A stretch of DNA of 64,000 nucleotides, from positions 8,186 to 72,185 of the forward strand of contig SFKS01000001.1 of the NCBI GenBank assembly GCA_004554705.1, in the 5' to 3' direction. A model generated the notes under the pieces. That model searched no databases and was not told the origin of the DNA. It saw only the letters and a list, made by a program, of their open reading frames with translations. Origin of the DNA: Clostridiales bacterium (GTDB lineage: Bacteria; Bacillota; Clostridia; TANB77; CAG-508). How positions within the stretch are numbered: the first letter of the stretch is position 1; every line of letters starts with the position of its first letter. Below, piece after piece: positions 1-64,000 of this stretch. The position numbers and the translations under genes are program-made.

Positions 1-1
1 G

Positions 2-409
2 GATCCTGCTGCATTACATAAGCCAAAAAGATTTTTTGGTGCAGCAAGAAATACTGAAGATGCAGGAAGTTTGACTATCTTAGCAACCGCACTTGTAGAA
101 ACAGGAAGTAGAATGGATGATGTTATATTTGAAGAGTTTAAAGGAACAGGTAATATGGAGGTTCACCTAGATAGAGCTTTATCAGAAAAACGTATATTCC
201 CTGCAATTGATATAAACAAATCTGGAACAAGAAAAGAAGAACTGTTGCTTTCAAAAGAAGAACTAGAAACAATATTTGCTTTAAGAAAAACAATGTCAAA
301 TATGAATACACAAGAAATGACTGAACAAATTATGGAACAAATTGTAACAACAAAATCAAATGCAGAATTTTTAGAAAGAGTAAATATATTTTTAAAAAAT
401 AATAAATAG
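2..409 (+). CDS. rho: Transcription termination factor Rho, C-terminal part (5' end cut by the window edge)
   Basis: The frame is open from position 2. The translation ...[70 protein letters not shown]... matches the conserved Rho ATPase C-terminus. Confidence 0.9.
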
Positions 410-435
410 ATTAGCGAAATTATACTTGTAAGTGA

Positions 436-478
436 GTAGGGAGAGGAGAAAACAATACAAAACTTCTCTACTTGTTTA
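436..478 (+). terminator. Imperfect stem-loop GTAGGGAGAGGAG...CTTCTCTAC just downstream of the rho stop; candidate rho terminator
   Basis: An inverted repeat is seen 27 nt after the rho stop codon. The stem is imperfect and the U-tract is weak. Confidence 0.35.
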
Positions 479-644
479 CAATGCAACATTGCACAAAATC
501 AAAGTTTTGTGCAAAAAGGAATAGGAGTCAAAAAGAAAGTACCCATTTCAAGTACCTCCTCTCAAAATCAGCTATTCCTTGCTATTAGCTTATTTCAGCT
601 ATATTTTATAGACAATAAACTACATTACTTTTATATAAAAACTC

Positions 645-991
645 CTTAAAATCGATTCTGGAGCTTCAATATTTTGTGTTATGCCTGGTTGGATTTTTTT
701 TCATTATTGTAACTACATTTTTAAAAAAATTTTATATAACTTTAGATTATTTTATCAAAATTTCCTAAATCCTTAATTTTAAGTATTTTGCTTAATTTTT
801 TATCGATTCTCGTGCGTCGTTTTTTTAGCCATTTTTCAGCATTTTTAAAAAGTGCCTAAAATTAAGCATTTCTATAAGAATTACATTATAATTATTATAT
901 TTTATAAATTGAACATTAAAATTCAAACATATAACTTGTTAGATAAAATATTAAAATGCCTTAAAATTGATTTTGGTGCGTCTATAATATG
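645..991. repeat. Three to four degenerate ~30-bp direct repeats (consensus CCTTAAAATYGATTYTGGWGCKTCWATAWT) at ~157-bp spacing in an ORF-free region
   Basis: Full copies sit at 645-674, 796-819 and 958-991, with a shorter related copy at 854-882. The copies are about 75-85% identical. No ORF longer than 60 aa is present in 420-1168 on the + strand. Confidence 0.6.
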
Positions 992-1168
992 AAATTATAT
1001 ATTTGTTTTTCTTAATTTTAATGCTTCTAACATATAATTATCACCACCTTTTAAAATACAAATTACTATTTTATCTCTAATTCATATGTATAAAAAATCA
1101 AAAAAATTATACATGTTTTCAAAATATGTATAATTTTTTATGAATTTTGACAACTTACTATTTATCGT

Positions 1169-2239
1169 TTAATAATTTATTTTTACAATCCATTCTCCAT
1201 TTTTCTTTGAGTTTATTCTTTCTATCAATCCTTTTTCTTGCATTTCTCCCATATATTTTTTAACAGTTCTTAATGATTTGTTAATTTTATTGGCGATTTC
1301 TTCTTGAGTTATAGAAGGTTTTGCCTTAAGTATATTAATAATTGCCTGTTCTTCCAAAGTACAATTATTTACTTTTAAATCATCCTTATTTTCATCTTGA
1401 ATATAGTCGATATGTGTATATCTGTTTTTTAATTTATTATTACTACCTGTAAGTAAATTATAAAAAAATTTTTCTAAATATGATATATCTTCAAAAATGT
1501 TTTTTTCAAAGTTTTTGTAATTAGCTCTTACTAATGAATTTCTAAAATACCATGAATTATCTGCAAAAACTTCATCATTGATATTAAACCCAAATGTTCT
1601 TAAATATTTTATTATAAACACTGCTGTAGTTCTTGTGTTGCCTTCACAAAATGGATGTACTTGCCATATGTTTGAAGTAAATCTACATAAATGTTTTATT
1701 GACTCTTCTAACCCTAGATCTTTATATGAAAAATTTCTTTCTTGTTCAAAATCATACTCAATAGTATCTTTTATTGTTTCATATGATGAATATATTACTG
1801 TATCTCCATTTAATACCCATTCTTTTTTTGTAAAATTATAATCTCTATATTTTCCTGCTGTCCTTAATATTCCTGTAAATAATCGTTTATGAATATTTAA
1901 CAATTCTGTTATAGAAAAGTTAAATGCTTTTTCACTTAATATTTCTGTTATTCTAGTAGCTACCTTATCTGCTTCTTCACTTTCTTGTTCAAAATCTTTT
2001 CTGCTATTTTGTACTTCATAATACTCATTTATTCTTTTTTTTACTTCTTCTATATTAATTTTTCCTTCAATATGTTCTTTTGCTGTTTTTATTAGATATT
2101 TTGATGGTTTTAATCCATCTACATCTTGAAGTCCTATTGCTGTTTCCCACACTTTTGTTTTTTCTACTTGAGTTGGCTCGCCTTGTTTAATATATTCAGA
2201 TAATTCTAAATTCCAATCTTTTTTCTTATCCATAACCAA
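1169..2239 (-). CDS. Fic/DOC family protein with a C-terminal winged-helix DNA-binding domain; the Fic motif is noncanonical (HPFCEGNTRTTA)
   Basis: The Fic core motif HPFxEGN is present, but T replaces the second G and A replaces the final R of the canonical HxFx(D/E)GNGRxxR. The C-terminal ~70 aa resemble a MarR/wHTH fold (…LRTVKKYMGEMQEKGLIERI…). Confidence 0.8.
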   Translation of the reverse strand: MVMDKKKDWNLELSEYIKQGEPTQVEKTKVWETAIGLQDVDGLKPSKYLIKTAKEHIEGKINIEEVKKRINEYYEVQNSRKDFEQESEEADKVATRITEILSEKAFNFSITELLNIHKRLFTGILRTAGKYRDYNFTKKEWVLNGDTVIYSSYETIKDTIEYDFEQERNFSYKDLGLEESIKHLCRFTSNIWQVHPFCEGNTRTTAVFIIKYLRTFGFNINDEVFADNSWYFRNSLVRANYKNFEKNIFEDISYLEKFFYNLLTGSNNKLKNRYTHIDYIQDENKDDLKVNNCTLEEQAIINILKAKPSITQEEIANKINKSLRTVKKYMGEMQEKGLIERINSKKNGEWIVKINY

Positions 2240-2288
2240 ACCTCCTACAAATATAATTATACCATAATTTCAATATAATATCAAATTT

Positions 2289-2331
2289 AAAGTGCAAGTT
2301 TTGCACTTTATTTTTAAAAACATTGCACTTT
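2289..2331. promoter_or_regulatory. Perfect palindrome AAAGTGCAA-gtt-TTGCACTTT plus a third TTGCACTTT half-site 22 bp downstream, in the fic upstream region; putative operator
   Basis: The palindrome sits 50-90 bp upstream of the fic start. The same half-site recurs at 4087-4128 and 5503-5544. Confidence 0.5.
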
Positions 2332-2442
2332 AAAATATTTGTTCTAATTTATTATATAATATTCCCGTATATACTTCATATCCTCTTCTTAGTAATTCAA
2401 TTGCAACCATATTCTCATATCTTAATGACGTTCTATTAGATA

Positions 2443-3273
2443 TTAATAAATTGAAATATCCTTAACTTCTTGTTCTACTCCTGTTAAATCTAGTTTTCCA
2501 TTCATTCCATTAAATACGATAGGAAATGTTTCTTCAAAACCATTACATTCAAATTTTATACACAATTCTGGTGTAGTTGTTTCTGCTAAATAGTTATCTA
2601 AGATAATAAATGGAGTTGTATAATTTTTAATTAAAGTGTTATCTAATTCTAATTCTCCTTGTTCATTTATAAAACAACTATATAAAGTTATTTTCACATC
2701 TTCTGATTTTGGAATTATTACAAAGCGATTTCCTATTTCCTTTTCTCTACTATCAGCTGATCTATAATCTAATACTTCTAAATTATTATATGTATAATTA
2801 TTGTGAAAATTATTATGTATGAATTCATCAATATTACTATCTAATACATAACCTATTGCTAAACATTGATTATCATTGAAATTTATAGTTGTTCCATTTG
2901 TTGTATTAACTTCTACAGCTTTACCCTCAAGAAAATCTACTACATCTCCAGAAATAGTATCTAATGCATAACCTGTTTCATCATCAAATCTATAATGAGC
3001 AACTTCTTCATCATTCTCATCATAGACAATTGCTATAAATTCACTGCTTTCGTAATAGCAATAAATATCTTCTGGATCACAATTGTGATATTGACTTATT
3101 TTTTCTTGCCACCCTCTTACAGTCATACATTTAAATTCTACTGAATCTTCATATATCATTCCGTCTTTATCTGGAACAAACATAAAACATTTAACATAAA
3201 TTATTGCACATATTACACATATCGCTATTCCTATTAAAATACCAATTATCACTTTTTTCATTTTAGCCCTCAT
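2443..3273 (-). CDS. Hypothetical membrane-anchored protein (N-terminal TM/signal anchor, Cys-containing extracytoplasmic domain)
   Basis: The 276-aa ORF has the hydrophobic N-terminus KKVIIGILIGIAICVICAIIYV. No recognisable catalytic motif was found. Confidence 0.5.
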   Translation of the reverse strand: MRAKMKKVIIGILIGIAICVICAIIYVKCFMFVPDKDGMIYEDSVEFKCMTVRGWQEKISQYHNCDPEDIYCYYESSEFIAIVYDENDEEVAHYRFDDETGYALDTISGDVVDFLEGKAVEVNTTNGTTINFNDNQCLAIGYVLDSNIDEFIHNNFHNNYTYNNLEVLDYRSADSREKEIGNRFVIIPKSEDVKITLYSCFINEQGELELDNTLIKNYTTPFIILDNYLAETTTPELCIKFECNGFEETFPIVFNGMNGKLDLTGVEQEVKDISIY

Positions 3274-3295
3274 TTTCTTTTAATCTTTATTGTAT

Positions 3296-3341
3296 AAAAA
3301 GGAATAAAGAATCATTGCTAAAAGTGTCTTTATTCCTTTTT
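3296..3341 (-). terminator. Rho-independent terminator (AAAAAGGAATAAAGA ... TCTTTATTCCTTTTT)
   Basis: A 15-bp stem is flanked by an A-run and a T-run, directly after the stop codon of the 3347-3877 gene. Confidence 0.6.
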
Positions 3342-3346
3342 ATATA

Positions 3347-3877
3347 TTATTCAACTGAAAATGTTAAAGTATTTAATATATTTTGAACAACTTCTGAATC
3401 AAATGCTGCTTTTACTTCTTCTTGATTTGATGACATAATGTCTTTTGAATAAACACATAATGATGCATATACAGTATCTGATACAGGCAATACAACTTTA
3501 TATGTATCATATCCAGCATAATAATAAGAGAATCCATTAATTCCATTATATGTCACTTCTTTATATTCTTCATCATCTTTATGTTCTTCTTTTAAATTAT
3601 TTATATTTTCGCCACTCCAAAATTTATCAAATTGAATTGTAATGTTAAAAGTATCTCCTTTTAATATTGCATCATTACGAGATGTTCTAAAATCCTCTTC
3701 GTTAGTTGACAAAGTATAATTAGCTCCTTCTTCAAAACTTAAATTTATTGTTGCTTTTGTATCTTCATCATCCTTAAATGAAACTGTTTCAAGTTTTCCT
3801 TTTCCACATCCTGTTAAAGCAACTACGCTCATTGCTAAAATAGCAAAAATTAATATTATTGAAACTATTTTTTTCAT
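3347..3877 (-). CDS. Putative lipoprotein
   Basis: Signal peptide with lipobox ...VVALTGC; 176 aa with no conserved domain recognised. Confidence 0.55.
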   Translation of the reverse strand: MKKIVSIILIFAILAMSVVALTGCGKGKLETVSFKDDEDTKATINLSFEEGANYTLSTNEEDFRTSRNDAILKGDTFNITIQFDKFWSGENINNLKEEHKDDEEYKEVTYNGINGFSYYYAGYDTYKVVLPVSDTVYASLCVYSKDIMSSNQEEVKAAFDSEVVQNILNTLTFSVE

Positions 3878-4080
3878 ATTTTCCTCCTTTCCAATTATAT
3901 TATTTATATCAAATTTTTTTGAATTTGAATAACTACTTACTGTGTGTCTATTTTCTCTTTCAATTCTGAAATTTAATAGTTTTTTTCTTCTACATATCTA
4001 TCCTTTCTTAAGATATTACATATTTTAAATTTTGTTTCACTTTTTTTATAATTCTATTATATATTTTTTAAAAAGACATC

Positions 4081-4133
4081 GTCCCTGAGGTGCAAATTTT
4101 TGACTTTTTTTGCCCCAAAAGTGCAAATTTTGT
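4081..4133 (+). repeat. Copy A of a ~50-bp repeated element carrying two AAAGTGCAAAT-like half-sites 31 bp apart
   Basis: Sequence gtccctgaGGTGCAAATttttgactttttttgccccaAAAGTGCAAATttt. It is about 90% identical to copy B at 5495-5547. Confidence 0.7.
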
Positions 4134-4166
4134 TAATGCTCAGTAGTTCTAATTAAAATTGTATAA

Positions 4167-4209
4167 AATATTGTAGGGGCGCCCTTTGGGCGTCCCTACA
4201 ATATTTTAT
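4167..4209. terminator. Strong GC-clamped hairpin AATATTGTAGGGGCGCCC-ttt-GGGCGTCCCTACAATATT followed by a T-run
   Basis: The palindrome has 18-nt arms. A GC-rich core is unusual in this AT-rich intergenic DNA. It lies between divergent genes, so it is not an ordinary gene-end terminator. Confidence 0.55.
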
Positions 4210-4293
4210 GACCTACTAAACATTAACCAATTTTTTATATTGTCTTTTATTTTTCTCTATTTTGTGATAAACTAGATGTATCGTTGATAGGAG

Positions 4294-4938
4294 GTGTTTT
4301 TTTTGTATAATATTATTGTAATAGATGATCATCAAATGTTGAGAGATATGATTTCCGAAACATTAAGTGCCCAAGATGATTTAAATGTTGTTGCAACTTC
4401 TGGAAATGCTAAAGATTCTCTTGAGCTATGTAAAAAATTGAATCCAGATTTAGTATTAATGGATGTGTGTACTGAAAATAATTCAAATGGAATTGCATAT
4501 TCTAAACTTTTAAAAAAACAGTTTCCTAATGTAAAAGTTATTATTATGACAGGTATTTTGGATTTGAATTTTATAAATGATGCAAAAGAGGCTGGAGTTG
4601 ATAGTTTTATATACAAAAATATTAGTAAAGACTCGCTTATTATGACTATAAAAAATACTTTAGATGGATATTCTATGTATCCTAATGATAAAAATAATTT
4701 GTCAAAAGATAATATATTATCTAATTTAACAGATTCTGAATTAAAAGTTTTAACTTTATACTGCAAATTATTAGATAGAGATGAAGTAGCAAATAAACTT
4801 GGAATATCTGCAAGGACACTAAAATCTCATATTTCATCTATTTATGCAAAAACAGGTTATGACAATTTAGCTAAACTTTCTGTTTATTGCGTATCTAATG
4901 GTTTAATTGTTCCTAACCTTGAATCACCTGAAGAATAA
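4294..4938 (+). CDS. Orphan NarL/LuxR (FixJ) family response regulator; the likely true start is TTG at 4303
   Basis: The receiver domain has DD at the N-terminus, the LVLMDV phospho-acceptor Asp, a conserved T, and K in SFIYK. The C-terminus carries a LuxR-type HTH (SELKVLTLYCKLLDRDEVANKLGISARTLKSHISSIYAKTG). The RBS AGGAGGTG lies 6 nt before TTG at 4303. No histidine kinase is adjacent. Confidence 0.8.
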   Translation: MFFLYNIIVIDDHQMLRDMISETLSAQDDLNVVATSGNAKDSLELCKKLNPDLVLMDVCTENNSNGIAYSKLLKKQFPNVKVIIMTGILDLNFINDAKEAGVDSFIYKNISKDSLIMTIKNTLDGYSMYPNDKNNLSKDNILSNLTDSELKVLTLYCKLLDRDEVANKLGISARTLKSHISSIYAKTGYDNLAKLSVYCVSNGLIVPNLESPEE

Positions 4939-4972
4939 AATAACTGCTATTTCTAGCAGTTATTATTTTTTC
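4939..4972. terminator. Bidirectional rho-independent terminator (AATAACTGCTA-tttc-TAGCAGTTATT + T-run) between convergent genes
   Basis: A perfect 11-bp stem overlaps the stop codon of the minus-strand gene. U-tracts are present on both strands. Confidence 0.7.
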
Positions 4973-5448
4973 TTATTAAATATCTTTTCTAAAAAATCAC
5001 GAATACTGTTAATCTTGTTTCTTCTTATTGTGTAATCAGCATAAGTTCCTTCTTCTATCATCCTTTCACGATTTTTCGTTAACATATCATCTCTTTTGTC
5101 ATTTATAATCCTATTAGCAGTATCTTTTAAAGTGTCTTTAGCTATTTCTGCTCTGTTTTCATATAAGATATCCTTAGCAATTTTTACAGACTGTTTTTTT
5201 TCTTCTTTTGTCATTTTTTTTGCTTTTGGTGTGCATTTTGATACTAGCGTATTAAATCGGTTTAACAATTCTGATGTAGAAAATTGCTGTTCAAATTCTG
5301 AAGCACTACTACATTTCTCACCTAAAGCCTGTGTATCTTTAATAAACATATCCATTTCTGATTTTAAATCATCTGGAACAGAAAAATAATCTTCAAAAAA
5401 GTTAATTTTTGCATCTACACAATTTTTTACTTCATCTAACATAAGCAT
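4963..5448 (-). CDS. Hypothetical protein (161 aa, charged/helical); the likely start is Met3 at 5442
   Basis: This is an ORF call only. The RBS GAAAGGAG is 7 nt from the second ATG. Repeat copy B lies in its promoter region. Confidence 0.5.
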   Translation of the reverse strand: MLMLDEVKNCVDAKINFFEDYFSVPDDLKSEMDMFIKDTQALGEKCSSASEFEQQFSTSELLNRFNTLVSKCTPKAKKMTKEEKKQSVKIAKDILYENRAEIAKDTLKDTANRIINDKRDDMLTKNRERMIEEGTYADYTIRRNKINSIRDFLEKIFNKKK

Positions 5449-5494
5449 ACTCCTTTCATTATTACATTATACCATTATATTATTTCTTTTTGCA

Positions 5495-5547
5495 TTGTCC
5501 TTAAAGTGCAAATTTTTACTTTTTCTTGCCCCAAAAGTGCAAATTTA
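5495..5547 (+). repeat. Copy B of the ~50-bp AAAGTGCAAAT-bearing element
   Basis: Sequence gtccttaAAGTGCAAATttttactttttcttgccccaAAAGTGCAAATtta. It sits 50-100 bp upstream of the 4963-5448 gene start. Confidence 0.7.
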
Positions 5548-5828
5548 AATATTGTTGTAATACAGAAAGATTTTGCCCTAGTAAATCGTGATATTTATTT
5601 TTTATTTTAAGTAGGTTTTTCTCTTTTTCTAGTTTTTCTATATTTTCTATACTTGTTACTAGTTCTGTATTATTAAGTTTTATTTTTTCATTTTGTTCAT
5701 CTAATTCTTTTTTTAAGCAATATTCTTCTGTTATATCAAATGCTATTACTTCATTTTGGTTAATAATAAATAGGTAATATTTTTACTACTTTGTCAACAG
5801 TCTGAAATATAATTATTTAATATCTTTT

Positions 5829-7413
5829 TTATCTAGATTTTGGTCCTTCGCCAATAGTTGTATCTACATTATATAAAAGTGGTTCATAAACTGTTCCTAC
5901 AAACCAAATAGTTCCATCTTCTTTGTCTCTTATTAAAAACATATATGGTTTATCAAAAGTTAAATCGATTTCTTCTACAGGTACATCGTATAAATAGTCA
6001 AAAAAGCTTCCTGCTCCTGCTCCACCTATCCATGTTGCTGCTGCTGCTTTTATACCATCTTGTGTAAATTCTATATTTGCTTTGTGACCAGCGTCTGTTA
6101 TATATGTATCCTTGTCATCACAAATTCCAGTTAAATTTGCTTTCCCTTCTTCAAAAATATTAGTTATTCCTAATTGTTGTAGGTCTTTTTTTAGGTTTAG
6201 TTCATATTCAAATTTAAATTTTGGAATATATCCTGTAATTTTTGTTACTACTCCAGATTTAAAATTTTCTACTTTTAAATCCTTTAGTTTATTTATTATA
6301 TTATCTATTTCTGCTTTATCTATATTTTTAATATAGTTATCTAAATCCTCTGTTGTTGGCATTATACCAATATATTGTAATGTTGTTCCATTGTATTCCT
6401 TTAAATCCTTTGCAAATACTTTGATGTTATTATCTACATATATAGAAAAATCTGTGGTATAATCTACTCTCTTATAATTTGAGTTTATTGCTGGAATATA
6501 TGTTTCTAAATATTTATTTGCTTCTTCTTCTATATTACTATCTGTTAAATCTTTATTACAATACTGCTTAAACTCTTCTTCACTTATACTTTTTGCCCAT
6601 TTTTTAAATTCGTTTTTCACGGTTTCTCTTATATTTGCTTCACCTATTTCTTTAACTATATCATAGTTATTTATAGATGCTATAATTTCCATACCTGAAA
6701 CCTTTTGAGAGTTTTCACCAAATTTATGTTCCGTAGGGTTTTCTGGTCCTACCCAGTAAAATTTTTCGTGTTCATAGAAACATTCTACCGGGCGTCCGGG
6801 TTTTTATAAATTTATCTTCCCAGTCCATATCTATTGCTAGTGCATTTATCAACATAAAGACCGTATTCTTGTCAACTTCTTCAAATAAGTCCTTAATTAA
6901 ATTTAATGTTTTATTGCTTACCCAAGAGTTAAGATTTTCTGGGCTTGAGAAAGAATCAACTTTAACTTCAGCGTTATATTTGGTTTTTAATGTACTTATA
7001 TAACTATTTTTAATTTTATTTTCATATGAATCCTTTGCAAATAATGCATTGGCAAAAGCCATATTGCTATTTGAGTTGTATTTTTTTAAGGTTTCATTTC
7101 CTAGTACATTAGAAATTTGTAACTTTGATTCACCTTCTGTGCCTTCTTCTAGCATTTTTAATGCATATTTTATTGATAGTGGACTATAAATCTTGTTTGC
7201 TTTTTGATTCTCCATCTTTAAAAACTTAATATCAAAATTTGAAGTATCTCCTTTTATGGTTTCTTTGTTCTCACTCTCATTTTTAGGTGGATTTGCTAAT
7301 ATGTCAGTATTTGTTGTTTTGTTGTTACATCCTGTTAATAAGATAGTCATTAGCAATACCAATGCTGTAATTAAAATTTTTTCAAAAAATTTCTTCATTC
7401 TAAATTCCTCCAA
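5829..7413 (-). pseudogene. Serpin (serine protease inhibitor) lipoprotein gene disrupted by a frameshift near 6786-6803
   Basis: The N-terminal ORF 6772-7413 has a lipoprotein signal (LLTGC) and serpin N-terminal motifs (KIYSPLSIKYALKML, NSWVSNKT, VFMLINALAIDMDWEDKF). The C-terminal ORF 5829-6692 has a serpin reactive-centre-loop/hinge (GIKAAAATWIGGAGAG) and C-terminal signature (FDKPYMFLIRDKEDGTIWFVGTVYEP). The two ORFs join in one reading frame across a single-base shift at the GC-rich site CCCGGACGCCCGG. Confidence 0.75.
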
Positions 7414-7547
7414 TTATTTTTATAAATTTAAACTATAGTTAAATTTTATATTATATGTATTTTTTTGTCAATAAAAAGCAAAAAATTTTAAATAATTTTA
7501 AAAAAGTATTTTAAAATTATAAATTATATTATATAAATATATATGAG

Positions 7548-8543
7548 GTGTTATTTATGATTGATCGTAAAGAAAATCCTGAATTTCTTAATTCTTTTTT
7601 AGATTATACAATTACTATACTTAATAAATCTCCCAATACTATTAAAGAATATAATTATGATATATCAAACTTTTTAAAATATATAAAAAAAGAATTTAAA
7701 TTATCTGAAGAAAAAAATATAAAGAATATTAAAATAGATGATATGGATATTTCTGTACTTAAAAAAATTACTCTTCAAGATATTCATGGATATATTTCAT
7801 ATATGGCAAGAGAGTTTAAGAGTACTCCTGCTACACGTGCAAGAAAAATATCTTCTCTTAGAGTGTTTTTTAAGTATCTTACTAGTAAAGCAAAATTACT
7901 TGAAGTAAATCCTGCACAAGATTTAGAAACGCCCAAACTTGGTCGTAGAATGCCAAAATATTTGTCTCTCGAAGAAAGCAAAAAGCTTCTAGAGGTAACT
8001 CAAAGCCAAGACAATAGAAACAATATAAGAGATTATGCAATTATAACTTTATTTTTGAATTGTGGTATGCGTTTATCTGAATTAGTTAATATTAATATAA
8101 GTGATATAGATTTATCAGAAAGTAAGATGACAGTTATAGGTAAAGGTAATAAGGAACGTACTATTTACTTAAATAAAGCATGTATGAATTCTATTAATGA
8201 TTATTTATCTATTAGACCCCATGATAAGGTTAAATTTGATTCTCGTGATGCACTATTTTTAAGTGAGCGTAAAGAAAGGATTAGTAATAGAACTGTACAG
8301 GATATTGTAAAAAAAGAGCTAAAAAAAGCTGAATTAGATATAAAAAAGTATTCTGTTCATAAATTAAGACATACTGCTGCTACACTCATGTATCAATATG
8401 GTAATGTTGATATCAGAGCTTTGCAAGAGCTTCTTGGACATGAAAGTATTTCTACTACTGAAATATATACGCATGTAAATAATGAAATAGTAAGAAATGC
8501 TGTTGAGAATAACCCTCTTGCAACGGAAAATAGGAAAATTTAA
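7548..8543 (+). CDS. Tyrosine site-specific recombinase (phage-integrase/XerC-like); the likely start is ATG at 7557
   Basis: The C-terminal catalytic region is HKLRHTAATLMYQYGNVDIRALQELLGHESISTTEIYTHV (R...HxxR...Y). The RBS GAGGTG is 6 nt before ATG at 7557. Confidence 0.85.
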   Translation: MLFMIDRKENPEFLNSFLDYTITILNKSPNTIKEYNYDISNFLKYIKKEFKLSEEKNIKNIKIDDMDISVLKKITLQDIHGYISYMAREFKSTPATRARKISSLRVFFKYLTSKAKLLEVNPAQDLETPKLGRRMPKYLSLEESKKLLEVTQSQDNRNNIRDYAIITLFLNCGMRLSELVNINISDIDLSESKMTVIGKGNKERTIYLNKACMNSINDYLSIRPHDKVKFDSRDALFLSERKERISNRTVQDIVKKELKKAELDIKKYSVHKLRHTAATLMYQYGNVDIRALQELLGHESISTTEIYTHVNNEIVRNAVENNPLATENRKI

Positions 8544-8571
8544 GAGACAGTGAGATATATCTCTCTGTCTC
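8544..8571. terminator. Inverted repeat GAGACAGTGAGATAT/ATCTCTCTGTCTC between the convergent integrase and SH3b genes
   Basis: The hairpin has a 13-nt stem. The minus strand carries a U-rich tract, so it likely terminates the SH3b gene. Confidence 0.5.
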
Positions 8572-8579
8572 TTGCCAAC

Positions 8580-8915
8580 TCAATCACCATCACCAAACGA
8601 AAGTCCCTTTACGGAGACCCATCCATATTGGGTCTCCACCCAATACGGATGGGGGCCGTCCATATACTCATACCTCCTTCCGGTAAGATACACTGTATCT
8701 CCAAAATACAGTTCATCTATGATTTCCGAGTTTAACCCCGGGCTTGCACGGACGTTTAACCGCTCATAAGAGACGGTTGCACTTTTCCCTACAGATTCGG
8801 GGTTATACTTTTCCCCGAATTGGGAAAAAAGGAGGATTGTGCTTCCGATGACAGCTACAACTGTCAAACAAAAGCTGAAAAATTTCCTTTTGTTTGTTAT
8901 TCTGTACTTTTTCAT
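8580..8915 (-). CDS. Membrane-anchored bacterial SH3 (SH3b/SH3_3) domain protein, GC-anomalous
   Basis: The ORF has an N-terminal TM/signal segment and an SH3b-like core (SYERLNVRASPGLNSEIIDELYFGDTVYL...GWVSVKGL). It is about 45% GC against about 27% for its neighbours. The RBS is GGAGAAAG. Confidence 0.7.
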   Translation of the reverse strand: MKKYRITNKRKFFSFCLTVVAVIGSTILLFSQFGEKYNPESVGKSATVSYERLNVRASPGLNSEIIDELYFGDTVYLTGRRYEYMDGPHPYWVETQYGWVSVKGLSFGDGD

Positions 8916-9091
8916 ATAGTTTCTTTCTCCAACTTAGCGTTAGGTAGTTGGCACCTTGCGGGTCAGACCTATTATACTCTGCCCTAGTAACTATTTACTT
9001 ACTTATATTATACTATTATTTATGTCAAAATGCAAATTTAAAGGAAATAATCTCTTTTATTAAAAGAAGGTTATTTCCTTTTGCAGTAGCC

Positions 9092-9388
9092 TTAGATTAT
9101 TGGAATCATTAATTCTTGGTCAATATGCAAATTGCTTGATTCTAAATTGTTTGTATTTTTAATATCAAAAACTATATATCTAATATCTTTGTTTTTATAA
9201 TAATCATTGCTTGTTTGTAAATCACTTGCAATACTCCATAAAGTATCACCTTTTGAAACTCTTATAGTTGTATATTCAGTTTCTTTATGTGAAAAAGTGC
9301 TTTTTGCACATATAGTGGATAATGCAAAAACCATCAATAGAATACAACATATACTTTTTATAAATTTCTCAAAATTAACTATTTTCAT
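9092..9388 (-). CDS. LysM-domain membrane protein, YneA-like putative SOS cell-division inhibitor (start taken at the internal ATG at 9388)
   Basis: Signal/TM segment FIKSICCILLMVFALSTICA followed by a LysM domain (YTTIRVSKGDTLWSIASDL). The RBS GGAGG is 7 nt before ATG at 9388. The upstream TTG-initiated extension in the ORF track overlaps the promoter -35 element. Confidence 0.7.
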   Translation of the reverse strand: MKIVNFEKFIKSICCILLMVFALSTICAKSTFSHKETEYTTIRVSKGDTLWSIASDLQTSNDYYKNKDIRYIVFDIKNTNNLESSNLHIDQELMIPII

Positions 9389-9402
9389 ACATTTACCTCC
9401 TG

Positions 9403-9457
9403 CGAACAATATTTCGCTCGCTAAGTATATTATAAACGCTTGTTCGTAATTTGTCAA
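9403..9457 (-). promoter_or_regulatory. Consensus sigma-A promoter (TTGACA-17-TATAAT) with two LexA (Cheo) boxes
   Basis: On the minus strand, TTGACA is at 9457-9452 and TATAAT at 9434-9429. Box 2, CGAACAAGCGTTTA (9446-9433), overlaps the spacer and -10. Box 1, CGAAATATTGTTCG (9416-9403), sits between the TSS and the RBS. Both match GAAC-N4-GTTC closely. Confidence 0.7.
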
Positions 9458-9522
9458 TAGTTTTTTTGAAAAAATTTAGTTTTTTTAGAAAATGTTGTTA
9501 TACACGGAAAAATCCTGGTATA

Positions 9523-9550
9523 CAATAAAAAAGACAACGCTTGGTTGTCT
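9523..9550 (-). terminator. Rho-independent terminator of xerD (AGACAAC-gcttg-GTTGTCT + U-run)
   Basis: The hairpin lies 13 nt downstream of the xerD stop, followed on the minus strand by TTTTTTATT. Confidence 0.7.
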
Positions 9551-9562
9551 CTACATAAAATT

Positions 9563-10444
9563 CTATGCTCTTGGATGAGCTTTTTTATATATATTTTTTA
9601 AACTATCATCTTGAAATTGCATATATACTTGTGTTGAAGATATGTCTGAATGTCCTAGCATACTTTGAATTGATTTTAAATCTGCACCATTTTGCAATAA
9701 ATGAGTTGCAAAAGAATGTCTTAATACATGTGGTGTTATTTCTTTTGATATATGGGCTTGTTCTTTATAGTATTTTATTATTTTCCAAAAGCCTTGTCTG
9801 GTTAGCCTTTTTCCATTTACATTTACAAATAATGCTTGTTCATTATCATCTTTTATCATATTAAGTCTAGCTGTTTCCATATATTCTTGTAAAGCATGTA
9901 GTGACATTTTGCCTAAAGGGATTATTCTTTGCTTATTTTCTGTCTTACAGGTTACTGAAGAATTTGTTAAGTCTATATCGCTAATATTTAAAGATATAAT
10001 TTCAGTAACTCTCATACCTGTTGCATATGCAATTTCTAACATTGCTTTGTCCCTGATGCTTTTTAGATCTTCTCCTTTAGGTTGGTCTAATAGTAATGAT
10101 ACCTCTTGAGAAGATAAAACACTAGGTGCTTTTTTTTCTATTTTAGGAGATTGAATACCTTTTGTAGGATCTTCTTTAACTATTTTGCTTTTTGCTAAGT
10201 ATTGATAGAACAGCCTAATTGACGCTAGGTGTCTTGAAATTGTAGAAGATTTTTTGTTTATTTTATGTAGATACTCTAAATAGTTTATTATATCTTCATT
10301 TTTTACGTTAACATAGTTAATATTATTTTCTATTATATATTCTTTATATTGTAAAATATCTCTTTGATATGATTCTAATGTGTTCTTTGATAGCTTTTTA
10401 TCTACTTTTATAAATTCTAAAAATTTTTTTATATCTTTATCCAT
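9563..10444 (-). CDS. xerD: Tyrosine recombinase XerD-type (chromosome dimer resolution)
   Basis: The C-terminus HVLRHSFATHLLQNGADLKSIQSMLGHSDISSTQVYMQ closely matches the XerD/RipX signature. The N-terminal core-binding domain has ...QRDILQY... . Confidence 0.8.
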   Translation of the reverse strand: MDKDIKKFLEFIKVDKKLSKNTLESYQRDILQYKEYIIENNINYVNVKNEDIINYLEYLHKINKKSSTISRHLASIRLFYQYLAKSKIVKEDPTKGIQSPKIEKKAPSVLSSQEVSLLLDQPKGEDLKSIRDKAMLEIAYATGMRVTEIISLNISDIDLTNSSVTCKTENKQRIIPLGKMSLHALQEYMETARLNMIKDDNEQALFVNVNGKRLTRQGFWKIIKYYKEQAHISKEITPHVLRHSFATHLLQNGADLKSIQSMLGHSDISSTQVYMQFQDDSLKNIYKKAHPRA

Positions 10445-10528
10445 TTTTTGATCCCCTTCGTAAACATAATTTCATGGTATAGTTATATCAAATAAACATA
10501 AAAATGTAAATAGATTTTTAAAATATTC

Positions 10529-11932
10529 TTAAAAATTTTTTTCTCCTTTTAAATACCATTTATGCTCTGAGGCTATTTTTACTTCTATCACTTGTCCTAC
10601 AAGGCTTTTAGAGCCTTCAAAATTTACTATTTTGTTTGTAGTTGTTCTTCCTGTTAGCATTTTATCATTATTCTTGCTTGTGCCTTCTACTAATATTTTT
10701 TGAATTGTTCCGATATATTTTTTATTATTTAATTCAACTTGCTTTTCAAATAATTCTTTTAATCTATCAAATCTCTTGTGCTTAATTTCCTCTGGTATCT
10801 GACTTTCCATTTTATCTGCTGGGGTTCCCTTTCTTCTTGAATATATGAACATAAATATTTGCTCAAAATTAACTTTTTTAACAACATCTAGAGTGTCTTG
10901 AAAATCCTTCTCGGTTTCTTCTGGGAAGCCTACTATTATGTCTGTTGAAAATACTGCTTCTGGTATTTCTGTTTTTATTTTGCTAACTAATTCTAAATAT
11001 TGTTCTTTGGTATATTTCCTATTCATTTTTCTTAATACTTCTGTACTTCCAGACTGTAAAGGTAAATGAATCAGTCTTGATACCTTTTTACATTCTTTTA
11101 TTGCTTGTATTACATCTTCTGTAAAATCTTTTGGATGTGGAGATATAAATTTAATAACCTCGATTCCTTGAATTTTATTTACTGCTCGTAATAAGTCTGC
11201 AAATGAAGTTATGTTGTCACTTCTATTTTCTTTTTTCTCTGTTCTCATATATGAATTTACATTTTGACCAAGCAATGTTACTTCTTTATACCCTTCTTTT
11301 GATAATTGTTCTATTTCAGCTATTATGTCTTCTGGATTTCTGCTTCTTTCTCTTCCTCTTACGTATGGAACAATGCAGTATGAGCAGAAATTATTACAGC
11401 CATACATGATTGTAACAGAAGCAGATTTATTACTATTTCTTTTTATTGGTAATCCTTCATATATTTCTCCATCTATATCTAAAATATCTTTTATTTTATT
11501 CTTTTCAGATATAACTTTATATAAATCTTCTGGAAACTTATGTAAAGTATGTGTTCCAAATATGATGTCGATATATGGATAGCTTTCTTTCAATTTGTCC
11601 TGCATATGTTTTTCCTGCATCATACATCCGCATACTGCAATTATACTATTATTTTTTTGCTTTATCTTTTTAAGTTCACCAACTTTACCAAATAGTTTTT
11701 CTTCTGCATTTTCTCTAACACAGCAAGTGTTTAGAATATAAATATCTGATACAGTTCCATTTTTTGCAGGTTTATAGCCCATTTCTTCTAGCATTCCTGC
11801 AAGCTTTTCAGAATCATTTTCATTTAATTGGCATCCCATTGTTAGTATATTATAATATTTTTTTTCATTTTTCATCATTTCTTTTACTTTTCTAATATAT
11901 TGTATTTGTTCTTCTATTACTTCTTTATTCAA
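10529..11932 (-). CDS. miaB: tRNA-2-methylthio-N6-dimethylallyladenosine synthase MiaB (radical SAM methylthiotransferase)
   Basis: An MTTase N-terminal domain (ILTMGCQLNENDSE), the radical-SAM CxxxCxxC motif (CNNFCSYC) and a C-terminal TRAM domain are all present. Confidence 0.9.
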   Translation of the reverse strand: MNKEVIEEQIQYIRKVKEMMKNEKKYYNILTMGCQLNENDSEKLAGMLEEMGYKPAKNGTVSDIYILNTCCVRENAEEKLFGKVGELKKIKQKNNSIIAVCGCMMQEKHMQDKLKESYPYIDIIFGTHTLHKFPEDLYKVISEKNKIKDILDIDGEIYEGLPIKRNSNKSASVTIMYGCNNFCSYCIVPYVRGRERSRNPEDIIAEIEQLSKEGYKEVTLLGQNVNSYMRTEKKENRSDNITSFADLLRAVNKIQGIEVIKFISPHPKDFTEDVIQAIKECKKVSRLIHLPLQSGSTEVLRKMNRKYTKEQYLELVSKIKTEIPEAVFSTDIIVGFPEETEKDFQDTLDVVKKVNFEQIFMFIYSRRKGTPADKMESQIPEEIKHKRFDRLKELFEKQVELNNKKYIGTIQKILVEGTSKNNDKMLTGRTTTNKIVNFEGSKSLVGQVIEVKIASEHKWYLKGEKNF

Positions 11933-12005
11933 TTTCTTATCCTCCTAAAGTAAAACACTATTAGTTATTATAACATATTTATATCTAGTTTTACAATAAA
12001 AAGAA

Positions 12006-12794
12006 TTACAGAGTTTTTAAAATTTCAATTATGCTTTTATATTTCAAAAAAAATAATTGTTTGTCTGTATAAATAATAGAATTTTGTAAATCTTTTATTA
12101 GCATATATGTTTTGTTTACTTTGAATTCTTTGTTTTTGATATATTCAGCATCATTAAAAAGAGTTAAAAATGAAGTTTCAGCTTCTAAAAGCTTTGCTAA
12201 ACTTGTATTCCAATCTCCTTGTGTAACTAATGAATATGCAACCAGCACATTGTATTTTGTGTTTTCTAAGTTATATCTATATTTTTCCGGAGAGGCTGTA
12301 TTTAAAAATTGTGGTATATATGAATATAAACTGGTTAAATTATTTAATGATGATATTTTATCTTCATTTTTTATACTTAGTATTGCTTTATCTAAAAAAT
12401 CTCCAAATGAGTTTATAGTATCATTGGGAATATTTGCTTTATACAATTCTAACATTAATACACTCCAAGAAGAATTCATTAATTCAATTTCGCTTTTAAT
12501 AAAATCCCAATCTATATTTTCAGTATCATTCTTTAGTGTACTATTTCTTTCCATATTTGTTATTGCTATTTGTTTTTCACCATTTGATTGACTATTATCT
12601 TCACTTTGAGTTTGATCTCCCCCTTCTTTCTGATTTTGTTGAGATAGGCTTGAAGTAGATTTACCTTCTGAACTACTAGTTCCACTTGTTTCTTGGGGCT
12701 TTTTTATTTCTTCAGATATAATTGTATAATTATCTAAAGATATGTTATTTAACTTATTAAGCAAGTCAATAATTTCTGAACTAAAATACTCCAC
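12006..12794 (-). CDS. Hypothetical protein, probably a lipoprotein whose signal peptide is split off by a frameshift (see 12841-12894)
   Basis: This is an ORF call only. Upstream, in another frame, is TTG-LKKVLIILISLFFLV followed by a stop. In the main frame GCSNNSKK... continues into MEYFSSE. Confidence 0.5.
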   Translation of the reverse strand: MEYFSSEIIDLLNKLNNISLDNYTIISEEIKKPQETSGTSSSEGKSTSSLSQQNQKEGGDQTQSEDNSQSNGEKQIAITNMERNSTLKNDTENIDWDFIKSEIELMNSSWSVLMLELYKANIPNDTINSFGDFLDKAILSIKNEDKISSLNNLTSLYSYIPQFLNTASPEKYRYNLENTKYNVLVAYSLVTQGDWNTSLAKLLEAETSFLTLFNDAEYIKNKEFKVNKTYMLIKDLQNSIIYTDKQLFFLKYKSIIEILKTL

Positions 12795-12994
12795 TTCCGC
12801 AGTAACTTTTTCTGTGTTCAGGTTTTTTTTTGAATTGTTGCTACATCCGAACTAGAAAGAATAAAGAAATTAAAATTATTAAAACTTTTTTCAATATATA
12901 TCACCTTATATTATTATCTCAAAAAATTACCTTTTTATTCTATGCATAAGTTAATATGCTTTACAAATAATATTTAGATGAAAGGATTTTTATT

Positions 12995-13276
12995 ATGGGA
13001 ATTACTATTAAATTATATAGCACAAAGGCAAGAGAAATAAGTAAGTTTTTAAACCGTTTTTTTGAAAAGAACATACAATTGAGCAATGATTTAATATGGG
13101 AGCACTATTTCGAAAATCCTATTGAAAGTGTTGATTTAATTGGGGTTTTTATTGATAATAATGAGTCTTATAATATTAATATGTGGATTAGTTTAGATGA
13201 AGGTTTTTTTATAAATGTAACAGATTTTAATGCAGATAAAATAATAAGGTACCTTTTTGAAAGGTACCCAAATTAA
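12995..13276 (+). CDS. Hypothetical small protein (93 aa)
   Basis: ORF only; no recognisable motif. Confidence 0.4.
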   Translation: MGITIKLYSTKAREISKFLNRFFEKNIQLSNDLIWEHYFENPIESVDLIGVFIDNNESYNINMWISLDEGFFINVTDFNADKIIRYLFERYPN

Positions 13277-13283
13277 ATATTAC

Positions 13284-13766
13284 TTATTCTTTTTTATTTT
13301 CGTTGTCGTCTTTTATTTCTTCTTTTAAATCTTCTTTTACAGATTCTGCTTCTTTTTCTTTTCCTGGAGCCACTTCTCCATTTTCTAGTTTTTCTAATGC
13401 TTCTTCCTTAGCTGTTTCTTCCTGTGTTTGTTTTTCTCCACATTTTGGACAGAATGCTGCTCCTTTTTCTATTTCTGCACCACATTTACTACATAATCTT
13501 TTTTGATTTAGTTTCAATATTTCTAATCTTGCTTCCTCTATTTCTTGAGATAATTCATCTATTTTTGAGCATTCTTCTTCTAGGTCTACCTTTATATCTA
13601 TGTTTTCTTCTCTTATGTGCTTTTCATATACTTTTTTTCCTATTTCTTCATATATGTCTGTAATTTTCCCTTTATTTTCGTTAATTTTTATTTTTAATTT
13701 TGTTTCTTTTGCTATTTTGCCTGTTGTTTCACTTGTTTTTCTACCTAAATCACTAAAAAATCCCAT
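13284..13766 (-). CDS. Zinc-ribbon domain protein (CxxC...CxxC) with acidic/Lys-rich tails
   Basis: CSKCGAEIEKGAAFCPKCG motif; the rest is helical with charged residues. Confidence 0.55.
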   Translation of the reverse strand: MGFFSDLGRKTSETTGKIAKETKLKIKINENKGKITDIYEEIGKKVYEKHIREENIDIKVDLEEECSKIDELSQEIEEARLEILKLNQKRLCSKCGAEIEKGAAFCPKCGEKQTQEETAKEEALEKLENGEVAPGKEKEAESVKEDLKEEIKDDNENKKE

Positions 13767-13831
13767 ATTAATTCCTTCTTTCTAAAATTTATATTATTAT
13801 TATATTCTATCCAAAGTAATTTGTAAATATT

Positions 13832-14818
13832 CTAATCTTCAAATTTTGGATTTCTTGTCATTAAATCTGATATAGCCTTTTGTGCTTCTAATTTTTCAAA
13901 TAATACTTTATATACTGCATTTACAATTGGCATTTCAACATCATATTTTTGAGAAAGTTTATATGCAGTTCTTATGTTATCAATACTTTCAATTGTCATG
14001 CCTATTTCTTGTTTTGCCTCTTCTATCGTTTTTCCTTGACCTATTAATATTCCTGCACGCCTATTTCTACTATGGTTGCTCATGCAGGTTACTATTAAAT
14101 CTCCAAGCCCAGTTAAGCCATATATTGTTTTTGGCTCTCCTCCCATTTTTATACTTAGTTTTGCCATTTCTGAAAGTCCTCTTGTAAGTAATGCTGCAAA
14201 TGTATTGTCTCCTAATTGTTGTCCTGTAATTATACCTGCACAAAAAGCTATTATGTTTTTTAATGCCCCTCCAAGTTCTGCTCCTTTTAAATCATATGAT
14301 GTATAGATTCTAAGAGCTTCATTCATAAATGTGGTTTGAACATCTTTCAATAGTTGGTCATCTTTGGAAGCAATAACTAGTGCTGTTGGTATTTCAAGTG
14401 ATACCTCTTCAGCATGGCTAGGCCCAGAGAGTCCTCCTATTGCACAATTTGGTAATTCTTCTTCAACAACTTCATTTAAAGTATATAATGTTGATTCTTC
14501 AAAACCTTTTGAGCATATTATTATTTGCTGATTTGTAACATATTGTTTGAACTTTTGAATGGTTTCTCTTACAAATTTTGAAGGTGTTACAATAAGTAAC
14601 ATCTCTGTTCCTTCAATTGCTGTTTTGAAATCTGTTGTGCAAATTATATTATCTGGTATTGTTGCTAAAGGTAAAAACTTACATTTTTTTTCGTGGTTTA
14701 TTATGTCGGCTTCTTCTTTAGAATATGACCACATTTTTACATTGTTTCCTAAATGGGCTAAATGTATTCCAAGAGCTGTTCCCCAACTACCACTTCCTAT
14801 TATTGATATATTCTTCAT
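13832..14818 (-). CDS. gpsA: NAD(P)H-dependent glycerol-3-phosphate dehydrogenase
   Basis: N-terminal Rossmann motif IIGSGSWGTALG and GpsA-family sequence throughout. Confidence 0.92.
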   Translation of the reverse strand: MKNISIIGSGSWGTALGIHLAHLGNNVKMWSYSKEEADIINHEKKCKFLPLATIPDNIICTTDFKTAIEGTEMLLIVTPSKFVRETIQKFKQYVTNQQIIICSKGFEESTLYTLNEVVEEELPNCAIGGLSGPSHAEEVSLEIPTALVIASKDDQLLKDVQTTFMNEALRIYTSYDLKGAELGGALKNIIAFCAGIITGQQLGDNTFAALLTRGLSEMAKLSIKMGGEPKTIYGLTGLGDLIVTCMSNHSRNRRAGILIGQGKTIEEAKQEIGMTIESIDNIRTAYKLSQKYDVEMPIVNAVYKVLFEKLEAQKAISDLMTRNPKFED

Positions 14819-14829
14819 TTCTCCTCCTT

Positions 14830-15444
14830 TTATTTTTTAAAAGACAGTTTATTTTCTGTACCATTTTTTAATCTAACAATATTTGTTCTATGGTTGAATA
14901 TTACTAATCCGGATATTAATATACTTATAATTTTTGCACCTAGGTCATCTACCATAAATATTGTTAATATAGGAAATAATACTGCAGCTAAAATAGAGCC
15001 TAAAGACACCCATCTTGTTGCTACCATAATAGTTAATGCAAATACTAAGCAAATTAATCCTATTTGTGGGTTAACCATTAATAGTACACCTAAAGCAGTT
15101 GCAACACCTTTTCCTCCTTTAAATCCATAGTATATTGGTAAGGTATGACCTACTATTGCCATTAAACCTGCTAAGTATTTTAGAATTTCCAAATCTGTAT
15201 TCTTCCAAATTTTTGATGCTAATATTGCTAACAGAACAGAAATAACTCCTTTTAATATATCACAAATTAATGTTAAAATTGCAGCCTTTTTTCCTACTGT
15301 TCTTAAAACATTTGTTGTTCCTGCATTTTTACTTCCTTTTTCTCTTACATCAAATCCTGCAATTTTTTTGCTGAAAATTATTGCAAAATTGACGCTCCCT
15401 ATTAGATATGCTATTAATCCTACTAATATGTATACTGCTGACAT
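14830..15444 (-). CDS. plsY: Glycerol-3-phosphate acyltransferase PlsY
   Basis: Motifs GSVNFAI and GSKNAGTTNVLR; polytopic membrane protein. Confidence 0.9.
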   Translation of the reverse strand: MSAVYILVGLIAYLIGSVNFAIIFSKKIAGFDVREKGSKNAGTTNVLRTVGKKAAILTLICDILKGVISVLLAILASKIWKNTDLEILKYLAGLMAIVGHTLPIYYGFKGGKGVATALGVLLMVNPQIGLICLVFALTIMVATRWVSLGSILAAVLFPILTIFMVDDLGAKIISILISGLVIFNHRTNIVRLKNGTENKLSFKK

Positions 15445-15541
15445 AAGTATTCCCCCTTGTGTTTTTAATTTCGGGCGAGTATTGCTCGCTCTTACACTTT
15501 TAAACAGATTGATTTACACTATCTGTACTATTAATTTTTAA

Positions 15542-16870
15542 TTATATTTCTTTTTCTCTTTTTTCTCTTGAAATTATTCTAATTGGTGTACCTTCTAAAT
15601 CAAAGTTGCTTCTTATTTGATTTACCAAATATCTTTCATAAGAAAAGTGAAATAATTCTTTGTTATTTACAAATATTATAAATGTAGGTGGTTTGGTTTG
15701 AGCTTGTGTTGCATATAGAATTTTTAATCTCTTACCTTTATCTGATGGTGGTTGAACGGTTGCTATTGCTTCATTTATTACTTGGTTTAATGTTGCAGTT
15801 GATATTCTCATTGCATTATTATTAGCTACTTTTTTTATTAAATTAAATAATTTATCTACTCTTTGTCCTGTTTTTGCTGATATAAATATTATTGGTGCAT
15901 AGCTCAAGTAACTTAATTTATTATATACCTCTTTTTTATATTTTTCTAGTGTTCCTGTTTCCTTGGCATATTCATCCCATTTGTTTACTACTAATATAAT
16001 AGCTTTACCTGCTTCATGTGCTTCACCTGCTATTTTTGCATCTTGCTCAGTTACTCCTTCTGTTGCATCTATTAAAACTAAACATACATCTGCTCTTTCT
16101 ACAGCTAATATTGATCGCATTACACTGTATTTCTCTATGTTTTCGTTTACTTTACTTTTTCTCCTTATTCCAGCGGTATCTATGAAATTATATTTTCCTG
16201 TGTCATTTTCAAAGTAAGAATCAATTGCGTCTCTTGTAGTACCTGCAACATTACTTACAATTACTCTGTTTTCTCCCAATATTTTATTTACCAATGAAGA
16301 TTTTCCTACGTTTGGCTTTCCTATTATTGCCACATTTATAATTTCAGCGTTCTGTTCATTTTCTTCTTGTTCTGGAAAATGCTCATATATTGCATCCAAA
16401 ACGTCACCTATTCCTAAAGCATTTGTTGAAGATACTGGATATGGGTCTCCTATTCCCAAATTATAGAATTCATATAGTTCTGGAACTGCTTCACCAAAGT
16501 TATCAGCTTTATTACAAACTAGTACTATTGGTTTTTTGGATTTTCTTAGCATTGTCGCAATTTCCTGGTCAGAAGCGGTAACACCTTGCTTTATGTCTGT
16601 TATGAAAATAATGACGTCTGCAAGATTTATTGCAATGTTAGCTTGTTCACGCATGCCTATGTGGATTTCGTCCTCTAATTCTGGTTCTATTCCCCCTGTA
16701 TCGATTAGGGTAAAGCTTCTTCCTCTCCAATTACTATCAGCATATATTCTATCACGTGTAACTCCTGGTGTGTCTTCTACTATTGATAGTCTTTGTCCTA
16801 CTATGTAATTAAAAAAAGTAGATTTTCCTACATTTGGTTTTCCAATGATTGCCACCATAGGTTTTGCCAT
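15542..16870 (-). CDS. der: Ribosome biogenesis GTPase Der (EngA), tandem GTPase domains + KH-like domain
   Basis: Two P-loops, GKPNVGKST and GKPNVGKSS, plus DTAG/NKxD motifs. Confidence 0.92.
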   Translation of the reverse strand: MAKPMVAIIGKPNVGKSTFFNYIVGQRLSIVEDTPGVTRDRIYADSNWRGRSFTLIDTGGIEPELEDEIHIGMREQANIAINLADVIIFITDIKQGVTASDQEIATMLRKSKKPIVLVCNKADNFGEAVPELYEFYNLGIGDPYPVSSTNALGIGDVLDAIYEHFPEQEENEQNAEIINVAIIGKPNVGKSSLVNKILGENRVIVSNVAGTTRDAIDSYFENDTGKYNFIDTAGIRRKSKVNENIEKYSVMRSILAVERADVCLVLIDATEGVTEQDAKIAGEAHEAGKAIILVVNKWDEYAKETGTLEKYKKEVYNKLSYLSYAPIIFISAKTGQRVDKLFNLIKKVANNNAMRISTATLNQVINEAIATVQPPSDKGKRLKILYATQAQTKPPTFIIFVNNKELFHFSYERYLVNQIRSNFDLEGTPIRIISREKREKEI

Positions 16871-18126
16871 TATGTATCACTTTCCTTTCTGCCTAAAATT
16901 GCATTGGCTGCCTTTTTTCCTGTCGCAATTGCTTTACATACAGAAGATTTTGTCTCAACTAAGTCTCCTCCTGCATATACATTTTGTATATTTGTCATGT
17001 AATTCTCATTCACACTGCATAAACCGTTTTTTGTGCTTGCTCCTATTTTATTTAGTAGTTGTTCATCTGCCATAGAGCCTATTGCAAAGACAATTGTGTT
17101 TACCTGCATTTTATAGTTGGAATTTTCCAAATCTATAACAGTATCATTTTCTATTTTTGTATTAATACATTCTATTTCTTTAATTTCACCATTTATAGCA
17201 TTTGCTTTTATTACTTTTGTATTTGGTATTATTAAAACATTATCTTTTAAGGCTTCTTCAATTTCTGTTTTTCTTGCTGGCATATGTTCTATATTTCTTC
17301 TATATAGTATGTATGTTTTTGTTGCACCCATCCTTTGAGCCACTCTTGCTGAGTCAATTGCGACATTTCCTCCTCCTATTACAACTGTAATTCCTAAGTT
17401 TTTAATGTTTTTGTTGCAATTATAGTTTTTTAAAAATTGACTAGATGTGTAAATGTTTTTTGTGTCAGCATTTGATATTCTATATTTGATTTGTTGCTGT
17501 GCACCAAGCCCTAAGAAAATGCTTTCATATCCTTGTTTTTTTAGTCCTTCTATAGTTATATCTTTTCCAAATTCAACACCTGTTTCAAAATTTATTCCCA
17601 TTTTTTTGATTCTGTTTATTAGGTCATTAATTGTGTTTTTTGGCAATCTAAAGTCTGGTATTCCATATCTTAATATACCCCCACATTCGTCTTCTTTCTC
17701 AAATACAGTTACCTTGCTTCCTGCTTTTCTTAAATAAATAGCACATGAAAGACCTGCTGGTCCTGACCCAATAACAGCAAATTTTTTATATGAATTTTTC
17801 TCAATATTCATACTATAATTTATATTGTTCTCTTTAGCCCAGTTGTTTACGAATTTTTCTAAATTGTTTATCTCAACAGGCTTACCTTTTATTCCTTTGA
17901 TGCATTTACCCATGCATTGTTTTTCTGTTGGGCATATATTACTGCAAATTTCACTCATAAAATTATTTTCTTGTAATATGTTGTATGCTTGAAGGAAATT
18001 CTCTTGCTTTATTTGAGCAATGAACTCTGGGATATTTGTTGCAATAGGGCAACCTTTTCTACACATTGGGTTTTTACAATTCAAGCATTCGTTTGCCTGT
18101 TTTAAAGCTGTTTCTATATTTTCCAA
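16870..18126 (-). CDS. Glutamate synthase small-subunit-like NAD(P)H-dependent oxidoreductase (GltD family, Fe-S + FAD/NAD binding)
   Basis: N-terminal Cys cluster (CLNCKNPMCRKGCP...CPTEKQC), dinucleotide-binding GSGPAGLSCA and GGGNVAIDSAR. Confidence 0.8.
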   Translation of the reverse strand: MENIETALKQANECLNCKNPMCRKGCPIATNIPEFIAQIKQENFLQAYNILQENNFMSEICSNICPTEKQCMGKCIKGIKGKPVEINNLEKFVNNWAKENNINYSMNIEKNSYKKFAVIGSGPAGLSCAIYLRKAGSKVTVFEKEDECGGILRYGIPDFRLPKNTINDLINRIKKMGINFETGVEFGKDITIEGLKKQGYESIFLGLGAQQQIKYRISNADTKNIYTSSQFLKNYNCNKNIKNLGITVVIGGGNVAIDSARVAQRMGATKTYILYRRNIEHMPARKTEIEEALKDNVLIIPNTKVIKANAINGEIKEIECINTKIENDTVIDLENSNYKMQVNTIVFAIGSMADEQLLNKIGASTKNGLCSVNENYMTNIQNVYAGGDLVETKSSVCKAIATGKKAANAILGRKESDT

Positions 18127-18183
18127 TTAGATTAGTCCCTTCTTTATAGTTTTGAATACTTATATTATATATGTTTTTGCATT

Positions 18184-18222
18184 AAAAAATCAAGATGTTT
18201 TATAAAATATCTTGATTTTTGA
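18184..18222 (-). terminator. Rho-independent terminator (AAATCAAGAT...ATCTTGATTT + U-run)
   Basis: A 10-bp stem directly downstream of the 18232 stop, with a U-run on the minus strand. Confidence 0.6.
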
Positions 18223-18231
18223 TTACTGTTT

Positions 18232-18852
18232 CTAGTTTATGTATAATTTATTTCTTTTTATATATTGTAGTTCTTGCATTTCCAAGAATTCTTCTACATT
18301 CTGATGTTGTTTTATCATTTCTCGTATTTGCGTAGAATTCATATTCTGGATCTGTTCTGGTGTGTAATAAAGCACATTATCTTTTTTAATTTGTTCTTCA
18401 TCCTCAAATCTTTGAATCACGATGAATTTATATTGTGTGATAATTCGGTTGTAATCCTTCCATGTAGGCATTTTTTTGAAATTATCTGACCCCATAATAA
18501 AGTATATTTGTGCTAATTCATTATACTTATCATATATTTTTTTAAAGGTATCTGTTGCATATAGAATATTTGAATGTATGCTGGCAATATTCTCAACATC
18601 TAAGAACTTATTGTTATTGCATAATAGCTTTAGCATATTGTATCTATGATTTGCTGATACTAAATTTTGTTTATTGTAATAGTCTCCTACTGGAACAAAT
18701 ATTACTTTATCAACAAGTCCTGATTTTATTAGAGCGTTGGCTAAGTTTATATGTACTTTTGTTGGTGGGTTAAAACAACCTCCAAAGAAGCCTATTTTTT
18801 TTAATTCAATACTTTGTTTTAGAAGAATTTGGTCTCTGTTATTTTTTTTCAT
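18232..18852 (-). CDS. Nicotinate/nicotinamide mononucleotide adenylyltransferase-like nucleotidyltransferase (NMNAT/NadD family)
   Basis: The motif GGCFNPPTKVHINLA resembles the NMNAT GxFxPx(T/H)xxH signature (cf. GSFNPITNMHL). The protein is 206 aa. Confidence 0.65.
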   Translation of the reverse strand: MKKNNRDQILLKQSIELKKIGFFGGCFNPPTKVHINLANALIKSGLVDKVIFVPVGDYYNKQNLVSANHRYNMLKLLCNNNKFLDVENIASIHSNILYATDTFKKIYDKYNELAQIYFIMGSDNFKKMPTWKDYNRIITQYKFIVIQRFEDEEQIKKDNVLYYTPEQIQNMNSTQIREMIKQHQNVEEFLEMQELQYIKRNKLYIN

Positions 18853-19334
18853 GATACAAAATCCTTTGCTTTTTGTTCTAGGTCTTCTAGAGTACCATCA
18901 TTTTTTATAATATAGTCATAATTATATTTGTATACATTTCCATCTGATGTATTGCTTGTAATCAGCTCAACATTAGGATTTGTTATTAATAGTGTTTTTG
19001 CATTTAAGTATTTTTTTATTTTCTCTATTTCATCTATCTCTCTTATATGTATAAATAGGTATTTTGATTTACTATGAATAAACTCTTCATATTTTTCTTT
19101 TATGTAATTGAATGGAGCATCATTGTATTCTATGCTTAGTTTTTTTAAATCTACTAATAGTTTTCTGCTTTTATCATCCTTTTCTCCATTCCATCCCACC
19201 AAGATTTTTGCGGCTTCTTTTACTTTATCAACTGATGATATGTTTGTTACGTCTGTAAATTCTGAACAAAACTTTACAAAAGTATCTTTCCCAGAACCTC
19301 CAGTGCCATTAATTATTATTACTTGTTTATCCAT
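18849..19334 (-). CDS. P-loop NTPase, putative nucleoside/nucleotide kinase
   Basis: Walker A motif INGTGGSGKDT. The ORF overlaps the downstream NMNAT-like gene by 4 nt (ATGA). Confidence 0.55.
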   Translation of the reverse strand: MDKQVIIINGTGGSGKDTFVKFCSEFTDVTNISSVDKVKEAAKILVGWNGEKDDKSRKLLVDLKKLSIEYNDAPFNYIKEKYEEFIHSKSKYLFIHIREIDEIEKIKKYLNAKTLLITNPNVELITSNTSDGNVYKYNYDYIIKNDGTLEDLEQKAKDFVS

Positions 19335-19399
19335 TTTAAACCTTCCTTATCTTTTTTACTAAAGTAAAGTGGAACAAATGCTTGTCCCACTTTTTTGTT

Positions 19400-19741
19400 T
19401 TAAATCTTTTTCCAAAACCAGTCTAAACTATTGTCAATACTTTTCTTCTTATAGAATTTGCTTGCTATATCATCTACCCAAAGATATGCAAAGAATGATA
19501 TAAATATCATTATGCAGTCAATTGCTATACAGTTTATAAGCATTTTGTAATATGTTTCATAAAATTGTTCTGTTAATCTTGCTAGTTGTATGCTGTGTAT
19601 TGATACCAGGATTAAATATGCGAATAGCGCAAATGCTGGAATATACGTCTTTTTTACTTCTTTTCCTAAAAATATTAGTAATACTGTTGCAATTGTAAGT
19701 AGTAGTAATGTAATCGGTTCAGATATATTAAAAACGAACAT
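19400..19741 (-). CDS. Small integral membrane protein (3 TM)
   Basis: Hydrophobic 113-aa ORF with no assignable motif. Confidence 0.5.
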   Translation of the reverse strand: MFVFNISEPITLLLLTIATVLLIFLGKEVKKTYIPAFALFAYLILVSIHSIQLARLTEQFYETYYKMLINCIAIDCIMIFISFFAYLWVDDIASKFYKKKSIDNSLDWFWKKI

Positions 19742-19777
19742 AACTCTCCCCCCTTTTCTTTTGTGGAATAAACTTAA

Positions 19778-21142
19778 TTAATTTAATTTAATTTTAATTA
19801 AATCTGCTAGTTTAGTAGCCTTTTCTTCAATGTCTTGCTGTTCTTTCCCTTCTATCATTACTCTAATCAATGGTTCTGTACCTGAAGGTCTTATTATAAC
19901 TCTGCCATTATCCTTTAGTTCATTTTCTATGTTTTTTACAGTTGCTTGTATCTCTGCATCTTCTGTACAAAGAGCTTTTTTGTCATTTCTAACTTTTACG
20001 TTTTTTAATACCTGAGGATATTTATTAATTATTTTGCATAGTTCTGAGGGTTTTGAGTTTTCTTCTAATAGTATTTGGATTAACATTAGAGAAGTTAAAA
20101 TTCCATCTCCTGTAGGATTATAGTCTAATAATATGATATGTCCTGATTGTTCTCCTCCTAGATTGTAGTCATTTTTTAGCATTTCTTCTAAAACATATCT
20201 ATCTCCAACCTTTGTTTGCTTTAAGGTTAAATTGTTTTCTTTGGCAAATTTGTTTAATCCTAAATTACTCATTATTGTAGCAACTAACGTATTGTTTTTT
20301 AATTTTTCCTTTTTTTGTAAATACTTGGCAAATATTGCTAATAGCATATCACCATCTATTTCATTTCCATTTTCATCAATTGCTAAGCATCTATCTCCAT
20401 CACCATCATAAGCAATTCCTAAATTCATATTATTACTTTTAACAAATTGCTTTAGATTTTCCAAATGTGTAGAACCACAATTCTCATTTATATTTATGCC
20501 GTCAGGCATATTGTTAATAACTTTGTAGTTAATTCCTAGCTTTGTAAAAACCTTTTCTGCAACTTTATATGTAGCACCATTTGCCACATCAAGTGCTACG
20601 CAAAAATCAGATTTCATATGTTTTTCTATGTTTTCTTCAAATGTTTTTCTTAGGAAGTACACATATTCATCAACTAAATCTTCTCTGTATTCTGAAATTC
20701 CTATTTTACTAGGATGAGCTGTTAATTCATCAAAGTTTCCAGCTTCTAGAATTTCTTCTATTTCTTCTTCTATTTTATCTGGAATTTTCATTCCTTTATT
20801 ACTGAAATATTTGATTCCATTAAATTCATAGGTGTTATGTGATGCAGATATAACAACACTTGCATCTGCTTTTAATTTTTTGGTTAAATATGCTACTCCT
20901 GGTGTAGGGATAACTCCTAATAATTTTACATTAGCTCCATAGCTTAAAAAACCTGCTGTCATAGCACTTTCTATTAATGTTCCAGATATTCTTGTATCTC
21001 TGCCTATTAAAATTGTAGGTGCATGACCTGAATTTTTTGATAGAACATAAGCTCCTGCTTTTGCTACTTTATATACTAGTTCTGGTGTAAGTTCTGTATT
21101 TGCAATTCTTCTAATTCCATCTGTTCCAAAATATCTTCTCAT
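19778..21142 (-). CDS. glmM: Phosphoglucosamine mutase
   Basis: N-terminus MRRYFGTDGIRR, the active-site Ser motif SASHNTYEFNGIK, and the Mg-binding motif DGDGDR. Confidence 0.93.
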   Translation of the reverse strand: MRRYFGTDGIRRIANTELTPELVYKVAKAGAYVLSKNSGHAPTILIGRDTRISGTLIESAMTAGFLSYGANVKLLGVIPTPGVAYLTKKLKADASVVISASHNTYEFNGIKYFSNKGMKIPDKIEEEIEEILEAGNFDELTAHPSKIGISEYREDLVDEYVYFLRKTFEENIEKHMKSDFCVALDVANGATYKVAEKVFTKLGINYKVINNMPDGININENCGSTHLENLKQFVKSNNMNLGIAYDGDGDRCLAIDENGNEIDGDMLLAIFAKYLQKKEKLKNNTLVATIMSNLGLNKFAKENNLTLKQTKVGDRYVLEEMLKNDYNLGGEQSGHIILLDYNPTGDGILTSLMLIQILLEENSKPSELCKIINKYPQVLKNVKVRNDKKALCTEDAEIQATVKNIENELKDNGRVIIRPSGTEPLIRVMIEGKEQQDIEEKATKLADLIKIKLN

Positions 21143-21298
21143 CTAATTTGTCATTCCTTTCTCAGCACAGTACAAATAGTTTATACGTTGCATCTTTATT
21201 ACTGTTATTATTATATATTCAATTTCCTATTAAATTGTTCTTAAGTATTTATATTCTATTATATATTTCTTTTTTTTTCAATAGTTTTTGTTAATTTT

Positions 21299-22408
21299 TT
21301 ATAGTTTGATAATTTTTTCCCATGGCAAATTTGCTTTTCCAAAGTGTCCATAATTTGTGGTATCTGTGTATTTTATGTTTTTTAAATTCAAATATTTTAT
21401 TATTCCTTCTGGCGTTAAATCAAATTTTTTCTTTATTAAGTCTACTAGTTCTTTATCTGTTTTCTTTCCTGTTCCGAATGTATTTACATTAATTGAAACT
21501 GGCTCTTTAAAACCTATCACGTATGCTATCTGAATTTCGCATTTATCTGAATATCCATTAGCTACAATGTTTTTTGCTATATGTCTTAGCATGTATGCAG
21601 ACGACCTATCTACTTTAGTTGCATCTTTCCCTGAAAAAGCTCCTCCTCCATGACGTCCATATCCTCCATATGTGTCTACTATTACTTTTCTTCCTGTTAA
21701 TCCTGTATCTGCTAAAGGCCCTCCATTTACGAATCTACCTGTAGGATTTATATAAATTTTCGTGTTTTCATCTATCATATTTTTATCAATTACTTTATTT
21801 ATTACTTTTTCTTTAATAGCTACTTTTAGCTCTTCTAAAGTTACATTTTCTCTGTGCTGTGCTGATATTAAAATTGATTCAATTCTTTTTGGTTTTTCAT
21901 TTTCATATTCAACTGTCACTTGTGTTTTGCCATCAGGTTTTAGAAATGTGATTTCGCCTTTTTTTCTTACTTCTGCTAGTTTTTCTGATAATTTGTGAGC
22001 TAAATTTATTGCATATGGCATATAGTTTTGAGTTTCATTTGAGGCATAGCCAAAAATTATTCCTTGATCTCCAGCACCCCCTCGGTCTACTCCTAATGCT
22101 ATATCTGTACTTTGTTCTGTTATATTAATATCTATCTTACATGTTTTATAGTCAATGCTCGTATTATCATCATCATATCCTATTTCCTTTATTTTGTTCC
22201 TTATTAACTCTTCAATATTAAATTTTGCTGTTGTAGTTATTTGTCCTCCTACTACTATGGTATTTTTACATGCAAAAGTTTCAACTGCCACTCTAGAATT
22301 TTTGTCTTGTCTTAAGCATTCATCCAATATACTATCTGAAATATAATCACATAATTTGTCTGGATGTCCTTCTGTTACACTTTCTGATGTGAAATAATAT
22401 TTTCCCAT
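21299..22408 (-). CDS. metK: S-adenosylmethionine synthetase; start taken at MGKYYFTSESVTEGHPDK
   Basis: Conserved GHPDK and GGGAFSGKD motifs. The RBS GGAGAC lies before ATG at 22408. Confidence 0.93.
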   Translation of the reverse strand: MGKYYFTSESVTEGHPDKLCDYISDSILDECLRQDKNSRVAVETFACKNTIVVGGQITTTAKFNIEELIRNKIKEIGYDDDNTSIDYKTCKIDINITEQSTDIALGVDRGGAGDQGIIFGYASNETQNYMPYAINLAHKLSEKLAEVRKKGEITFLKPDGKTQVTVEYENEKPKRIESILISAQHRENVTLEELKVAIKEKVINKVIDKNMIDENTKIYINPTGRFVNGGPLADTGLTGRKVIVDTYGGYGRHGGGAFSGKDATKVDRSSAYMLRHIAKNIVANGYSDKCEIQIAYVIGFKEPVSINVNTFGTGKKTDKELVDLIKKKFDLTPEGIIKYLNLKNIKYTDTTNYGHFGKANLPWEKIIKL

Positions 22409-22430
22409 ATTGTCTCCTTTTTTAAAAAAA

Positions 22431-22474
22431 ATTAGAATAAAAGATTTATTCATCAATCTTTTATTCTAATTTTT
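22431..22474 (-). terminator. Perfect 15-bp inverted repeat ATTAGAATAAAAGAT...ATCTTTTATTCTAAT flanked by A-run and T-run; bidirectional terminator downstream of ferredoxin and immediately upstream of the metK RBS
   Basis: A palindrome with U-tracts on both strands. Confidence 0.65.
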
Positions 22475-22638
22475 GGGGTGATATTTTAGTATTTCATATT
22501 GTTTATGGATATATTTTAATTTCTTTTTATTAAAATAATATTAAAAATTAAAATTAATTAGAATTTAAGATTATATTTTTTGCAGATAATAAATAATTAT
22601 CTGCAAAAAGTCAATATTTATTCATTTTTATGTTCTTG

Positions 22639-22824
<186 letters not shown>

Positions 22825-22860
22825 TTATTTATAATTTGCAAAAGTTTCCTTTTGCTATTA

Positions 22861-23769
22861 TCAATTTTTAGAATTTTTTTTGTCTTTTTTGTCTAGTTCT
22901 TCCATCTTTTTTAATTCTTCCATATCTTCTTTACTAATTCCTTCTTGTTCTTTTTCAATATTCTTAATTATCTTTATGTCTTTTGCATTGTATTTTTTAA
23001 AGAAGTTTTCATCTCCATCTTTAAATTTTACTTTTACAATTTCTTTTAATGTTTCTAGTCCACATACTTCCCCTTGTCCATCTTCAGTTTTTACTATTGC
23101 ACCTATTTTAGGAAGTCTTTTTAGTTTTTCTTCATAAACATTTTGTTCATATTGTAAGCAACACATTAATCTTCCGCAGTTACCTGAAATCTTAGAAGGA
23201 TTTAATGAAACATTTTGTTCTTTTGCCATTTTTATGGATACTGTTTCAAAGTTCCCTAAAAAAGAACAACAGCATAATTCTCTGCCACAAACTCCATTTC
23301 CACCTAGTCTTTTCACTTCATCTCTGACTCCAATTTGTCTTAATTCAATTCTTGTTTTGTACACTGCAGCTAGATCCTTTACTAAATCTCTAAAATCTAT
23401 TCTTCCTTCTGCAGTAAAGAAAAATAGTATTTTACTTTTGTCAAATTTAAATTCAACATCCATAAGTTTCATTGGTAAGTTATGTTCTTTTATCTTTTTT
23501 TCGCATATTTTAAAAGCTTCTTTTTCTTGTTTTTTATTTTCTTCATTTTGTTTTGCATCTTGGCGTGTCGCAATTCTTATAATTTTTTTTAGTGGAGCTA
23601 CAATTTTTTCTTGAGGTAATTGCCTATTTGCGATAACCACCTCTCCGTATTCCATTCCCATTGCAGTTTCTACTATTACGTGTTCACCTGCATTAACTTG
23701 ATTCCCTGCTGGATCAAAAAAATATATTTTTCCTGCTTTTTTAAATCGAATTCCTATAATATTAGCCAT
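22861..23769 (-). CDS. ricT: PSP1-domain protein YaaT/RicT (stage 0 sporulation / RNase Y regulator complex)
   Basis: Conserved PSP1 core (…FKFDKSKILFFFTAEGRIDFRDLVKDLAAVYKTRIELRQIG…) and a Cys cluster CGRELCCCSF. Confidence 0.85.
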   Translation of the reverse strand: MANIIGIRFKKAGKIYFFDPAGNQVNAGEHVIVETAMGMEYGEVVIANRQLPQEKIVAPLKKIIRIATRQDAKQNEENKKQEKEAFKICEKKIKEHNLPMKLMDVEFKFDKSKILFFFTAEGRIDFRDLVKDLAAVYKTRIELRQIGVRDEVKRLGGNGVCGRELCCCSFLGNFETVSIKMAKEQNVSLNPSKISGNCGRLMCCLQYEQNVYEEKLKRLPKIGAIVKTEDGQGEVCGLETLKEIVKVKFKDGDENFFKKYNAKDIKIIKNIEKEQEGISKEDMEELKKMEELDKKDKKNSKN

Positions 23770-24670
23770 TACTTTTTAAACTCCTCTCTAGTCCAAACAA
23801 TAAATTGTCTATTGTCATATCATAATTACTGTTTCTTTTTAAGCTTAATTTTGTCTTTTCTATGGTGGATATACACTCTTCATATTTTTCTGTATTTCCT
23901 AAATCATTTAATATTTTATCATAGAATATTGTGTTTATATAATCTAAGATATAATATATTTCCTCTTTGTCACTAAATATCTTATCCTTTAAGCCGAATA
24001 TCTGTAATTCATTCAAGTGTTCTATATTATCAAATGTTTCTTTTATGTCTTTATATATTTCTGTTTTGTCTTTAAGCTTTAAAGCTTTTGCAATACTGCC
24101 ACCAAAAGCTTTTATCATTTCTTCGTCAAGCTCAATTGAATTTTTTATGAAATATTCTTTTATTTCGTTGTCTGATAATTTATTAAATTGTATTCTGATA
24201 CATCTTGATTTTATAGTATTAAGTAAAAGATTTTCATTACTTGTTATTAAAATAATGATAACATATTCTGGTGGTTCTTCTAGTGTTTTTAAAAAGCTAT
24301 TTTGAGCCTCCTTTGTCATATTTTCTGCATTATTAACTATATATATTTTTTTATTTCCTAATATAGGTTTTTCTAGAACTGATTTTGCTACAGATTTTAT
24401 TTGCTCCGTTCTTATCACATCTTCTTGTTCATCTATAATTATGATATCCGGATTATTACTACTTTCAAAGCTTTCACATGATTTACATCTGTTGCAAGGT
24501 TTATTTTCTGTGTTTGAACATAGAATTGCTTTCGCAAATTCTTTTGCAAGTGTAAATTTTCCAACTCCTACTTCGCCAGAAAATATATAACTATGTAAAA
24601 AATTATTATTTTCTACAATGTTTGTTAGACTTTTTTTGTTTTCATCATTTCCAATTATATTATCAAACAT
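23762..24670 (-). CDS. holB: DNA polymerase III delta' subunit
   Basis: AAA+ P-loop GEVGVGKFTLAKEFAKAILC and zinc-module CNRCKSCESF. Synteny holB-yaaT as in Bacillus. Confidence 0.85.
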   Translation of the reverse strand: MFDNIIGNDENKKSLTNIVENNNFLHSYIFSGEVGVGKFTLAKEFAKAILCSNTENKPCNRCKSCESFESSNNPDIIIIDEQEDVIRTEQIKSVAKSVLEKPILGNKKIYIVNNAENMTKEAQNSFLKTLEEPPEYVIIILITSNENLLLNTIKSRCIRIQFNKLSDNEIKEYFIKNSIELDEEMIKAFGGSIAKALKLKDKTEIYKDIKETFDNIEHLNELQIFGLKDKIFSDKEEIYYILDYINTIFYDKILNDLGNTEKYEECISTIEKTKLSLKRNSNYDMTIDNLLFGLERSLKSNG

Positions 24671-24673
24671 ATT

Positions 24674-25306
24674 TTATTTTATCTTTCCTATTTTGTTTAG
24701 TGGCCAGAATCTAAAAGCCACTTTACTTTCAACTTTGCTTATTGGTATACAACCAAAATCCCTACAATCAGTACTATGTTCCCTGTTATCTCCCATAGCA
24801 AAAACACAATTTTCCGGCACAACTATATCTGAATAAGTTTTGCCCTTTGTTACCACGTCTTGTTGTAAATATGGTTCATCTAGTTCTTCACCATTTCTAT
24901 ATACTTTGCCATTTTCAATTTTTATGTGGTCTCCTGCAACTCCAATAACTCGCTTGATATAGCTTGTTTTTGTGGTTTCTAACACATAGTATACTAGTTT
25001 CCTAGCTATTCCTTGTGGTTCATATTCATATTTTGCTACAGGATAGTCAAAATCTATCTCTTCAAGTGAAGGGTATGTGTTACTTGGAGCTTCAAAAGTA
25101 ATTATATCTCCAACTTTGTACTCTCCTTTAACTGTTCTAATCCATCTATTTAGCCAAAGTCTCTGACCTTCTTTTAAAGTTTTATCCATTGATGTTTGTC
25201 TTACAACTGTAGGCGTTCCTATGAAGTATTTTACTGCTAATGCAATAACAACTGCTATTATTATGCAATATGCCCATTCCAATATGTTTTTTATCTTCGG
25301 ATTCAT
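24674..25306 (-). CDS. lepB: Signal peptidase I (S26 family)
   Basis: N-terminal TM, a catalytic Ser region (SMDKTL), the KRVIG box and GDNRxxSxD (MGDNREHSTDCRDFG). Confidence 0.85.
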   Translation of the reverse strand: MNPKIKNILEWAYCIIIAVVIALAVKYFIGTPTVVRQTSMDKTLKEGQRLWLNRWIRTVKGEYKVGDIITFEAPSNTYPSLEEIDFDYPVAKYEYEPQGIARKLVYYVLETTKTSYIKRVIGVAGDHIKIENGKVYRNGEELDEPYLQQDVVTKGKTYSDIVVPENCVFAMGDNREHSTDCRDFGCIPISKVESKVAFRFWPLNKIGKIK

Positions 25307-25322
25307 TTATTTTCCTTCTTTC

Positions 25323-26738
25323 TTATGCTTCATTTTTTAATATTGTAGGTATAGTAATGACAACCTCTGTTCCTTTACCTACTTGGCTTTTAATATCTAT
25401 TCTGCCATTGTTTTTATCTAATATTTCTTTTGCAATTGATAGTCCTAAACCTGTTCCTCCCATTTTTCTAGTTCGTGCTTTATCTACTCTATAGAATCTT
25501 TCAAATATTCTATTTAAATCCTCTTCTGGTATTCCTATCCCATTATCAATTATTTTAATATATGCATCATTGTATACAAATCCTACATATATCTTTATTA
25601 TTCCATTTTCTTCTGTATATTTAATACTGTTTGATAGAATATTTAGTATAACTCTCTCTAGTCCATCTTTATCTGCACAAATGGTTGGTACATTTGCCGT
25701 TACAAAGCATTCAACTTTTTGGTGTTTTTTATCTGCTTCTATTTGTAAATTCTCTAAGCATGATTTAACTAAATCTCCCAAATTGAATTCTACCTTTTCC
25801 CATTTTACTTGTTCATTATCATATTTTGATAGAATTAATAAATCATTTACTAATTTTGTCATTCTTATTGCTTCTGTATTTATTACTTTTAGAAATTTTT
25901 CTTGTAGCTCTGGATCATATTCAGTGTTTGCAAGTGTTTCTCCATATCCAATGATTGATGTTAGTGGAGTTTTTAGTTCATGTGATACATCTGCAATAAA
26001 TTCTTTCCTCATATTATCAAGTCTTACGTGTTCAGTTATATCTTGTATTAGCACTATTGCACCCGCTGGTCTATCTAATTCGTCTTTGAAAGAGGCAAAA
26101 AATATTTTTAAATATTTGTCATTAATATTTACTTTTTTCTCTGATGTCGTCCAATTTTCTAAATATATGATTTTCTCTAAATTTATGTCAATATCTACAC
26201 TCTGAAAAATTTCATTAAAATTGCTTTTCCCTTTTGGAATTTCTAGTAATTTGATTGCTGCAGAATTAATATGAATTATATTTCCTTCTAAATCACATGC
26301 TATAATTCCATCTGTCATGTGTTGTAATATTGTTTCTATTTGTTTTTTTTGTCTTGTTACTTTATTTAAGTTCTCATTTAAACTTGCTGTCATAGTATCA
26401 AAAGCTTGTATAAGTCCATCAATTTCAGTGTTTCGTTTTGAGTTTTCAAAATGTGGAGATGTTTTTAGTTCTTCTCCTTCTGCTATTTTTTCAGCACTTT
26501 TAATTAATTTGTATATTGGCTTAGTAATAATTCTGGATGTGAACCATATTACTACAACTGATATTACTATAAAAGCACTTGTTATTATTGAGAAAACTAG
26601 TATGTTTTCATTTATTACTTTCTCTTCCATACCTATATATCTCATTTTTTGTATTGTAAATATGCCATATCCAAAGAACATTAAAATGGCTAATATCATT
26701 ATTATAAGTATTATTTTAACTTGAACACTCTTGAACAT
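25323..26738 (-). CDS. Sensor histidine kinase (TM-HAMP-PAS-HisKA-HATPase)
   Basis: H-box VSHELKTPLTSIIGY, N and G boxes (GLGLSIAKE), and two N-terminal TM segments. Confidence 0.85.
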   Translation of the reverse strand: MFKSVQVKIILIIMILAILMFFGYGIFTIQKMRYIGMEEKVINENILVFSIITSAFIVISVVVIWFTSRIITKPIYKLIKSAEKIAEGEELKTSPHFENSKRNTEIDGLIQAFDTMTASLNENLNKVTRQKKQIETILQHMTDGIIACDLEGNIIHINSAAIKLLEIPKGKSNFNEIFQSVDIDINLEKIIYLENWTTSEKKVNINDKYLKIFFASFKDELDRPAGAIVLIQDITEHVRLDNMRKEFIADVSHELKTPLTSIIGYGETLANTEYDPELQEKFLKVINTEAIRMTKLVNDLLILSKYDNEQVKWEKVEFNLGDLVKSCLENLQIEADKKHQKVECFVTANVPTICADKDGLERVILNILSNSIKYTEENGIIKIYVGFVYNDAYIKIIDNGIGIPEEDLNRIFERFYRVDKARTRKMGGTGLGLSIAKEILDKNNGRIDIKSQVGKGTEVVITIPTILKNEA

Positions 26739-26745
26739 TTTTATG

Positions 26746-27507
26746 TTATTCCTTTCCTAGCTTGTCTGATTTTAAATAATATCCTATACCTCTCTTTGTT
26801 ATTAGTATTTTAGGTTCTTCTGTGTCGTCTTTCATTTTTTTTCTTAGTCTTCTAACTAGAACATCTACTGTTCTTTCATCCCCAATGTAGTCATATTTCC
26901 ATACATTTTTTAGCAATTCTTCTCTTGACACTGCTTGACCTTGTTTTAAAGCCAAATATTTAAGAAATTCAAATTCTTTCAATGTTACATCTATGCTTCT
27001 ACCATCAACTTTAACTTCTATTTTTTCTAAATCTAATACTAAGTTTCCAACAGTTACTACTTTATCAGAAGATGTAGTTTCTTCTTCCTCTACAGATTGC
27101 GAAACAAATTTACTTGATGTTGGATCAGATTTACGCAAATTTGCTTTAATCCTTGCCATTAATTCTCGAACACTAAATGGCTTTGTAACATAATCATCTG
27201 CACCTAGTTCTAAGCCTAATATTTTGTCTATTTCTTCATTTCTAGCAGTTAGCATTAGAATAGGTATGTTATATTTGCTTCTTATTTTTTTGCATACTGT
27301 TAATCCATCCATTTTAGGAAGCATAATGTCCAATAGAATCAAGTCAGGTTTGTTTTTAAATGCCATGTCAACAGCAGTTACACCATCATAGGCTTCTAGA
27401 GTATTATAGCCTTCTCTTTTCAAATTATATACTAAAATATCTACAATAGGTGGTTCATCCTCTACTATTAAAATAGTTTTCTGATTGTTTTCTACATTAT
27501 TTTCCAT
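26746..27507 (-). CDS. OmpR/PhoB-family response regulator (cognate partner of the upstream kinase)
   Basis: Receiver domain (ILIVEDEP...LILLDIMLP) plus a winged-helix trans_reg_C domain (RRLRKK...GIGYYL). Confidence 0.88.
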   Translation of the reverse strand: MENNVENNQKTILIVEDEPPIVDILVYNLKREGYNTLEAYDGVTAVDMAFKNKPDLILLDIMLPKMDGLTVCKKIRSKYNIPILMLTARNEEIDKILGLELGADDYVTKPFSVRELMARIKANLRKSDPTSSKFVSQSVEEEETTSSDKVVTVGNLVLDLEKIEVKVDGRSIDVTLKEFEFLKYLALKQGQAVSREELLKNVWKYDYIGDERTVDVLVRRLRKKMKDDTEEPKILITKRGIGYYLKSDKLGKE

Positions 27508-27627
27508 AAGGCGTTCTCCTCTTTAAATTACATTAAATTTAGGATTTAAAATAATATGTGAAAAATTTTTTTATACATTAATTTATATCATATATCTTAA
27601 ATTTATACAAGTTTTTTTATGATTTTT

Positions 27628-28470
27628 TCAAGTTTTTTTGCATATTATTACTCTGTCATTTTTATTCAAGTCTTTATATTCTTTTATATCTGCGTATTTT
27701 TTTTCATTATTTATTATGTCTTTTACCTGCTTTTTTTGTTCTTCACCTATTTCTAAGCATAGGTATCCATTTTTTTTTATGTATTTACTAGCTTGTCCTA
27801 TTATCTTTCTATAAAATTCTAATCCATCTATTCCTCCATCTAGTGCCAATATTGGTTCATTTTGAACTTCTTTGCTTAGTTTTTCTATTTCATGTGTTTT
27901 AATATATGGCGGATTTGATACAATAATGTCAAATTTGTCTTCAATATTATTGAATAAATCAGATAGAATAAATTTTATTTTCTTGCTTCTGTCATTTATC
28001 CTAGCAATAGCTAAAGCCTTCTCACTTATGTCTGATGCATATATTTGAGCTTCTGAAACCTTTTCTGATATTGATATAGCTATTGCACCGCTTCCAGTAC
28101 ACAAATCTAGTATCTTAGGTTTTTTATATTGTTTCAACAGTTTTATTACTTCTTCTACTAGTATTTCTGTATCTGGTTGTGGAATAAGAACATCCTTATT
28201 TACAGCGAATTCAATTCCCATGAATTCTTGCTTTCCTAATATATATTGTATAGGTTCTCCTTCTAATAAATTTTTTATGTATTGTTTGTAAATTGTCTCT
28301 TGTTTTTTTGATATTTCTTTATCGTAATTTATTATTAAATATTCTTTTGGCACTTCTAAAGTAAATGCTAATAGTCTTCGTGCTTTTGCATGAGGTTCTT
28401 CAACTTCGTTTGCTTTTAATTGCTTTATACTCTCTTGTAAAATCTCTTTAATTTTCATTGAGTTTATCAT
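27628..28470 (-). CDS. prmC: Release factor glutamine N5-methyltransferase PrmC (HemK)
   Basis: SAM-binding motif LDLCTGSGAIAI and the catalytic NPPY (IVSNPPYI). Confidence 0.88.
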   Translation of the reverse strand: MINSMKIKEILQESIKQLKANEVEEPHAKARRLLAFTLEVPKEYLIINYDKEISKKQETIYKQYIKNLLEGEPIQYILGKQEFMGIEFAVNKDVLIPQPDTEILVEEVIKLLKQYKKPKILDLCTGSGAIAISISEKVSEAQIYASDISEKALAIARINDRSKKIKFILSDLFNNIEDKFDIIVSNPPYIKTHEIEKLSKEVQNEPILALDGGIDGLEFYRKIIGQASKYIKKNGYLCLEIGEEQKKQVKDIINNEKKYADIKEYKDLNKNDRVIICKKT

Positions 28471-28530
28471 CCTTTACTTTGTATTTTCGTCTTTATAATA
28501 TCATATATCTATATTTTTATCAAGTAATAT

Positions 28531-29658
28531 TTATACCTCTTCCAACACATTTGCTAGGCATTGCATACTTAATAAACATTCTCCTAATGTATTTGCAGTA
28601 GCTCCTACTTCTATTATGCTTGCTCCTGGTGATACATGTTGATTATATCTTGAATTTCTTATTATCATTGGTCTAAATAATCCTGGATACATTTCATTTG
28701 CTTTTTCTTGAATTTTTACTGCTATCTTTAAGTTCTGAACCCAGTTAGGATGCTCTAGACCTCCTCCATCTGTTCCTATTACAAACATGAGTTGTGCAAC
28801 TCTTTGACCGTTTACCATGACTGTTGGTCCATATGTATCACCATTTCCAAGAGCATCACGATGTATGTCTAATACTATACCCGCTTCTTTTTCTTCTAGT
28901 AATCTTTTTGCTGTTTCTAAAGATCTCGTATATGAACCTGAGTATGATGGATAATCATGATATGTTCCATCATGCACAACATTAAAATCTTTTTGAGTAA
29001 GGTATGTTGTTAATTCTGTTCCAACTCTTATTACATTATAGTTATCATCTGTTGTTCTATAGTTTCCTGTCATCGTATAGTTATAAGTCTCACAAGGAGT
29101 ATAGCTTTCGCAGGTATGTGTATGATATATTAATATATTTTTTTTGTTTTGTATTTCCACATCAGGTATAAGCATTTCTTCTGTTATAGTATAGTTACTT
29201 TGATTATCTATTTTGGTAGTTCCATAAGAGTCTGTTACTCTTGAATTTATATTTCTTTCTGTTACTATTTCTGTATTTGCAACTTTAGGTATCTGTATTT
29301 GTTCTATTGTAGTATTTTTTTCTGTTGCCTCTATTATTTGTTTTTCTTCAATTTCGTCAGGAACTTGATAGTTGTATGTAGAAGTTTGTATTGGCTTTAA
29401 AATTGGAGTTTCCATACTTAGTATCTTGGTTAGTTTTATTTCACGGTTATTGTTGTCCTTTTCCGTTACAAGTTCTGAAATGCTTAAATTTAGACATATT
29501 GTGAATAATTTGTTATTCACATTACTTAAGTCTATTCTTTTTAAGGATTGGCTAGAATTTGATATGACCTTCATAAATATAAATATTATGCAACAAACAA
29601 TAATTATCTTAACAGTGTATTTACCTATATCTTTCAAATTAATTACTGCTACATTCAT
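28531..29658 (-). CDS. spoIIP: Stage II sporulation protein P (SpoIIP, cell-wall amidase for engulfment)
   Basis: N-terminal TM and the SpoIIP family core (IYHTHTCESY ... VLDIHRDA ... GTDGGGLEHPNWVQNL). Confidence 0.85.
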   Translation of the reverse strand: MNVAVINLKDIGKYTVKIIIVCCIIFIFMKVISNSSQSLKRIDLSNVNNKLFTICLNLSISELVTEKDNNNREIKLTKILSMETPILKPIQTSTYNYQVPDEIEEKQIIEATEKNTTIEQIQIPKVANTEIVTERNINSRVTDSYGTTKIDNQSNYTITEEMLIPDVEIQNKKNILIYHTHTCESYTPCETYNYTMTGNYRTTDDNYNVIRVGTELTTYLTQKDFNVVHDGTYHDYPSYSGSYTRSLETAKRLLEEKEAGIVLDIHRDALGNGDTYGPTVMVNGQRVAQLMFVIGTDGGGLEHPNWVQNLKIAVKIQEKANEMYPGLFRPMIIRNSRYNQHVSPGASIIEVGATANTLGECLLSMQCLANVLEEV

Positions 29659-29730
29659 ATATTCTTAAAGCCTCCCTTTTTTAATATATATTTAGCATAT
29701 TATAAAAATATGCTAAAGGAGTACAACCCT

Positions 29731-31944
29731 TTAGCATATCTCATATTCAAATATATTTATTTTTAGTGTTTCAATCTTAGGTGAAGCTTCAATTGTTTTT
29801 ATAATATAGTTTTCATCTTTATTCTTTAATTTTAAGTTTAGCTTTTCTGTATTAATAAGTATTCCATCTGATATATGCATTCCTAGTGGTAAAGTCTGAT
29901 TATTATTGTTATAGTACATTATATTTGTTAATGCTATACAATTGGTGTTTTCTTTTAGCATAATTTTATATAGATTTACTTCTTTACTTTTTGCATCTTT
30001 TAGAGCACTTTCAGGATTAATGTAAAATACATTAAGTCCATCCTCTATGTTTCCTACTTTATATATAGGGATTTCTATGTCGCTTTTAAATTTTTTTATG
30101 CTTGCTTGTATGTCATCAGCTATATTTCTTATTTTATTTGTATATTCTTTGAGTGTTGTTTTACCTTTTAAATTTAATATTGAAAATTTATTTTTAGCAT
30201 TTTCTCTATGTTTTATGTTTCCTAATGTTTTCACTTGTTCATTAGACGAGTCAATACTTCCAAATATGTCAAACGCTGTATTTTTTTCGTTTTCTTGCAT
30301 TTCCTCTTTTAATTTTAGTAGATGTTCTTCTGATATTTTTTCTTTATGTATTATGCAATTAATGTCATTTAGGACATTTGTCGTTGCAATGAAGATACTG
30401 TCTGTTTCTTCTTTTGTGAATACAGTTCTCTGTTCTTTATCCATTTGTTTTGATAAATCTTCAAAGTCTAAATCAAAATTAAAGGCTTTTTTTAGTTTTC
30501 TATTTGTGTGAACTTCTATAATACCTTCATTAAGCTGTTTTGCTTCGTCTTTATTTGTAAATTTCCAAAATTCAAAAATACTTTTTTTATGGTCATCTAT
30601 TTCTTTTATATATAGTGTGGCATTTTTAATTTTTGTTTGCAACATATTAATTCTTTTATTTATTGCTTCTATGTCTAACTCTAAATCTTTTATAGCATTT
30701 GTCTCTTGGTCTAATTTTGTATATAAGGTTAGTAGTTCTTCTAATGTATAGACCTCTTTTATTTCTGTTCTTTCGCAATATTTTAGCTTGTTTGTTGGTT
30801 CATCTTTTTCTGTAATATTAGTATTTGTAGTTTGAATACTTTTTTTCTTATATTTTATAAAATATTTAACTTTACCGAAGAAGGTTTTTTTACATTCAAG
30901 GAAGGTTGATATTTGTTTTTCTTTTTCAAAATATTCTTGGTCTAAATTTTTTGATAGTTTTTTGAGTTTTCTTAATTTTTTGTCAAGATTTATTTTTACT
31001 TCCTTTGCTTTAATTGTTTTTTCTAGTCCTTGAAGATATTCTCTTTTTATAAAGTCAATAAGTTTGCTATTGTCTATTTTATCTTCACCATAGTAGAAAT
31101 GAATTGTTCCTTTTTCATCAAGCTTTATGTTGAATTTATAATGGTGAGAAAGCTGAGTTTCTAAAATAAATAGCACTTTTAGTAATTTGTAATAATCTTC
31201 TGCTTCTCCTTGAGTTTTTAATTCTATTTTATATTCACTTTTAATTGTATCATATATTGTTGCTTTGCCCAGTATTTGTATGCTCATATTGTCTTGTTTA
31301 TCATAAACTTCATATATTGATGGCCAGTCTTTTGCAAAGAAGCACAAAAATTTTTCTAACTCTTCAATTTCTGAAGTGTTTAAAAATGTGTTGCTATATT
31401 CGGAATAACAAATAGGCACAAAGATTTTTTCTTCTTTTCCTTTTATTTGTTTTTTAATAACATAAAATAGTTCTGCAAGCTCAGATTCTTTAATCGGTAT
31501 AAGCATAAAATATTTTTTTGAAGTCTGTGAGTAATGCACTTGCCAGATGTAATCTTTATTAAATTTTACAGTATATGGAATACTTTTGTTTAATGCCTTT
31601 TGTTGTTCTTCTAAAATTTCTATTTCTTCAAGATTAAGTTTTCTAATAAGATTTAAGAATAGTAGGTTTCTTTCAATATCTTCTTCTGTGTCTACGTTTA
31701 AGTAAGCACCTATTGGCAATGCTTTTGCATATTTTTCTGTATAGTCTGCTAATCTGTGTGTAGGAGTTAGGAATATTTCAATATCATTTATATCTACATA
31801 TTTATACACTTTATAATTTTTCTCATTATAGTTTTTATGAATTCCAAAATCAATAGGTTGGAATAAATTAAATTTATCTGGTATGTTTTTTAAATCTAAT
31901 CCAATAAAGTTAAGCTTTTCGGTTAAATTTTCATTAGTTTCCAA
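29731..31944 (-). CDS. Large uncharacterised protein (737 aa) with a central coiled-coil region
   Basis: One long ORF with Lys/Glu-rich heptad-like segments between residues ~300 and 560. No known catalytic or binding motif was recognised. Confidence 0.55.
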   Translation of the reverse strand: METNENLTEKLNFIGLDLKNIPDKFNLFQPIDFGIHKNYNEKNYKVYKYVDINDIEIFLTPTHRLADYTEKYAKALPIGAYLNVDTEEDIERNLLFLNLIRKLNLEEIEILEEQQKALNKSIPYTVKFNKDYIWQVHYSQTSKKYFMLIPIKESELAELFYVIKKQIKGKEEKIFVPICYSEYSNTFLNTSEIEELEKFLCFFAKDWPSIYEVYDKQDNMSIQILGKATIYDTIKSEYKIELKTQGEAEDYYKLLKVLFILETQLSHHYKFNIKLDEKGTIHFYYGEDKIDNSKLIDFIKREYLQGLEKTIKAKEVKINLDKKLRKLKKLSKNLDQEYFEKEKQISTFLECKKTFFGKVKYFIKYKKKSIQTTNTNITEKDEPTNKLKYCERTEIKEVYTLEELLTLYTKLDQETNAIKDLELDIEAINKRINMLQTKIKNATLYIKEIDDHKKSIFEFWKFTNKDEAKQLNEGIIEVHTNRKLKKAFNFDLDFEDLSKQMDKEQRTVFTKEETDSIFIATTNVLNDINCIIHKEKISEEHLLKLKEEMQENEKNTAFDIFGSIDSSNEQVKTLGNIKHRENAKNKFSILNLKGKTTLKEYTNKIRNIADDIQASIKKFKSDIEIPIYKVGNIEDGLNVFYINPESALKDAKSKEVNLYKIMLKENTNCIALTNIMYYNNNNQTLPLGMHISDGILINTEKLNLKLKNKDENYIIKTIEASPKIETLKINIFEYEIC

Positions 31945-32014
31945 GTTATCTACCTCTCATTTATATTTTTTGTAAGTATATCATAAAAGTATTATTTATT
32001 CAATAATTAACTAA

Positions 32015-32046
32015 TAAAAAAAATGCCTTATTCGGCATCTTTTTTT
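32015..32046 (-). terminator. Rho-independent terminator of rpmF, overlapping its stop codon (GATGCC-gaataa-GGCATT + U8)
   Basis: A short GC stem flanked by A8 and T8 runs. Confidence 0.6.
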
Positions 32047-32210
32047 ATTACTTCTTTACCATCATAGTATCCGCAATTTGAACATACTCTGTGTGGCATT
32101 ATTGGTTCATTACAGTGTTTACATCTAGCTATACTTGGTTCTTCTAATTTCCATGTTGATCTTTTTGTTCTTGTTCTTTCTTTTGACCATCTTCTTTTTG
32201 GTTGTGCCAT
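32028..32210 (-). CDS. rpmF: 50S ribosomal protein L32
   Basis: The translation MAQPKRRWSKERTRTKRSTWKL...CKHCNEPIMPHRVCSNCGYY matches the L32 family (C4 zinc ribbon). Confidence 0.92.
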   Translation of the reverse strand: MAQPKRRWSKERTRTKRSTWKLEEPSIARCKHCNEPIMPHRVCSNCGYYDGKEVIKKDAE

Positions 32211-32337
32211 ACTTATTCCCTCCTCTGTTAGTACACTATTTATCTATATACCTTTATTTTTTTAGCTACTAAACTAGTATACTAAGAATTTATAGATTTG
32301 TCAATACTTATGGTAAATTTTGTGAAAAAAAGTGATC

Positions 32338-32375
32338 AAATGTAGGAGTGAGCATAGCTCGCTCCTACATTTTTA
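32338..32375. terminator. GC-clamped hairpin TGTAGGAGTGAGC-ata-GCTCGCTCCTACA + T5; bidirectional terminator
   Basis: A 13-bp stem. It has the same TGTAGG...CCTACA architecture as the hairpin at 4167-4209. Confidence 0.65.
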
Positions 32376-32380
32376 AAATT

Positions 32381-32809
32381 CTATTGGCACATTTCTGGTT
32401 TTTCGTCTTTACAACTTGGTTTAAAATCTCTGCATTCTAGTTTAACGCCTTTTAAGCATTTTCCGTGTCTCTTGCAGTCTATACATTGTTTGCAATGTCT
32501 TACTTTATCTGCCCATATTTGTAATTCATACTTTTTGTCTGGACATAATGGTCCAAATACAAATTCTCCGTCTTTGTCTGTAAATGTGTGTGATACTGGC
32601 TTTCTTTCTTCTTTTCCACAGTCATGAGAAACTTCTATTAATTTTATTACTGCATCTTCTACTGGTTCTTTATAACAGTCTCTTATTATTCCAAATATTA
32701 CATCCCTATTGTCTTCTGGTAAATTTATTTCTAAATCAAATTGCTTTCCTTTTTCTATAAATCCATCTACTTTAATTTCTTGGCATGGTTTTTTTTCTTC
32801 AAATTCCAT
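32381..32809 (-). CDS. Hypothetical Cys-rich protein (142 aa)
   Basis: The ORF carries 12 Cys, including CKQCIDCKRHGKC; a possible beta-sandwich segment is DGEFVFGPL..KYELQIW. Confidence 0.5.
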   Translation of the reverse strand: MEFEEKKPCQEIKVDGFIEKGKQFDLEINLPEDNRDVIFGIIRDCYKEPVEDAVIKLIEVSHDCGKEERKPVSHTFTDKDGEFVFGPLCPDKKYELQIWADKVRHCKQCIDCKRHGKCLKGVKLECRDFKPSCKDEKPEMCQ

Positions 32810-32941
32810 TTTCTTTCATCCACCTTTTTAATATTTTTATGCTTTCGCATATCTAATATATTATATGAGAATGTATAGAAATTGGTGCTAGCCAAAAACG
32901 CCTTTATCTACATAATCGTGAGTAAAAGGCGTCTTTTAAAA

Positions 32942-33499
32942 TTAAATATTATAAAAATATGTTGCTTCTAAATCTGCTTCATGAAGTAGCAATGCAAGTG
33001 GATATTTTTTAAATGCTTGACCTAGTGGTACATATAATTCTTTTGGCTCTGAAAATCCCATATGCCAACGTATTGCATATTTTTCTTCATTTGTCAGTTT
33101 TATATATTCTGTAAGCATCATTACTGACTTTTCTCCATGCCCATATGGTATGGTATCTTCTATTGTATAATATGGGGCTTTTTCCCATTCTCCTTTTGCA
33201 TTTTTTACATTTCTGTAATCTACTTTATAGAAGTTTACTTTGCAAATATCGTGTAATAGCGTTGATATTATTAATGTATCTTCACTCACTTCTAGTTTAT
33301 GAGATTCTATTTTTTCTTTTAATATTTCATAAACCTTGTAGCTATGTTCTGCTAAACCGGATTTATATGCTCCATGATATTTAGTGCTTGCTGGTGCTTC
33401 ATAGTAATCTGATTTTTCTAGAAATTCCATCAGTTCTTTCATGCCTGTTCTGTTTACTTTATTCAATAATTCTTTTATTTTATCTTTTATTTCGCTCAT
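32942..33499 (-). CDS. HD-domain phosphohydrolase
   Basis: Motifs KYHG...GLAEHS, LLHDICK and LLLHEADLEA are consistent with an HD-domain metal-dependent phosphohydrolase. Confidence 0.7.
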   Translation of the reverse strand: MSEIKDKIKELLNKVNRTGMKELMEFLEKSDYYEAPASTKYHGAYKSGLAEHSYKVYEILKEKIESHKLEVSEDTLIISTLLHDICKVNFYKVDYRNVKNAKGEWEKAPYYTIEDTIPYGHGEKSVMMLTEYIKLTNEEKYAIRWHMGFSEPKELYVPLGQAFKKYPLALLLHEADLEATYFYNI

Positions 33500-33517
33500 G
33501 GTATTCTCCTATTCTTG

Positions 33518-34840
33518 TTATGCAGTTTCTACGTCTCTAGTTGGCTTTGCTTTTCTTTTTTTAATTATTCCTCTCTTCATGTCTACTTCTTCTTCTTTGC
33601 ACAATTCTAATATAGGTGGAGCTTTCTTTTCTACAGTGTCTTTTGTTATCGTGCATTTTTCAATTCTCATATTGCTTGGCACCTCAAACATTATATCTCT
33701 CATTATATTCTCTATTATTGAGCGCAAGCCTCTTGCACCTGTATTTCTATCTATTGCTTTGTCTACTATTGAGTTTAGAGCATCATCTTCAAATTCTAGT
33801 TCTACACCATCAAGCTCTAATAGTTTTTTGTATTGTTTTACTAAGGCATTTTTTGGTTTTGTTACTATTTCTATTAGTGCATCTCTATCTAATTCTTGAA
33901 GTGTCGCAATAATTGGTAATCTACCTACAAATTCTGGAATTAGTCCAAATTTTAATAAATCCTGTGGTAATAGTTGTTCAAATATTTTATATTTGTCATG
34001 TATATCTTTTTTACTTTCTATTTGAGCTCCAAAGCCTAATGATTTCTTGTTTGTTCTTTCTTTTATAATCTTTTCCAATCCTTCAAAAGCTCCTCCACAT
34101 ATAAATAATATGTTTGAAGTATCTATTTGAATAAATTCTTGATGTGGATGTTTTCTACCTCCTTGTGGTGGTACTGATGCTATTGTTCCTTCTACTATTT
34201 TTAGTAATGCTTGCTGTACTCCTTCTCCGCTCACATCTCTTGTTATTGAAGGGTTTTCTGATTTTCTTGTTATTTTATCTATTTCATCTATATATATAAT
34301 TCCTTTTTGAGCTTTTGATATATCAAATTCAGCATTTTGGATTAGTTTTAAAAGTATATTTTCAACATCTTCCCCTACATATCCTGCTTCTGTAAGCGTT
34401 GTAGCATCTGCTATTGCAAAAGGCACATTTAATATTCTTGCTAATGTTTGTGCTAATAGTGTTTTTCCACAGCCTGTTGGTCCTAACAGTAGAATATTGC
34501 TTTTTTGTATTTCTACATCATCTATAATTTCTTTGCAGTTAATTCTTTTGTAATGATTATATACCGCTACTGCTAAGGTTTTTTTTGCTTCATCTTGACC
34601 TATTACATATTCATCTAAAACAGCTTTGATTTCAGCTGGTGTTGGGATTTCTTCTCCTTTAATTTCTTCATATCCTAAGTTTTCATCGTATATTTCGTTT
34701 TCCATTATGTTATTGCATACATTGATGCACTCATCGCAAATGTAAACTGATTTTGGCCCAGCTATTAGTTTTTTGACCATTTCTTGAGCTTTGCCACAAA
34801 ATGAACATCTTATTTCATTTATATCTTTTTTATTTGCCAT
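33518..34840 (-). CDS. clpX: ATP-dependent Clp protease ATP-binding subunit ClpX
   Basis: N-terminal zinc-binding CSFCGK...CDEC, Walker [12 protein letters not shown], and IGF-type loop. Confidence 0.95.
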
Positions 34841-34913
34841 TTATTAATTCCTTTCTTTAAAATATTTTATGTGTATTGTTTGTAGGGTAGGCAATGCACA
34901 CCACCTACAGTAC

Positions 34914-35540
34914 CTATTTTCTGTAATCTAAGATACCATCTATTAAACCATATTTTAATGCTTCTTCTGCTGTCATGTAATGGTCTCTTTCTGTATCTTT
35001 TTCAATTTGTTCTAAGCTTTGACCTGTTTTTTCACTTAATAGTTTGTTTAATTTTTCTCTTGTTTTAACCATATGATCTGCATGTATTTTTATTTCTGTT
35101 GTTTGACCTGCTAATCCTCCCGAAATTAGTGGTTGGTGTATTAAAACCTCTGCATTTGGTGTGGCAAATCGTTTTCCTTTTGTTCCACATGCTAAAAGTA
35201 CAGATCCCATACTTGCAGCTAACCCTACACATATCGTAGAAACCGGACATTTTATATAATTCATTGTATCTACTATAGCCATTCCATCTGTAATTGAGCC
35301 TCCTGGACTATTGATGTAAAATGATATTTCTTTATCTGGATCTTCAGATTCTAAAAATAGCATTTGAGCTACTACTAGGCTTGCAGTTACATGGTTTACA
35401 TCTTCACTTAAAAAGATTATTCTATCTTTTAAAAGTCTTGAGAATATATCATATGATCTTTCTCCTCTACTTGTTTGTTCAATTACATAAGGTACTAAAC
35501 TGTTATTTTGCATACTTATCAAATCCTTTCTTTTTTTCAT
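34914..35540 (-). CDS. clpP: ATP-dependent Clp protease proteolytic subunit ClpP
   Basis: Catalytic triad context ([12 protein letters not shown]). Confidence 0.95.
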
Positions 35541-35594
35541 ATTATGTAAAATTAGGGACTAACTACTTAGGTGCTAGCCCCTTGTAAACTCTGC

Positions 35595-36881
35595 TTATTT
35601 AACTTTAGCATTATCCACAATAAAATGAATTGTTTTTTCTGTTTTTAGACTTTCTTCTACATATTTTCTTAAGTTTGGATTGTCTTTAACTTCTTCTTCT
35701 TTTTGTCCATACATTTTTGCCATTTCTTTGATTTTTTCTTCAATTTCTTCATCTGTGACTTCTATTTTTGTATCTTTCATTATTGCTTCTAGCACTAAGC
35801 TTCTTTTAACTTGTTTTTCTGCTTGTTCTTTATATTCGTCTCTGAATTCTTGTTTCGTTTTACCAATCATTTGTAGATATTGTTCTAATTTCATACCTTG
35901 ATAGCTCAATCTTGATGATATGTCTTGCTCCATATTGTCTATTTCTGTTTCAATCATTCCACTTGGAATATCTACTGTAGATGTTTTACATACTTCCTCT
36001 ATTGCTGCATCTTCCATTTCAAATTTAGCTTTTGATTCATTAGCTTTTTCTTGTTTTTCTTTTATAGATTTCTTCCAGTCTGCTAATGTATCAAATTCGC
36101 TTGCATCTTTTGCAAATTCATCATTTATTTCTGGCAATTCTTTTTTCTTTATTTCATGTAGTTTAACTTTGAATATTGCAGCTTTTCCTCCTAGTTCTTT
36201 TGCTGGATAATCTTCTGGGAAGGTAACATTTATGTCTTTTTCTTCGTCAGTTTTCATACCAATTATTTGGTCTTCAAATCCTGGTATGAATTTTCCACTT
36301 CCTATTTCTAATTCGTGATTTTCTGCTTTTCCTCCTTCAAAAGCTTTACCATCAACAAAACCTTCAAAGTCTATTATAGTAATATCGCCTTTTTCTACAG
36401 GTCTGCTTTCTACAGTTACAAGTCTTGCATTATGCTCTGCGACATGCTCTAATTCATGGTCAACATCTTCATCAGATACATTATACTCTACTTTTTTAAT
36501 TTCTATACCTTTATACTTCCCTAATTTTACTTCTGGCTTTGTTTGTACAACTGCTGTGAATATTAAATCTTTTCCTGCTTCAATTTGTACTATATCAATT
36601 TCTGGTTTACTTACAGCTTCTATTTTATTATCTTCTAAACCTTTTGCATAAACTTCTCCTGCAATTTCGTTAAAAGCATCTTCATAAAATATTTGTATTC
36701 CGTATGTCTTTTCTACCATTTTGAAAGGAGCTTTTCCTTTTCTAAAGCCTGGTATATTAAAGTATTTTGCATTTTTCTTATATACATTTTGTATAGCTTC
36801 ATCAAATTTTTGTGCCTCAACTGTAAACTCTAGTTTAATTTCATTTGCTTTGTTCTCTACTTTTTCTACTTTTACTTTCAT
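35595..36881 (-). CDS. tig: Trigger factor
   Basis: N-terminal ribosome-binding motif GFRKGKAP, an FKBP-type PPIase domain, and an acidic C-terminal domain. Confidence 0.93.
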   Translation of the reverse strand: MKVKVEKVENKANEIKLEFTVEAQKFDEAIQNVYKKNAKYFNIPGFRKGKAPFKMVEKTYGIQIFYEDAFNEIAGEVYAKGLEDNKIEAVSKPEIDIVQIEAGKDLIFTAVVQTKPEVKLGKYKGIEIKKVEYNVSDEDVDHELEHVAEHNARLVTVESRPVEKGDITIIDFEGFVDGKAFEGGKAENHELEIGSGKFIPGFEDQIIGMKTDEEKDINVTFPEDYPAKELGGKAAIFKVKLHEIKKKELPEINDEFAKDASEFDTLADWKKSIKEKQEKANESKAKFEMEDAAIEEVCKTSTVDIPSGMIETEIDNMEQDISSRLSYQGMKLEQYLQMIGKTKQEFRDEYKEQAEKQVKRSLVLEAIMKDTKIEVTDEEIEEKIKEMAKMYGQKEEEVKDNPNLRKYVEESLKTEKTIHFIVDNAKVK

Positions 36882-36987
36882 TGTTTAAATTCAATCCTTT
36901 CTGTTTGCTAAAATTAACTATAATATTATATCATAAATTACAGGTTTTGCAATAGTTAGAATAATTATTTTTGAGATTCCTTAATTT

Positions 36988-37929
36988 TTATTTTAAATTC
37001 CAAAATCTACTGTAGTTTTCTATTTTTAGTTTGTTTATTTCATCATTTGTATAATTGTTTTTTAATAAGAGTTTCGTTATCTTTTCATTTATATTGCTTT
37101 GTTTGAAAAGATTTAATTTTTTGTAATATCTCCTATCTATTTTGTAATATGTCATATCGTCTGTTGCTAATCCTATATTATCTACTTCTCCTAATAAATT
37201 CTTTATGTGTGTTATGTTTTCAATATATGCTTGTTCATAGTGTTTGTTTGATGAGCAAAATGTTTTTATTGATACAATTCCTATTATTCCATTAAATTCT
37301 TTTATGGCACGAATTTGGTCATCAGTTAGATTTCTTCTTGCATTACATATGGCTTTACAATTTGAATGTGATGCTAGAACTTTTGGTTTTAAATTTTTGT
37401 ATTTTCTACATTCCTCTATAATATCCCAAAATGTTTCTTCATCACTATGTGATAAGTCTATGCCAATTCCTGTTTCTATTAATTTGTATATTAATTCTTT
37501 TCCTAATTTAGTTAGTCCATTTTTTTTGTTAATAATCTTTGCAGGTCTCACTCCTGTTCCAAATTTGTTGTGATTATTCCAAACCGGATTTACAGATCTT
37601 ACTCCTAATTCGTATAAGATATTTAAATCATCTAACTTTTCCAGATAATCTAAGCCTTCTATTCCTATAGTATAGTTTATATTTTCAGGAATTAAATTTT
37701 CTCTTTTTATTATTTCTTTTACTTCTTTTAAATTATTAATTATGTTTATTTCTTCTGAAGTAATGTTTAGCTCGTTTTTCATTTCTTCTTCGGTCATGTA
37801 AAATAAGTTAAATATTCCTCCTGTGATATTATTTTTATTGAATATTTTTTTACAGTGTTTTTTGACTTCAGATAAATTGTTTTTGTTTATATAAATATAT
37901 GTAAGCAAATCATAATGGAAATCATACAT
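36988..37929 (-). CDS. Membrane dipeptidase (peptidase M19 family)
   Basis: M19 signature around GIDLSHSDEE and VLASHSNCKA. Confidence 0.75.
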   Translation of the reverse strand: MYDFHYDLLTYIYINKNNLSEVKKHCKKIFNKNNITGGIFNLFYMTEEEMKNELNITSEEINIINNLKEVKEIIKRENLIPENINYTIGIEGLDYLEKLDDLNILYELGVRSVNPVWNNHNKFGTGVRPAKIINKKNGLTKLGKELIYKLIETGIGIDLSHSDEETFWDIIEECRKYKNLKPKVLASHSNCKAICNARRNLTDDQIRAIKEFNGIIGIVSIKTFCSSNKHYEQAYIENITHIKNLLGEVDNIGLATDDMTYYKIDRRYYKKLNLFKQSNINEKITKLLLKNNYTNDEINKLKIENYSRFWNLK

Positions 37930-37988
37930 AATAAATCTCCTAAAAATTTTTTAGGCGAGTAATATTCACCTTTATTATTTAATTGTTA

Positions 37989-38909
37989 CTATTTGTTAAG
38001 ATTGTTTTTATTTAAAATTCTTTTTAAACTTTCTAGTCCTATTATTATTACCCCACCAATAATAAAGAAAAGTATATTAAAGCTTGAAAAGTTCATAATT
38101 GGTTGTGGCTCTGTTAATGTTGTTGGTCCTATGAATATTGAATATATTGACCCTAACATTAACCCTAATATTGCATATACAGTTTCAGAACGATGCTTTT
38201 CTAAACATTTTCTTGCAACTTTCGCAAATACCATTATTCCAAATATTATTCCTAACCCAAATATTGCTAAAGTTGGTATTGCTGAAAAATCAAAGTGCAT
38301 ACAGGATTTGATTTTATTCATTATTGGTATATAAATTCCAAATATCAATAGCATTGTTGAGCCTGAAATTCCTGGTAATATCATTGCCGAAATTGCTATC
38401 ATTGCTACTACAAAAACATATATAATTGTTCCAATATTCATTTCTTGTAAATTTATATTTATACTTGAATTTGTGCTTGCAATTGTTATTGCCACAACTA
38501 GGGCTATTCCTAATATTGCAAAAATAATATTTTTATATTTGCCATGTAATACAGATTTTTCCTCTTTTATTACTAATGGTATTGCAAAAATTATAAATCC
38601 TAAAAACAGAGAACTCATTTCATATATTTTAGTATTAAATAAGTCGGCTAATATACTTGCTGCTAATAAAAATCCAACTGTCCAGCCTATTAGTATTTTA
38701 ATTAAATAAATAGCTGCTTTTTTCTTTGCCTCCCAAGTTCCTCTAAAAATGTCATCTAGTGATGTTATAAAATCATCATAAAATCCAAGTATAAATGCAA
38801 CTGTACCTCCTGAAACTCCTGGAACACTATCTGCCAGTGCCATACAAAATCCATTAATAAAATTTATTATAAGTTCTTTTAATTTTTTCATTTCATATCT
38901 CCCTTGCAC
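37989..38909 (-). CDS. DUF368-family integral membrane protein
   Basis: Duplicated motifs VPGVSGGTVAFILG and LPGISGSTMLLIFG; polytopic. Confidence 0.7.
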   Translation of the reverse strand: MQGRYEMKKLKELIINFINGFCMALADSVPGVSGGTVAFILGFYDDFITSLDDIFRGTWEAKKKAAIYLIKILIGWTVGFLLAASILADLFNTKIYEMSSLFLGFIIFAIPLVIKEEKSVLHGKYKNIIFAILGIALVVAITIASTNSSININLQEMNIGTIIYVFVVAMIAISAMILPGISGSTMLLIFGIYIPIMNKIKSCMHFDFSAIPTLAIFGLGIIFGIMVFAKVARKCLEKHRSETVYAILGLMLGSIYSIFIGPTTLTEPQPIMNFSSFNILFFIIGGVIIIGLESLKRILNKNNLNK

Positions 38910-38954
38910 AGGATTGCCTTTACATGCAATCCTGAATATATTATTTATTAAATA

Positions 38955-39695
38955 CTAAGCATAATCCACTACATCTATCCAATTAATTAAAAACGTTTTT
39001 TCCTCTTCACTAGCTTTAGATAAATGTGCTGCTGCGACTATTGGTATCCATTTTTGAATATATTTTTTTTCTATTCCTGATTTTTCAGAAAATTTATTTA
39101 GATATTCTTCTGCTTTTTCCTTTTTTCCTTCTAAGTTGAATATTAAGTATGTTCTAGCTGCATCGGCTGAGCTATTCCCTTGTGATGCGTGTGCCCAATC
39201 TATTATATAGGCTGTTCCGTCTTCTTTGATTATAATGTTGCTTGGGTTAAAATCGCCATGACATACATTGTTATGTTTTGGCATGCTTTCTAGCCTTGTA
39301 TTTAAATCGTATTTTATTGTATCACTTAGATCTGTTTCTGCAATTTTTCTTTTCATCTTTTCTTTTAAATTGTTGAGCATTGGTGATTTTTTTGATAATA
39401 TATTAAGTTGTATTTCTATAAACATATTCATATACTCTTCTTGTTTTTCTGGGTGTTCATTCATTAATTCATCTAAGCTTTTTCCTTCAATATATTCTGA
39501 TATTAGTGCCCATCTGTTTTCCATTTTAGTAACTTCTAGTAATTTCGGAATATTTAGCCCAGTTTCTTCAACTCTTGCTTGATTTAAAGCTTCGTTTAGT
39601 ATATTGGATTTTGAATAGTTTTCTATAAATAGTTTTATTGTTCTATTGTTTTCCTTATAAACGGTTTTTGTTTTTCTTTCTGCTAATAAATCCAT
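38955..39695 (-). CDS. Aminoglycoside/choline-kinase-like phosphotransferase (APH family)
   Basis: Catalytic loop HGDFNPSNIII and the IDWAHA motif. Confidence 0.75.
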   Translation of the reverse strand: MDLLAERKTKTVYKENNRTIKLFIENYSKSNILNEALNQARVEETGLNIPKLLEVTKMENRWALISEYIEGKSLDELMNEHPEKQEEYMNMFIEIQLNILSKKSPMLNNLKEKMKRKIAETDLSDTIKYDLNTRLESMPKHNNVCHGDFNPSNIIIKEDGTAYIIDWAHASQGNSSADAARTYLIFNLEGKKEKAEEYLNKFSEKSGIEKKYIQKWIPIVAAAHLSKASEEEKTFLINWIDVVDYA

Positions 39696-42304
39696 TATAC
39701 TTCACCTCCATAATATGCTCTTAGATACATTTGTTTTATTTCTTCTATTAAAGGGTATCTTGGATTTGCTCCTGTGCATTGATCATCAAAGGCTTGTTTA
39801 CTTAATTCATCTAACTTGTTTAAGAATTCTTCTTCATCTATTCCATATTCTTTTATTGTTTTCTTTATTCCTATTTTTTCTTTTAATTCATCTATTGCTT
39901 TTATTAAATTGTCTCTCTTTTCTTCGTTTGTGTTGCCTCCTAAGTTTAAGTAGTCTGCAATTTCTGCATATCTTTCAAGTGTGTGTGGATAACTATATTG
40001 TGGGAAGGTTCCCATTTTCACAGGTGTATTGCTACTATTAAATCTTATAACTTCATCTATCATTAGTGCATTTGCTACGCCGTGTGGTATGTGATAAAAT
40101 GCACCTAATTTATGTGCCATTGAATGGCATACTCCTAAAAACGCATTTGCAAAAGCCATACCAGCCATTGTTGCAGCATTTGCCATTTTTTCTCTTGCTT
40201 TGCTATCTTCTGCACCTTTTTCATATGCTCGTGGTAAATATTCAAATATTATTTTTAATGCACGAAGAGCTAAGCTATCTGTATAGTCTGTAGCCATCAT
40301 TGATGCATATGCTTCTAAGCAATGTGTTACAGCATCTATTCCAGAAGCGGAGGTTAATCCTTTTGGGGCTTTCATCATTAAATCTGCATCTACTATAGCC
40401 ATTTTTGGCATTAATTCATAATCTGCTAATGGATATTTTATGCCAGTGTTTTCATCTGTTATTACTGCAAATGGGGTAACTTCAGATCCTGTTCCACTTG
40501 ATGTTGGAATAGCAATAAAGTACGCCTTTTCTCCCATTTTAGGGAAGGTGTATATCCTTTTTCTAATATCTGAAAATCTCATCGCCATATCCATAAAGTC
40601 TATTTCTGGGTGTTCATACATTACCCACATAATTTTTCCAGCATCCATGGCACTTCCTCCACCTATTGCTATTATGCAATCTGGCTCAAATGAATTCATT
40701 GCTTTGACTCCTTCTTTTGCAGAAGCAAGTGTTGGATCTGGTTGAACATTTGAAAAGGTTGAGTGCATTATGCCCATTTCCTCTAATTTATCTGTTATCG
40801 GCTTTGTATAGCCATTTTTATATAAAAATTCATCTGTTACTATAAATACTCTTTTTTTATCCATGACAGTTTTTAATTCTTCTAGTGCAACTGGTAAGCA
40901 TCCTTTCTTTATATAAACCTTTTCAGGTACTCTAAACCAAAGCATATTTTCTCTCCTCTCTGCTATTGTTTTTATATTTAATAAATGTTTTACTCCAACA
41001 TTTTCTGAAACTGAATTTCCTCCCCAAGAACCACAACCCAAAGTTAATGATGGTGCTAGTTTGAAATTATACAAATCTCCAATTCCTCCTTGTGATGATG
41101 GTGTATTTATAAGGATTCTTCCTGTTTTCATTCTATGCGAAAATTTTTCTATTTTTTCAGTTTGTGTATGTGTATTTATATATAATGAAGAGGTGTGTCC
41201 TAATCCACCATCTTCTATCAGCTTTTCTGCTTTTTCTAAGGCTTCATCAAAATTATTTGCTTTATACATTGCTAAAACTGGAGATAATTTTTCATGTGCA
41301 AATTCTTCTGAAGGCTCTACACTTTCTACCTCTCCTATTAAGATTTTAGTGCTCTCTGGAACTTCTATTCCTGCTAATGAAGCTATTGTGTAGGCTTTCT
41401 GACCTACTATCTTTGAATTTAAGGCTCCATTTATGATTATTGTTTTTCTGACTTTTTCTGTTTCTTCTCTATTTAATAAATAACAACCTCTATCAATAAA
41501 TTCTTGTTTTACTTTTTCATATATTGAGTCTAGCACTATGACAGATTGTTCTGATGCACATATCATGCCATTGTCAAATGTCTTAGAATGTATAATTGAA
41601 TTTACTGCTAAAAGAATATCTGCACTTTCATCTATAATTGCTGGAACATTTCCTGCTCCTACTCCTATTGCTGGTTTTCCACTTGAATATGCAGCTTTTA
41701 CCATACCTGGCCCACCTGTTGCAAGAATTGTGTCAGACTCCTTCATAACCATGTTTGTCAAGTCAAGTGATGGGGAATCTATCCAACCGATGATTCCTTC
41801 TGGAGCTCCTGCTTTAACTGCTGCTTCTAATATAATTTTTGCTGCTGCAATACTGGATTTTTTTGCTCTAGGATGAGGGCTTATTATAATTCCGTTCCTT
41901 GTTTTTAATGCAATCAATGTTTTAAAAATAACAGTTGATGTTGGATTAGTAGTTGGAATAACTGCTGCTATAACTCCTATTGGTTCAGCTATTTTTTTTA
42001 TTCCATATGCTTCATTTTCTTCAATTACCCCACAAGTTTTTGTATTTTTGTATGCATTATAAATATATTCTGTTGCATAGTGATTTTTTATAACTTTATC
42101 TTCTACAAGCCCCATTCCTGTTTCTTCTACTGCCATTTCTGCAAGTGGTATACGTGCACTATTTGCTGCAAGTGCTGCTGCTTTAAATATTTTGTCAACC
42201 TGTTCTTGACTAAATTTGCCGTATTTTTCTTGGGCTTTTTTAATTCTTGTTATAGCTTTTTCTAAGCTTTCTATATCATCTACGATATCATAGTCTTTAT
42301 TCAT
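39695..42304 (-). CDS. adhE: Bifunctional acetaldehyde-CoA / alcohol dehydrogenase; start taken at MNKDYDIV with RBS AAGGAGG
   Basis: N-terminal ALDH domain with the catalytic Cys region, and a C-terminal iron-containing ADH domain (GGGSAMDAGK). The RBS AAGGAGG is 6 nt before ATG at 42304. The track ORF extends 13 codons further upstream. Confidence 0.93.
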   Translation of the reverse strand: MNKDYDIVDDIESLEKAITRIKKAQEKYGKFSQEQVDKIFKAAALAANSARIPLAEMAVEETGMGLVEDKVIKNHYATEYIYNAYKNTKTCGVIEENEAYGIKKIAEPIGVIAAVIPTTNPTSTVIFKTLIALKTRNGIIISPHPRAKKSSIAAAKIILEAAVKAGAPEGIIGWIDSPSLDLTNMVMKESDTILATGGPGMVKAAYSSGKPAIGVGAGNVPAIIDESADILLAVNSIIHSKTFDNGMICASEQSVIVLDSIYEKVKQEFIDRGCYLLNREETEKVRKTIIINGALNSKIVGQKAYTIASLAGIEVPESTKILIGEVESVEPSEEFAHEKLSPVLAMYKANNFDEALEKAEKLIEDGGLGHTSSLYINTHTQTEKIEKFSHRMKTGRILINTPSSQGGIGDLYNFKLAPSLTLGCGSWGGNSVSENVGVKHLLNIKTIAERRENMLWFRVPEKVYIKKGCLPVALEELKTVMDKKRVFIVTDEFLYKNGYTKPITDKLEEMGIMHSTFSNVQPDPTLASAKEGVKAMNSFEPDCIIAIGGGSAMDAGKIMWVMYEHPEIDFMDMAMRFSDIRKRIYTFPKMGEKAYFIAIPTSSGTGSEVTPFAVITDENTGIKYPLADYELMPKMAIVDADLMMKAPKGLTSASGIDAVTHCLEAYASMMATDYTDSLALRALKIIFEYLPRAYEKGAEDSKAREKMANAATMAGMAFANAFLGVCHSMAHKLGAFYHIPHGVANALMIDEVIRFNSSNTPVKMGTFPQYSYPHTLERYAEIADYLNLGGNTNEEKRDNLIKAIDELKEKIGIKKTIKEYGIDEEEFLNKLDELSKQAFDDQCTGANPRYPLIEEIKQMYLRAYYGGEV

Positions 42305-42490
42305 TGTTTCCTCCTTTTCTTCTTTAGTATATACCATATACAATAATTTTTTTCAATAATTTGTAAAAAATTAATAAAAAAATATTCTTCTCTTGCTTTT
42401 TTGTCATAAATAATATATAATTCTAACATATTTATTTCAAAAACATTTTTGTTTTCATTTTTTATGTTTAATTCTTTGGAGGTTTTGTCT

Positions 42491-43081
42491 ATGTTTTTAA
42501 AGTTTTACAGATTTTTTATTGTATTTTTTTTGTTTATCTTTATATGCTTTATGGGCTTAGTCTTTTCTTTTAGTGATGCTGAAGATATTCATGTAGTAGA
42601 AATTGATGATTTGAATTCTAATCATTTAAATTCAAACTTTATTTGGCCTGTTCCTAGATATTATACTATTACTTCATATTTTGGATACAGAAAAGCCCCA
42701 ACAACTGGTGCTGGGACTTATCATTCTGGGATTGATGTAGCTGCTCCAACTGGTGCAGAAGTTGTTGCAACTTTTTCTGGTGAAGTTACATATATTGGGT
42801 TTTATGGAGCAAATGGATATACTATAAGAGTATCTGACGGAGTGTATACAGCAAATTATTCACATCTTTCGCCATATTTTCTTGTATATGTTGGGCAATA
42901 TGTAAATAAAGGAGATATAATTGCAACAGTTGGACCTAAGAATGTATATGGCGTTTTAAATAATCCTTATAGGGATTTAAAAGGGAATCCCACAAATGGT
43001 GCAACAACAGGTCCTCATCTCCACTTTTCACTATATCTTAATGGAAAATCCGTAAACCCCTTAGACTATTTGTCCTACTAA
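42491..43081 (+). CDS. M23 family metallopeptidase (LytM domain), secreted; start at MFLKFY with RBS GGAGG
   Basis: Signal/TM segment, then HSGIDVAAPTGAEVVA and GPHLHFSLY, which are the HxxxD/HxH zinc-ligand motifs of M23. Confidence 0.8.
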   Translation: MFLKFYRFFIVFFLFIFICFMGLVFSFSDAEDIHVVEIDDLNSNHLNSNFIWPVPRYYTITSYFGYRKAPTTGAGTYHSGIDVAAPTGAEVVATFSGEVTYIGFYGANGYTIRVSDGVYTANYSHLSPYFLVYVGQYVNKGDIIATVGPKNVYGVLNNPYRDLKGNPTNGATTGPHLHFSLYLNGKSVNPLDYLSY

Positions 43082-43108
43082 AAAAGATGCTTTTAAGCAT
43101 CCTTTTCT
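43082..43108. terminator. Bidirectional terminator AAGATGCTT-tta-AAGCATCCTT between convergent genes
   Basis: A hairpin with A-run and T-run flanks. Confidence 0.6.
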
Positions 43109-43109
43109 A

Positions 43110-43586
43110 TTACATATCATCATCTTCATCATGATGGCAATCATGTGAACAGCAATCACATTCATCATCATTGCAACTACAACCGTCTTCTCCCCAATCT
43201 AATTCTATTGCGTTGTTACATTCTGGACAGATTATTTCTGCTGCTGTTAAGTCATTCATTTGAGCAGTAAATGTTTTATTACAATACGGACATTTAATTT
43301 CGACATCATAGTCTTCATCTGGTATGTCTTCCTCCATGTAGATATCTTTTTCTATGTTTTTTATGCTTTTATTCATTTTTCTTATTTCTTCTTCTACATG
43401 CAATTGACTTTCTGCTATAGTTAGAATTTTTTTATTCATAGATTGCTCTAACTCCGTGATTTCATCGAAAAAAAGATTATATAAATTAAAGATTTCTGTC
43501 TTTGCAATCTCTAAATTTTCTTTATCTTTTATACTATTTTCTAAATCTTTTAAAATTTTTTTAAATTCTGAATTAAAATTTGACAT
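43110..43586 (-). CDS. Hypothetical protein with a zinc ribbon and a Cys/His/Asp-rich C-terminal tail
   Basis: CPYCNKTF...CPECNNAI followed by GCSCNDDECDCCSHDCHHDEDDDM. Confidence 0.5.
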   Translation of the reverse strand: MSNFNSEFKKILKDLENSIKDKENLEIAKTEIFNLYNLFFDEITELEQSMNKKILTIAESQLHVEEEIRKMNKSIKNIEKDIYMEEDIPDEDYDVEIKCPYCNKTFTAQMNDLTAAEIICPECNNAIELDWGEDGCSCNDDECDCCSHDCHHDEDDDM

Positions 43587-43624
43587 TAATCATTTTCTCC
43601 TCTCAGGTTTAGAATCAATTAACA

Positions 43625-44194
43625 CTAAACTCTCTCCATATATTCTCCTGTTCTAGTATCAATTCTAATCTTATCTCCTGTATTTACAAATAATGGAACA
43701 TTAATAGTTGCCCCTGTTTCTAACTCTGCTGGTTTTGTTGCCCCTGCTCCTGCAGTATTTCCACTGAATCCAGGCTCTGTATATGTGACTTCTAGTTCCA
43801 CGAACATTGGTGGTTCAATTGCAAATATTTTTCCTTTAAATGCCAATGTTTTTACCATCATATTTTCTTTTAAGAATTTAAGCATATCACCTAATTCTGA
43901 TTTATTAAGTGGGATTTGGTCATATGTTTCATTATCCATAAAATAATATAAATCTCCATCTGCATATAAGTACTGCATTTCTCTTTTTTCAATATCTGCT
44001 CCTTGTAATTTTTCTGATGGATTAAATGTTTTTTCTAAAACTGAACCATTAATGACATTTTTCAATTTTGTTCTAACAAAAGCAGCTCCTTTCCCAGGTT
44101 TTACGTGTTGAAATTCTACTACCTTGTATACTGAACCATCCATTTCAAATGTTGTTCCATTTCTTACATCTCCTGCCATATAAACTTCTGCCAT
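43625..44194 (-). CDS. efp: Elongation factor P
   Basis: [15 protein letters not shown] (KOW domain with the conserved modified-Lys loop) and OB domains. Confidence 0.95.
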
Positions 44195-44272
44195 ATTATC
44201 ATACCTCTTTCTTTTTTTAATTATTCTAACTTATTAAGTTTACTATATTTTTCCATAAAAATCAAGATGTTA

Positions 44273-45328
44273 TTATATTATAACATAATTTTTTGGGGAT
44301 TTTGTGAGTACTGTGCATCCGTTTTTTTCTACTAATATTGTATCTTCTATTCTTATTCCATATTTTTCTGGAATATATATGCCTGGTTCATTTGCTATTA
44401 TCATGTTTTCTTTTAGAAATGTGTCATTTTTTGAATTTATATATGGTATTTCATGTGTTTCTAATCCTATGCTATGTCCTAATGAATGTATTAAGTCATA
44501 GTTATATAGTCTAAAATTACTTTCTACCATTTGTGAAATGGTTTTTATGCTTGCATATTCTTTTATTTCTTTTATAGTATATAACTGATTTTTTAAAACT
44601 AAATCATATATTGGTTTTATTTCTTCTAATATGCAACCCATAAAAATTGTTCTGGTCATGTCTGAACAGTATCCTTGATATTTACATCCCATATCTATTA
44701 ATATTGGATCTGCCATTTTTACTGCCCTATCTCCTGGTTGCCAGTGTGGATCAGAGCTGTTTTCCCCTATTGCAACTACGGGATTAAAGGCTAATCCTTC
44801 TGCTCCATTTTTTCTGAAAAACATTTCTATTTCAAATGCAATTTCTTTTTCTGTTGTTCCTATTTTTATAAATTCTAATAAATGATTAAAGCATTTGTCC
44901 GTAATTTCACATGCTTTTTTTATTTTATCTATTTCATCATTATCCTTTACAGCTCTTAATTTTTCAATTATATCTTCTGTTTCTGATAGATTATTTACTT
45001 TGTATTTTTGTTTTAAATAGTAATATTGTTTATATGTTACATAGTTTTCTTCAAATCCGACATTTTCGCAAAACAAGAAGAAATTTTCGTATTGACTAAT
45101 ATCTCTAAAGTCTGCCACTATTATTTCGTCATTAATTGTTACTGTTTTCTTTACACTTTCTAAAAACATGGTGTATGTTAAGAATATGTTTTCTTTTCTT
45201 GTTATTAGTAATGTTCCTTCGTTTTCTATATTGGTTAGATATTTTATACTAACAGGATTTGTAACGATCATCCCTTCTAGTTTTAAATTTCTTAACCTCT
45301 CTCGTAAAAGTCTTATTTTTTCATTCAT
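44273..45328 (-). CDS. Xaa-Pro aminopeptidase / M24 family peptidase
   Basis: M24 pita-bread-fold metal ligands (DMGCKYQGYCSDMTRT, HSLGHSIGLETHE, NEPGIY). Confidence 0.85.
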   Translation of the reverse strand: MNEKIRLLRERLRNLKLEGMIVTNPVSIKYLTNIENEGTLLITRKENIFLTYTMFLESVKKTVTINDEIIVADFRDISQYENFFLFCENVGFEENYVTYKQYYYLKQKYKVNNLSETEDIIEKLRAVKDNDEIDKIKKACEITDKCFNHLLEFIKIGTTEKEIAFEIEMFFRKNGAEGLAFNPVVAIGENSSDPHWQPGDRAVKMADPILIDMGCKYQGYCSDMTRTIFMGCILEEIKPIYDLVLKNQLYTIKEIKEYASIKTISQMVESNFRLYNYDLIHSLGHSIGLETHEIPYINSKNDTFLKENMIIANEPGIYIPEKYGIRIEDTILVEKNGCTVLTKSPKNYVII

Positions 45329-45345
45329 TGAAAAACACCCTCCTT

Positions 45346-46089
45346 TTACAATTTTATTGTTTTTATTGTTCCTAAAGAAAGTATTGTTAATAAGAATACA
45401 TATAGTGAATTAGTTGAAACAAATATGCCCACAATTGTTGCCAGAACTATAAATGGTCCAAATGGAATATATCCATCTTTTCTGTTCTTTTTTGAAATTA
45501 TTATAATTATGCTTGCAATAGCACCTATTAAAAATGCTAATACTGATATTAGTAGAATTTTATACAAACCAAAGTATAAGCCTAGTGCTCCCATTAACTT
45601 TACATCTCCTAATCCCATTGCTTCTTTTCCTGCAATTGCACCACCTATTAGTGTTATTATTAGAAATATTCCTCCTCCAGTTATCATTCCTAAAAGCATA
45701 TCTTTTGCTAAGTTTAAGTTTTGAATTCCAAATATAAATGTAAATACTATTCCTATTTCAAACATTGTAAAGTTTAATCTGTTTGGTATAATTTGTATTT
45801 TATAGTCTACTACAAATGATGATATTAGCATTGGCATCAGTAGGCTAAATCTTAAAAAATCTAAGCTAAGTTTGAATTTATATAGTAATGCAATATATGC
45901 TATTGCATTTATTACTATTAGTAAATAATTTGCTTTGCTTACCTTTTTGTATTCCTTATAGGTTTCTTTTGACAATATTTTTCTTTCATTAAGGAATGCA
46001 ACATTTAAGTATTCTATGAATTGTCCAATTGTGCCACCTAAAATTGCTATTATCACGTATATTAAAATGTGTATATCGTTAATGTACAT
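45346..46089 (-). CDS. Type IV prepilin leader peptidase (A24 family)
   Basis: A polytopic membrane protein with a conserved Asp pair and the GLGDVKLMGALG motif. Confidence 0.8.
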   Translation of the reverse strand: MYINDIHILIYVIIAILGGTIGQFIEYLNVAFLNERKILSKETYKEYKKVSKANYLLIVINAIAYIALLYKFKLSLDFLRFSLLMPMLISSFVVDYKIQIIPNRLNFTMFEIGIVFTFIFGIQNLNLAKDMLLGMITGGGIFLIITLIGGAIAGKEAMGLGDVKLMGALGLYFGLYKILLISVLAFLIGAIASIIIIISKKNRKDGYIPFGPFIVLATIVGIFVSTNSLYVFLLTILSLGTIKTIKL

Positions 46090-46192
46090 CTTTTCCTCCT
46101 CACATGAAGTGTATTCTCCACTGTTTATTAATAAATCTTTTGTACCGTTTCTATTCTATTATATCTTTTTTAATTTTGCAAGAGTTTTTTTA

Positions 46193-47377
46193 TTATTTTA
46201 TTTTCGTACTTGCATATGTTATAGCGTCATATCCATATTTTTTCTTTAAATTATCTAATACACTATCTATTTTATCTAATTTTTCTTTGTTCTTATCTTC
46301 GAACATTGATAATTGTCTTTGTTCTCTATCTTCTAAATTATCTACTTTTATCCCTACAAGTCTTATAAATGTTCCTTCTTTATACATTTCCTTTAAAAGG
46401 ACTCTAGCTTTTGCAAATATTTTTTTTGTATTTGAGGTAGCTATATCTAGTCTCCCTTGATGTGAAAAGTCTACGAATTCTTTTGTTCTTAGTTGTATAT
46501 TCACTGTGTTTGCTACTAAATTATATTGCCTTAATCTATATGCTACTTGCTCTGTAAGAGTAAGCAATATTGTTTCTATTTTTTCAATGCTACATAAATC
46601 TATAGGAAGTGTTGTTGCATTACTTATACTTTTGGGTTTTTCATATTTATAATTGACTTCTGCATTGTCTATACCGTTTGCATATTCCCACATAATATTT
46701 CCATGTTTTCCGAAATTTTTTATTAGTGTTTGTCTTTCTTTTTTTGCTAAATCTCCTATTGTTTTTATTCCCATCCTTTGTAGCTTGGGCACACTTTTTT
46801 TCCCAAGCATAAATAGTTCTGATACTGGTAATCCCCACATTTTAGTTTGTATTTCGTTTTGATACAGTGTGTGTATTTTGTCTGGCTTTTCAAAATCTGA
46901 TGCCATTTTAGCTAATAATTTGTTATTGGAAATACCTATATTAACAGTAAATCCTAGCTCTTGTTTTACTCTTTTACTAATTTCCTTGGCTTTGTTTTCT
47001 AAAGTGTCCTTCATTAGGTATTCTGTCATATCTAAAAAGCATTCATCTATGCTATACCTTTCTATTTTATCTGTGTAATTTAATAATAGTGTATATAATT
47101 TGTTTGAATACTTTCTGTAAATTTCAAAATTGCCTTTGAATACTTTTACCTGTGGGCATTTGATTCTAGCTTGATAAATTGGCTCTCCTGTTACTATTCC
47201 AAATTCCTTTGCTTTCATACTTTTAGCAAGTACTATTCCTCTACGTGCTTCTTCATCTCCTCCAATTATAGCTGGAATAGTCCTTATATCTAAAGTTTCT
47301 CCACTTTGTAGTTTATATACTGCAAGCCAACTTAAAAATGCATTGTTTACATCTATGTGTAGTATTTTCCTTTCCAT
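46193..47377 (-). CDS. dinB: DNA polymerase IV (Y-family, DinB); start at MERKILHIDVNNAF
   Basis: Y-family motifs HIDVNNAFLS and SIDECFLD. The RBS GGGTGA lies before ATG at 47377. Confidence 0.88.
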   Translation of the reverse strand: MERKILHIDVNNAFLSWLAVYKLQSGETLDIRTIPAIIGGDEEARRGIVLAKSMKAKEFGIVTGEPIYQARIKCPQVKVFKGNFEIYRKYSNKLYTLLLNYTDKIERYSIDECFLDMTEYLMKDTLENKAKEISKRVKQELGFTVNIGISNNKLLAKMASDFEKPDKIHTLYQNEIQTKMWGLPVSELFMLGKKSVPKLQRMGIKTIGDLAKKERQTLIKNFGKHGNIMWEYANGIDNAEVNYKYEKPKSISNATTLPIDLCSIEKIETILLTLTEQVAYRLRQYNLVANTVNIQLRTKEFVDFSHQGRLDIATSNTKKIFAKARVLLKEMYKEGTFIRLVGIKVDNLEDREQRQLSMFEDKNKEKLDKIDSVLDNLKKKYGYDAITYASTKIK

Positions 47378-47399
47378 AGTTATCACCCAAAACAATTAT

Positions 47400-47413
47400 A
47401 GAACTTTTGTTTG
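47400..47413 (-). promoter_or_regulatory. Putative LexA (Cheo) box AGAACTTTTGTTTG 23 nt upstream of the dinB start
   Basis: Matches GAAC-N4-GTTC at 7 of 8 positions. It lies in the 37-nt uvrA-dinB gap. Confidence 0.5.
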
Positions 47414-47432
47414 TAGTTGTCAATATCTTCTT

Positions 47433-50255
47433 CTATTTTTCTAATAATTTTTTTAGAAATTTTCCAGTATAAGATTTCTCATTTTTTATTATTTGTTCTG
47501 GTGTTCCAATAGCTATTACTTCTCCGCCTTTTTCACCACTTTCTGGTCCTAAATCTATTATATAATCTGCTGTTTTTATTAAATCTAAATTATGCTCTAT
47601 AACTACAATACTGTTTCCTGTATCTACTAGTCTTTGTAATATATCAATTAGTCTATGCACATCCGCTGTATGAAGTCCTGTTGTTGGTTCATCTAAAATG
47701 TATAGGGTTTTTCCTGTTGCACGTTTAGAAAGCTCTGTTGCAAGTTTTACTCTTTGTGCTTCTCCTCCTGATAGTGTAGTTGATGGCTGTCCTAATTTTA
47801 TATATCCAAGACCTACATCATATAGTGTTTGTATCTTTTGTTTTATCTTAGGAATGTTACTAAAAAAGTCTAGTGATTCTTCAACAGTCATATCTAGCAC
47901 ATCTGATATGTTTTTTCCTTTATATTTTACTTCTAAGGTCTCCCTGTTATATCTTTTTCCATGGCACACTTCACAAGGTACATATATGTCTGGTAAGAAA
48001 TGCATCTCAATCTTAAGTACTCCATCACCTTGGCAGGTTTCACACCTTCCTCCTGATACATTAAAGCTGAATCTTCCTTTTTCATATCCTCTTAACTTTG
48101 CTTCATTTGTTCCTGCAAATATATCTCTTATTAAATCAAATACACCGGTGTATGTTGCAGGATTTGATCTCGGTGTTCTTCCTATTGGAGATTGATCTAT
48201 ATTTATTACTTTATCTATATTATCTATTCCTAGTATTTTATCATGTTTACCTGGAAATTCTGATGATTTATATAGTTCTTTTGCCAGTCCCTTATACAAA
48301 ATTTCATTTATTAACGTGCTTTTTCCTGAACCTGAAACTCCTGTTACACAAGTAAATACTCCAAGTGGTATTTTAACATCTATATTTTTTAAATTGTTCT
48401 CTCTAGCACCTTTTATTTCAATTGATTTCCCATTTGGTTTTCTGCGTTTTTCTGGCACTTTTATTTGTTTTCTTCCACTTAGGTATGCACCGGTTATTGA
48501 GTTTGGGTTTTGTTTAATATTCTCAACTGTTCCTGTACAAATTACATTCCCTCCATGTATCCCAGCTTCTGGTCCGATATCAATTATATAGTCAGCTGCA
48601 TACATTGTGTCTTCATCATGTTCTACTACTATAACAGTATTTCCTAAATCTCTTAATTTTTTTAATGTTGCAATTAATTTATCATTATCTCTTTGGTGCA
48701 AGCCTATACTTGGTTCATCAAGTATATATAAAACTCCTGTTAAACCTGCACCTATTTGGGTTGCAAGTCTTATTCTTTGAGCTTCTCCTCCTGATAGGGT
48801 TCCGGCTGGTCTTGATAGTGTTAAATATTCTAGTCCAACATCTACTAAAAACTGTAATCTTTTATTTAACTCTTTTAAAATTTGATTTGCTATTAATGTT
48901 TTTGTTTTATCTAATTTTAGATTGTTAATAAAGTCTTGTATTTTTGTTATTGACATATTTGTTAATTCTTGTATGTTTTTTCCACCAACTGTTACTGCTA
49001 AGCTCTCCTTTTTTAGACGAGCTCCATGACAGGCTTCACATGGGCTTTCTGTCATATAATATTCATAGAAGTCTCTCATTCCTTGAGATTTAGTTTCTCT
49101 ATATCTTCTTTCAAGTGTTGGTATTACTCCTTCAAAAGGTGCTGTAAATTTTCTTTCGCCTGCTACTGAAGTATATTTAAAGTCAATTTTTTCATTGCCT
49201 GTTCCATATAATATCTTATTTAAAAAATCTTTTGGCAACTTCTTGATTGGAACTTTTATGTCTACACCATAATGTTTGGCAATACTTTCGAAGTACATTT
49301 TAGCCATTGTATCGCCTTTTTTCATTGAGCTTGATCCAAAAGCTTTTACTCCATCATATAAAGTTTTGTTCTTGTCTGGTATTATTAAGTCTTCGTTCAT
49401 TCTCATTAAATATCCAATTCCTGTACATTCTGGGCAAGCACCAAATGGATTGTTAAATGAGAACATTCTAGGAGATAATTCTTCTATACTAATGTTACAA
49501 TCTGGGCAAGCATAGTTCTGGCTAAATAGTATTTCATTGTGTGGTGTACTTATAACTACTAAATTATTTGCATATTTTAATGATATTTCAATAGATTCTG
49601 CAAGTCTACTTCTAATATCTTCTTTAATTATAAGCCTGTCCACTACTAAATCTATACTATGTTTTTTCTTTCTATCTAAGTCTATATCATCTGTTAGTTC
49701 AAATATTTCTCCGTCAACTCTTGCACGTACAAAACCCTCCTTCGAAAAATTTTCTAAAAGAGTTTTATATTCACCTTTTTTGCCTCTTATAACTGGTGCT
49801 AATACTTGTATTTTTGTACCTTTTTCTAAGTTCATTACAGTTTCTACTATTTGATCAATTGTTTGTTTTTCTATTTTTTTACCACAATTTGGGCAATGTG
49901 GTTCTCCTATTCTTGCATATAACAAACGAATATAATCATATATTTCTGTAACTGTTCCAACTGTTGAACGTGGGTTTTTAGAGGTGGTTTTTTGGTCTAT
50001 TGCAATAGCTGGTGATAAGCCTTCTATTGACTCAACATCAGGTTTTTCCATTAGTCCTAAAAATTGTCGTGCATATGAAGATAAGCTTTCTACATAACGT
50101 CTTTGTCCCTCTGCATATAGGGTATCAAACGCAAGAGATGACTTTCCTGAACCGGAAAGTCCTGTTATAACTACTAATTTATCTCTTGGTATAGTTACAT
50201 TGATATTTTTTAGGTTATGTGCTTTTGCGCCTTTTACTACTATATTGTCATTCAT
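47433..50255 (-). CDS. uvrA: Excinuclease ABC subunit A (full-length class I UvrA)
   Basis: Two ABC ATPase modules ([24 protein letters not shown]), zinc fingers, and LSGGEAQR signature motifs. 940 aa. Confidence 0.95.
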
Positions 50256-50262
50256 TTATATT

Positions 50263-51138
50263 TTATTCTCCTTTTTCTATTTCTATTGGATTTATATGTA
50301 TTACAGTCAAATATATTTCGTCTAATTGGTCTATTTCCTTTTCTAGTTTATTTGCTATTTCATGGCTTTCAAATGTTGATAAATTACCATCTATGTAAAT
50401 TGTAAAGGATATTTGATATTTATATCCTACTGGTGTTGCATTAAAGTGTTCTACCTTTTTTATTTCTTTATGCTTCATTATTATGTCCATTACCTTTTTC
50501 TTGTTTTCAAGGCTAATAGTTTTATCCATTAGAACATTATAACTTTCTAAAAATATGTTTGCACCTGTCCAAAGTATCCATAGTGATATTCCAATTCCTA
50601 CTACTCCATCAAACCATATTATACCTACTAAACTTAGAAATGATGCTACAAGGTTAAATGATGTAACAATACAATCATTTATATGATCTTTTGCATTGGC
50701 TTCTAATAAAATATTATCATGTTTTTTTGCTAGTGAGTGAGTATATATATATAAACATAATTTTGTAGCTATTGTTGCAATACACACTATAACTAGCCAC
50801 CATGAAAACATATATTTTTCTGGATTTAGTAGTGCTTTAATAGAGCCCTCAAATAGCTTCAATGATATAAGTATCATTGATATACTTACTAACATTGAAA
50901 AAATGTACTCTGCTTTTCCATGTCCTAAATTATGGTCATCGTCTCTTGGTTTACTGGCTATTTTGTTTCCTATGAATGTCATTAATGATGAAAAAATATC
51001 TCCTGCACTATTTACGCCATCAGCTATCATAGCTTGACTATTCGTAAAAATTCCTACTATTGTTTTTATAGTTAGTAAAAATATGTTGCCTATTATTCCG
51101 AAAATACTTGCTTTTTGAGTTGATTTAAATCTATCCAT
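50263..51138 (-). CDS. Cation diffusion facilitator family transporter (CzcD-like)
   Basis: Six TM segments with conserved HxxxD/DxxxD-type motifs ([18 protein letters not shown]) and a C-terminal cytoplasmic domain. Confidence 0.8.
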
Positions 51139-51154
51139 ATTTCATCATCCTTAC

Positions 51155-51700
51155 TTAAGTAACTTTTTGTCCTAATTCTTGATATCTATAATTGTTAAAT
51201 ATTCCAGTATATATAATCTTTGAGTTTTTTAGTTTTTCAAAGTTTTCTGGTTTTGGCATGTCTGGTAAATTTATATTGATATTGGATTTTTCTAGTATAT
51301 GTTTTATAAATTCTGCACAATAGAAATAATTATTCCTATGTATTTTTTTATTGAAAAATATATAAATAAGTCCTAATGTATTAAATTTATATTTTGCTTT
51401 GTTCTCTTCAAACAATTTTATTTGTTGTTCTAGTTTTTCATATTGATAATCTGTTATTTGAATATAACAAATCATTGCTTTAGTATTTTTAAATCTTTTG
51501 AAAAATCCTAGATTTTGTCTTTCATGTACAAAACCTCCAACAAAGCAATTGTATGGATTTATTCTCCCAAATGAATACATTTTTTCTAAATCTTCATCAA
51601 GAGAAATTGATACGTGTGTATAAAACCTTCTAGTTTTAAATCTAATTATTCTACCTAGTACTGTACCTGAATATGTTAATATGAAATATATTCTTTTCAT
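51155..51700 (-). CDS. Hypothetical protein (181 aa)
   Basis: ORF only. It might be a permuted papain-like (YiiX-type) fold, but this was not verifiable from the sequence. Confidence 0.45.
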   Translation of the reverse strand: MKRIYFILTYSGTVLGRIIRFKTRRFYTHVSISLDEDLEKMYSFGRINPYNCFVGGFVHERQNLGFFKRFKNTKAMICYIQITDYQYEKLEQQIKLFEENKAKYKFNTLGLIYIFFNKKIHRNNYFYCAEFIKHILEKSNININLPDMPKPENFEKLKNSKIIYTGIFNNYRYQELGQKVT

Positions 51701-51718
51701 TACAAATCCTTTCCTTGT

Positions 51719-52624
51719 TTAAATTAATAAATCTAAAATTATGCCTGCTGTTATTCCTACTATGTATAATATTGTTAATATTTTTAAATTATCCTTCTTG
51801 TCTTTATTAACTTTAAATAGCACTAGAATTCCTATCCCTGAATTCACGAGCAAACCTGCTATCATTGAACCTAGCGGTATTATCTTTTCTAAGTATAATT
51901 CTGTTAAAATAATTGAGCTTGCACAATTTGGTATAATGCCAATTAGAGCTGTAATAACTGTTCCAAGTACCGGTATATTTACAATTAAGTTTGCGATTTT
52001 TCCCTCTCCAACAAAATAAATTATGCTATTTAGAACTAAACTTATTATGAATATATAAGCAAAAATTTGAACTGTATGTTTTATTGAAGATTTTATCACT
52101 CCCTCTTCCTCACAATTACAGTTTTCACTTTCACAAATTTTGTGTATTTCAATGTTGTCTTTTTCCTTATTTTCTCTATTTAAAAAATCAATTACAATTC
52201 CTATTCCCAAACCTATGAAAGCTTTTATGGTTAATATTTGTACAATTAGTCCAAATTCTGCTCCCTTTGAAATTAAAATTGGTAGCATTTCATCTGATGT
52301 AGATAAGAATATTGCAATAAGTGTTCCTCTTGTTATAATTCTAGCTGCATAAAAATTTGATGCTACTGCTGAAAAGCCACATTGTGGAATAATTCCCAAG
52401 ATAGCACCTATTATTGGTCCAAATTTTCCTGATTTTCTAATAGCTTTTTCTGTCTTTTCTCCAGCGTGAGTTTCTATTAATTCCATTATTATATAAGTTA
52501 TAAATAAGAATGGTACTAATCTTAAACTATCAATTATTGTATCTTCTAAGATTTCTAGCATACTTTTTCCTCCATTTTGATGTACATATAATATTTTAGC
52601 ACATTTTTCATAAAAATACAGCAT
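51719..52624 (-). CDS. Putative permease with two (P/N)xCxxS motifs (COG0701-like)
   Basis: IPQCGFSAV and IPNCASSII repeat motifs in a polytopic membrane protein; central loop CESENCNCEEE. Confidence 0.55.
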   Translation of the reverse strand: MLYFYEKCAKILYVHQNGGKSMLEILEDTIIDSLRLVPFLFITYIIMELIETHAGEKTEKAIRKSGKFGPIIGAILGIIPQCGFSAVASNFYAARIITRGTLIAIFLSTSDEMLPILISKGAEFGLIVQILTIKAFIGLGIGIVIDFLNRENKEKDNIEIHKICESENCNCEEEGVIKSSIKHTVQIFAYIFIISLVLNSIIYFVGEGKIANLIVNIPVLGTVITALIGIIPNCASSIILTELYLEKIIPLGSMIAGLLVNSGIGILVLFKVNKDKKDNLKILTILYIVGITAGIILDLLI

Positions 52625-52650
52625 TTTTATGAAAAATGTGCTAATTAATA

Positions 52651-53322
52651 TTATTTTTCTGACAACATATATCCAACGCCTCTAATTGTTTTAATGTATT
52701 TATCATATCCATATTTTTTTAAACTTTTTCTAAGTTCGCTTGTATATACTTCTACAACATTTGTAGTTGTAAAGGAGTTAAAGCTCCAAACTTTATCAAA
52801 TATTTGTTCCTTTGTTAAAATCTTGTTTTTTGAGGTTACAAGGTATTCCAATATATCAAATTGTTTTCCTTGCAATGTGATTTCTTCATCTTTTATTGTT
52901 ATATTTCGTTTTTGTGTATTTATTTTTAGGTCTTTAAATTCTAATAATTCATCTTGATAGTTTCCTTTTGTTCTTCTTATTATTGCGTTTAGTCTTGCTA
53001 TTAATTCTTCAACTTCAAATGGTTTTACCAAGTAATCATCTGCCCCATATCTAAAGCCCTTTAACTTGTCTGAAATTGAATCTTTTGCTGTTAAAATTAG
53101 TACTGGTGTGTAAATCTTGTTTTCTCTTAATTTTAATAAAACATCATATCCAGACATTTCTGGTAACATTAAGTCTAATATTATTGCATCATAGATATTT
53201 TCCTTTGCATATAAATAGCCTTCATATCCATCAAATGCCTGTTCTGTTTGAAAATCTTTACATATGCATTGTGCAATGGTATCTGACAGAACTTTTTCAT
53301 CTTCGATAATAAGAACCTTCAC
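52651..53322 (-). CDS. OmpR-family response regulator without an adjacent kinase; likely GTG start at 53322
   Basis: Receiver domain (VLIIEDE...ILDLMLP) plus a winged-helix domain. The track's longer N-terminal extension would overlap the rnpB terminator. Confidence 0.8.
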   Translation of the reverse strand: MKVLIIEDEKVLSDTIAQCICKDFQTEQAFDGYEGYLYAKENIYDAIILDLMLPEMSGYDVLLKLRENKIYTPVLILTAKDSISDKLKGFRYGADDYLVKPFEVEELIARLNAIIRRTKGNYQDELLEFKDLKINTQKRNITIKDEEITLQGKQFDILEYLVTSKNKILTKEQIFDKVWSFNSFTTTNVVEVYTSELRKSLKKYGYDKYIKTIRGVGYMLSEK

Positions 53323-53402
53323 AATATTTTCATTCCTTTCACTATATATAAAGCTTGTATGCTTTAAATTTATTAATATTTTATAAATCAAATGTTAAAA
53401 TA

Positions 53403-53438
53403 TAATTAAAAATGTTCTTGAAATAAGAACATTTTTTA
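53403..53438 (-). terminator. Terminator of rnpB (AATGTTCTT-gaaat-AAGAACATT + U-run)
   Basis: A perfect 9-bp stem immediately 3' of the RNase P RNA 3' end. Confidence 0.65.
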
Positions 53439-53444
53439 TATATG

Positions 53445-53792
53445 AGAGTATATCTATAAGCCGGGTTCTGTCTTGAACAGTCATTTATCTAGGATATATA
53501 TTACTACATATCTCAAGCCACCAATTCAGAAGATGACGAGCAGTCTTAGCCTTCTTTTTAGGTGTTGCTCCAGATGGGGTTTACATTGACCCACGTTTGT
53601 CTCCAAACTGGCGGTAAGCTCTTACCTCACCTTTTCACCTATTGCTCTAGCAAAGCTAGGGCTGTTATTTTCTGTTGCACTTTCCTTAAGGTTACCCTCA
53701 CTGGACGTTATCCAGCATCATTGCTCTATGGAGCCCGGACTTTCCTCATGTAGACCCTTGCGAGTTCTATACGCGACTGTTCGATATACTCT
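53445..53792 (-). ncRNA. rnpB: RNase P RNA (ribozyme component of RNase P, Firmicute type B)
   Basis: The minus-strand transcript contains the universal P4 elements GAGGAAAGUCCGGGCUCCAUAG and ACAGAACCCGGCUUAU. The P1 helix pairs GAGUAUAUC (5') with GAUAUACUC (3'). The region is GC-rich and structured, with no credible ORF. Confidence 0.88.
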
Positions 53793-53861
53793 TATTATAT
53801 TTTAGCCGTTTTTGTAAGAATTGTCAAGTATAAGAAAGCATTACTGCATTTCTTGGTATTG

Positions 53862-54857
53862 TTATTTTTTGTATAATTTTTCACAATATTCATCATATTG
53901 TTTTTTTAACTCTTTATCATATATTGTTAAATTATTTTCTTTTCTTAATTCTACAAATGCCTTATATTTAAAGTTACTGTTTTCTGATATAAAATCTGTT
54001 GACAATATCTCTATTATTGTTTCTCTTAAGTCTTCTAATGTTGATGTTGCTAATCTATGAACTATATGGTATCCATATGATGTTTTTATTGGTGTTTTGC
54101 TGTATTCTCCGTCCTTTAATGCCACTAATTCATCAATATATGATTGTTCTAGTGAAGCGTTTTTCCCTTGAAATCCTAATTCTTCATGTACTATTTTGTC
54201 TTTATATTCTTCTACAATTTCATTAAATGTTTTTCCTTCATTTAATTTTCCTATTATCTCATTTGCTAGAGTTAAAGCCTCTTGGTCTGTTACATCGTCT
54301 GTTATTTTTACCAAAATGTGTTCTGAGTCATATGTTTCTATTTCATCTTTGTTTTCATTATAATATTTTTCTATCTCACCTGGTTCTAACTTCTTTTCTA
54401 AATAATCATATAAGTATTTGTTAGTTTTAATGCTTGCTTTAATATCTTCTAGGAATTCATCATAAGTTGAAAATCCAATTCCCTCTAAAAATTCTTGTTC
54501 AGTATATCCATTTGCTGTATAGTAATCTATATAGTTGTCTGCTTGTTTCTTTGCTTGCTCCTCTTCTTTTTCTGTTAATGTATACATATCATTTAAAATT
54601 GCCTTGTCTACTTCTGTCATCATTAAGGTTAAACCCTCTGTTAATTTCACTTTGTCATATATTGTTTTTGCCGAAATTTTTTTACCTGCTACTGTAGCTA
54701 TTCTATTTTTAAAATAGTTCATACATAGTACTACTAAACAAGTTATCAGTACTCCTATTATTAAGCCAATTATTACTGGTATTATTGTTTCCTTTGTGAA
54801 AATTGTTTTCTTATTTTTTTCTTTTTTTTCCATAATTTCAAATTCCTTCCTTTTCAT
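53862..54857 (-). CDS. prsA: Foldase PrsA-like peptidyl-prolyl isomerase (parvulin type), membrane-anchored
   Basis: N-terminal TM, a SurA-N-like region, and a parvulin domain (…SEHILVKI…YSKTPIKTSYGYHIV). Confidence 0.75.
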   Translation of the reverse strand: MKRKEFEIMEKKEKNKKTIFTKETIIPVIIGLIIGVLITCLVVLCMNYFKNRIATVAGKKISAKTIYDKVKLTEGLTLMMTEVDKAILNDMYTLTEKEEEQAKKQADNYIDYYTANGYTEQEFLEGIGFSTYDEFLEDIKASIKTNKYLYDYLEKKLEPGEIEKYYNENKDEIETYDSEHILVKITDDVTDQEALTLANEIIGKLNEGKTFNEIVEEYKDKIVHEELGFQGKNASLEQSYIDELVALKDGEYSKTPIKTSYGYHIVHRLATSTLEDLRETIIEILSTDFISENSNFKYKAFVELRKENNLTIYDKELKKQYDEYCEKLYKK

Positions 54858-54906
54858 ATTTCGTCACATTATATGTAGAATATATTAAATTAATATTAAA
54901 ATTTAA

Positions 54907-55419
54907 TTAAATTTTGTATTCCACAAATTGATGTGTTTTTATGCTGTTTTTTACATCTAATATTCTTTGATTTGAGGATCCTCTAAATTTAAGTGTAGGG
55001 TCTTTTTTGTCTAGTTTAAATTTGCCATCAACTAATACATCTATATCTTTTAAGCATTGATTTGTATCTTCATCATTTCTTGCTAATAGTTCATCCAGTG
55101 TATATCCAGAATAACACCAAACATTAAAATTAGGTTTAATTGTTTTTACATCTTGTATAAATTTATGTACTTCGTTTATATTTTCTTTACACAAAGGCTC
55201 TCCGCCACTTATTGTTATGCCTTTTAAAATCGAATTTTCTTTTATTCTATCTAGTATTTCTTGTTTGTTGAATTCTTCACCATAGTTAAAATCTTGAGCT
55301 TCTTTGTTGTGGCAACCAGGGCAATGATGTGGGCATCCGCTAACAAATAGCACTGCTCTCCAGCCTTCCCCGTTCGAAATACTCTCATCATAAAATCCAG
55401 CAATTTTCATGGTTCTCAT
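54907..55419 (-). CDS. nrdG: Anaerobic ribonucleoside-triphosphate reductase activating protein
   Basis: Radical-SAM cluster CPHHCPGCHN. Adjacent to nrdD. Confidence 0.9.
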   Translation of the reverse strand: MRTMKIAGFYDESISNGEGWRAVLFVSGCPHHCPGCHNKEAQDFNYGEEFNKQEILDRIKENSILKGITISGGEPLCKENINEVHKFIQDVKTIKPNFNVWCYSGYTLDELLARNDEDTNQCLKDIDVLVDGKFKLDKKDPTLKFRGSSNQRILDVKNSIKTHQFVEYKI

Positions 55420-55478
55420 TCCTCTCCAATATTGTATTTTAATTACAGGCGACCTATATCGGTCGCCCCTCTCACAAA

Positions 55479-57755
55479 TTATTTGTTACCATGTGTTACT
55501 CTATCATGTAATTCCGCTAGTTTTCCTTTGTTCCAACGTGATGTTGTTCCTACTAAGTATCCTGTAATTCTTTGTATTGTATCTATGTTTTCACTATGGC
55601 AAACTGGACACACCTTTAAATTTGCATCTGCATTTTCAAATCCACAGTCTAAACATCTTGACCTTGTATGGTTTATTGAACCATATCCCATATCGTACTT
55701 ATCCATCAAGTCTACAACTGCTTCTACTGTATCTGGATTATGTGTTGCATCTCCATCTAATTCTATATAGAATATATGTCCTGCATTTGTTAGTGCATGA
55801 TATGGTGCTTCTATTTTTGCTTTATGTTCTGCTGTACATTTGTACCATACTGGAACATGATTACTGTTTGTATAATAGTCTCTATCTGTTACGCCTATTA
55901 TTGTTCCAAATTCTTTTCTATCCATTTTAGTAAATCTTCCAGCTAGTCCTTCTGCTGGTGTTGCAAGTAAAGAATAATTTAGGTCGTATCTATCAGAATA
56001 TCTGTCACATGCCTCCTTCATTTGAGTAATTATTTCTATTCCTAATTTTTGGGATTTTTCAGATTCTGCATGATGTTTTCCTGTAAGTGCTGTTAAACAT
56101 TCTGCCAATCCTATAAATCCAATACTTAGTGTTCCATGTTTTAATACCTCTTCAACTTTATCTTCTGGGCGAAGCTTTTCACTATCTTGCCATAATCCAG
56201 ACATTAATAGTGGAAATTGTTTTGCTACTGCTGTGCATTGGAATTTATATCTATCATATAATTGTCTTGCGGCTATGTCTGTGTATGTTTCTAGTTTGTT
56301 TAAGAATATTTTTTTAACTTCCTTGTTGTATTTTTCTGTCATGTATTGTTCACTATCTTTTCCAAGTTCAAAGTTGATTCTTAAATTTGCTTGTGCTTCT
56401 TTTGCTGCCTCTATAGCTATTTTTACTAAATTTACTGTTGTGAAAGATAGATTTCCTCTTCCTACAGATGTTTTCTCTCCATGTCTATTTGCAAATACTC
56501 TTGTCCTGCAGCCCATTGTTGCAACTTCATAATAGTATCTATTTGGATCGTCTGCTTTCCATTTCTCATGTTTATTAAATGTAGCATCTAAGTTTAAGAA
56601 ATTTGGGAAAAATCTCTTTGCTGTTACTCTGCATGCTAATTTATATAAATCATAGTTTCTATCTTCTGGTAAGTAGTTAATTCCTCTTTTCTTTTTCCAA
56701 ATTTGAATTGGGAATATTGGTGTTTCTCCATTTCCAACTCCTTCTTCTGTTGATAGAAGCATTTCTCTTATTATACATCTTCCTTCTGGTGAATCATCTG
56801 TTCCATAGTTTATTGAACTAAATACAACTTGATTTCCACCTCTTGAATGAATTGTATTCATGTTATGTATAAAAGCCTCCATTGCTTGATGTACTCTATT
56901 TACTGTGTTGTTTATTGCTAGTTGTATATACTTTTTATCTCCTTTTAAGTCTTTTGTTTCAGCTTTTATATAGTCTTTTACTTCATAGTTATACAATCTT
57001 GATAAATCTTCATCTACTACTTTTTCTATCTTTTTTATTTCCTCTACAAATGTTGTTTTTACAAATGGTGCTAAATAATAGTCGAATGCTGGGATTGCTT
57101 GTCCTCCATGCATCTCGTTTTGCACAGTTTCTAGTGATATGCAGCCAATTATACTTGCTGTCTCTATTCTTTTTGCTGGTCTTGAACTTCCATGTCCTGC
57201 TCTAAACCCATTTTTTAATATTTTGTCTAATGGATGTTGAATACATGTTAAGCTTTTTGTTGGATAATAATCCTTGTCATGAATATGAATGTATCCTTCC
57301 TTTACTGCTTTTCTAGCTTCTGTTGATAGTAGGAAATCATCAACAAATGGTTTTGTTGTCTCACTTGCAAATTTCATCATCATTCCTGCTGGTGTATCTG
57401 CATTCATATTTGCATTTTCACGTGTTATATCATTTGATTTTGTTTCTATAATTTCTAGGAACATATCTTTTGATTTTGCTTTTCTTGCTACATCTCTATT
57501 GTATCTATATGTAATATATGTTTGAGCTACTTCTTTTCTTGATGATCCCATTAATTTCTTTTCAACTAAATCTTGTATTTCATAAACAGATACTTGTACC
57601 TTGTCCTTTACTTGATTGCGAACGCTATCTGCTATTTTGGTAGCTAAGTCAATATCTACTCCTCCTGGTGTATTTGACATTGCTAAAGTAATTGCTTTAA
57701 TAATTCTTTCTTCATCAAATTCTGATATTCTTCCATCTCTCTTAATAATTTGCAT
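55479..57755 (-). CDS. nrdD: Anaerobic ribonucleoside-triphosphate reductase (glycyl radical enzyme)
   Basis: N-terminal ATP-cone, C-terminal zinc ribbon CLDCGF...CPVCHS, and the glycyl radical motif RITGYL. Confidence 0.95.
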   Translation of the reverse strand: MQIIKRDGRISEFDEERIIKAITLAMSNTPGGVDIDLATKIADSVRNQVKDKVQVSVYEIQDLVEKKLMGSSRKEVAQTYITYRYNRDVARKAKSKDMFLEIIETKSNDITRENANMNADTPAGMMMKFASETTKPFVDDFLLSTEARKAVKEGYIHIHDKDYYPTKSLTCIQHPLDKILKNGFRAGHGSSRPAKRIETASIIGCISLETVQNEMHGGQAIPAFDYYLAPFVKTTFVEEIKKIEKVVDEDLSRLYNYEVKDYIKAETKDLKGDKKYIQLAINNTVNRVHQAMEAFIHNMNTIHSRGGNQVVFSSINYGTDDSPEGRCIIREMLLSTEEGVGNGETPIFPIQIWKKKRGINYLPEDRNYDLYKLACRVTAKRFFPNFLNLDATFNKHEKWKADDPNRYYYEVATMGCRTRVFANRHGEKTSVGRGNLSFTTVNLVKIAIEAAKEAQANLRINFELGKDSEQYMTEKYNKEVKKIFLNKLETYTDIAARQLYDRYKFQCTAVAKQFPLLMSGLWQDSEKLRPEDKVEEVLKHGTLSIGFIGLAECLTALTGKHHAESEKSQKLGIEIITQMKEACDRYSDRYDLNYSLLATPAEGLAGRFTKMDRKEFGTIIGVTDRDYYTNSNHVPVWYKCTAEHKAKIEAPYHALTNAGHIFYIELDGDATHNPDTVEAVVDLMDKYDMGYGSINHTRSRCLDCGFENADANLKVCPVCHSENIDTIQRITGYLVGTTSRWNKGKLAELHDRVTHGNK

Positions 57756-58057
57756 AATATATCTCTCCCTTTTTCATTTCTTGTTTTTAATTATTTGATT
57801 TCATTTGTTATATATTTTTTTGAAACTTTTGTACATCACTTAGACCTATTTTAGTGTTTTGGGAAATTGTAGAAACGCCACATAACTACAATCAAGAGAC
57901 TTTGATAGGTTTGAATAAAAAATCTTTAGTGTAAACTTTTATGTGTTTCTTAAATTGTATTCCTATTTTATATTATTAATAATATCTTGTCAATATAAAA
58001 TAGGAATTTGTAATATTACATTTTTGTTACAGAAGTGTAACACTTTTTTAACATTTC

Positions 58058-58459
58058 TTATCTTCTTCTGTATCTATTGCATCCACAACCGCAGTTGTTA
58101 GAGTTTGAGTTATTGTTCGTACTATTACTTAATAAATCCTCTACGGTGTCACAAACGCTTTCATTATTATTGTTGTTATTATTGTTTGAAAGCAAGTCTT
58201 CTAACAAGTCACATAGATTGTTTTCATGTTCTTCTCTGTTACATAATAAGTGCACAATAAGGGCTGTTATAAAAGATAATATTGTATATGCAAGTGTTGC
58301 TATTAAAAAGTTTACTCCAAATACTGCAAATGTTAATATTATAAATACAGCAAATATTAAACTTGCAACAATGATTGGATTTTTAAGTAATTTTTCCAAA
58401 ACAATTGAGAAGATAATTACTGCTATTGGAAATGCGAAGAAAATTAATAAAGTATTCAT
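58058..58459 (-). CDS. Small membrane protein with duplicated CDxxEDLLSN motif, poly-Asn tract and C-terminal CGCGCNRYRRR
   Basis: Two or three TM helices, then NLCDLLEDLLSN-N8-ESVCDTVEDLLSN-STNNNSNSNN-CGCGCNRYRRR. Confidence 0.5.
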   Translation of the reverse strand: MNTLLIFFAFPIAVIIFSIVLEKLLKNPIIVASLIFAVFIILTFAVFGVNFLIATLAYTILSFITALIVHLLCNREEHENNLCDLLEDLLSNNNNNNNNESVCDTVEDLLSNSTNNNSNSNNCGCGCNRYRRR

Positions 58460-58533
58460 ACTATACCTCCACTATATAGTATGAATACTTTTATTTTTTT
58501 GACACAGTCTTAAATCTTTCTTTAGAGCTATAT

Positions 58534-60806
<2,273 letters not shown>

Positions 60807-60886
60807 TTCCTTTCTTTTTTATTAAAGTTTAATTATCATTAAAATATATTTTATTACAAATTTTGTTCTTTGGCAAGTTGTATACG

Positions 60887-60931
60887 TAAAAAATACAAAT
60901 TGCAAGTTTGTTTTTGCAATTTGTATTTTTT
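60887..60931 (-). terminator. Rho-independent terminator after rpmA (AAAATACAAATTGCAA-gtttgttt-TTGCAATTTGTATTTT)
   Basis: A 16-bp stem with U-tracts on both strands. Confidence 0.7.
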
Positions 60932-60934
60932 ATC

Positions 60935-61198
60935 TTATTTTGTTTCTTCTGGATAAACACTTACTTGTTTTTTGTCTTTACCTTTTCTTTCATATTTCAC
61001 AATTCCATCTACTAATGAAAATAGTGTGTCATCGCTACCGATACCTACATTGTTTCCTGGATGCATTTTTGTTCCTCTTTGTCTTACTAATATGTTTCCA
61101 GCAAGTACAAATTGACCGTCTGCTCTTTTTACACCTAAACGTTTTGACTCACTGTCACGACCGTTTTTTACACTACCTTGACCTTTTTTATGTGCCAT
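60935..61198 (-). CDS. rpmA: 50S ribosomal protein L27 (no N-terminal pro-peptide extension)
   Basis: The translation [24 protein letters not shown]... matches the L27 family. Confidence 0.95.
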
Positions 61199-61246
61199 TT
61201 ATATTCAACTCCCTTTTTACATAAATTTTACTTCAACCCTATAATT

Positions 61247-61693
61247 TTAAGCTTCAACTTTTTTTGTTGTTTTTTTTGCTGTTGTCTTGCTTTCTGTTGT
61301 TTTCTTTTCTGCTACTTTTTTCTCTGTTACTTTCTTTTCTGTTCCTTCAGCTTTTTCTGCTGGTTTTTCAGCTTTAGCTGTAGCTGTTTTTATAGCTGTT
61401 ATTTCAACTTTAGTATAAGGTTGTCTATGTCCTTGTTTCTTTCTTTCATTCTTTTTAGGTTTCATTTTGAAAACTATAATTTTTTTACCTTTTCCTTGTG
61501 CTACTACTTTTCCTTCAACCTTCACACCTTTTACATAAGGATTTCCTATTTGTACTTTTTTCTCATCAGATACTAATATTACATTATCAAAAGTTACTTT
61601 TTTTCCTACTTCTGTATCTAATTTTTCAAAAAATACTACATCTCCTTCTACTACTTTGTATTGCTTTCCACAAGCTTCGATTATTGCATACAT
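61247..61693 (-). CDS. rplU: 50S ribosomal protein L21 with a Lys/Thr-rich C-terminal extension; start at [14 protein letters not shown]
   Basis: The L21 core is followed by a ~45-aa basic tail. The RBS AGAGGTG lies before ATG at 61693. The track's upstream extension is not supported. Confidence 0.9.
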
Positions 61694-61932
61694 TATCGAA
61701 AAGCACCTCTTCTTTCTTTTAATACTCGCTAAGTTTGTATTTAGGTAGCTATATCGCATTTATTACCTAACTTAAGCGGCTTACGAATAAATATTTTACC
61801 ATAGTTTAATATGGTTGTCAAGTAGAAAAGTCTATTTTCTTTGAATCTATGATTAAAATATGATAATGTCTGTTTTCTTGGAATTTTTTATATCTCATTC
61901 CTCTGTCTTCTTTTAGCTATTATCAATCTTGA

Positions 61933-62268
61933 TTAATTGGTATTTTCTAAATAATTTACTTTTTTCCCATGTTCTAATGCATATTCTATTTCTGGTTTTG
62001 TGCTATCGCCTATATATCCATTTACATTAATTACATATATTTCATCTGCCATATCTATTTTTCTTTTATGCATATCATCTAGCATTTCTTTTGTTTTTGT
62101 TAAGGTTCCCTCATCCATATTTTCCCAAACTTCTGAATCTCCTGAATGTCCAAATAATCCTACTGAAATCACAATATTCCCTTTCAGAGTAAGTTCTTTT
62201 TGTACTTTCATGAATTCATCTTTAAATCTTGTTGACCCACAAAGAGTAATAACTTTATATTTTTTCAT
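61933..62268 (-). CDS. Hypothetical protein (111 aa), possibly nucleoside 2-deoxyribosyltransferase-like/DUF4406 fold
   Basis: ORF with LCGSTRF...IYVINVNGYIGDST. The family assignment is tentative. Confidence 0.4.
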   Translation of the reverse strand: MKKYKVITLCGSTRFKDEFMKVQKELTLKGNIVISVGLFGHSGDSEVWENMDEGTLTKTKEMLDDMHKRKIDMADEIYVINVNGYIGDSTKPEIEYALEHGKKVNYLENTN

Positions 62269-62348
62269 GTTTTTTACGTTCCTTCCTTTTTTATTTTTGT
62301 ATGATTTTTGTTTAAATATTTTTTATAAAAGATATATTTATATTAAGT

Positions 62349-62789
62349 TTAATTTTTAATGTATTTAACTAAAAAATATTTATTAAGTTTAGGATTTTTC
62401 TTGTTTTTTCTAACAAATTCAATTTCAAATCCACATTTTTTATAAAATTCAGGTGCTTGAAATTCATAAGTTGTTAAATTTATATTTTCAAAGCCTTTGT
62501 CTTTATAATAGTTTTCAACAGTTTTTACTAGTTTACTTCCAATGTGTTTGTTACGATATTCCTTTATTATAATTAAATCACTTATATGCACTTCCTTATA
62601 ATATGAATTTCCTGTTATTATTCCAATAAATTTATCATCTTCTTTAGCAATAAAGGCAAATGGTTCATAGTTACAAATTACTCCATTTTGGGTTGCAAAT
62701 TTATTAAATTCATTATCTATGGTTTTATAAAATTCCTCATTTAAGTCTTCTTTATATTCTATATTTAACATTTTAACTTTTATCTCCAA
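62349..62789 (-). CDS. GNAT family N-acetyltransferase
   Basis: Acetyl-CoA binding motif A region (IIKEYRNKHIGSKLV) and motif B (GFE). Confidence 0.8.
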   Translation of the reverse strand: MEIKVKMLNIEYKEDLNEEFYKTIDNEFNKFATQNGVICNYEPFAFIAKEDDKFIGIITGNSYYKEVHISDLIIIKEYRNKHIGSKLVKTVENYYKDKGFENINLTTYEFQAPEFYKKCGFEIEFVRKNKKNPKLNKYFLVKYIKN

Positions 62790-63279
62790 TATTTTCTTAT
62801 GTTATATCATATTCCATTTGAATTTTCAAGCCATTGTAAAAATGGCGTATTTAAATTTTTCTAGCTAATCTTGATGTAATATATGTTTTTAGCATGCTTT
62901 TGGTAGGTGTCCCTAAAAGCATATTAATTATTTGCTATATGTTTTTGGGGACACCTTCCAATAACAGGTATTGTTATTCAATTTTTAATGCATCCATTGT
63001 TCCTCTTGAGATGTCAAATTTTTTTATTTCTACGCATTTTATTCCACAGCTTTCTTTACTTTTATTATAATCTTGAGCATAAATCAATTTCCAAAGCCAT
63101 ATCAAAGTCAAGCATTACGTATCTTGTTTTTGTTGTAGTGCTGCTACACACTCCACATGCTCCATCTATCCACTGTTGAATGGTCTTGATTATCTGGTAC
63201 ATTCACTATTGATTGGTTGCATTGACATAAAAATTTATTTTTACAACTTTTTATGCATATTTATTATTCATTTTTTTGA

Positions 63280-64000
63280 TTATAGTATCATTTCAAATTC
63301 AATTTCATCTCTAATAGGTAATCCATTATCTGCAAATATCGGAATTTGTGGTTTTATCTTTCTTGAATTTTCAATAGCGTTTTTATAAATATTTGAAAAC
63401 ACAAAACCTCTTCTTTGATAAAATTCTAGTCCTCTTATATTATCATTTGTTGTAATTAGTTTGAGTCTTGTACAATTTTTTTGTTTTGCATATTCTTTTA
63501 CTTTATTTATTAAATTAGTTCCAATTCCTTTATTTTCTATAAAACTATTTAAGGAACATATTTCACATTCTTCTTTTTCAATAATAAATGTTATTAATCC
63601 TATTATTTTATTATTATCTATTGCAACAAAACCATCTAGTTTAGTACCATCAATAACCTTCCCCCTGATAATTATATCTGTTGCCTCCCACTCATTTATT
63701 AGTATATTATTTACTTGTTTCCTAATCTCTTTATTTATTTCAACAATACTATAATCAAGCCTTCTAAATTCCTTTGCATAATAGTACATATCTATACAAT
63801 GCAAATCTCCATCCCATATTTCTTCATTATAATTATCTACAAAAAAATTTTTTACAGTATGATGATACTTAGTAAATCCATTTAATACATAAAAAGGAAT
63901 CATATTTTCTGATGTTCCTACTATCATTCTTTTATATTTCATACTATATTGTTTAAATACATATTTTATTAAGTCTTTAGCATATCCTCTGCCTCTATAT
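63280..64000 (-). CDS. GNAT family N-acetyltransferase. The reading frame stays open upstream to the window edge through a second GNAT-like C-terminus, so this is a partial tandem-GNAT protein or two fused genes
   Basis: Motif A (QRRGFVF) is followed by a GNAT C-terminal region. Upstream of the track's Met (63942), the in-frame translation ...YRGRGYAKDLIKYVFKQYS-MKYKRM has no stop before the window end. Confidence 0.65.
   Translation of the reverse strand, partial: YRGRGYAKDLIKYVFKQYSMKYKRMIVGTSENMIPFYVLNGFTKYHHTVKNFFVDNYNEEIWDGDLHCIDMYYYAKEFRRLDYSIVEINKEIRKQVNNILINEWEATDIIIRGKVIDGTKLDGFVAIDNNKIIGLITFIIEKEECEICSLNSFIENKGIGTNLINKVKEYAKQKNCTRLKLITTNDNIRGLEFYQRRGFVFSNIYKNAIENSRKIKPQIPIFADNGLPIRDEIEFEMIL

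Follow-up and report, generated by a model that had tools for sequence, protein, structure and literature searches.

A palindromic core and a one-sided repeat arm downstream of rho: a putative attachment site of Xer-like tyrosine recombinases in gut Clostridia

In lambda-type attP/attB systems, inverted core sites surround an overlap and are accompanied by arm-type accessory sites, and Int carries an N-terminal arm-binding domain. In streptococci, ICEs accrete together with cis-mobilisable elements (CIMEs) at one att site. The accessory DNA of cer and psi is about 180 bp long and binds PepA with ArgR or ArcA. These cer and psi accessory sequences have been reviewed (PMC5357621), XerS/difSL and XerH/difH are single-recombinase modules (PMC1914069, PMC5357621), and IMEX are found at dif, as CTX, TLC and VGJ in Vibrio and LME-1 with XerL in Legionella (PMC9765430).

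In this study, we analyse the spacer that separates rho from fic at the left end of a 64-kb window (the whole stretch of DNA that was examined). Between the stop codons of rho (409) and fic (1169), the longest ORF has 46 aa, which agrees with a preliminary description of this spacer as ORF-free. On balance, we read positions 489–1100 as one functional unit, namely the attachment site that a family of Xer-like tyrosine recombinases uses on the chromosome, in which three repeat units (R1–R3) serve as accessory arm (Table 1). The core and R strings were absent from the literature by string search, and a keyword search gave no published description of the site. A minus-strand mini-ORF ending in the spacer (MGTFFLTPIPFCTKL) was rejected, because not all copies of the non-coding region retain its start codon; the stretch with the start and the ribosome-binding site is poorly conserved.

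Table 1. Features of the putative attachment site and its surroundings (window coordinates).
Feature	Position	Strand	Basis or remark
rho 3′ end	1–409	+	Translation; conserved on the left of the site
Long, imperfect hairpin (probable rho terminator)	426–481	+	Fold −16.5 kcal/mol, z = −2.4
Recombination core	489–514		10-6-10 palindrome with perfect arms; insertion junctions inside the spacer
Core left arm, TTGCACAAAA	489–498		
Core 6-bp crossover spacer, TCAAAG	499–504		
Core right arm, TTTTGTGCAA	505–514		
Conserved box outside the right arm (AAAGGAATAGGAGTCAAAA)	515–549		Conservation in 61 diverse loci
TAGGAGTAAAAT box			Named beside the core and R1–R3
R1 unit	610–676	+	Upstream box AGACAATAAACTACATTAC (610–628) and 23-mer CTTAAAATCGATTCTGGAGCTTC (645–667)
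R2 unit, truncated in this strain	770–851	+	ATCGATTCTCGTGCGTC (802–818) and T tracts remain
Tail of the R2 unit, GTGCCTAAAATTAAGCATTT	852–871	+	Moderately conserved; not a clear fourth copy
R3 unit	928–990	+	Inverted upstream box CATATAACTTGTTAGATA (928–945) and 23-mer CTTAAAATTGATTTTGGTGCGTC (960–982)
Deletion junction	1084–1110		Second fic-type gene (316–357 aa) here in 8/10 sister contigs
AT-rich 19-bp hairpin (1101–1139) and former cassette boundary	1101–1147		Fold z = −6.9
Fic/HTH gene, first gene of the inserted accessory segment (~1100–7500)	1169–2233	−	Pfam families
xerX, Xer-like tyrosine recombinase of the host (331 aa) and candidate enzyme for the core	7548–8543	+	NCBIfam scores
xerD, bona fide	9563–10444	−	TIGR02225 351 bits, cut-off 329.6

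The core has the organization of tyrosine-recombinase att sites, in which inverted arms flank an overlap of 6–8 bp. Its palindrome, already pointed out in the preliminary description, is unique within the window and folds with a z of −3.9, and its arms co-vary across species (as TTGCGCAAAA/TTTTGCGCAA and TTGCGTGAAA/TTTCATGCAA). A further palindrome described at 482–493 is real, but it corresponds to the outer part of the left arm rather than to a separate element, and it is not kept in locus L328. The crossover point is demonstrated in a same-species set of ten contigs encoding an identical Fic protein, whose flanks are 93–100% identical except for more diverged extra copies of the non-coding region. 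In these contigs the site is empty or carries a sortase/ubiquitin-like module, a helicase module (flanked by extra non-coding copies of 80–82% identity), a T4SS conjugative element or combinations of them. Four unrelated insertions all join within TCAAAG and each junction reads arm-TCAAAG-arm, the overlap being shared and the arms exchanged. Comparison with related genomes, with at least five occupancy states within one species, thus bears out the idea of an att site or insertion hotspot. The term remnant must be dropped from it, as the core is intact, and so must the proposed tie to the adjacent accessory segment: this segment (fic to serpins), which sits between the non-coding region and the recombinase gene, is itself an insertion and is absent in L328. 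No second core bounding it near xerX was found in the window. An origin of the att site from a tRNA was also discarded, since ARAGORN detected no tRNA in the 64 kb, and the resemblance of TCGATTC to a T-loop was given up.

Conservation continues to the right of the core. Among 61 diverse loci, its mean from the core to +31 was 0.85 and that of ATAGGAGTCAAA (+24 to +35) was 0.75, against a background of 0.51. Blocks with values of 0.75–0.87 versus 0.51 were recognised both in the most diverged copy and in these 61 loci, and correspond to the core and its flank, R1, the upstream box, R2 and R3; column conservation of the R1 unit was 0.6–0.8 (61 loci) and that of the R3 block (+490 to +519) was 0.77. 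The repeated motif, first described as about 30 bp long, proved to be real. The 23-bp R motifs centre on the near-palindrome AAAATCGATTYT, all with a conserved box upstream and T tracts on the flanks. In 64 kb a 17-mer repeat pattern occurs only at the three R copies, but it was derived from those same copies; hence the repeat was tested separately and without that bias by self-alignment, in which the best 44-nt direct repeat (633 vs 948) has 34/44 matches and surpasses all 200 dinucleotide shuffles (mean 27.9, sd 0.96, maximum 31).

The R2 unit is considered truncated at 801/802 because every sister strain carries 42 more bases just 5′ of the second copy. On alignment with these strains, the 42-bp deletion, which took the upstream box of R2 together with 6 nt from the start of its 23-mer, is private to this strain. 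The copies are therefore spaced 151 and 164 bp apart in the window and 193 and 164 bp apart in the sister strains, and the regular 157-bp periodicity reported for them does not hold. The intact R2 23-mer, CTTAAAATCGATTCTCGTGCGTC, is the best conserved element and is found exactly in L006 and in more than 130 loci. At 854, where a shorter copy had been placed, the sequence is moderately conserved, but its likeness to R is weak and it is better regarded as the tail of the R2 unit. Equally, Tandem Repeats Finder revealed no long-period array, only micro-repeats of 9–22 bp; the copies are not head-to-tail repetitions of one unit and the DNA between them is unrelated and does not align, which gives no support to a degenerate tandem array. 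As to iteron-like sites, protein binding would still be the best reading of R, but three copies 151–193 bp apart, not in helical-phase tandem and with no rep gene, do not agree with replication-origin iterons, which are direct repeats of 17–22 bp clustered in helical phase beside a rep gene and an AT-rich unwinding element. Some other candidates were rejected: R as a degenerate copy of the core (local alignments no better than shuffles, of which 929–3157 in 5000 reached the score), R or the non-coding region as a relic of an integrase gene (the match of R to xerX at 8229–8246, TTAAATTTGATTCTCGTG, was reached by 89/1000 shuffles, and tblastn E-values were at least 0.5) and a helical phasing of T tracts across the whole region, which was weak (reached by 13/300 shuffles) and is visible in the consensus only locally, around R2.

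The linkage of R to the core, with fixed side and orientation, is observed in loci from many species. It must be noted that the metagenome loci were chosen for carrying R, so that these figures start from R and not from the core: a half-site lies upstream of R, on the same strand and in the same orientation, at 115–448 bp (median 351) in 93 of the 101 loci, and one further locus has a half-site with a variant spacer. The linked loci comprise 73 with the full palindrome and 20 with weak-arm junctions at the core. The 0.6-kb non-coding region with R1–R3 is always on the same (right) side of the core, and both the three-unit layout and the distance to the core are conserved across species. R units without a recognisable core nearby occur in 7 of 12 viral loci and in 7 of the 101 metagenome loci with the R motif; some of these units have a degenerate half-site about 45 bp upstream, and in phage contig L219 a coreless unit lies between holin and endolysin.

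To the right of the accessory segment lies xerX, whose active-site motifs (GMRLSEL, HKLRHTAAT, LLGH and IYTHV) are intact. Its NCBIfam scores are 240 bits for XerC (cut-off 335), 219.7 for XerA (cut-off 220), 175 for XerS (cut-off 267) and 106 for TIGR02249, the IntI family (cut-off 265). Orthologues of 63–87% identity stand directly right of the non-coding region in nine loci, among them L328, in which xerD is 2.5 kb from the core. We consider xerX the candidate resident enzyme acting on the core. The phage integrases at the site are relatives of xerX with 35–46% identity. In IMG/VR phages, attP consists of TTGCACAAAA, the spacer and a weak arm, in both orientations relative to the spacer, and follows by 190–470 bp a gene pair encoding the integrase and p93, a 93-aa partner protein; attP with the same overlap was found beside the integrase gene in L092, L093, L109, L135, L188 and L116/L130. 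Two types were distinguished. Type 1 phages (L092, L093) have an R unit between p93 and the core; type 2 attP (L109, L135, L188/L116, L121, L136, L221) has no R unit, and type 2 phages have a ATAGGGGATAAAAT, similar to the conserved flank, outside the P arm. The p93 gene is absent from the window and the host loci, and neither p93 nor the non-coding region had a match among isolate phages and plasmids.

These traits resemble a lambda-type att in the inverted core, the 6-bp overlap identical in phage and host, the position of int beside attP and the repeated arm motifs, which in R1–R3 are conserved in position. However, the arm is one-sided, 0.6–1 kb long and also present on the chromosomal partner, and the chromosomal site, used in both orientations, is perfectly palindromic. 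In addition, the Xer-like integrases and xerX have only SAM-like and catalytic domains and no lambda-type arm-binding domain; therefore, another protein would have to read R. From their position and conservation, we infer that R1–R3 are accessory (arm) elements of the recombination site, although their spacing of 150–190 bp, which is large for arm sites, the type 2 attP sites without R, the R units with no recognisable core nearby and the absence of p93 from the host loci speak against this model. They would be bound by a sequence-specific, probably dimeric, protein that shapes the synaptic complex and would control direction or partner choice. This is close to cer and psi, with which the site shares a Xer-type core, accessory DNA on one side and, in the model proposed here, selectivity through architectural proteins; unlike them, its arm is three times longer and has its own 23-bp motif.

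The cassettes found at the site follow common rules. In more than 20 arrays, all start with the right arm and the non-coding region and end in a short weak arm, all their genes point toward the non-coding region, and the full palindrome is always retained at the rho end. A recombinase gene is lacking in the sortase, helicase, Fic2, ToxN and AAA_14 cassettes, and the weak-arm classes are common to different cargo. In the window, the second fic-type gene is missing, as it is in L081. A former cassette boundary can be recognised here by comparison with L254, L270 and L336, in which ATAAATTTTG-GTTTGTATTA-TCAAAG comes after the 1101–1139 hairpin and closes the fic2 cassette; in the window, this hairpin leads instead into the 3′ end of fic.

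In the mechanism that we propose, the site would comprise the 26-bp core, with two 10-bp inverted arms and the 6-bp TCAAAG, and a one-sided arm of about 0.6 kb with R1–R3. Incoming elements would bring one good and one weak arm around the same spacer, and recombination within TCAAAG would insert the element and regenerate the full palindrome at one end; in this way, arrays of elements would accumulate between rho and the recombinase gene. The users would form two groups. The first would be temperate phages and a conjugative element, of which at least the phages would supply an integrase and its 93-aa partner, and the second integrase-less cassettes (Fic, ToxN, helicase, sortase and others) that would depend on a recombinase in trans, most likely xerX. 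Accretion of ICEs and CIMEs is similar in its tandem arrays and in the integrase-less, att-bounded elements beside an ICE (in L087 the ICE adjoins the helicase module); it differs in that the cassettes here are more numerous and diverse, their weak-arm classes are shared by cargo and the recombinase is conserved and host-encoded.

More tentatively, the rho-side palindrome, the R-repeat arm and xerX might form a host-encoded, integron-like cassette platform of gut Clostridia, in which xerX captures, excises and reshuffles integrase-less cassettes, mostly of toxins or defence functions, the R1–R3 arm of 0.6–1 kb takes the role of attC, and the primary site may also serve as a single-recombinase dif. 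As in integrons, the arrays consist of co-oriented, mostly promoter-poor, integrase-less cassettes, each with its own recombination site, and insertion takes place at a primary site with a resident tyrosine recombinase gene close by. In contrast, xerX is not IntI, the cores are palindromes of double-strand type and not folded attC hairpins, the recombinase gene is at the far end of the array instead of beside the primary insertion site, and every cassette has a non-coding arm of 0.6–1 kb. The imperfect hairpins of 57–141 bp that mark attC at cassette ends were not found; the cassettes end in weak arms of 10–20 bp and the 26-bp core, with a conserved hairpin in one arm class only.

A different explanation, which we hold to be rather unlikely, is that the palindrome is the dif-like chromosome dimer-resolution site of this clade for xerX, with the inserted elements as IMEX-type exploiters and the R1–R3 arm giving resolution selectivity. 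The 10-6-10 arms with inner CAAAA/TTTTG resemble the inner arms of difSL and difH, which have A4/T4 (PMC5357621), but they match the dif of E. coli or B. subtilis no better than by chance. Likewise, the recombinase gene adjoins the site and xerD is 2.5–9 kb off, but the presence of a true XerD points to a canonical XerCD/dif elsewhere. Scans for canonical dif, difSL and XerD arms found nothing between −9 kb and +64 kb: over these 73 kb, the sequences closest to the 28-bp dif consensus with its XerD arm, TTATGTWAAMT, still differ from it at 9 positions, and they all lie away from the palindrome. In this regard, canonical-dif prediction failed in two Clostridium genomes (PMC3025954). Genes converge on the site: to its right, about 95% of them are on the minus strand over 64 kb, and to its left about 78% are on the plus strand over 18 kb; however, those from −8 to −18 kb are in mixed orientation, and the GC skew merely follows the coding strand and was discarded as evidence of a terminus. 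The retention of the full palindrome at the rho end, the insertion of integrase-less elements and the precedent of LME-1/XerL in Legionella (PMC9765430) would also favour a dif-like site, but the phages here encode their own integrases and do not need to hijack Xer, and the linkage to rho across species is that of an ordinary attB.

The comparison with the described modules is similarly divided. With IMEX, the site shares integrase-less elements at a short palindrome with one good and one degenerate arm, the regeneration of the full site, the build-up of arrays and a host Xer-family recombinase nearby; it differs in its large accessory arm and in the many users that have their own integrase, and a dif role or a position at the terminus would be putative. 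With XerS/difSL and XerH/difH, it shares a recombinase gene beside its site and near-symmetric arms with A4/T4 next to the spacer, but xerX is under the XerS cut-off, a genuine xerD coexists with it, and about 0.6–1 kb of conserved non-coding DNA lies between site and gene.

If the reading of an attachment site with an accessory arm is true, widespread uncultured low-GC gut Clostridia have a dedicated chromosomal docking site and their own Xer-like recombinase, and phages, conjugative elements and integrase-less cassettes (Fic and ToxN toxins, helicases and other accessory genes) gather there. The site gives exact boundaries of mobile DNA in metagenome assemblies of these organisms, and the 26-bp core with a defined arm is a compact candidate landing pad for genome engineering. 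It is also a test case for the use of long accessory DNA by Xer-family enzymes without arm-binding domains and makes chromosome-dimer resolution in these bacteria directly testable.

Two further explanations concern R itself, and we give little credence to either. According to one, R1–R3 would be separate attachment sites of another phage family with the same unit of about 75 bp, and the spacer a multi-site landing pad. Host loci and coreless phage contigs (L214–L220, L277, L287, L307) indeed share the R2 unit, with identity over 23–32 bp and similarity over about 75 bp; in L287 and L307 the unit precedes a Xer-like integrase gene by about 390 bp, and in L214 it is located between the lysis module and int, the usual place of attP. 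Nevertheless, none of about 130 copies of the host region has an insertion bounded by R copies, the rearrangement breakpoints within the non-coding region in L290 and L298 are not at R, and the conservation across species of the three-unit layout and its distance to the core is unexpected for scars.

According to the other, which is about equally doubtful, the R units would be transcription signals (terminators, insulators or promoters) separating cassettes or serving the flanking genes. All cassette genes are directed at the non-coding region, and the unit of L219 is 25 nt before the endolysin ribosome-binding site, but the orientation of the unit relative to neighbouring genes varies with the context. 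A T run comes after R2, and AAAATCGA..TCGATTTT stems are possible in some copies; neither conservation nor covariation supports this hairpin, for which the terminator model of R was rejected. The intact region has no terminator-like site, its promoter-like sites are at chance level (9 vs 6.5 ± 2.2), and what is conserved is the sequence itself, position by position over 23 nt. Finally, that this ORF-free, AT-rich region with repeated motifs is a small RNA (as the preliminary description had also suggested), a decayed tandem repeat or a chance similarity is hardly credible, as the repeat similarity exceeds all shuffles, a tandem array is absent, Rfam scans gave no match, 54 diverse units have no conserved structure (RNAalifold, −0.39 kcal/mol, 0 covarying pairs) and over 90 loci from many species keep the motifs in register.

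With respect to the left side of the site, 33 of 120 metagenome loci have a rho C-terminus of 65–100% identity to the left of the core. In a scan of genomes with the rho C-terminus, the closest among the matches listed was 76% identical, and L006 alone was useful there. The imperfect rho-proximal hairpin noticed earlier is real and is probably the rho terminator; L006 has a canonical terminator at the equivalent position.

The interval between rho and the Fic/HTH gene contained no ORF longer than 46 aa, which confirms its description as ORF-free, and no tRNA, Rfam family or long-period tandem array was found in it. The preliminary description had noted a motif repeated here about every 157 bp. 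The repetition was genuine, with copies at 645–667, 802–818 and 960–982 (R1, R2 and R3) and no other occurrence in the 64 kb. Given that the motif pattern was derived from its own copies, the best 44-nt direct repeat in 420–1168 was examined separately; it paired 633 with 948 at 34 of 44 positions, above every one of 200 dinucleotide shuffles of the same segment (mean 27.9, sd 0.96, maximum 31). The regular spacing was not sustained. Alignment with sister strains revealed that 42 bp are missing between 801 and 802 in the window, so that R2 is truncated and the copies stand 151 and 164 bp apart, where every other strain has 193 and 164 bp. The loss is strain-specific and takes in the upstream box together with 6 nt at the start of R2; the R2 unit is intact even in the nearest contig, L081 (98% identical). 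The palindrome that had been pointed out downstream of rho (the core) proved to be perfect and present in a single copy in the window (Table).

The exact window Fic protein was encoded on many gut-metagenome contigs, ten of which were compared. Their flanks were 93–100% identical to the window, except in additional, more divergent copies of the non-coding region. Between rho and fic, one contig was window-like, three had a second fic-type gene (fic2) at window 1084–1110, and the remainder carried a module of sortase and ubiquitin-like genes, a helicase module of the ResIII/DEAD type or a conjugative element bearing ParAB and T4SS genes. The interval is thus variable rather than conserved within the species. 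BLAST breakpoints fell at window 498–504, within the palindrome, and, as read from these sequences, the junction pattern (Table) bears the hallmark of conservative site-specific recombination in which strands are exchanged within the 6-bp spacer. Membership tests placed the core among tyrosine-recombinase att cores, and this direct sequence evidence makes it very probably a recombination site. Another variable segment lies left of rho, about 5–8 kb from the site, between dtd and spoIIM (L086/L088, L342/L343); it carries relaxase (Mob_Pre) remnants together with unknown genes and indicates more than one insertion point in the neighbourhood.

Features of the rho–fic region, arm sequences at the core (window orientation) and conservation over 61 non-redundant loci (background 0.51)
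Feature	Position	Strand	Left arm	Spacer	Right arm	Conservation	Remark
rho 3' end	up to 409	+					left border of interval
Perfect 10-6-10 palindrome	489–514		TTGCACAAAA	TCAAAG	TTTTGTGCAA		single occurrence in window
Fic/HTH gene	2233 down to 1169	-					right border of interval
True XerD	9563–10444						neighbour of xerX
Empty site			CATTGCACAAAA	TCAAAG	TTTTGTGCAA		
Sortase module, rho-side junction			CATTGCACAAAA	TCAAAG	AAATGTTGCAC		
Sortase module, far junction			CATTGCGCAAAA	TCAAAG	TTTTGTGCAA		
Helicase module junction			GGTTTGTATTA	TCAAAG	TTTTGTGCAA		
Conjugative element junction			GGGGCTATTATTA	TCAAAG	TTTTGTGCAA		
Weak-arm class			ACATTTG-GTTTGTATTA				
Weak-arm class			GGGG-GCTATTATTA				
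Weak-arm class			TAGCCCAGTA	TAAAAG			
Weak-arm class			TGTCGCGGCA				
Core and flank	up to +31 from spacer					0.85	
R1	about +146 to +165 from spacer					0.6–0.8	
ATTTTATCAAAAT	+252 from spacer					0.77	
AACAAGTTATATT	+309 from spacer					0.77	upstream box
R2 unit	+327 to +380 from spacer					0.87	loci selected for R2
R3	+490 to +519 from spacer					0.77	

The non-coding region accompanied the core. Extra copies of window 498–1096 (80–82% identical) were found beside the helicase module in sister strains, and in the most diverged of them the best-preserved blocks were the core and the three repeats. The intact R2 23-mer CTTAAAATCGATTCTCGTGCGTC was exact in a Clostridia MAG (L006) whose rho is only 73% identical; its order was rho, terminator, a co-varied palindrome TTGCGTGAAA-TCAAAG-TTTCATGCAA and the repeats. 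A metagenome scan with the 23-mer retrieved at least 120 loci, and linkage to a half-site was counted in the 101 with at least 520 bp upstream. Among the matches listed, 93 of these 101 had a right half-site 115–448 bp upstream on the same strand (median 351; 73 with the full palindrome and 20 with a weak left arm), one of the other 8 had a variant spacer, and a rho C-terminus (65–100% identity) lay left of the site in 33 loci.

Contig scans also located half-sites beside Xer-like integrase genes in viral contigs. These integrases (323–331 aa, SAM-like and catalytic domains) were 35–46% identical to the product of xerX, the Xer-like recombinase gene at window 7548–8543, and about 30% identical to the window XerD. 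After every integrase came a small conserved protein, p93 (93–97 aa; L092 7877–8158, L093 2139–2432, L109, L116, L121, L135, L136, L188 and L221), matched by no Pfam or PHROG family, and then, in order, a strong TTGACA-N17-TATAAT promoter, the good arm TTGCACAAAA, the spacer and a weak arm, with an XRE-type repressor gene beyond. The promoter behind p93 reads across the phage attachment site (attP) to the repressor gene, a connection that integration breaks. Seen from the integrase side, the spacer was CTTTGA in L092 and L093 (type 1) and TCAAAG in L109, L135, L188/L116, L121, L136 and L221 (type 2), and these two orientations imply that the palindromic chromosomal site takes elements either way round. 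Two type 2 prophages, L121 and L221, are integrated next to a host copy of the non-coding region. In L255, L257, L302 and L318, the minus strand to the right of that region carries two tandem Xer-like integrase genes and a p93 homologue, possibly a variant of the element family with two recombinases. The non-coding region and p93 had no match in GenBank phages or PLSDB plasmids.

In more than 20 metagenome loci the site was present as two or three direct copies. Copy 1 was the full palindrome; the left arm of later copies was weak and belonged to one of a few recurrent classes (Table), one of which closed at least six different cargos. The cassette unit (1.6–6.6 kb) began with the right arm and 0.6–1 kb of non-coding region, continued with between one and four genes, which with one exception lay on the minus strand, and closed with a weak arm. 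Cargos included ToxN toxins, Fic/RhuM proteins, an AAA_14/DUF4143 ATPase and a helicase. The ToxN-family (type III toxin-antitoxin) products were a 186-aa ORF in the cassette from 294 of L288 and a 174-aa ORF in that from 2098 of L336 (Pfam E = 8e-50 and 1e-38, respectively). The fic2 cassette ended in other loci with hairpin-ATAAATTTTG-GTTTGTATTA-TCAAAG; this hairpin is window 1101–1139, followed by the fic 3' end at about 1147, and window 1101–1147 looks like a decayed cassette boundary.

In L328, where the rho C-terminus has 100% protein and 95% DNA identity to the window, the order was rho, core, non-coding region, a xerX orthologue (87% identical) and homologues of window 9040–11999 (LysM, XerD, MiaB). 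xerX stood directly behind the non-coding region in 8 further loci (63–85% identical). Judged from this placement, window 1100–7500 (fic to serpins) is evidently itself an insertion between arm and xerX. The catalytic motifs of xerX are intact and its nearest solved relatives are XerA and XerD; it scored below the XerC, XerS and integron-integrase cut-offs and, for XerA, 219.7 vs. a cut-off of 220. Between xerX and the LysM gene, an ORF of about 110 aa (8585–8917, minus strand) encodes an SH3-like secreted protein in a GC-rich kilobase (about 35% vs. 23–30% over most of the window); its absence from the otherwise syntenic L328 makes it probably a recent insertion. Upstream of fic lie the palindrome TAAAGTGCAAGTTTTGCACTTTA and ACATTGCAC, the latter equal to the outer part of the left arm (window 2288–2310 and 2323–2331), and ACATTGCRCAAAATATTTTACTACC precedes xerX or its remnant by about 200 bp (L328 3791–3815, L290 about 2474); these sites could be recombinase half-sites or operators. 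In L089 (417–9791), the counterpart of window 3347–7413 (serpin, serpin, 159-aa gene, response regulator, 176-aa gene) is tandemly duplicated.

The adjacency of xerX and xerD, together with genes converging on the site and one full palindrome always retained, raises the question of whether the core is a dif site, the more so as canonical dif was not found from -9 kb to +64 kb. However, per-gene GC skew tracks the coding strand, gene orientation is mixed in the left flank between -8 and -18 kb and the true XerD suggests a canonical system elsewhere, so we regard a dif function as unlikely. Legionella LME-1/XerL (PMC9765430) is a model case for settling this question.

With respect to the repeats, R units centre on the near-palindrome AAAATCGATTYT, their upstream box AGACAACAAACTATATGTCT forms an inverted repeat in its own right, and the T tracts around R2 are phased. 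A small-RNA locus, as proposed initially, found no support: no Rfam family was matched, 54 diverse R2 units gave no consensus structure (-0.39 kcal/mol, no covarying pair) and single-sequence folds of R units were mutually inconsistent. The intact region had no terminator-like sites, and promoter-like sites were at chance level. Similarity of R to the core, as a degenerate copy, or to integrase genes was not significant. On these results, double-stranded DNA sites are the best reading of the R units. Their fixed side, orientation and distance, their conservation, and the fact that every cassette and type 1 attP contain them would fit accessory elements of the recombination site, a role to which we give an even chance; against it count type 2 attP sites without R units and phage integrases without an arm-binding domain. 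R units also occurred in some phage contigs without a clear core, a few with a degenerate half-site about 45 bp upstream. The earlier suggestion of a degenerate tandem array failed in the membership tests, as did iteron origin, integron, canonical dif and structured RNA.

The nearest known systems to this recombination site are lambda-type att sites, IMEX at dif, XerS and XerH modules, cer/psi accessory DNA, integrons and ICE/CIME accretion. Literature searches found no occurrence of the core and R sequences by sequence string in the papers searched and no published description of the site by keyword. Elsewhere, seryl-tRNA synthetase appeared as two adjacent ORFs (279 and 140 aa) in L342 (7987–9274) and L343 (601–1888), which may point to misassembly, a frameshift or a pseudogene. 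In the window, RNase P RNA class A (53441–53792, minus strand, 279 bits) alone among Rfam families exceeded its gathering score.

Follow-up and report, generated by a model that had tools for sequence, protein, structure and literature searches.

Enzymes of the Fic family act by modifying proteins and are able to arrest growth. [quoted passage not shown] The evidence given there comprises lacZ fusions, EMSA, footprinting and ITC, and the HTH alone was found to bind the repeat and to repress transcription (PMC9755527). The CccR operator is given as AGATAATCAT-N26-ATGATAATCT, spanning the -35 and -10 boxes and fitting DNA-binding domains 70 Å apart (PMC9755527). For the SoFic and PDC-S72 families, the literature found describes neither a cis-regulatory site nor a DNA target, and a full-text search for 'PDC-S72' returned no paper.

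The window, i.e. the whole stretch of 64,000 nucleotides analysed here, is A+T-rich (25-34% G+C) and begins with the 3' end of rho, as was also seen from strains of the species, which were reached through the 159-aa protein encoded next to the LuxR-type regulator (see below). Its fic gene (Table 1) encodes a protein in which the Fic domain was matched by Pfam PF02661 (E 1.9e-11, residues 106-211) and the C-terminus by HTH_24 (E 6.8e-11, residues 296-338), with HTH_11 and MarR matching as well. In a profile search of PDB sequences, the Fic domain was nearest to VbhT/Bep and the winged helix to LrpA/FabT. The PADLOC model PDC-S72 (PDLC05078) covers residues 11-296 with E 1.5e-124, the SoFic model being weaker (E 1.2e-12); the subfamily is listed as a candidate single-gene anti-phage defence. 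Gut Firmicutes and Bacteroidota carry it very commonly, and the protein family as a whole is very large, with at least 8,000 members (all 8,000 candidates scored reach E <= 1e-20). The locus lies in a variable island beside tyrosine recombinase genes, within which a SoFic-like gene adjoins fic in sister strains. The catalytic motif is HPFCEGNTRTTA in the window and HPFGEGNTRT/A in relatives and does not conform to the canonical HPFx[D/E]GN[G/K]R, Thr replacing Gly/Lys. The longer canonical form is HxFx[D/E]GNGRxxR, the last Arg of which is Ala here. Given both replacements, AMPylation by the window protein must be regarded as uncertain.

Table 1. Coordinates of the fic gene, its putative control elements and the look-alike repeats in the window
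Feature	Position	Strand	Description
fic gene, 354 aa	1169..2233	-	Fic domain with non-canonical motif HPFCEGNTRTTA and C-terminal winged helix
Winged helix-turn-helix codons, residues ~293-350	1184..1357	-	Proposed operator binder; Pfam HTH_24
Decayed internal copy of the putative operator	1356..1376	.	+ strand AAAGTACAA-tta-TTTACTTTT; arms 8/9 and 5/9
Ribosome-binding site GGAGG	2241..2245	-	7 nt before ATG; 'taggagg' conserved in orthologues
Extended -10 TGgTATAAT	2256..2264	-	Promoter scan
-35 hexamer TTGATA	2279..2284	-	4 nt downstream of palindrome; promoter scan
Proximal operator (putative)	2289..2309	.	Perfect 9-3-9 palindrome: AAAGTGCAA 2289-2297, gtt 2298-2300, TTGCACTTT 2301-2309; about -40 to -60 from predicted transcription start
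Distal third half-site	2323..2331	-	Repeats the upstream arm in direct orientation (reads AAAGTGCAA along the gene); about -74 to -82
54-nt direct repeats	4077-4130, 5493-5546		85% identical; flank LuxR-type regulator and 159-aa gene

The first-pass annotation had reported a perfect palindrome with 9-bp arms and a further half-site 22 bp on, all within the 200-bp region upstream of fic. Checked against the sequence, letters and coordinates were right: the additional TTGCACTTT begins 22 nt from the start of the palindrome's right arm, and the half-sites are located 56-98 nt 5' of the fic start codon (ATG, complement of 2231-2233). Read on the gene's strand, the order is AAAGTGCAA (2331-2323), 13 nt, AAAGTGCAA-aac-TTGCACTTT (2309-2289), aaat, TTGATA (2284-2279), 17 nt, TGgTATAAT (2264-2256), GGAGG (2245-2241) and ATG (2233). 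The predicted promoter TTGATA-17-TATAAT scored 11/12, which is the joint top score within positions 1-6000; two other sites share it, and among the three only the fic one carries the TG extension.

Nine copies of the exact 9-mer are present in the window versus 1.6 expected, a number reached in none of 100 shuffles. The fic promoter accounts for three of them and the pair of 54-nt repeats for another three (4118, 5503 and 5534), while those at 8777, 53675 (within RNase P RNA) and 60197 look incidental. The 21-nt palindrome itself is present once, with 0.11 copies expected even when up to three mismatches are allowed. Chance origin of the palindrome is ruled out by the shuffles together with its conservation (see below). 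As for a known RNA at the site, this was rejected, since an Rfam gathering scan of the whole window gave only RNase P (53441-53792). Literature searched by sequence words of the motif returned only primer lists.

The decisive evidence is conservation of the motif upstream of fic orthologues, which had been suggested as a check. The loci taken were L001 (96% identical), L002-L005 (82%) and 80 loci from 80 species representatives (73-84%), originating from metagenome-assembled genomes of Clostridia, Bacilli and Erysipelotrichaceae (73-99% protein identity). Eighty sequences were scored, namely the window, L001, L002 and 77 of the species-representative loci. The palindrome was perfect in 74 of the 80, contained one mismatch in four and two in the remaining two; in L039 and L046 the arms were changed symmetrically, to ATAGTGCAA...TTGCACTAT. 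The spacer varied and was A/T-rich (AAA in 54 cases, TTT in 10, AAT in 8, ATT in 3, others in 5). The distal half-site was found with at most one mismatch in 74/80, most often 21 nt (38 hits), 22 nt (23) or 20 nt (9) from start to start, and the 11-14-nt gap before it, as well as everything further upstream, diverged among orthologues. The promoter boxes kept their place: TTGATA stood 4-5 nt past the end of the palindrome, with the TTGAT core at the same offset in orthologues, and TATAAT was present 27-28 nt past the palindrome in 73 of 78 orthologues scored for it, preceded by TG in 70. Free variation between and outside the half-sites combined with a fixed promoter register is a textbook phylogenetic footprint of a protein-binding site. 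We are highly confident that positions 2289-2331 represent a functional protein-binding element tied to fic.

When positions 1-9000 of the window were compared by BLAST with all 85 fic loci, homology was confined to about 1150-2365, i.e. to fic and roughly 100 bp of promoter. Among the fic loci it starts at or just outside the distal half-site, and neighbouring genes are unrelated between loci. Such a boundary could also be expected if the motif were a generic mobile or repeated element, or a recombination site marking module junctions, its link to fic resulting from gene movement. The variable island with its tyrosine recombinase genes would fit this as well, as would the copies of the unit that flank 'promoter plus Fic domain' as direct repeats in many orthologues, the orphan units lacking a downstream gene (L054 and L039) and the units near ICE-type genes, for example DUF6076. 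However, the register with the -35 and -10 boxes is fixed, no recombinase is consistently linked to the motif, and excised or empty-site forms were not seen. Moreover, there is a single palindrome in the 64-kb window and one per phage genome where this was tested (RcapMu), which argues against a dispersed repeat. A MITE-like element was rejected for the same reason and because flanks past the half-sites are unrelated between loci; the generic repeated element that the first-pass annotation had named as a possible refutation was thus not what we found. Altogether, we consider an origin of the motif as a mobile element very unlikely.

Many orthologues repeat the operator architecture within the coding sequence, at about +836, +858 and +869 from the ATG, in the linker directly before the winged-helix codons; this is represented for example by tcAAAGTGCAAa-N12-tcAAAGTGCAAaaaTTGCACTTTagaagaacaagc in L061 and L066. 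The first internal half-site is read caA-AGT-GCA-Aat (Q-S-A-N) and the second AAG-TGC-AAa (K-C-K), so that the same DNA word is translated in two different frames. Codon choice is skewed accordingly. Cys codons at the internal copy are TGC:TGT 53:19, compared with 52:96 elsewhere in the same genes (Fisher 8e-8, relatedness of the genes not being corrected for), and Lys is encoded by AAG in 44% of cases at the internal copy versus 14% elsewhere. The internal palindrome was exact in 11 of 75 distinct orthologues, and 29 of the 75 had two or more half-sites without mismatch. The exact internal palindrome also occurs in distant homologues (34-74% identity, G+C 0.30-0.63). The intragenic copy would be a clean example of a regulatory DNA signal overlaid on protein-coding sequence.

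As for the role of the internal copy, a product consisting of the winged helix only, expressed from an internal promoter, is unsupported: past the internal palindrome no -35-like element was found, nor any in-frame Met before the recognition helix. The most economical idea is that in relatives which keep the second copy, about 860 nt into the gene, it probably serves as an auxiliary operator, acting through looping to the promoter site some 950 bp away or as a transcription roadblock. Since the internal copy of the window has decayed, control would here rest on the promoter site alone. In L147 the opposite arrangement was observed, i.e. the internal copy is present and the promoter copy absent; its fic gene starts about 50 nt after another ORF, one ending ...FCIGK. 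Promoter occlusion therefore cannot be the universal mechanism.

Which protein binds the site was addressed by comparing homologues that share the Fic domain and differ in the C-terminal domain. More distant homologues from viral contigs (L147-L164) were used here. The same C-terminal winged helix is present in L147, L155 and L164, and so is the half-site cluster; L154 keeps the winged helix and has a variant cluster, with AAAGTGCCA in both direct-repeat half-sites. No half-site at all was detected in L148-L153 and L156-L163, which possess the same Fic domain with other C-terminal domains. An unselected census of the exact palindrome in metagenomes points in the same direction: among the first 120 loci returned, 69 were in or just upstream of a gene of the Fic-winged-helix family, with 54 inside the gene and 15 in its promoter, 73-78 nt before the ATG. 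Of the remaining 51 loci, 26 show a third half-site at 12, 20-22 or 31 nt. The only DNA-binding domain always accompanying the site is the gene's own winged helix. We consider it likely that the fic product binds through this domain. The earlier suggestion that the Fic protein autoregulates through the site is thus backed comparatively by co-inheritance, association with the winged-helix type and promoter position, and the site is, with good probability, the autoregulatory operator of a self-contained fic module.

According to the model we propose, the three AAAGTGCAA half-sites would form the operator of a module of about 1.2 kb, consisting of operator, strong sigma-70-type promoter and the single fic gene. 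A winged-helix dimer would occupy the 9-3-9 palindrome, and a further subunit the distal half-site two helical turns away. If binding is repressive, the resulting negative feedback would hold a potentially toxic enzyme at a low and buffered level. Repression is indeed the effect we favour with some reservation: the promoter is near consensus and the palindrome is only 4 bp from the -35 box, which suggests that no activator is needed, and an excess of the product is likely deleterious. The palindrome does, however, lie upstream of the -35 box, centred near -50, and not over the -35 and -10 boxes, a position that also suits an activator. Positive autoregulation by the bound winged helix would have, with this centre and the further site near -78, the classic class I activator geometry. 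Against this, the promoter is conserved, reaches 11/12 of the consensus and has a TG extension, and such promoters rarely need activation. Moreover, CccR, like toxin-antitoxin modules in general, regulates itself negatively, and an enzyme that arrests growth would be dangerous under positive feedback; we regard activation as improbable. In either case, the combination of AAAGTGCAA-N3-TTGCACTTT, a third half-site and a candidate binder opens the control of this family to experiment.

The site is not exclusive to the Fic-winged-helix protein, because the identical palindrome also occurs in ParB-like genes of phage contigs, some of them Mu-like, in one HNH-like gene and at intergenic orphan sites that have no such winged helix within several kb. 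A domain HMM search around non-fic palindromes found no winged helix within 600 nt in 49 loci. In IMG/VR, the exact palindrome was detected in 42 viral contigs, and only three of these matches are in fic homologues. About 12 matches are in contigs of 55-73% G+C, for which the chance expectation was estimated at about 0.03. At least eight of the high-G+C matches fall in a linker that immediately precedes an HTH-like segment of ParB_N-type proteins; copies in these ParB-like genes are read in all three frames (KVQxLHF, KCxxCTL and QSAxFALC), with rare codons being used. At least one such contig, L131, is Mu-like, with the ParB-like gene beside a transposase A-like ORF, and the same order is found in named Mu-like phages. 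Two of the phages carry other palindromes at the same place: RcapMu gp13 has the perfect 9-3-9 GGTGGGAAA-act-TTTCCCACC, unique in the 39-kb genome, and Sinorhizobium phage Aussie gp9 has the perfect 9-3-9 GAAGGGCAC-cga-GTGCCCTTC. A 9-3-9 palindrome just 5' of HTH codons is thus a trait of these ParB-like genes too, and one widespread allele of it is identical to the fic operator. In one ParB-like lineage, the arms have undergone compensatory changes that keep symmetry (AAAGTGCCA-agc-TGGCACTTT and AAAGTGACA-agt-TGTCACTTT), which is compatible both with a hairpin and with a dimer site that co-evolves with its protein. The allele shared by fic and ParB-like genes keeps alive both a hairpin role and a factor common to mobile elements.

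The hairpin role would mean that the palindrome works by folding into a nucleic-acid hairpin or a cruciform, and not as a duplex protein site, be it an RNA or single-stranded-DNA structure (terminator, insulator) or the target of a nuclease, recombinase or replication protein. Besides the compensatory arm changes in ParB-like genes and in L039/L046 and the different perfect 9-3-9 palindromes at the same place in other Mu-like phages, several observations can be cited for it. A scan calls the palindrome terminator-like on the + strand (10-pair stem, 3-nt loop, TTTTT tail), folds of the operator region are more stable than those of shuffled sequence (z -3.4 to -4.0), and some palindrome-only metagenome matches resemble ordinary terminators. 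An intrinsic (Rho-independent) terminator was nevertheless rejected, since the stem has only three G-C pairs and a T tract is found on the + strand alone, the one antisense to fic; the tail on the gene's strand is not a T run, reading AAATTTGATAT in the window and AAATATTGAT in orthologues. A plain terminator would also need no conservation of stem sequence across bacterial classes, and since the operator is located 5' of the predicted start, it would be missing from fic mRNA. Furthermore, the conserved third half-site is a direct repeat, for which a simple hairpin gives no explanation, and its spacings of 12, 21-22 and 31 nt follow the helical repeat. The two direct repeats changed together in L154; as they cannot pair with each other, this coordinated change is not explained by a hairpin. 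A hairpin in place of a protein site therefore appears unlikely.

That ParB-like genes of phages carry the palindrome as well points to possible cross-talk of defence genes with mobile elements. One could speculate that the palindrome is a shared DNA 'address' linking the defence-candidate Fic protein to mobile elements, an idea to which we give little credence. It would require that the Fic winged helix recognise a site kept in ParB-like and HNH-like genes of phages, some of them Mu-like, and of other mobile elements, where it persists even at 60-73% G+C. If it were true, incoming DNA could titrate or recruit the Fic protein, coupling derepression or targeting to infection, and the intragenic copy, whose conservation exceeds that of the protein, would be a sensing or feedback part, not a relic.

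The half-site had also been noticed in the repeats at 4.1-5.5 kb, and a single DNA-binding protein controlling fic and the genes there had been proposed. The candidate put forward for such a separate trans-acting regulator binding TTGCAC half-sites is the LuxR-type response regulator encoded at 4303-4938 (Response_reg and GerE domains). In favour of this, the TTGCACTTT 9-mer is indeed exact in the repeats (4118-4126, 5503-5511 and 5534-5542, with AAAGTGCAA on the + strand), all three motif clusters face minus-strand genes, and LuxR/NarL-type regulators bind hexamer palindromes. The identity of the half-site stands, then; its polarity and spacing do not agree. The 54-nt element consists of TTGCAC-N5-G(T/G)GCAA, a second TTGCAC 31 bp downstream and a -10-like box about 30-34 nt further, whereas the fic site is GTGCAA-N3-TTGCAC, i.e. 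its half-sites are in the opposite relative orientation to those of TTGCAC-N5-GKGCAA and differently spaced.

The distribution of the 54-nt element follows the regulator. It accompanies such a regulator in three species besides this one (L178, L304/L306 and L308): in L178 a homologue of the 159-aa gene lies beside such a regulator and the element is found twice, before two genes, and in the regulator orthologues L304 and L306 (69%) and L308 (77%) it is located in the divergent promoter region, beside a 7TM histidine kinase gene. The L304 element is perfect (TTGCAC-ttttg-GTGCAA). In L310, a 67% regulator orthologue, no TTGCAC or GTGCAA hexamer was found, and homologues of the 159-aa gene without a nearby regulator (L174, L179 and L182) lack the element. 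No fic was called in the 6-8.5 kb around the elements of L178, L304/L306 and L308, and by BLAST neither the regulator gene nor the repeats had a DNA match in the 85 fic loci outside this species. When the window and L001-L165 were searched by nhmmer with both copies, nothing else convincing was found, and the repeats were accordingly rejected as a generic repeat; viral matches to GCCCCAAAAGTGCAAA were unrelated and due to chance. The fic motif, on the other hand, follows the type of winged-helix domain and not the host. Homology being limited to the fic module and the 54-nt box tracking the LuxR-type regulator, the proposal of one protein for both sets of genes was not upheld. A common regulator has no comparative support, and co-regulation of fic and the 4.1-5.5 kb genes by the LuxR-type protein is highly improbable, even though cross-talk between the two motifs may occur in this one organism. 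For annotation, the two look-alike motifs of the window would thus be separated as belonging to different regulators.

A third palindrome, described in the first-pass annotation as related, is indeed located at 489-514 as given there (TTGCACAAAA-N6-TTTTGTGCAA). The relatedness did not hold: only the hexamer is shared, in the opposite arrangement (TTGCAC-N14-GTGCAA, with A-rich flanks). It lies between the convergent rho and fic genes and folds into a hairpin of 11 pairs (-9.5 kcal/mol, z -4.2). It is probably unrelated to the operator and may represent a transcript-end hairpin.

Several known systems can be compared with these elements. The ComA box is TTGCGG-N4-CCGCAA with a third element. 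ComA-type boxes resemble the 54-nt repeats, both having hexamer inverted repeats and an extra element upstream of a weak -35 box, and differ from the fic palindrome, in which half-site polarity and spacing are opposite and which does not co-occur with a LuxR-type regulator. Auxiliary operators in coding sequence are represented by galOI in galE and lacO2 in lacZ, and parS inside parB/spo0J is a site within the gene of the protein that binds it. With all three, the fic family shares a second binding-site copy within the transcribed gene; it differs in that about 950 bp separate the internal copy from the promoter site and in that the internal copy is the sole copy in some homologues. The operators of Phd/Doc, AbiEi and other toxin-antitoxin systems are alike in that a DNA-binding module, acting on palindromes or repeats of its own promoter, keeps in check an enzyme that is toxic or may be so. 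These systems have a separate antitoxin, whereas here there is none, the DNA-binding domain being fused to the enzyme, and toxicity is a candidate property; the class I toxin VbhT is the nearest relative of the window Fic domain. With SoFic and PDC-S72, the window protein has in common that it matches both models and, in the variable island of sister strains, the adjacent SoFic-like gene.

CccR and SoFic (3EQX) were absent from the PDB-sequence matches, obtained with the single sequence and with the profile, in a set that may lack the CccR chain. The likeness to CccR is therefore one of architecture only. Both proteins combine a Fic domain, a C-terminal HTH and an inverted repeat in their own promoter, while the Fic motif of CccR is canonical and that of the window protein is HPFCEGNTRTTA. 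The CccR operator lies over the -35 and -10 boxes; here, a compact 9-3-9 site is found upstream of the -35 box together with a third half-site and, in relatives, the intragenic copy. The proposed circuit would thus be of a known kind, that of a Fic-HTH autoregulator, here with a compact operator of three half-sites and, in the wider family, a putative second operator within the gene.

The three-half-site operator recurs within the fic coding sequence itself, immediately 5' of the codons for the winged helix; this second copy was found in 54 of the metagenome loci L184-L303, which were selected for the exact palindrome. Two reading frames are used to encode it, and codon choice there is skewed; in distant homologues it is exact even where the proteins are no more than 34-74% identical to the queries. 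Phage contigs with G+C contents of up to 73%, at least one of them Mu-like, also carry a palindrome identical to that of fic, in the linker of their ParB_N-type genes. All three reading frames are represented in these genes, and one gene lineage contains compensatory arm changes. In named Mu-like phages the corresponding position is taken by other palindromes, also perfect and of the 9-3-9 form. Finally, some operator units appear as orphans: some copies are not directly followed by a gene, and other units of this type sit just past the point where a different Fic-HTH_24 gene, or a DUF6076 gene, ends.

Features and their coordinates (window positions unless a comparison locus, L, is named)
Feature	Location	Strand	Details
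Internal operator copy	about +836 to +880 of fic; comparison loci L061, L066, L067, L052, L078, L079, L083		
Internal operator copy, decayed	1356-1376		
Palindrome or related palindromes, ParB_N-type phage genes	viral contigs L098, L101, L106, L111, L113, L118, L120, L126, L129, L131, L132, L136; loci L137-L142; L143 (RcapMu, 5046-5066); L144 (named Mu-like phages)		
Orphan operator units, all kinds	L054 3338-3379; L039 4042-4083; metagenome loci L220/L258 near 1691, L224 near 7393		
Hairpin TTGCACAAAA-tcaaag-TTTTGTGCAA	489-514		-9.5 kcal/mol, z -4.2
RNase P RNA, bacterial class A	53441-53792	-	279 bits
TTGCAC-N5-G(T/G)GCAA box	4077-4130, 5493-5546; other species: L178 3387-3440, 5240-5293; L304/L306 near 2880-2922; L308 near 2315-2357		
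Inverted repeat ATAAAATATTGTAGGGGCGCCC ttt GGGCGTCCCTACAATATTTTAT	4163-4209		22-nt arms, 95% complementary
Strain variants of the rho-to-recombinase interval	L166, L172, compared with 3347-7413; L169-L173		
Direct repeat (…CCTTAAAATCGATTCTGGAGC…)	633-676, 948-991		44 nt, 77% identical
Serpin, two adjacent ORFs	5829-6692, 6772-7413	-	Pfam Serpin model positions 13-180, 215-370
Fic protein segments	1169-2233		residues ~40-55, 193-204

The hairpin between rho and fic, which is situated 80 nt past the rho stop codon and lacks a T tract on both strands, has the hexamer alone in common with the operator, oppositely arranged. One incidental match to AAAGTGCAA falls within the RNase P RNA.

The LuxR-type response regulator is accompanied by a different conserved element, TTGCAC-N5-G(T/G)GCAA, with a second TTGCAC 31 bp further on and a -10-like box about 30-34 nt downstream. 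This box co-travels with the regulator in four species, the window's own included, and is probably its binding site. Between box and regulator gene lies an inverted repeat that looks like a strong bidirectional terminator; on the plus strand, no gene for it to terminate is obvious.

The interval from rho to the recombinase is a variable island. A serpin-serpin-159 aa-regulator-176 aa block is tandemly duplicated (unit of about 4.4 kb) in a subset of the window species' strains. In other strains, fic is followed by a SoFic-like gene where the window is non-coding (560-1168), and a DEAD-box helicase gene sometimes comes next. The 44-nt direct repeats sit in this long non-coding stretch from fic to rho and, because sister strains possess the SoFic-like gene here, may represent remnants or junctions. 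The serpin is split identically (208 + 287 aa) in every strain examined, and the ORF pair therefore reflects a fixed frameshift or else represents two genes.

As for the Fic protein, its catalytic motif, HPFCEGNTRTTA, is non-canonical, and the protein may be something other than a standard AMPylase. Its N-terminal segment AIGLQDVDGLKPS resembles the inhibitory helix, (S/T)xxxE(G/N), known from VbhA-type antitoxins; Leu and Asp occupy the key places.

Follow-up and report, generated by a model that had tools for sequence, protein, structure and literature searches.

A response regulator gene and a hypothetical gene of a Clostridiales bacterium lie between two near-identical elements of about 50 bp, which raises the question of what such a pair of elements does. 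The original prediction saw in them either an autoregulatory operator pair defining a small regulon or the ends of a small inserted module. The window (the whole stretch of DNA analysed, 64 kb long) has a GC content of 28.5%, where ~27% had been given. Our reading of it is that the two elements, copies A and B, are probably two copies of one response-regulator-dependent promoter, both directed along the minus strand.

The repeat itself is real. Copy A (4077-4130) and copy B (5493-5546) are identical at 46 of 54 ungapped positions (85%), and slightly above this if two compensating 1-nt indels are allowed; the ~90% first reported was slightly generous. They are direct repeats 1416 bp apart and are the sole repeat above ~80% identity at such length in a repeat search of the window. 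Exact copies of AAAGTGCAAAT are found at 4118, 5503 and 5534, with GAGGTGCAAAT at 4087. The half-sites are spaced by 31 bp, start to start, in copies A and B alike and the core TTGCCCCAAAAGTGCAAATTT is the same in both, exactly as predicted.

The direct half-site did not survive as the unit of the element. On the minus strand the two copies share one layout: each comprises two 17-bp imperfect palindromes, TTGCAC-N5-G(G/T)GCAA (the right half being GKGCAA), whose centres are separated by 31 bp or about three helical turns. A dyad palindrome is the usual target of GerE-type helix-turn-helix (HTH) dimers, and a length within ~16-20 bp, as here, suits such a dimer in a response-regulator operator. 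Site 1 (distal) is well conserved, TTGCAC-TTTTG-GGGCAA, whilst site 2 (proximal) is degenerate, TTGCAC-N5-GGAC(A/G)A, a form that is also present in three relatives (L078, L079, L098). In the clade of L083 both sites are near-perfect palindromes (TTGCAC TTTTG GTGCAA and TTGCAC CAAAA GTACAA). The layout of copy A recurs in copy B and in 15 further non-redundant instances, and in the stack of these 17 the site 1 columns are the most conserved. The candidate operator elements are as follows.

4077 to 4130, minus strand: copy A, composite operator-promoter (sites 1 and 2), facing the 176-aa lipoprotein gene
4110 to 4126, minus strand: site 1A, distal palindrome TTGCAC TTTTG GGGCAA, 0 mismatches to the pattern, predicted centre near -74
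4079 to 4095, minus strand: site 2A, proximal and degenerate, TTGCAC CTCAG GGACGA, 31 bp from site 1A, predicted centre near -43 to -45
5493 to 5546, minus strand: copy B, composite operator-promoter, facing the 159/161-aa gene
5526 to 5542, minus strand: site 1B, TTGCAC TTTTG GGGCAA, 0 mismatches
5495 to 5511, minus strand: site 2B, TTGCAC TTTAA GGACAA, 1 mismatch, 31 bp from site 1B

Orientation changes the view of what each copy serves. Copy A does lie upstream of the regulator, ending 172 nt before its start at 4303, but it faces the minus strand and the lipoprotein operon. Copy B is upstream of the 161-aa ORF as claimed, although at 45 nt rather than 50-100 bp. The promoter boxes and genes concerned are these.

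4051 to 4061, minus strand: candidate -10 boxes of copy A, TATAAT (4061-4056) and TAGAAT (4056-4051), read from the sequence
5466 to 5474, minus strand: extended -10 box of copy B, TGGTATAAT, from the sequence and a promoter scan, 23 nt from site 2
3347 to 3877, minus strand: 176-aa predicted lipoprotein gene, the first gene behind copy A (ORF list)
2443 to 3273, minus strand: 276-aa membrane protein gene, after the lipoprotein gene (ORF list)
4963 to 5448, minus strand: 161-aa ORF, the target of copy B (ORF list)
4939 to 4964, no strand assigned: bidirectional terminator hairpin between the convergent regulator and 161-aa genes (terminator scan)

The -10 candidates of copy A are 17 and 22 nt from site 2, with a predicted transcription start at about 4044-4049; for copy B, which has a second TATAAT at 5479-5474, the predicted start is about 5459. 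How far the -10 box lies from site 2 depends in both copies on the choice between two overlapping -10 candidates. Most of the 17 stacked instances carry an aTGnTATAAn box in matching position, and in the 12 of them that were measured by eye it follows site 2 by 20-23 nt, the stack giving 22 +/- 1 nt. Given this position, the site centres would fall near -74 and -43, upstream of the polymerase footprint. A poor -35 region adjoins site 2, and the -10 box is often of the extended TGnTATAAT type. A sigma-54 promoter was considered and rejected by eye, as TTGCAC-N5-GGGC is without the GG of a -24 box and there is no enhancer-binding protein.

These positions bear on the sign of regulation. Binding could in principle occlude the -35 region and recruit no polymerase, making the response regulator a repressor or a dual regulator. 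If the upstream TATAAT (5479-5474 in copy B, 4061-4056 in copy A) is taken as the -10 box, site 2 ends 15-17 nt away and its right half (GGACAA or GGACGA) would serve as the -35 hexamer. On this view the targets would simply be de-repressed now that this species has lost the kinase (see below). We regard repression as unlikely, since the conserved -10 box lies farther downstream across the stack, the promoters are without a good -35 and the homologous regulators ComA, LiaR and VraR activate from such an arrangement. Activation is the sign we infer.

Copy A is most likely the promoter of the lipoprotein operon, from 3877 downward, and not of the regulator gene. Orthologues of the lipoprotein (94% identity) in L098, L113 and L118 sit 97 nt downstream of their own copy of the element, and on contig L121 the same element as copy A lies 212 nt upstream of the lipoprotein ORF. 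Profile searches placed the 176-aa lipoprotein in no Pfam or NCBIfam family. The real product of the 161-aa ORF is probably 159 aa long, from the ATG at 5442, which is the form that gene callers use (P0001, seen on 220 contigs). An AlphaFold2 model of moderate quality (pLDDT 69) shows this protein as all-helical; neither Pfam nor NCBIfam gave a match for it, and a Foldseek search against the PDB returned nothing below E=1. In L079-L082 the orthologue of copy B is directly upstream of a gene for a 164-aa homologue, and in L078 it is upstream of a pair of genes encoding 162 and 165 aa.

The element stands at equivalent promoters beside regulator homologues with 67-95% identity while the flanks diverge; its hexamers and 31-bp phasing persist even between species in which the DNA on either side does not align. 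It keeps a constant spacing and orientation relative to the -10 box and co-occurs with the regulator gene across genomes, as expected of an operator, and this part of the original prediction, an operator with a small regulon, is borne out. All loci found via 161-aa homologues that carry the regulator gene have the tandem sites (L063-68, L078-82), as do most of those found via regulator homologues (L083-85, L088-91, L131). L086 and L087 have a variant half-site. In L086 it reads TTGTCC with the 31-bp phasing kept, and the recognition helix of the regulator differs (R171S, S175T, I177V); half-site and helix possibly co-vary. No element was seen in the 8 kb and 4.6 kb available for L133 and L134, whose regulator is 71% identical, and no tandem element in L069-L077, which have 161-aa homologues but no regulator.

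An exact-pattern scan of metagenomes matched 39 loci, four of them at an unrelated region upstream of gcvT. The remaining 35, all low-GC, are every one upstream of an ORF and oriented toward it. The regulator gene is ~80 nt away and divergent in 27 of the 35, many of the loci being closely related such that the counts are not independent events. No match to the element was found in viral contigs, and Rfam models run over positions 1-12000 gave nothing near the element or the hairpin described below, all matches being far below gathering scores. The search of this genome covered 64 kb and the regulon may be larger.

The regulator and the features around it are listed here.

4303 to 4938, plus strand: NarL/LuxR-type response regulator (Pfam), putative binder of the sites
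4263 to 4271, plus strand: extended -10 box belonging to the regulator gene itself, TGTGATAAA, an invariant block in a 5-species alignment
4136 to 4231, no strand assigned: insertion of ~96 nt that separates copy A from the regulator promoter and contains a perfect, GC-rich hairpin of 22 bp (4163-4209)
5543 to 5782, minus strand: pseudogene remnant of a HisKA_3-type histidine kinase, residues 153-232 including the H-box (tblastn)

The protein has a receiver domain (PF00072, Response_reg, E=5.6e-20) and a GerE domain (PF00196, E=7.7e-8, above the gathering score). Its receiver, with acidic pocket, phospho-acceptor Asp and conserved Thr and Lys, and its C-terminal tetrahelical GerE HTH place it in the NarL/FixJ family; D9, D54, T83 and K105 are invariant in an alignment of eight homologues. 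It matches the structures of VraR, DevR, DesR and NarL over the full length, and the nearest solved structures are VraR and LiaR (E ~1e-27). Since the regulator has its own -10 box and the 96-nt insertion separates it from copy A, autoregulation, as first suggested, is not indicated in this genome; in relatives it is possible. The insertion is present only in the window, being absent from L098, L100, L079 and L078 in the alignment. Its hairpin folds with a dG of -38.3 kcal/mol (z = -8.6) and has no second copy within the window.

The regulator had been described as an orphan, and there is indeed no intact kinase for it in the window, but it was not born one. The only trace of a cognate HisKA_3 (HPK7) kinase in the 64 kb is a remnant of 80 codons with 91% identity to the 378-aa kinase of L079 (tblastn); its translation has upstream stop codons and keeps the KNKYHDLLGQNLS H-box. 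In relatives a 7TM protein and a HisKA_3-type kinase with H-box and N-box adjoin the regulator, as a ~502-aa HisKA_7TM membrane protein and a ~380-aa kinase. To judge from these sequences, the regulator is an orphan only through kinase decay. Site 1B of strain L067 has a 1-nt deletion and, given this and the kinase fragment, the switch may be decaying or constitutive. In the literature HisKA_7TM was found only in survey-type papers on archaeal and eukaryotic histidine kinases.

We infer that the adjacent regulator is the binder because of its association with the element and the precedent of its family. The palindromes might instead be bound by a different protein, either the product of a nearby Fic-wHTH gene or another regulator that recognises AAAGTGCAA, and the statistics of the half-site are relevant to this. 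Counted over both strands, the window contains 10 copies of the 8-mer AAGTGCAA (4.24 +/- 1.9 in shuffles). Six of these fall within 2290-5542, where ~0.22 are expected (Poisson P ~1e-7), and the clustering that was first noted by eye is upheld. Three of the six (2290-2330), however, constitute a separate element upstream of the Fic gene. Nor is the 8-mer quite absent elsewhere: the remaining four occurrences, at 8777, at 53675 and, within a coding ORF, at 60197 and 60245, are no more than background.

The motif cluster at 2288-2331 represents an operator of another kind, associated with the Fic gene. This Fic-wHTH gene lies 1.8 kb away, and three occurrences of the 9-mer AAAGTGCAA upstream of it speak for a different binder, as do GTGCAAA...TTTGCAC-like palindromes at promoters that have no such regulator in other Clostridia. 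The geometry differs, however. Fic-type operators have everted half-sites, GTGCAA-N3-TTGCAC, with cores 9 bp apart; in the sites associated with the regulator, TTGCAC-N5-GTGCAA, the TGCA cores are spaced by 11 bp. A scan of genome contigs with a gap of 22-24 nt, the true gap being 20 nt, gave 61 matches that represent wrong-spacing background only, and Fic/XRE-type palindromes surfaced among them. In the relatives' loci that carry the tandem element there is no Fic gene among the called genes, and in the metagenome scan no DNA-binding gene other than that of the regulator was a recurrent neighbour (27 of the 35 loci). A different binder is for these reasons improbable.

The second proposal of the original prediction, that the direct repeats are att-like or MITE/IS ends of an inserted or excisable module, finds its appeal in their bracketing exactly two genes (the regulator and the 161-aa gene) and in tyrosine recombinase genes 2-5 kb away. 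Between the copies neither a recombinase nor a transposase is encoded. The recombinase genes nearby, which would appear to be XerC/D-type chromosomal genes, occupy one position in all six strains (L063-L068) and one of them recurs in L079; all six strains have both copies and none presents an empty site. In L098 and L114, whose regulator is 94% identical, both copies lie on one side of the regulator and face two different target genes, and in L079 copy B comes directly after the kinase gene as an internal promoter. Every copy has a gene-facing -10 box, and the scan of viral contigs gave no match. We consider such a module very improbable. A MITE or other dispersed repeat, the outcome named beforehand as contrary to an operator, was also rejected: there are two copies in 64 kb, and the related instances are all at promoters near the regulator gene. 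Chance or functionless neutral duplication of AT-rich intergenic DNA, to which the low GC content and the many weak repeats reported in the window might incline one, is scarcely credible in view of the uniqueness of the repeat at its length, the clustering of the 8-mer and hexamers and phasing that persist where flanks cannot be aligned.

We propose that copies A and B are promoters switched on by the NarL/LuxR-type regulator, which would bind each palindrome as a dimer. The strong distal site, once occupied, would help to fill the weak proximal site, and the filled proximal site would touch RNA polymerase and turn the promoter on, a class-II-like activation as for ComA, LiaR and VraR. Copy A would thereby drive the genes for the 176-aa lipoprotein and the 276-aa membrane protein, and copy B the 159/161-aa gene.

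This is most likely an ordinary kind of bacterial gene switch with a motif that is itself previously undescribed; our literature search found no paper describing a TTGCAC/GTGCAA response-regulator motif. More tentatively, the tandem motif (TTGCAC-N5-GTGCAA, twice, 31 bp apart) could mark the regulon of a sensory system with three parts, as yet uncharacterised, in spore-forming Clostridia of the gut that have not been cultured. The three parts may be a membrane protein of the 7TM type, a HisKA_3 kinase distinct from it and the LuxR-type regulator; the apparent targets are lipoproteins, secreted surface proteins of giant size (1300-1570 aa) and DUF4428 proteins. In the species of the window, on this view, the regulator and both operators would have stayed in use after the kinase decayed, which would imply kinase-independent or cross-wired control. 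The analysis itself provides a concrete DNA motif, with a list of predicted targets, for a two-component system that has no name and is common in human-gut metagenomes. Through the motif this system is linked to proteins of the cell surface and envelope, among them very large secreted ones in relatives, and the window records a regulator that outlived its kinase. The general understanding of response-regulator action is unchanged.

Known systems offer partial parallels. In the class II arrangement of LuxR and the lux box, a palindrome for a GerE/LuxR HTH dimer is centred in the low -40s of a promoter with a poor -35, as is predicted here. LuxR differs in being activated by ligand and not by phosphorylation, and in using a single 20-bp box in place of two sites 31 bp apart.

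LiaR protects ~43 bp comprising a consensus palindrome and a weaker secondary site that is filled on dimer-to-tetramer activation (PMC4482077). The half-site form T(X)4C of LiaR is matched by TTGCAC, and the targets of LiaR and VraR are, like those predicted here, envelope or surface proteins. The LiaR box is T(X)4C(X)4G(X)4A, whereas the present sites read T(X)4C(X)5G(X)4A, are longer by one base at the centre and are not LiaR boxes. LiaFSR and VraSR operons include LiaF and an intramembrane-sensing kinase (LiaS or VraS), and no LiaF domain is adjacent to the regulator in the window or in close relatives, where the sensor is also built differently. On sequence grounds the regulator is not a VraR or LiaR orthologue, the match reaching only the E-value given above.

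ComA of Bacillus subtilis recognises TTGCGG-N4-CCGCAA and a degenerate proximal site (PMC4797271), compared with TTGCAC-N5-G(G/T)GCAA here. Near its inverted repeat ComA has a direct repeat as the proximal site, whereas the present sites are 31 bp apart from centre to centre. Genes for ComP, ComX and ComQ are not part of the system described here, whose sensor in relatives is a 7TM protein with a separate HisKA_3 kinase. The two systems nevertheless share a regulator of the same tetrahelical HTH class (GerE), TTGC-initial hexamers in an inverted repeat upstream of the polymerase site, and a second, degenerate site proximal to the promoter.

The sole convincing repeat family that the repeat finder detected in the 64-kb window is a pair of elements, copies A and B. 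They agree, ungapped, at 46 of 54 positions (4077-4130 against 5493-5546), and slightly better when the alignment admits gaps. Exact AAAGTGCAAAT is found at 4118, 5503 and 5534 and exact GAGGTGCAAAT at 4087, hence the start-to-start spacing is 31 bp in both copies. The 8-mer AAGTGCAA occurs 10 times on the two strands of the window (28.5% GC), compared to 4.24 ± 1.9 in shuffles; six fall within 2290-5542 against 0.22 expected (P about 1e-7), and the other four, two of them inside a coding ORF, are at background level. The direct repeat, the 31-bp half-site spacing and the clustering of the 8-mer in the original prediction are all borne out. The unit itself, in place of the direct half-sites first described, is an imperfect palindrome of 17 bp; each copy contains two of them (site 1, distal; site 2, proximal), centred 31 bp from one another. 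It is read as a palindrome, with no lone half-site, because the minus-strand sequences of copies A and B are alike.

Features of the locus (window coordinates)
4077-4130, minus strand: copy A, TTGCAC TTTTG GGGCAA, 14 nt, TTGCAC CTCAG GGACGA TG..., then a -10 box
5493-5546, minus strand: copy B, TTGCAC TTTTG GGGCAA, 14 nt, TTGCAC TTTAA GGACAA TG..., then a -10 box
3877-3347, minus strand: 176-aa lipoprotein gene, faced by copy A
Behind the lipoprotein gene, minus strand: 276-aa membrane protein gene, likewise faced by copy A
4963-5448, minus strand: 161-aa ORF, faced by copy B
4303 (TTG) to 4938, plus strand: regulator gene (Response_reg and GerE), between copies A and B
4263-4271: extended -10 of the regulator, TGTGATAAA
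5543-5782, minus strand: remnant of a HisKA_3-type kinase, 80 codons

The genes faced by both copies are thus on the minus strand. The 161-aa ORF probably starts at its second ATG (5442) to give a 159-aa product, a start favoured because of ribosome-binding-site spacing and the gene-caller form, P0001; family and fold searches with this protein gave no recognisable match. The leader from the copy A promoter to the start codon of the lipoprotein gene (3878-4050) is about 115 nt longer than in the fetched loci L098 (775-945) and L118.

Copy A had originally been paired with the regulator gene. In this genome an insertion of about 96 nt (4136-4231), missing from four related loci, separates copy A from the regulator promoter and the pairing is therefore unsupported here. 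Within the insertion is a perfect, GC-rich hairpin of 22 bp (4163-4209, dG -38 kcal/mol, z = -8.6 in 28.5%-GC DNA). The window contains no second copy of the insertion, which may represent either a small mobile element of palindromic type or a bidirectional terminator acting as an insulator. In relatives, site 1 sits about 43 nt upstream of the conserved extended -10 of the regulator and could also serve that promoter, from roughly -63.

Both copies and the same gene order are present in six of six same-species strains, recovered via the 159-aa protein. The serpin gene (5829-7413, minus strand) is called as two ORFs (213 aa N-terminal, 287 aa C-terminal) in all six (L063-L068), which reflects either a frameshift or stop that has been conserved or a gene genuinely made of two parts. 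Two positions for the element are seen in L078-L082, relatives with a 161-aa homologue of 73-83% identity: between the regulator gene and a divergent operon opening with a DUF4428 gene, and immediately upstream of a 164-aa gene (in L078, of a 162-aa gene lying ahead of the 165-aa homologue). Where the regulator is 69-77% identical (L083-85, L088-91) the element occupies the regulator-divergent intergenic region, and in the L083 clade its sites are near-perfect palindromes (TTGCAC TTTTG GTGCAA and TTGCAC CAAAA GTACAA). In L131 (regulator 67% identical) it precedes a convergent operon. The search found no element in L133 and L134 (regulator 71% identical), of which 8 kb and 4.6 kb of DNA were covered, and no site in the negative-control loci L069-L077, which encode more distant homologues of the 161-aa protein and lack the regulator. 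When 17 non-redundant instances are stacked, the columns that stay conserved are the hexamers, TTTTG in the middle of site 1, and AAAT ahead of site 2; in the 12 instances measured, 20-23 nt separate site 2 from an aTGnTATAAn box downstream. In a five-species alignment of the regulator-proximal region the element is conserved, and so are the promoter and leader belonging to the regulator gene, as blocks within DNA that has otherwise diverged.

A metagenome scan with TTGCACTTTTGGKGCAA-N14-TTGCAC matched 39 loci, and in 35 the element is upstream of a gene and points at it. These genes encode lipoproteins, 278/340-aa membrane-anchored proteins and 1300-1570-aa secreted proteins. A divergent regulator homologue begins about 80 nt off in 27 of the 35; the remaining eight are contig ends or second promoters. 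In L098 one element drives a 1574-aa surface protein gene beside the regulator and a second, 5.6 kb off, drives the lipoprotein orthologue. The other four loci (L094, L104, L105, L115) belong to an unrelated higher-GC organism, in which a gcvT-like aminomethyltransferase gene has an exact match to the pattern, TTGCACTTTTGGTGCAA-N14-TTGCAC, some 350 nt upstream and no regulator homologue nearby.

The regulator was described as an orphan, and indeed no intact kinase lies beside it in the window; it probably became one by decay of the neighbouring kinase gene. The regulator gene of relatives is convergent with two genes, the first encoding a protein of about 502 aa that has a HisKA_7TM membrane region and the second a kinase of about 380 aa, which combines an H-box (KNKYHDLLGQNLS) with a NarX/UhpB-like ATPase domain; the pair is intact in L098 and L114 (regulator 94% identical). 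The remnant in the window corresponds to codons 153-232, including the H-box, and is 91% identical to the 378-aa kinase of L079. Stop codons precede it and its end coincides exactly with copy B. Since AATATTT is common to the deletion junction and the natural 3' end of the kinase gene, the sequence suggests loss by microhomology-mediated deletion. One strain (L067, 9900-9937) has a 1-nt deletion, CCCC to CCC, at the centre of copy B site 1; this would leave a 4-nt palindrome spacer and is either decay after kinase loss or a homopolymer assembly error.

The motifs near 2289, originally grouped with copies A and B, belong to a different element. At 2288-2331 an everted palindrome, AAAGTGCAA-AAC-TTGCACTTT, with another half-site 22 nt upstream, abuts the -35 of the Fic-wHTH gene promoter, and the same arrangement precedes the Fic orthologue of an Erysipelotrichaceae MAG (L018, 1744-1793). 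The TGCA cores of these palindromes are separated by 9 bp, those of the regulator-associated sites by 11 bp, and the two classes have oppositely oriented half-sites. We treat 2288-2331 as a separate, predicted operator, probably for the Fic gene. Beside this gene, the Fic-to-rho region (about 410-1170 and beyond) differs in content among L063-L068: some have an additional Fic_N/SoFic-like gene between Fic and rho, others a 1096-aa DEAD/ResIII helicase and 158-aa partner replacing rho-proximal DNA. The stretch resembles a small hypervariable island, perhaps one for defence. In several MAGs of other Clostridia a related palindrome, GTGCAAA(T/A)TTTGCAC, occurs as two copies 33 bp apart (L016 1669-1716; L026 5654-5701; L034 6250-6297; L044 about 400-440) over the -35/-10 of XRE-HTH plus HepT/DUF86-like operons, which resemble toxin-antitoxin pairs; the palindrome pair looks like an operator for autorepression.

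As a NarL/LuxR-type protein the regulator is complete, with an intact acidic pocket, Asp54, Thr83 and Lys105. Dyad sites are bound by GerE-type HTH domains as dimers. The distal palindrome of the element is strong and the proximal one weak, both on the same helix face; the proximal palindrome directly adjoins a poor -35, and the extended type of -10 is frequent. Counted from the predicted -10, the site centres lie near -43 and -74, a geometry that suggests an activator, and because of this fit we propose that the regulator would activate both minus-strand promoters. Repression, an unlikely alternative, would become possible with the upstream TATAAT as the real -10. Binding of the palindromes by a protein other than the adjacent regulator seems improbable; in L086 the half-site reads TTGTCC at unchanged 31-bp phasing, and the regulator is changed at three recognition-helix positions, a single case of co-variation that hints at the regulator as the binder. 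The copies had also been read as possible ends of a small inserted module, which is very unlikely. No recombinase lies between them, each bears a promoter, in L098 both are on one side of the regulator, the six strains include no empty site, and the viral collection gave zero matches to the element pattern. Chance similarity is ruled out by the conservation data.

Three points are predictions: that the regulator binds, which way it regulates, and where transcription begins. On sequence grounds the element is predicted to be a standard kind of response-regulator operator-promoter. We found no paper on a TTGCAC/GTGCAA-type motif or its sensory system. The nearest solved structures to the regulator are VraR and LiaR. 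ComA recognises TTGCGG-N4-CCGCAA and a degenerate proximal site (PMC4797271), and the LiaR footprint comprises a consensus palindrome and a weaker secondary site that is filled on the dimer-to-tetramer transition (PMC4482077). Both published arrangements agree with the strong distal and weak proximal palindromes of the element.

Follow-up and report, generated by a model that had tools for sequence, protein, structure and literature searches.

One serpin gene on the minus strand of the window (the whole stretch of 64,000 nucleotides that was analysed) is interrupted by a single extra C, and this split form is the commonest allele of its species, coexisting with rarer intact alleles. The split form is probably a segregating null, or 'off', allele that recombination has spread over different backgrounds.

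The ORF listing and translation of the 64-kb window placed both parts of the gene, ORF A and ORF B, on the minus strand. ORF A was listed at 7413..6772 with a TTG start, but translation probably begins at the ATG at 7398, which is preceded by a ribosome-binding site GGAGG (7407..7411, minus strand) 8 nt upstream. From this ATG, ORF A (6772..7398, minus strand) encodes a 208-aa N-terminal serpin fragment that starts with MKKFFEKILITALVLLMTILLTGC and runs into an out-of-frame tail, TRTPGRMFL, before its TGA stop. Its translation begins with a signal peptide (7327..7398, minus strand) carrying the lipobox LLTG-C24; the sequence MKKFFEKILITALVLLMTILLTG-C24 satisfies the rule [LVI][ASTVI][GAS]C, and by this motif the ORF A product would be processed and anchored as a lipoprotein. 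ORF B (5829..6692, minus strand) encodes the 287-aa C-terminal serpin part, including the hinge and the reactive-centre loop. Its translation has no signal peptide, its ATG is the internal Met M236 that is nearly invariant across the serpin family, and no Shine-Dalgarno-like sequence was seen at a typical distance upstream of this ATG. The ORF B frame is +1 relative to that of ORF A and is open back to 6803. Translation of 6803..5832 proceeds without interruption as KPGRPVECFYEHEKFYWVGPENPTEHKFGENSQKVSGMEII..., which bears out the continuous linker proposed in a first-pass annotation of this DNA. The linker KPGRPVECFYEHEKFYWVGPENPTEHKFGENSQKVSG (6693..6803, minus strand) lies in the loop and strands after s3A, contains the conserved residues Y208, H210, E211, W215 and F226, and is a hypervariable hot spot (codons 200-220).

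The spacer between a recombinase gene and the serpin gene contains a promoter-like TTGACA-17-TAAAAT sequence (7443..7471, minus strand). With 11 of 12 consensus positions it is the best match in the region, and as a consensus match only it is a putative serpin promoter. Comparison with other alleles showed that, of a terminator hairpin, the 3' flank (5776..5828, minus strand) retains the 5' half: where other alleles continue with the 3' half and a T-run, the window type lacks both, with a rearrangement breakpoint near 5776. No terminator was detected in the window. Within the 64-kb window the gene is not repeated, even in part, and there are no tRNA genes; the plasmid collection gave no match. 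The host is an uncultured gut bacterium with a GC content of roughly 28%.

Both ORFs matched the Pfam Serpin profile (PF00079, curated score cut-off 27 bits), ORF A at positions 13-180 (E=3e-23, 83 bits) and ORF B at positions 215-370 (E=1e-30, 107.7 bits). Together with the LLTGC lipobox, these matches agree with the earlier proposal of one lipoprotein serpin gene lying in two minus-strand ORFs. A serpin fold is predicted for the intact allele P0001 by an AlphaFold2 model (pLDDT 83.4, pTM 0.78), for which Foldseek returned tengpin, antithrombin, neuroserpin and miropin as top matches with a probability of 1.00. The hinge and reactive-centre loop GIKAAAATWIGGAGAGSFFDY (5994..6056, minus strand) were located by alignment with neuroserpin. 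The inhibitory-type hinge GIKAAAAT aligned with neuroserpin GSEAAAV (P15-P9, G-x-x-A-A-A-A), and residues G448, I449, K450 and A453 are invariant among 75 family members. Residues 451-465 of the reactive-centre loop had low pLDDT, as expected of a flexible loop; codon 465 is the predicted P1 residue and is hypervariable (F/S/G/L/P). From its sequence the gene is predicted to encode a surface-anchored (lipoprotein) serpin of the inhibitory type, with protease inhibition as its predicted function.

According to the neuroserpin alignment, the AlphaFold2 model and the Foldseek matches, both serpin halves are required in one chain for the fold. A single polypeptide with sheet A and the loop is encoded by the allelic forms P0001 and P0121-P0134, whereas the window allele has its break after codon 200. 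The homologue search yielded 3,338 proteins at E<=1e-3, which makes the earlier remark that serpins are uncommon in Clostridia beside the point. The best 120 of these 3,338 were either proteins of about 450-800 aa with 53-66% identity or conspecific alleles. Among the matches listed, the orthologues of other species are unsplit single ORFs of about 520-560 aa. Relatives in genome records are mostly from gut MAGs labelled Bacilli, Clostridia or Tenericutes, and identity to GTDB representatives is at most 60%.

Comparison of the model with bacterial serpins by Foldseek gave E values of about 1e-21 to 1e-23 and target TM scores of 0.7-0.8, the predicted fold being common to the window serpin, miropin of Tannerella forsythia (PDB 5ncs) and tengpin (2pee). 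Miropin is likewise a lipoprotein. The hinge GIKAAAAT, the exposed reactive-centre loop and a gut-associated bacterial host are features that the window serpin has in common with miropin, tengpin and the siropins, the latter being serpins of the gut bacterium Eubacterium siraeum (PMC5127057). In contrast to solved serpins, the window serpin has a helical insertion of ~60-100 residues between s3C and s2B. Profile, alignment and model place this family-specific element at residues about 247-305 of the intact protein (6483..6659, minus strand), where three helices are predicted with pLDDT of about 90 and where hot spot 271-287 is located. The window serpin, known here from sequence and model, further differs from known bacterial serpins by its extreme within-species hypervariability at the predicted P1 and the post-s3A loop, and by being frameshifted.

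Allele alignment and the homologue search showed that the reading frame is disrupted relative to intact homologues. With intact 522-aa alleles from other metagenomes as reference, the lesion lies at codon 200/201, where ACC-GGA has become ACC-C-GGA: the window has a CCC run (6798..6800, minus strand) and intact alleles have CC. Alignment to the intact allele L001 revealed exactly one extra base, with AAAAACCCGGACGCCCGG in the window and AAAAA-CCGGACGCCCGG in L001, and one extra C was also found relative to five different intact junction alleles. A single-base frameshift at this site had been correctly predicted, and aligning the window to intact alleles, as had been advised, located the indel as one extra C at 6800..6798. 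The same annotation had placed the shift such that the halves fuse as K-P-GRPVEC. Since the extra base is a C in the CC run and not in the A run, the restored protein would instead read ...DKFIK-T-GRPVEC.... A shift in the A5 run, giving a KPGRP fusion, was rejected on the intact alleles, which show the C run as the longer one. The two CCCGG copies at the site, described earlier as tandem, are separated by ACG. A GC-rich insertion finds no support either: the stretch is one allelic form of a hypervariable loop, TGRPVEC in the window and NEHPVGC, NEYPVQC, YGRPVEC or TERPVEC in other junctions, and only one C is extra.

The origin of the insertion that we favour is a templated misalignment, which would have made the imperfect repeat CCGG-ACG-CCCGG perfect. 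Templated mutation at quasi-palindromes or quasi-repeats is a known process (PMC7202029, PMC8794818). In the window allele the extra C completes a direct repeat (CCCGG-ACG-CCCGG), and the clustered substitutions beside it all lengthen an inverted repeat. The likeness to templated mutation concerns the proposed origin only and is suggested by the repeat pattern.

The same extra C was present in all 17 split-allele sequences, namely the window together with 16 contigs that come from independent assemblies (MEGAHIT k141/k127, SPAdes NODE, scaffolds, Logan); its presence is implied in hundreds more. An ORF B protein identical to that of the window (P0135) occurred on 186 contigs, and the collection indexes it in 339 blocks; the window-identical ORF A protein (P0161) was counted on 88 contigs. 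About 30 contigs carried the 12 intact proteins. Intact alleles are about eight times rarer than split ones, and this on:off ratio of ~1:8 is stable across many samples. At least two gene arrangements have the split form as their majority allele. Counting distinct proteins of unchanged length, split alleles comprise 33 ORF B variants (exactly 287 aa) and 16 ORF A variants (exactly 208 aa). A scan of JGI metagenomes for further alleles gave no match. L097 was dismissed as a second decayed allele: its contig is covered 2x, and 37 nt of it form a scrambled patch resembling an assembly artefact.

The serpin gene is a hypervariable mosaic in which dN/dS is often >1, and its hot spots are the frameshift-bearing loop, the helical insertion and the predicted P1 residue. 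Among 16 alleles the Hudson-Kaplan Rm was at least 13; paired with the frameshift state, 47 of the 60 informative sites gave all four gametes. The gene is under diversifying selection at protease-facing surfaces. The dN/dS ratio does not tell decay from function, since pairs of intact alleles reach at least 1 as well, such as L091 and L094 with 0.5 synonymous and 22.5 non-synonymous differences. A diversity-generating retroelement was rejected as the source of this diversity, as the window contains no template repeat and the variable positions are not adenine-specific. Polymorphism in the flanking genes was abandoned for dating the frameshift; the P0135 carriers, selected by identical ORF B, are too closely related.

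In the favoured reading, a C added to the CC run in the loop after s3A breaks one serpin gene. Because one base is inserted, translation from the normal start should end nine codons later. The product predicted from the ATG at 7398 is a 208-residue fragment that ends with ...FIKTRTPGRMFL and lacks the reactive-centre loop, and ORF B would be a mere remainder of the gene. As the fragment has no reactive-centre loop, and ORF B has no signal peptide and starts at an internal Met, the split allele has most likely lost its function. Given that the break is genuine, and that hundreds of metagenomes have it as the commonest form of the gene, it most likely represents a widespread 'off' allele and not a sequencing error. 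Homologous recombination would have placed the frameshift on many backgrounds of a diversifying gene, and its high frequency may be due to neutral drift, or to host immunity or phage selection against an exposed surface protein. The earlier suggestion of a recent pseudogene comes close to this; what it misses is the high-frequency polymorphism on many backgrounds, and there is also the less likely prospect of a corrective +1 frameshift.

Rare secondary damage in split alleles lends some support to a null allele, although most of these alleles are otherwise undamaged. Within the gene, a single substitution, GAA to TAA at codon 417, sets L096 apart from the window allele; its ribosome-binding site has also changed from GGAGG to GGAGA. 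P0170 carries N185D at a family-invariant residue and P0140 carries G410V. Private substitutions fell at family-conserved positions in 3 of 13 cases in split alleles and 0 of 3 in intact alleles; with 35% of all positions being family-conserved, the split-allele value is about the neutral rate. The truncated terminator of the window type also counts in favour of a null allele. These decay signs rest on single contigs, and assembly errors are possible among them. Against a null allele, nearly all split alleles keep both ORFs open as well as the promoter and the ribosome-binding site, majority status on at least two arrangements is unusual for simple loss, and the site has features of +1 recoding, an unused CGG followed by GGA with a hairpin nearby.

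These features would fit corrective +1 ribosomal frameshifting at ACC-CGG-A, aided by the hairpin and yielding full-length serpin, which we consider unlikely. The extra C creates a CGG codon in the ORF A frame (ACC CGG A; 6796..6798, minus strand), for which the +1-frame codon is GGA. It is the only in-frame CGG of the 64-kb window: none occurs among the 16,774 codons of the 53 other ORFs, although CGG occurs 22 and 41 times as a trinucleotide in the other two frames of the same ORFs (63 in total). The other site codons are very rare too, as had been noted before (CGC 7, CCC 10 and CCG 15 among 16,774), and GGA is the commonest Gly codon (625 of 16,774, or 37 per 1000). By codon counts the site combines a zero-frame A-site codon that is probably slow or unassigned with an abundant +1 codon. 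Nowhere else in the window does a long upstream frame run into a long +1 frame at a CGG. A ribosome with tRNA-Thr on ACC in its P site could stall on CGG, which may lack a cognate tRNA, and abundant Gly-tRNA could read the overlapping GGA, thereby skipping the extra C. The product would be exactly the protein of an intact TGRPVEC allele, at a reduced or condition-dependent level, and would contain the trans-frame peptide ...DKFIKTGRPVECFYEHEK..., with the tryptic form TGRPVECFYEHEK (or FIKTGRPVECFYEHEK).

The sequence ACC CGG ACG CCC is retained wherever the frameshift occurs, in every split-allele DNA sequence (17 of 17) and every ORF A variant (16 of 16), but this is a weak test of conservation because all sequences belong to one species. 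A predicted RNA hairpin (6751..6793, minus strand) starts 2-3 nt 3' of the CGG and has the ORF A TGA in its loop. Its energy is -20.5 kcal/mol in window-type split alleles (z = -2.07) as compared to -8 to -17 in other alleles. Four split-only substitutions (TGG to TTC, GAC to TAC, CCG to CCA) all strengthen it, from -16.2 to -20.5/-21.2 kcal/mol, a gain equalled by random sets of 3-4 substitutions in 2-3% of trials (p about 0.02-0.03, post hoc). The analysis of the hairpin was post hoc, however; a weaker hairpin is found in intact alleles too, and G to A/T accounts for three of the four changes, the direction expected under AT mutation pressure. Furthermore, any frameshift in a GC-rich patch of an AT-rich gene exposes rare codons, and therefore the CGG may be a by-product. 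Re-pairing from ACC to CCC would be imperfect, the sequence has no upstream Shine-Dalgarno-like stimulator, and the secondary damage in some split alleles also argues against recoding, whereas the majority status and mostly open frames of the split allele argue for it. We know of no bacterial precedent for corrective +1 frameshifting at CGG.

Loss of CGG has been described for the 25% GC genome of Mycoplasma capricolum (PMC4695839). The motif itself, a C inserted 5' of GGA to give a rare CGG_A, resembles that of glass-sponge mitochondrial genes, for which a review describes +1 frameshifting at rare CGG_A / UGG_A codons, inferred from the conservation of essential genes (PMC5009743). In both systems a single C 5' of GGA makes a near-unused CGG, and skipping it restores the protein exactly. 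The window differs in coming from a bacterium and in concerning a polymorphic, non-essential gene that also has coexisting intact alleles; the shift itself would be hypothetical here.

Reversible on/off switching, by slippage in the C tract or by short recombination patches that swap the loop, is doubtful to a greater degree than recoding. The gene recombines heavily, both states coexist in the species, and variable surface proteins are the usual kind of phase-variable gene. L001 matches the frameshift junction minus one C, and P0132 (L095) is intact yet identical to the window allele across all 287 ORF B residues. However, no intact/split pair differing by the C alone occurs among the alleles compared: L001 has 11 further non-synonymous differences from the window allele, and L095 has four other nucleotide differences from it, lying no more than 45 nt from the site. 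These two closest intact alleles also have a complete downstream terminator, which is truncated in the window type, and the ~1:8 ratio is stable over many samples. Slip-prone tracts typically have at least 6 units, and contingency loci of Neisseria, Haemophilus and Campylobacter have far longer tracts than C2/C3. Like those loci, the serpin gene encodes a surface protein in in-frame and out-of-frame states that are one base apart; unlike them, it has a tract of 2-3 bases and its states are not on otherwise identical backgrounds. Since the tract is only C3, phase variation, which had also been raised in the first-pass annotation, is poorly supported.

A functional split into two genes, with ORF A and ORF B translated apart to form a two-chain serpin, is highly improbable. 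The ORFs are open at fixed lengths in most alleles, and the split has the same position in conspecific alleles. Among the matches listed, orthologues of other species are unsplit, and the alleles compared show no sign of selection on two separate genes. A two-gene arrangement would lose 35 linker residues including the five conserved ones, and ORF B would start at a nearly invariant internal Met with no Shine-Dalgarno-like sequence before it. Because ORF A would be exported as a lipoprotein and ORF B has no signal peptide, the two chains would be in different compartments, and a two-chain serpin was rejected on this topology. Finally, GC-rich motifs can be error-prone in AT-rich genomes, but a sequencing or assembly artefact, as suspected before, has almost no chance of explaining an identical extra C in the window and 16 contigs built by different assemblers, with ORF B protein in 339 blocks, when the same kinds of pipeline assemble the CC allele correctly from other samples.

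As a null allele the event is ordinary in kind, and it is the population picture that is useful. A gut commensal's surface serpin would be switched off in most strains, and presence/absence calls for the gut 'serpinome' depend on allele state. Rapid diversification at the predicted P1 and neighbouring loops suggests strong, fluctuating selection on the serpin, for which host or dietary proteases, immunity and phage are candidate agents. If +1 recoding were true, the split allele would be one of low or regulated expression and not a null, and the gene would provide a bacterial chromosomal case of decoding around an unused or unassigned sense codon, with a bearing on codon unassignment and codon capture.

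The serpin gene lies on the minus strand of the window and is preceded by a promoter-like site that matches the consensus (TTGACA-17-TAAAAT, 7471..7443) and by a GGAGG ribosome-binding site upstream of the ATG at 7398. ORF A (7398..6772, 208 aa) carries an N-terminal signal peptide with a lipobox (LLTG-C24) and matches positions 13-180 of the Pfam Serpin profile. ORF B (6692..5829, 287 aa) harbors the hinge and the reactive-centre loop and matches positions 215-370. Its frame is +1 relative to ORF A, and translation from 6803, the point to which this frame is open, gives a linker that joins the halves, as the first-pass annotation had described. When the two halves were fused and used as a protein query, P0001 was found, an intact protein of 522 aa with 98% identity over the full length. 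Comparison of the junction in the window with that in L001, the locus encoding P0001, showed a difference of one base (AAAAACCCGGACGCCCGG vs AAAAA-CCGGACGCCCGG). The window thus has one C more in a CC run (6800..6798), which confirms the single-base shift proposed earlier. With the frame restored the protein reads ...DKFIK-T-GRPVEC...; after the insertion the ORF A frame continues as ACC CGG ACG CCC GGT AGA ATG TTT CTA TGA.

The identical extra C was present in all 17 split-allele sequences read, i.e. the window and 16 contigs. These contigs belong to independent assemblies in ENA and Logan, for which several assemblers had been used; one contig (L105) came from a pig gut metagenome. The exact ORF B protein of the window (P0135) was found on 186 contigs in one count and in 339 index blocks in another, and the ORF A protein (P0161) on 88 contigs. 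Since about 30 contigs carry intact 522-aa alleles (12 distinct proteins), the split form is more frequent by roughly 8:1. The best 120 protein matches listed were conspecific alleles or proteins of 53-66% identity, the latter mostly about 520-600 aa long (450-803 aa overall); among these 120, C-terminal fragments of 287 aa were solely conspecific alleles. The one-base frameshift allele of this hypervariable lipoprotein serpin is thus real and widespread.

The intact allele, modelled with AlphaFold2 (pLDDT 83), showed a serpin fold, with tengpin, antithrombin, neuroserpin and miropin as best PDB matches, and a three-helix insertion (residues about 247-305) absent from solved serpins. The PDB searches returned distant serpins only. 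In an alignment of 75 proteins from related gut MAGs, a helical insertion of about 60-100 aa was common to the whole family and the segment FDYLYDVPVEEIDLTFDKPYMF, which follows the variable P1 region, was nearly invariant; in some members an N-terminal zinc-ribbon (PF13240) replaces the lipobox. The frameshift maps to the loop directly after strand s3A (E181-193), and the ORF A product predicted from it would stop short of strands s4C/s3C, sheet B, s5A and the reactive loop. Because of general serpin architecture, such a product cannot be an inhibitor.

Among intact alleles the loop at the frameshift site occurs in five versions: NEHPVGC (AAC GAA CAC CCG GTA GGT, loci L087-L090), NEYPVQC (AAC GAA TAC CCG GTA CAA, L091-L093), YGRPVEC (TAC GGA CGC CCG GTA GAA, L094), TERPVEC (ACC GAA CGC CCG GTA GAA, L095) and TGRPVEC (ACC GGA CGC CCG GTA GAA, L001). 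The GC-rich patch, earlier suspected to be an insertion, is therefore just one of the forms that this variable loop takes among alleles. Variable codons clustered in four places (200-220, 271-287, 454-465 and 511-520), and codon 465, which aligns with P1 of neuroserpin, encodes F, S, G, L or P. Pairwise dN/dS was often at least 1, also between intact alleles; L091 and L094 differed by 0.5 synonymous and 22.5 non-synonymous changes, the window and L001 by 0 and 11. Applied to 16 alleles, the four-gamete test required at least 13 recombination events, and 47 of the 60 informative sites were incompatible with the frameshift state, which indicates that the frameshift is present on many backgrounds, including two N-terminal haplotypes 4% apart and two gene arrangements.

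These arrangements differ in the order of two adjacent modules (window 5776..9555 vs L087 4935..8747, L084, L091 and L094). Module S (7407..5776) holds the serpin and module M (9504..7479) a LysM-like ORF and a tyrosine recombinase of 328-331 aa. The order is recombinase-293, M, S in the window and L098-L107, and recombinase-293, S, M in the other four loci, followed there by differing cargo (Phd/ParE and RhuM, or PCC and ABC genes). Identity between arrangements is 98.7% in the flanks, 96% in S and just 84-92% in M. Since the breakpoints lie 9 nt 5' of the serpin ATG and within the serpin terminator loop, the arrangements do not share promoter and ribosome-binding site; three upstream types occur. 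The region looks like a recombinase-associated variable island. An adjoining response-regulator gene (Response_reg and GerE; plus strand, window 4294..4938) is split into ORFs of 130 and 75 aa in L102 (7755..8391) and intact in the window and other loci. In L097 (1448..2311, a split allele at about 2x coverage) ORF B is interrupted a second time by a scrambled 37-nt patch around gene nucleotides 1227-1263, about codons 409-421, which could reflect either a small inversion or faulty assembly. Of the Rfam families, bacterial class A RNase P RNA alone was detected in the window (53441..53792, minus; 279 bits, full length), and no tRNA genes were found across the 64 kb. Strand bias is extreme, with the minus strand coding for 51 of 54 long ORFs, and GC skew is negative throughout; the window appears to lie inside a single replichore of a chromosome with low GC content (25-34%).

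The most likely reading, and a fairly probable one, is that the split allele is a segregating null allele, an ordinary kind of event. The reading frame is disrupted, and ORF B lacks a signal peptide and starts at an ATG that corresponds to a nearly invariant internal Met of the family. The L096 gene equals the window gene except that codon 417 is changed from GAA to the stop TAA, and its ribosome-binding site is weakened to GGAGA. The proteins P0170 and P0140 carry N185D, at a family-invariant residue, and G410V, respectively, and the downstream terminator is truncated in the window type. Private substitutions fell at family-conserved positions (35% of positions) in 3 of 13 cases for split alleles, about the neutral expectation, and in 0 of 3 for intact alleles, both small numbers. 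On the other hand, almost all split alleles show no further damage and the split allele is the majority form. This reading comes near the recent pseudogene proposed by the first-pass annotation, except that the allele is a common polymorphism which recombination has carried onto many backgrounds.

Alternatively, ribosomes might skip the extra C at CGG and read GGA in +1, which would restore the exact TGRPVEC protein; we consider this unlikely, and the evidence is suggestive only. The insertion creates a CGG codon, which occurs in frame in 0 of 16,774 codons of the 53 other window ORFs and out of frame 22 and 41 times in their two other frames, but out-of-frame reading of any GC-rich patch is expected to show rare codons. 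Other Arg codons in these ORFs (at least 150 aa) number 7 CGC, 19 CGA, 32 CGT, 52 AGG and 429 AGA; judging from codon usage, CGG could be an unassigned or almost unassigned codon in the source organism. CGG was lost in Mycoplasma capricolum, with a 25% GC genome (PMC4695839). No other site in the window has a long frame running into a long +1 frame at a CGG, and the overlapping GGA is the commonest Gly codon. According to a review of recoding (PMC5009743), glass-sponge mitochondria undergo +1 frameshifting at extremely rare CGG_(A)/UGG_(A) codons, which arose when a T or C was added 5' of GGA; the serpin site likewise has a rare CGG before A and a C inserted 5' of GGA. Furthermore, a predicted hairpin starts 2-3 nt 3' of CGG, and the junction-region substitutions exclusive to split alleles (TGG to TTC, GAC to TAC, CCG to CCA) all stabilise it (-20.5/-21.2 kcal/mol, compared with -16.2 kcal/mol). 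In 2-3% of trials, 3-4 substitutions placed at random gave as large a gain, but the test was post hoc, three of the four split-specific changes are G to A/T as predicted by AT mutation pressure, and template-switch mutation at quasi-palindromes can generate such clusters without selection (PMC8794818, PMC7202029).

Phase variation of the C tract, also suggested earlier, is very unlikely and the locus is not supported as phase-variable: the tract is C2/C3, no intact/split pair among the alleles compared differs solely by the C, and L001 and L095 show further site differences and a complete terminator vs the truncated one of the window type.

If the split allele is a null allele, the remainder of the gene would be kept in good order through recombination with intact alleles, and its high frequency could be due to drift or to selection against an exposed, fast-diversifying surface protein. 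The split serpin allele offers an unusually clear population picture together with one testable, more novel alternative.
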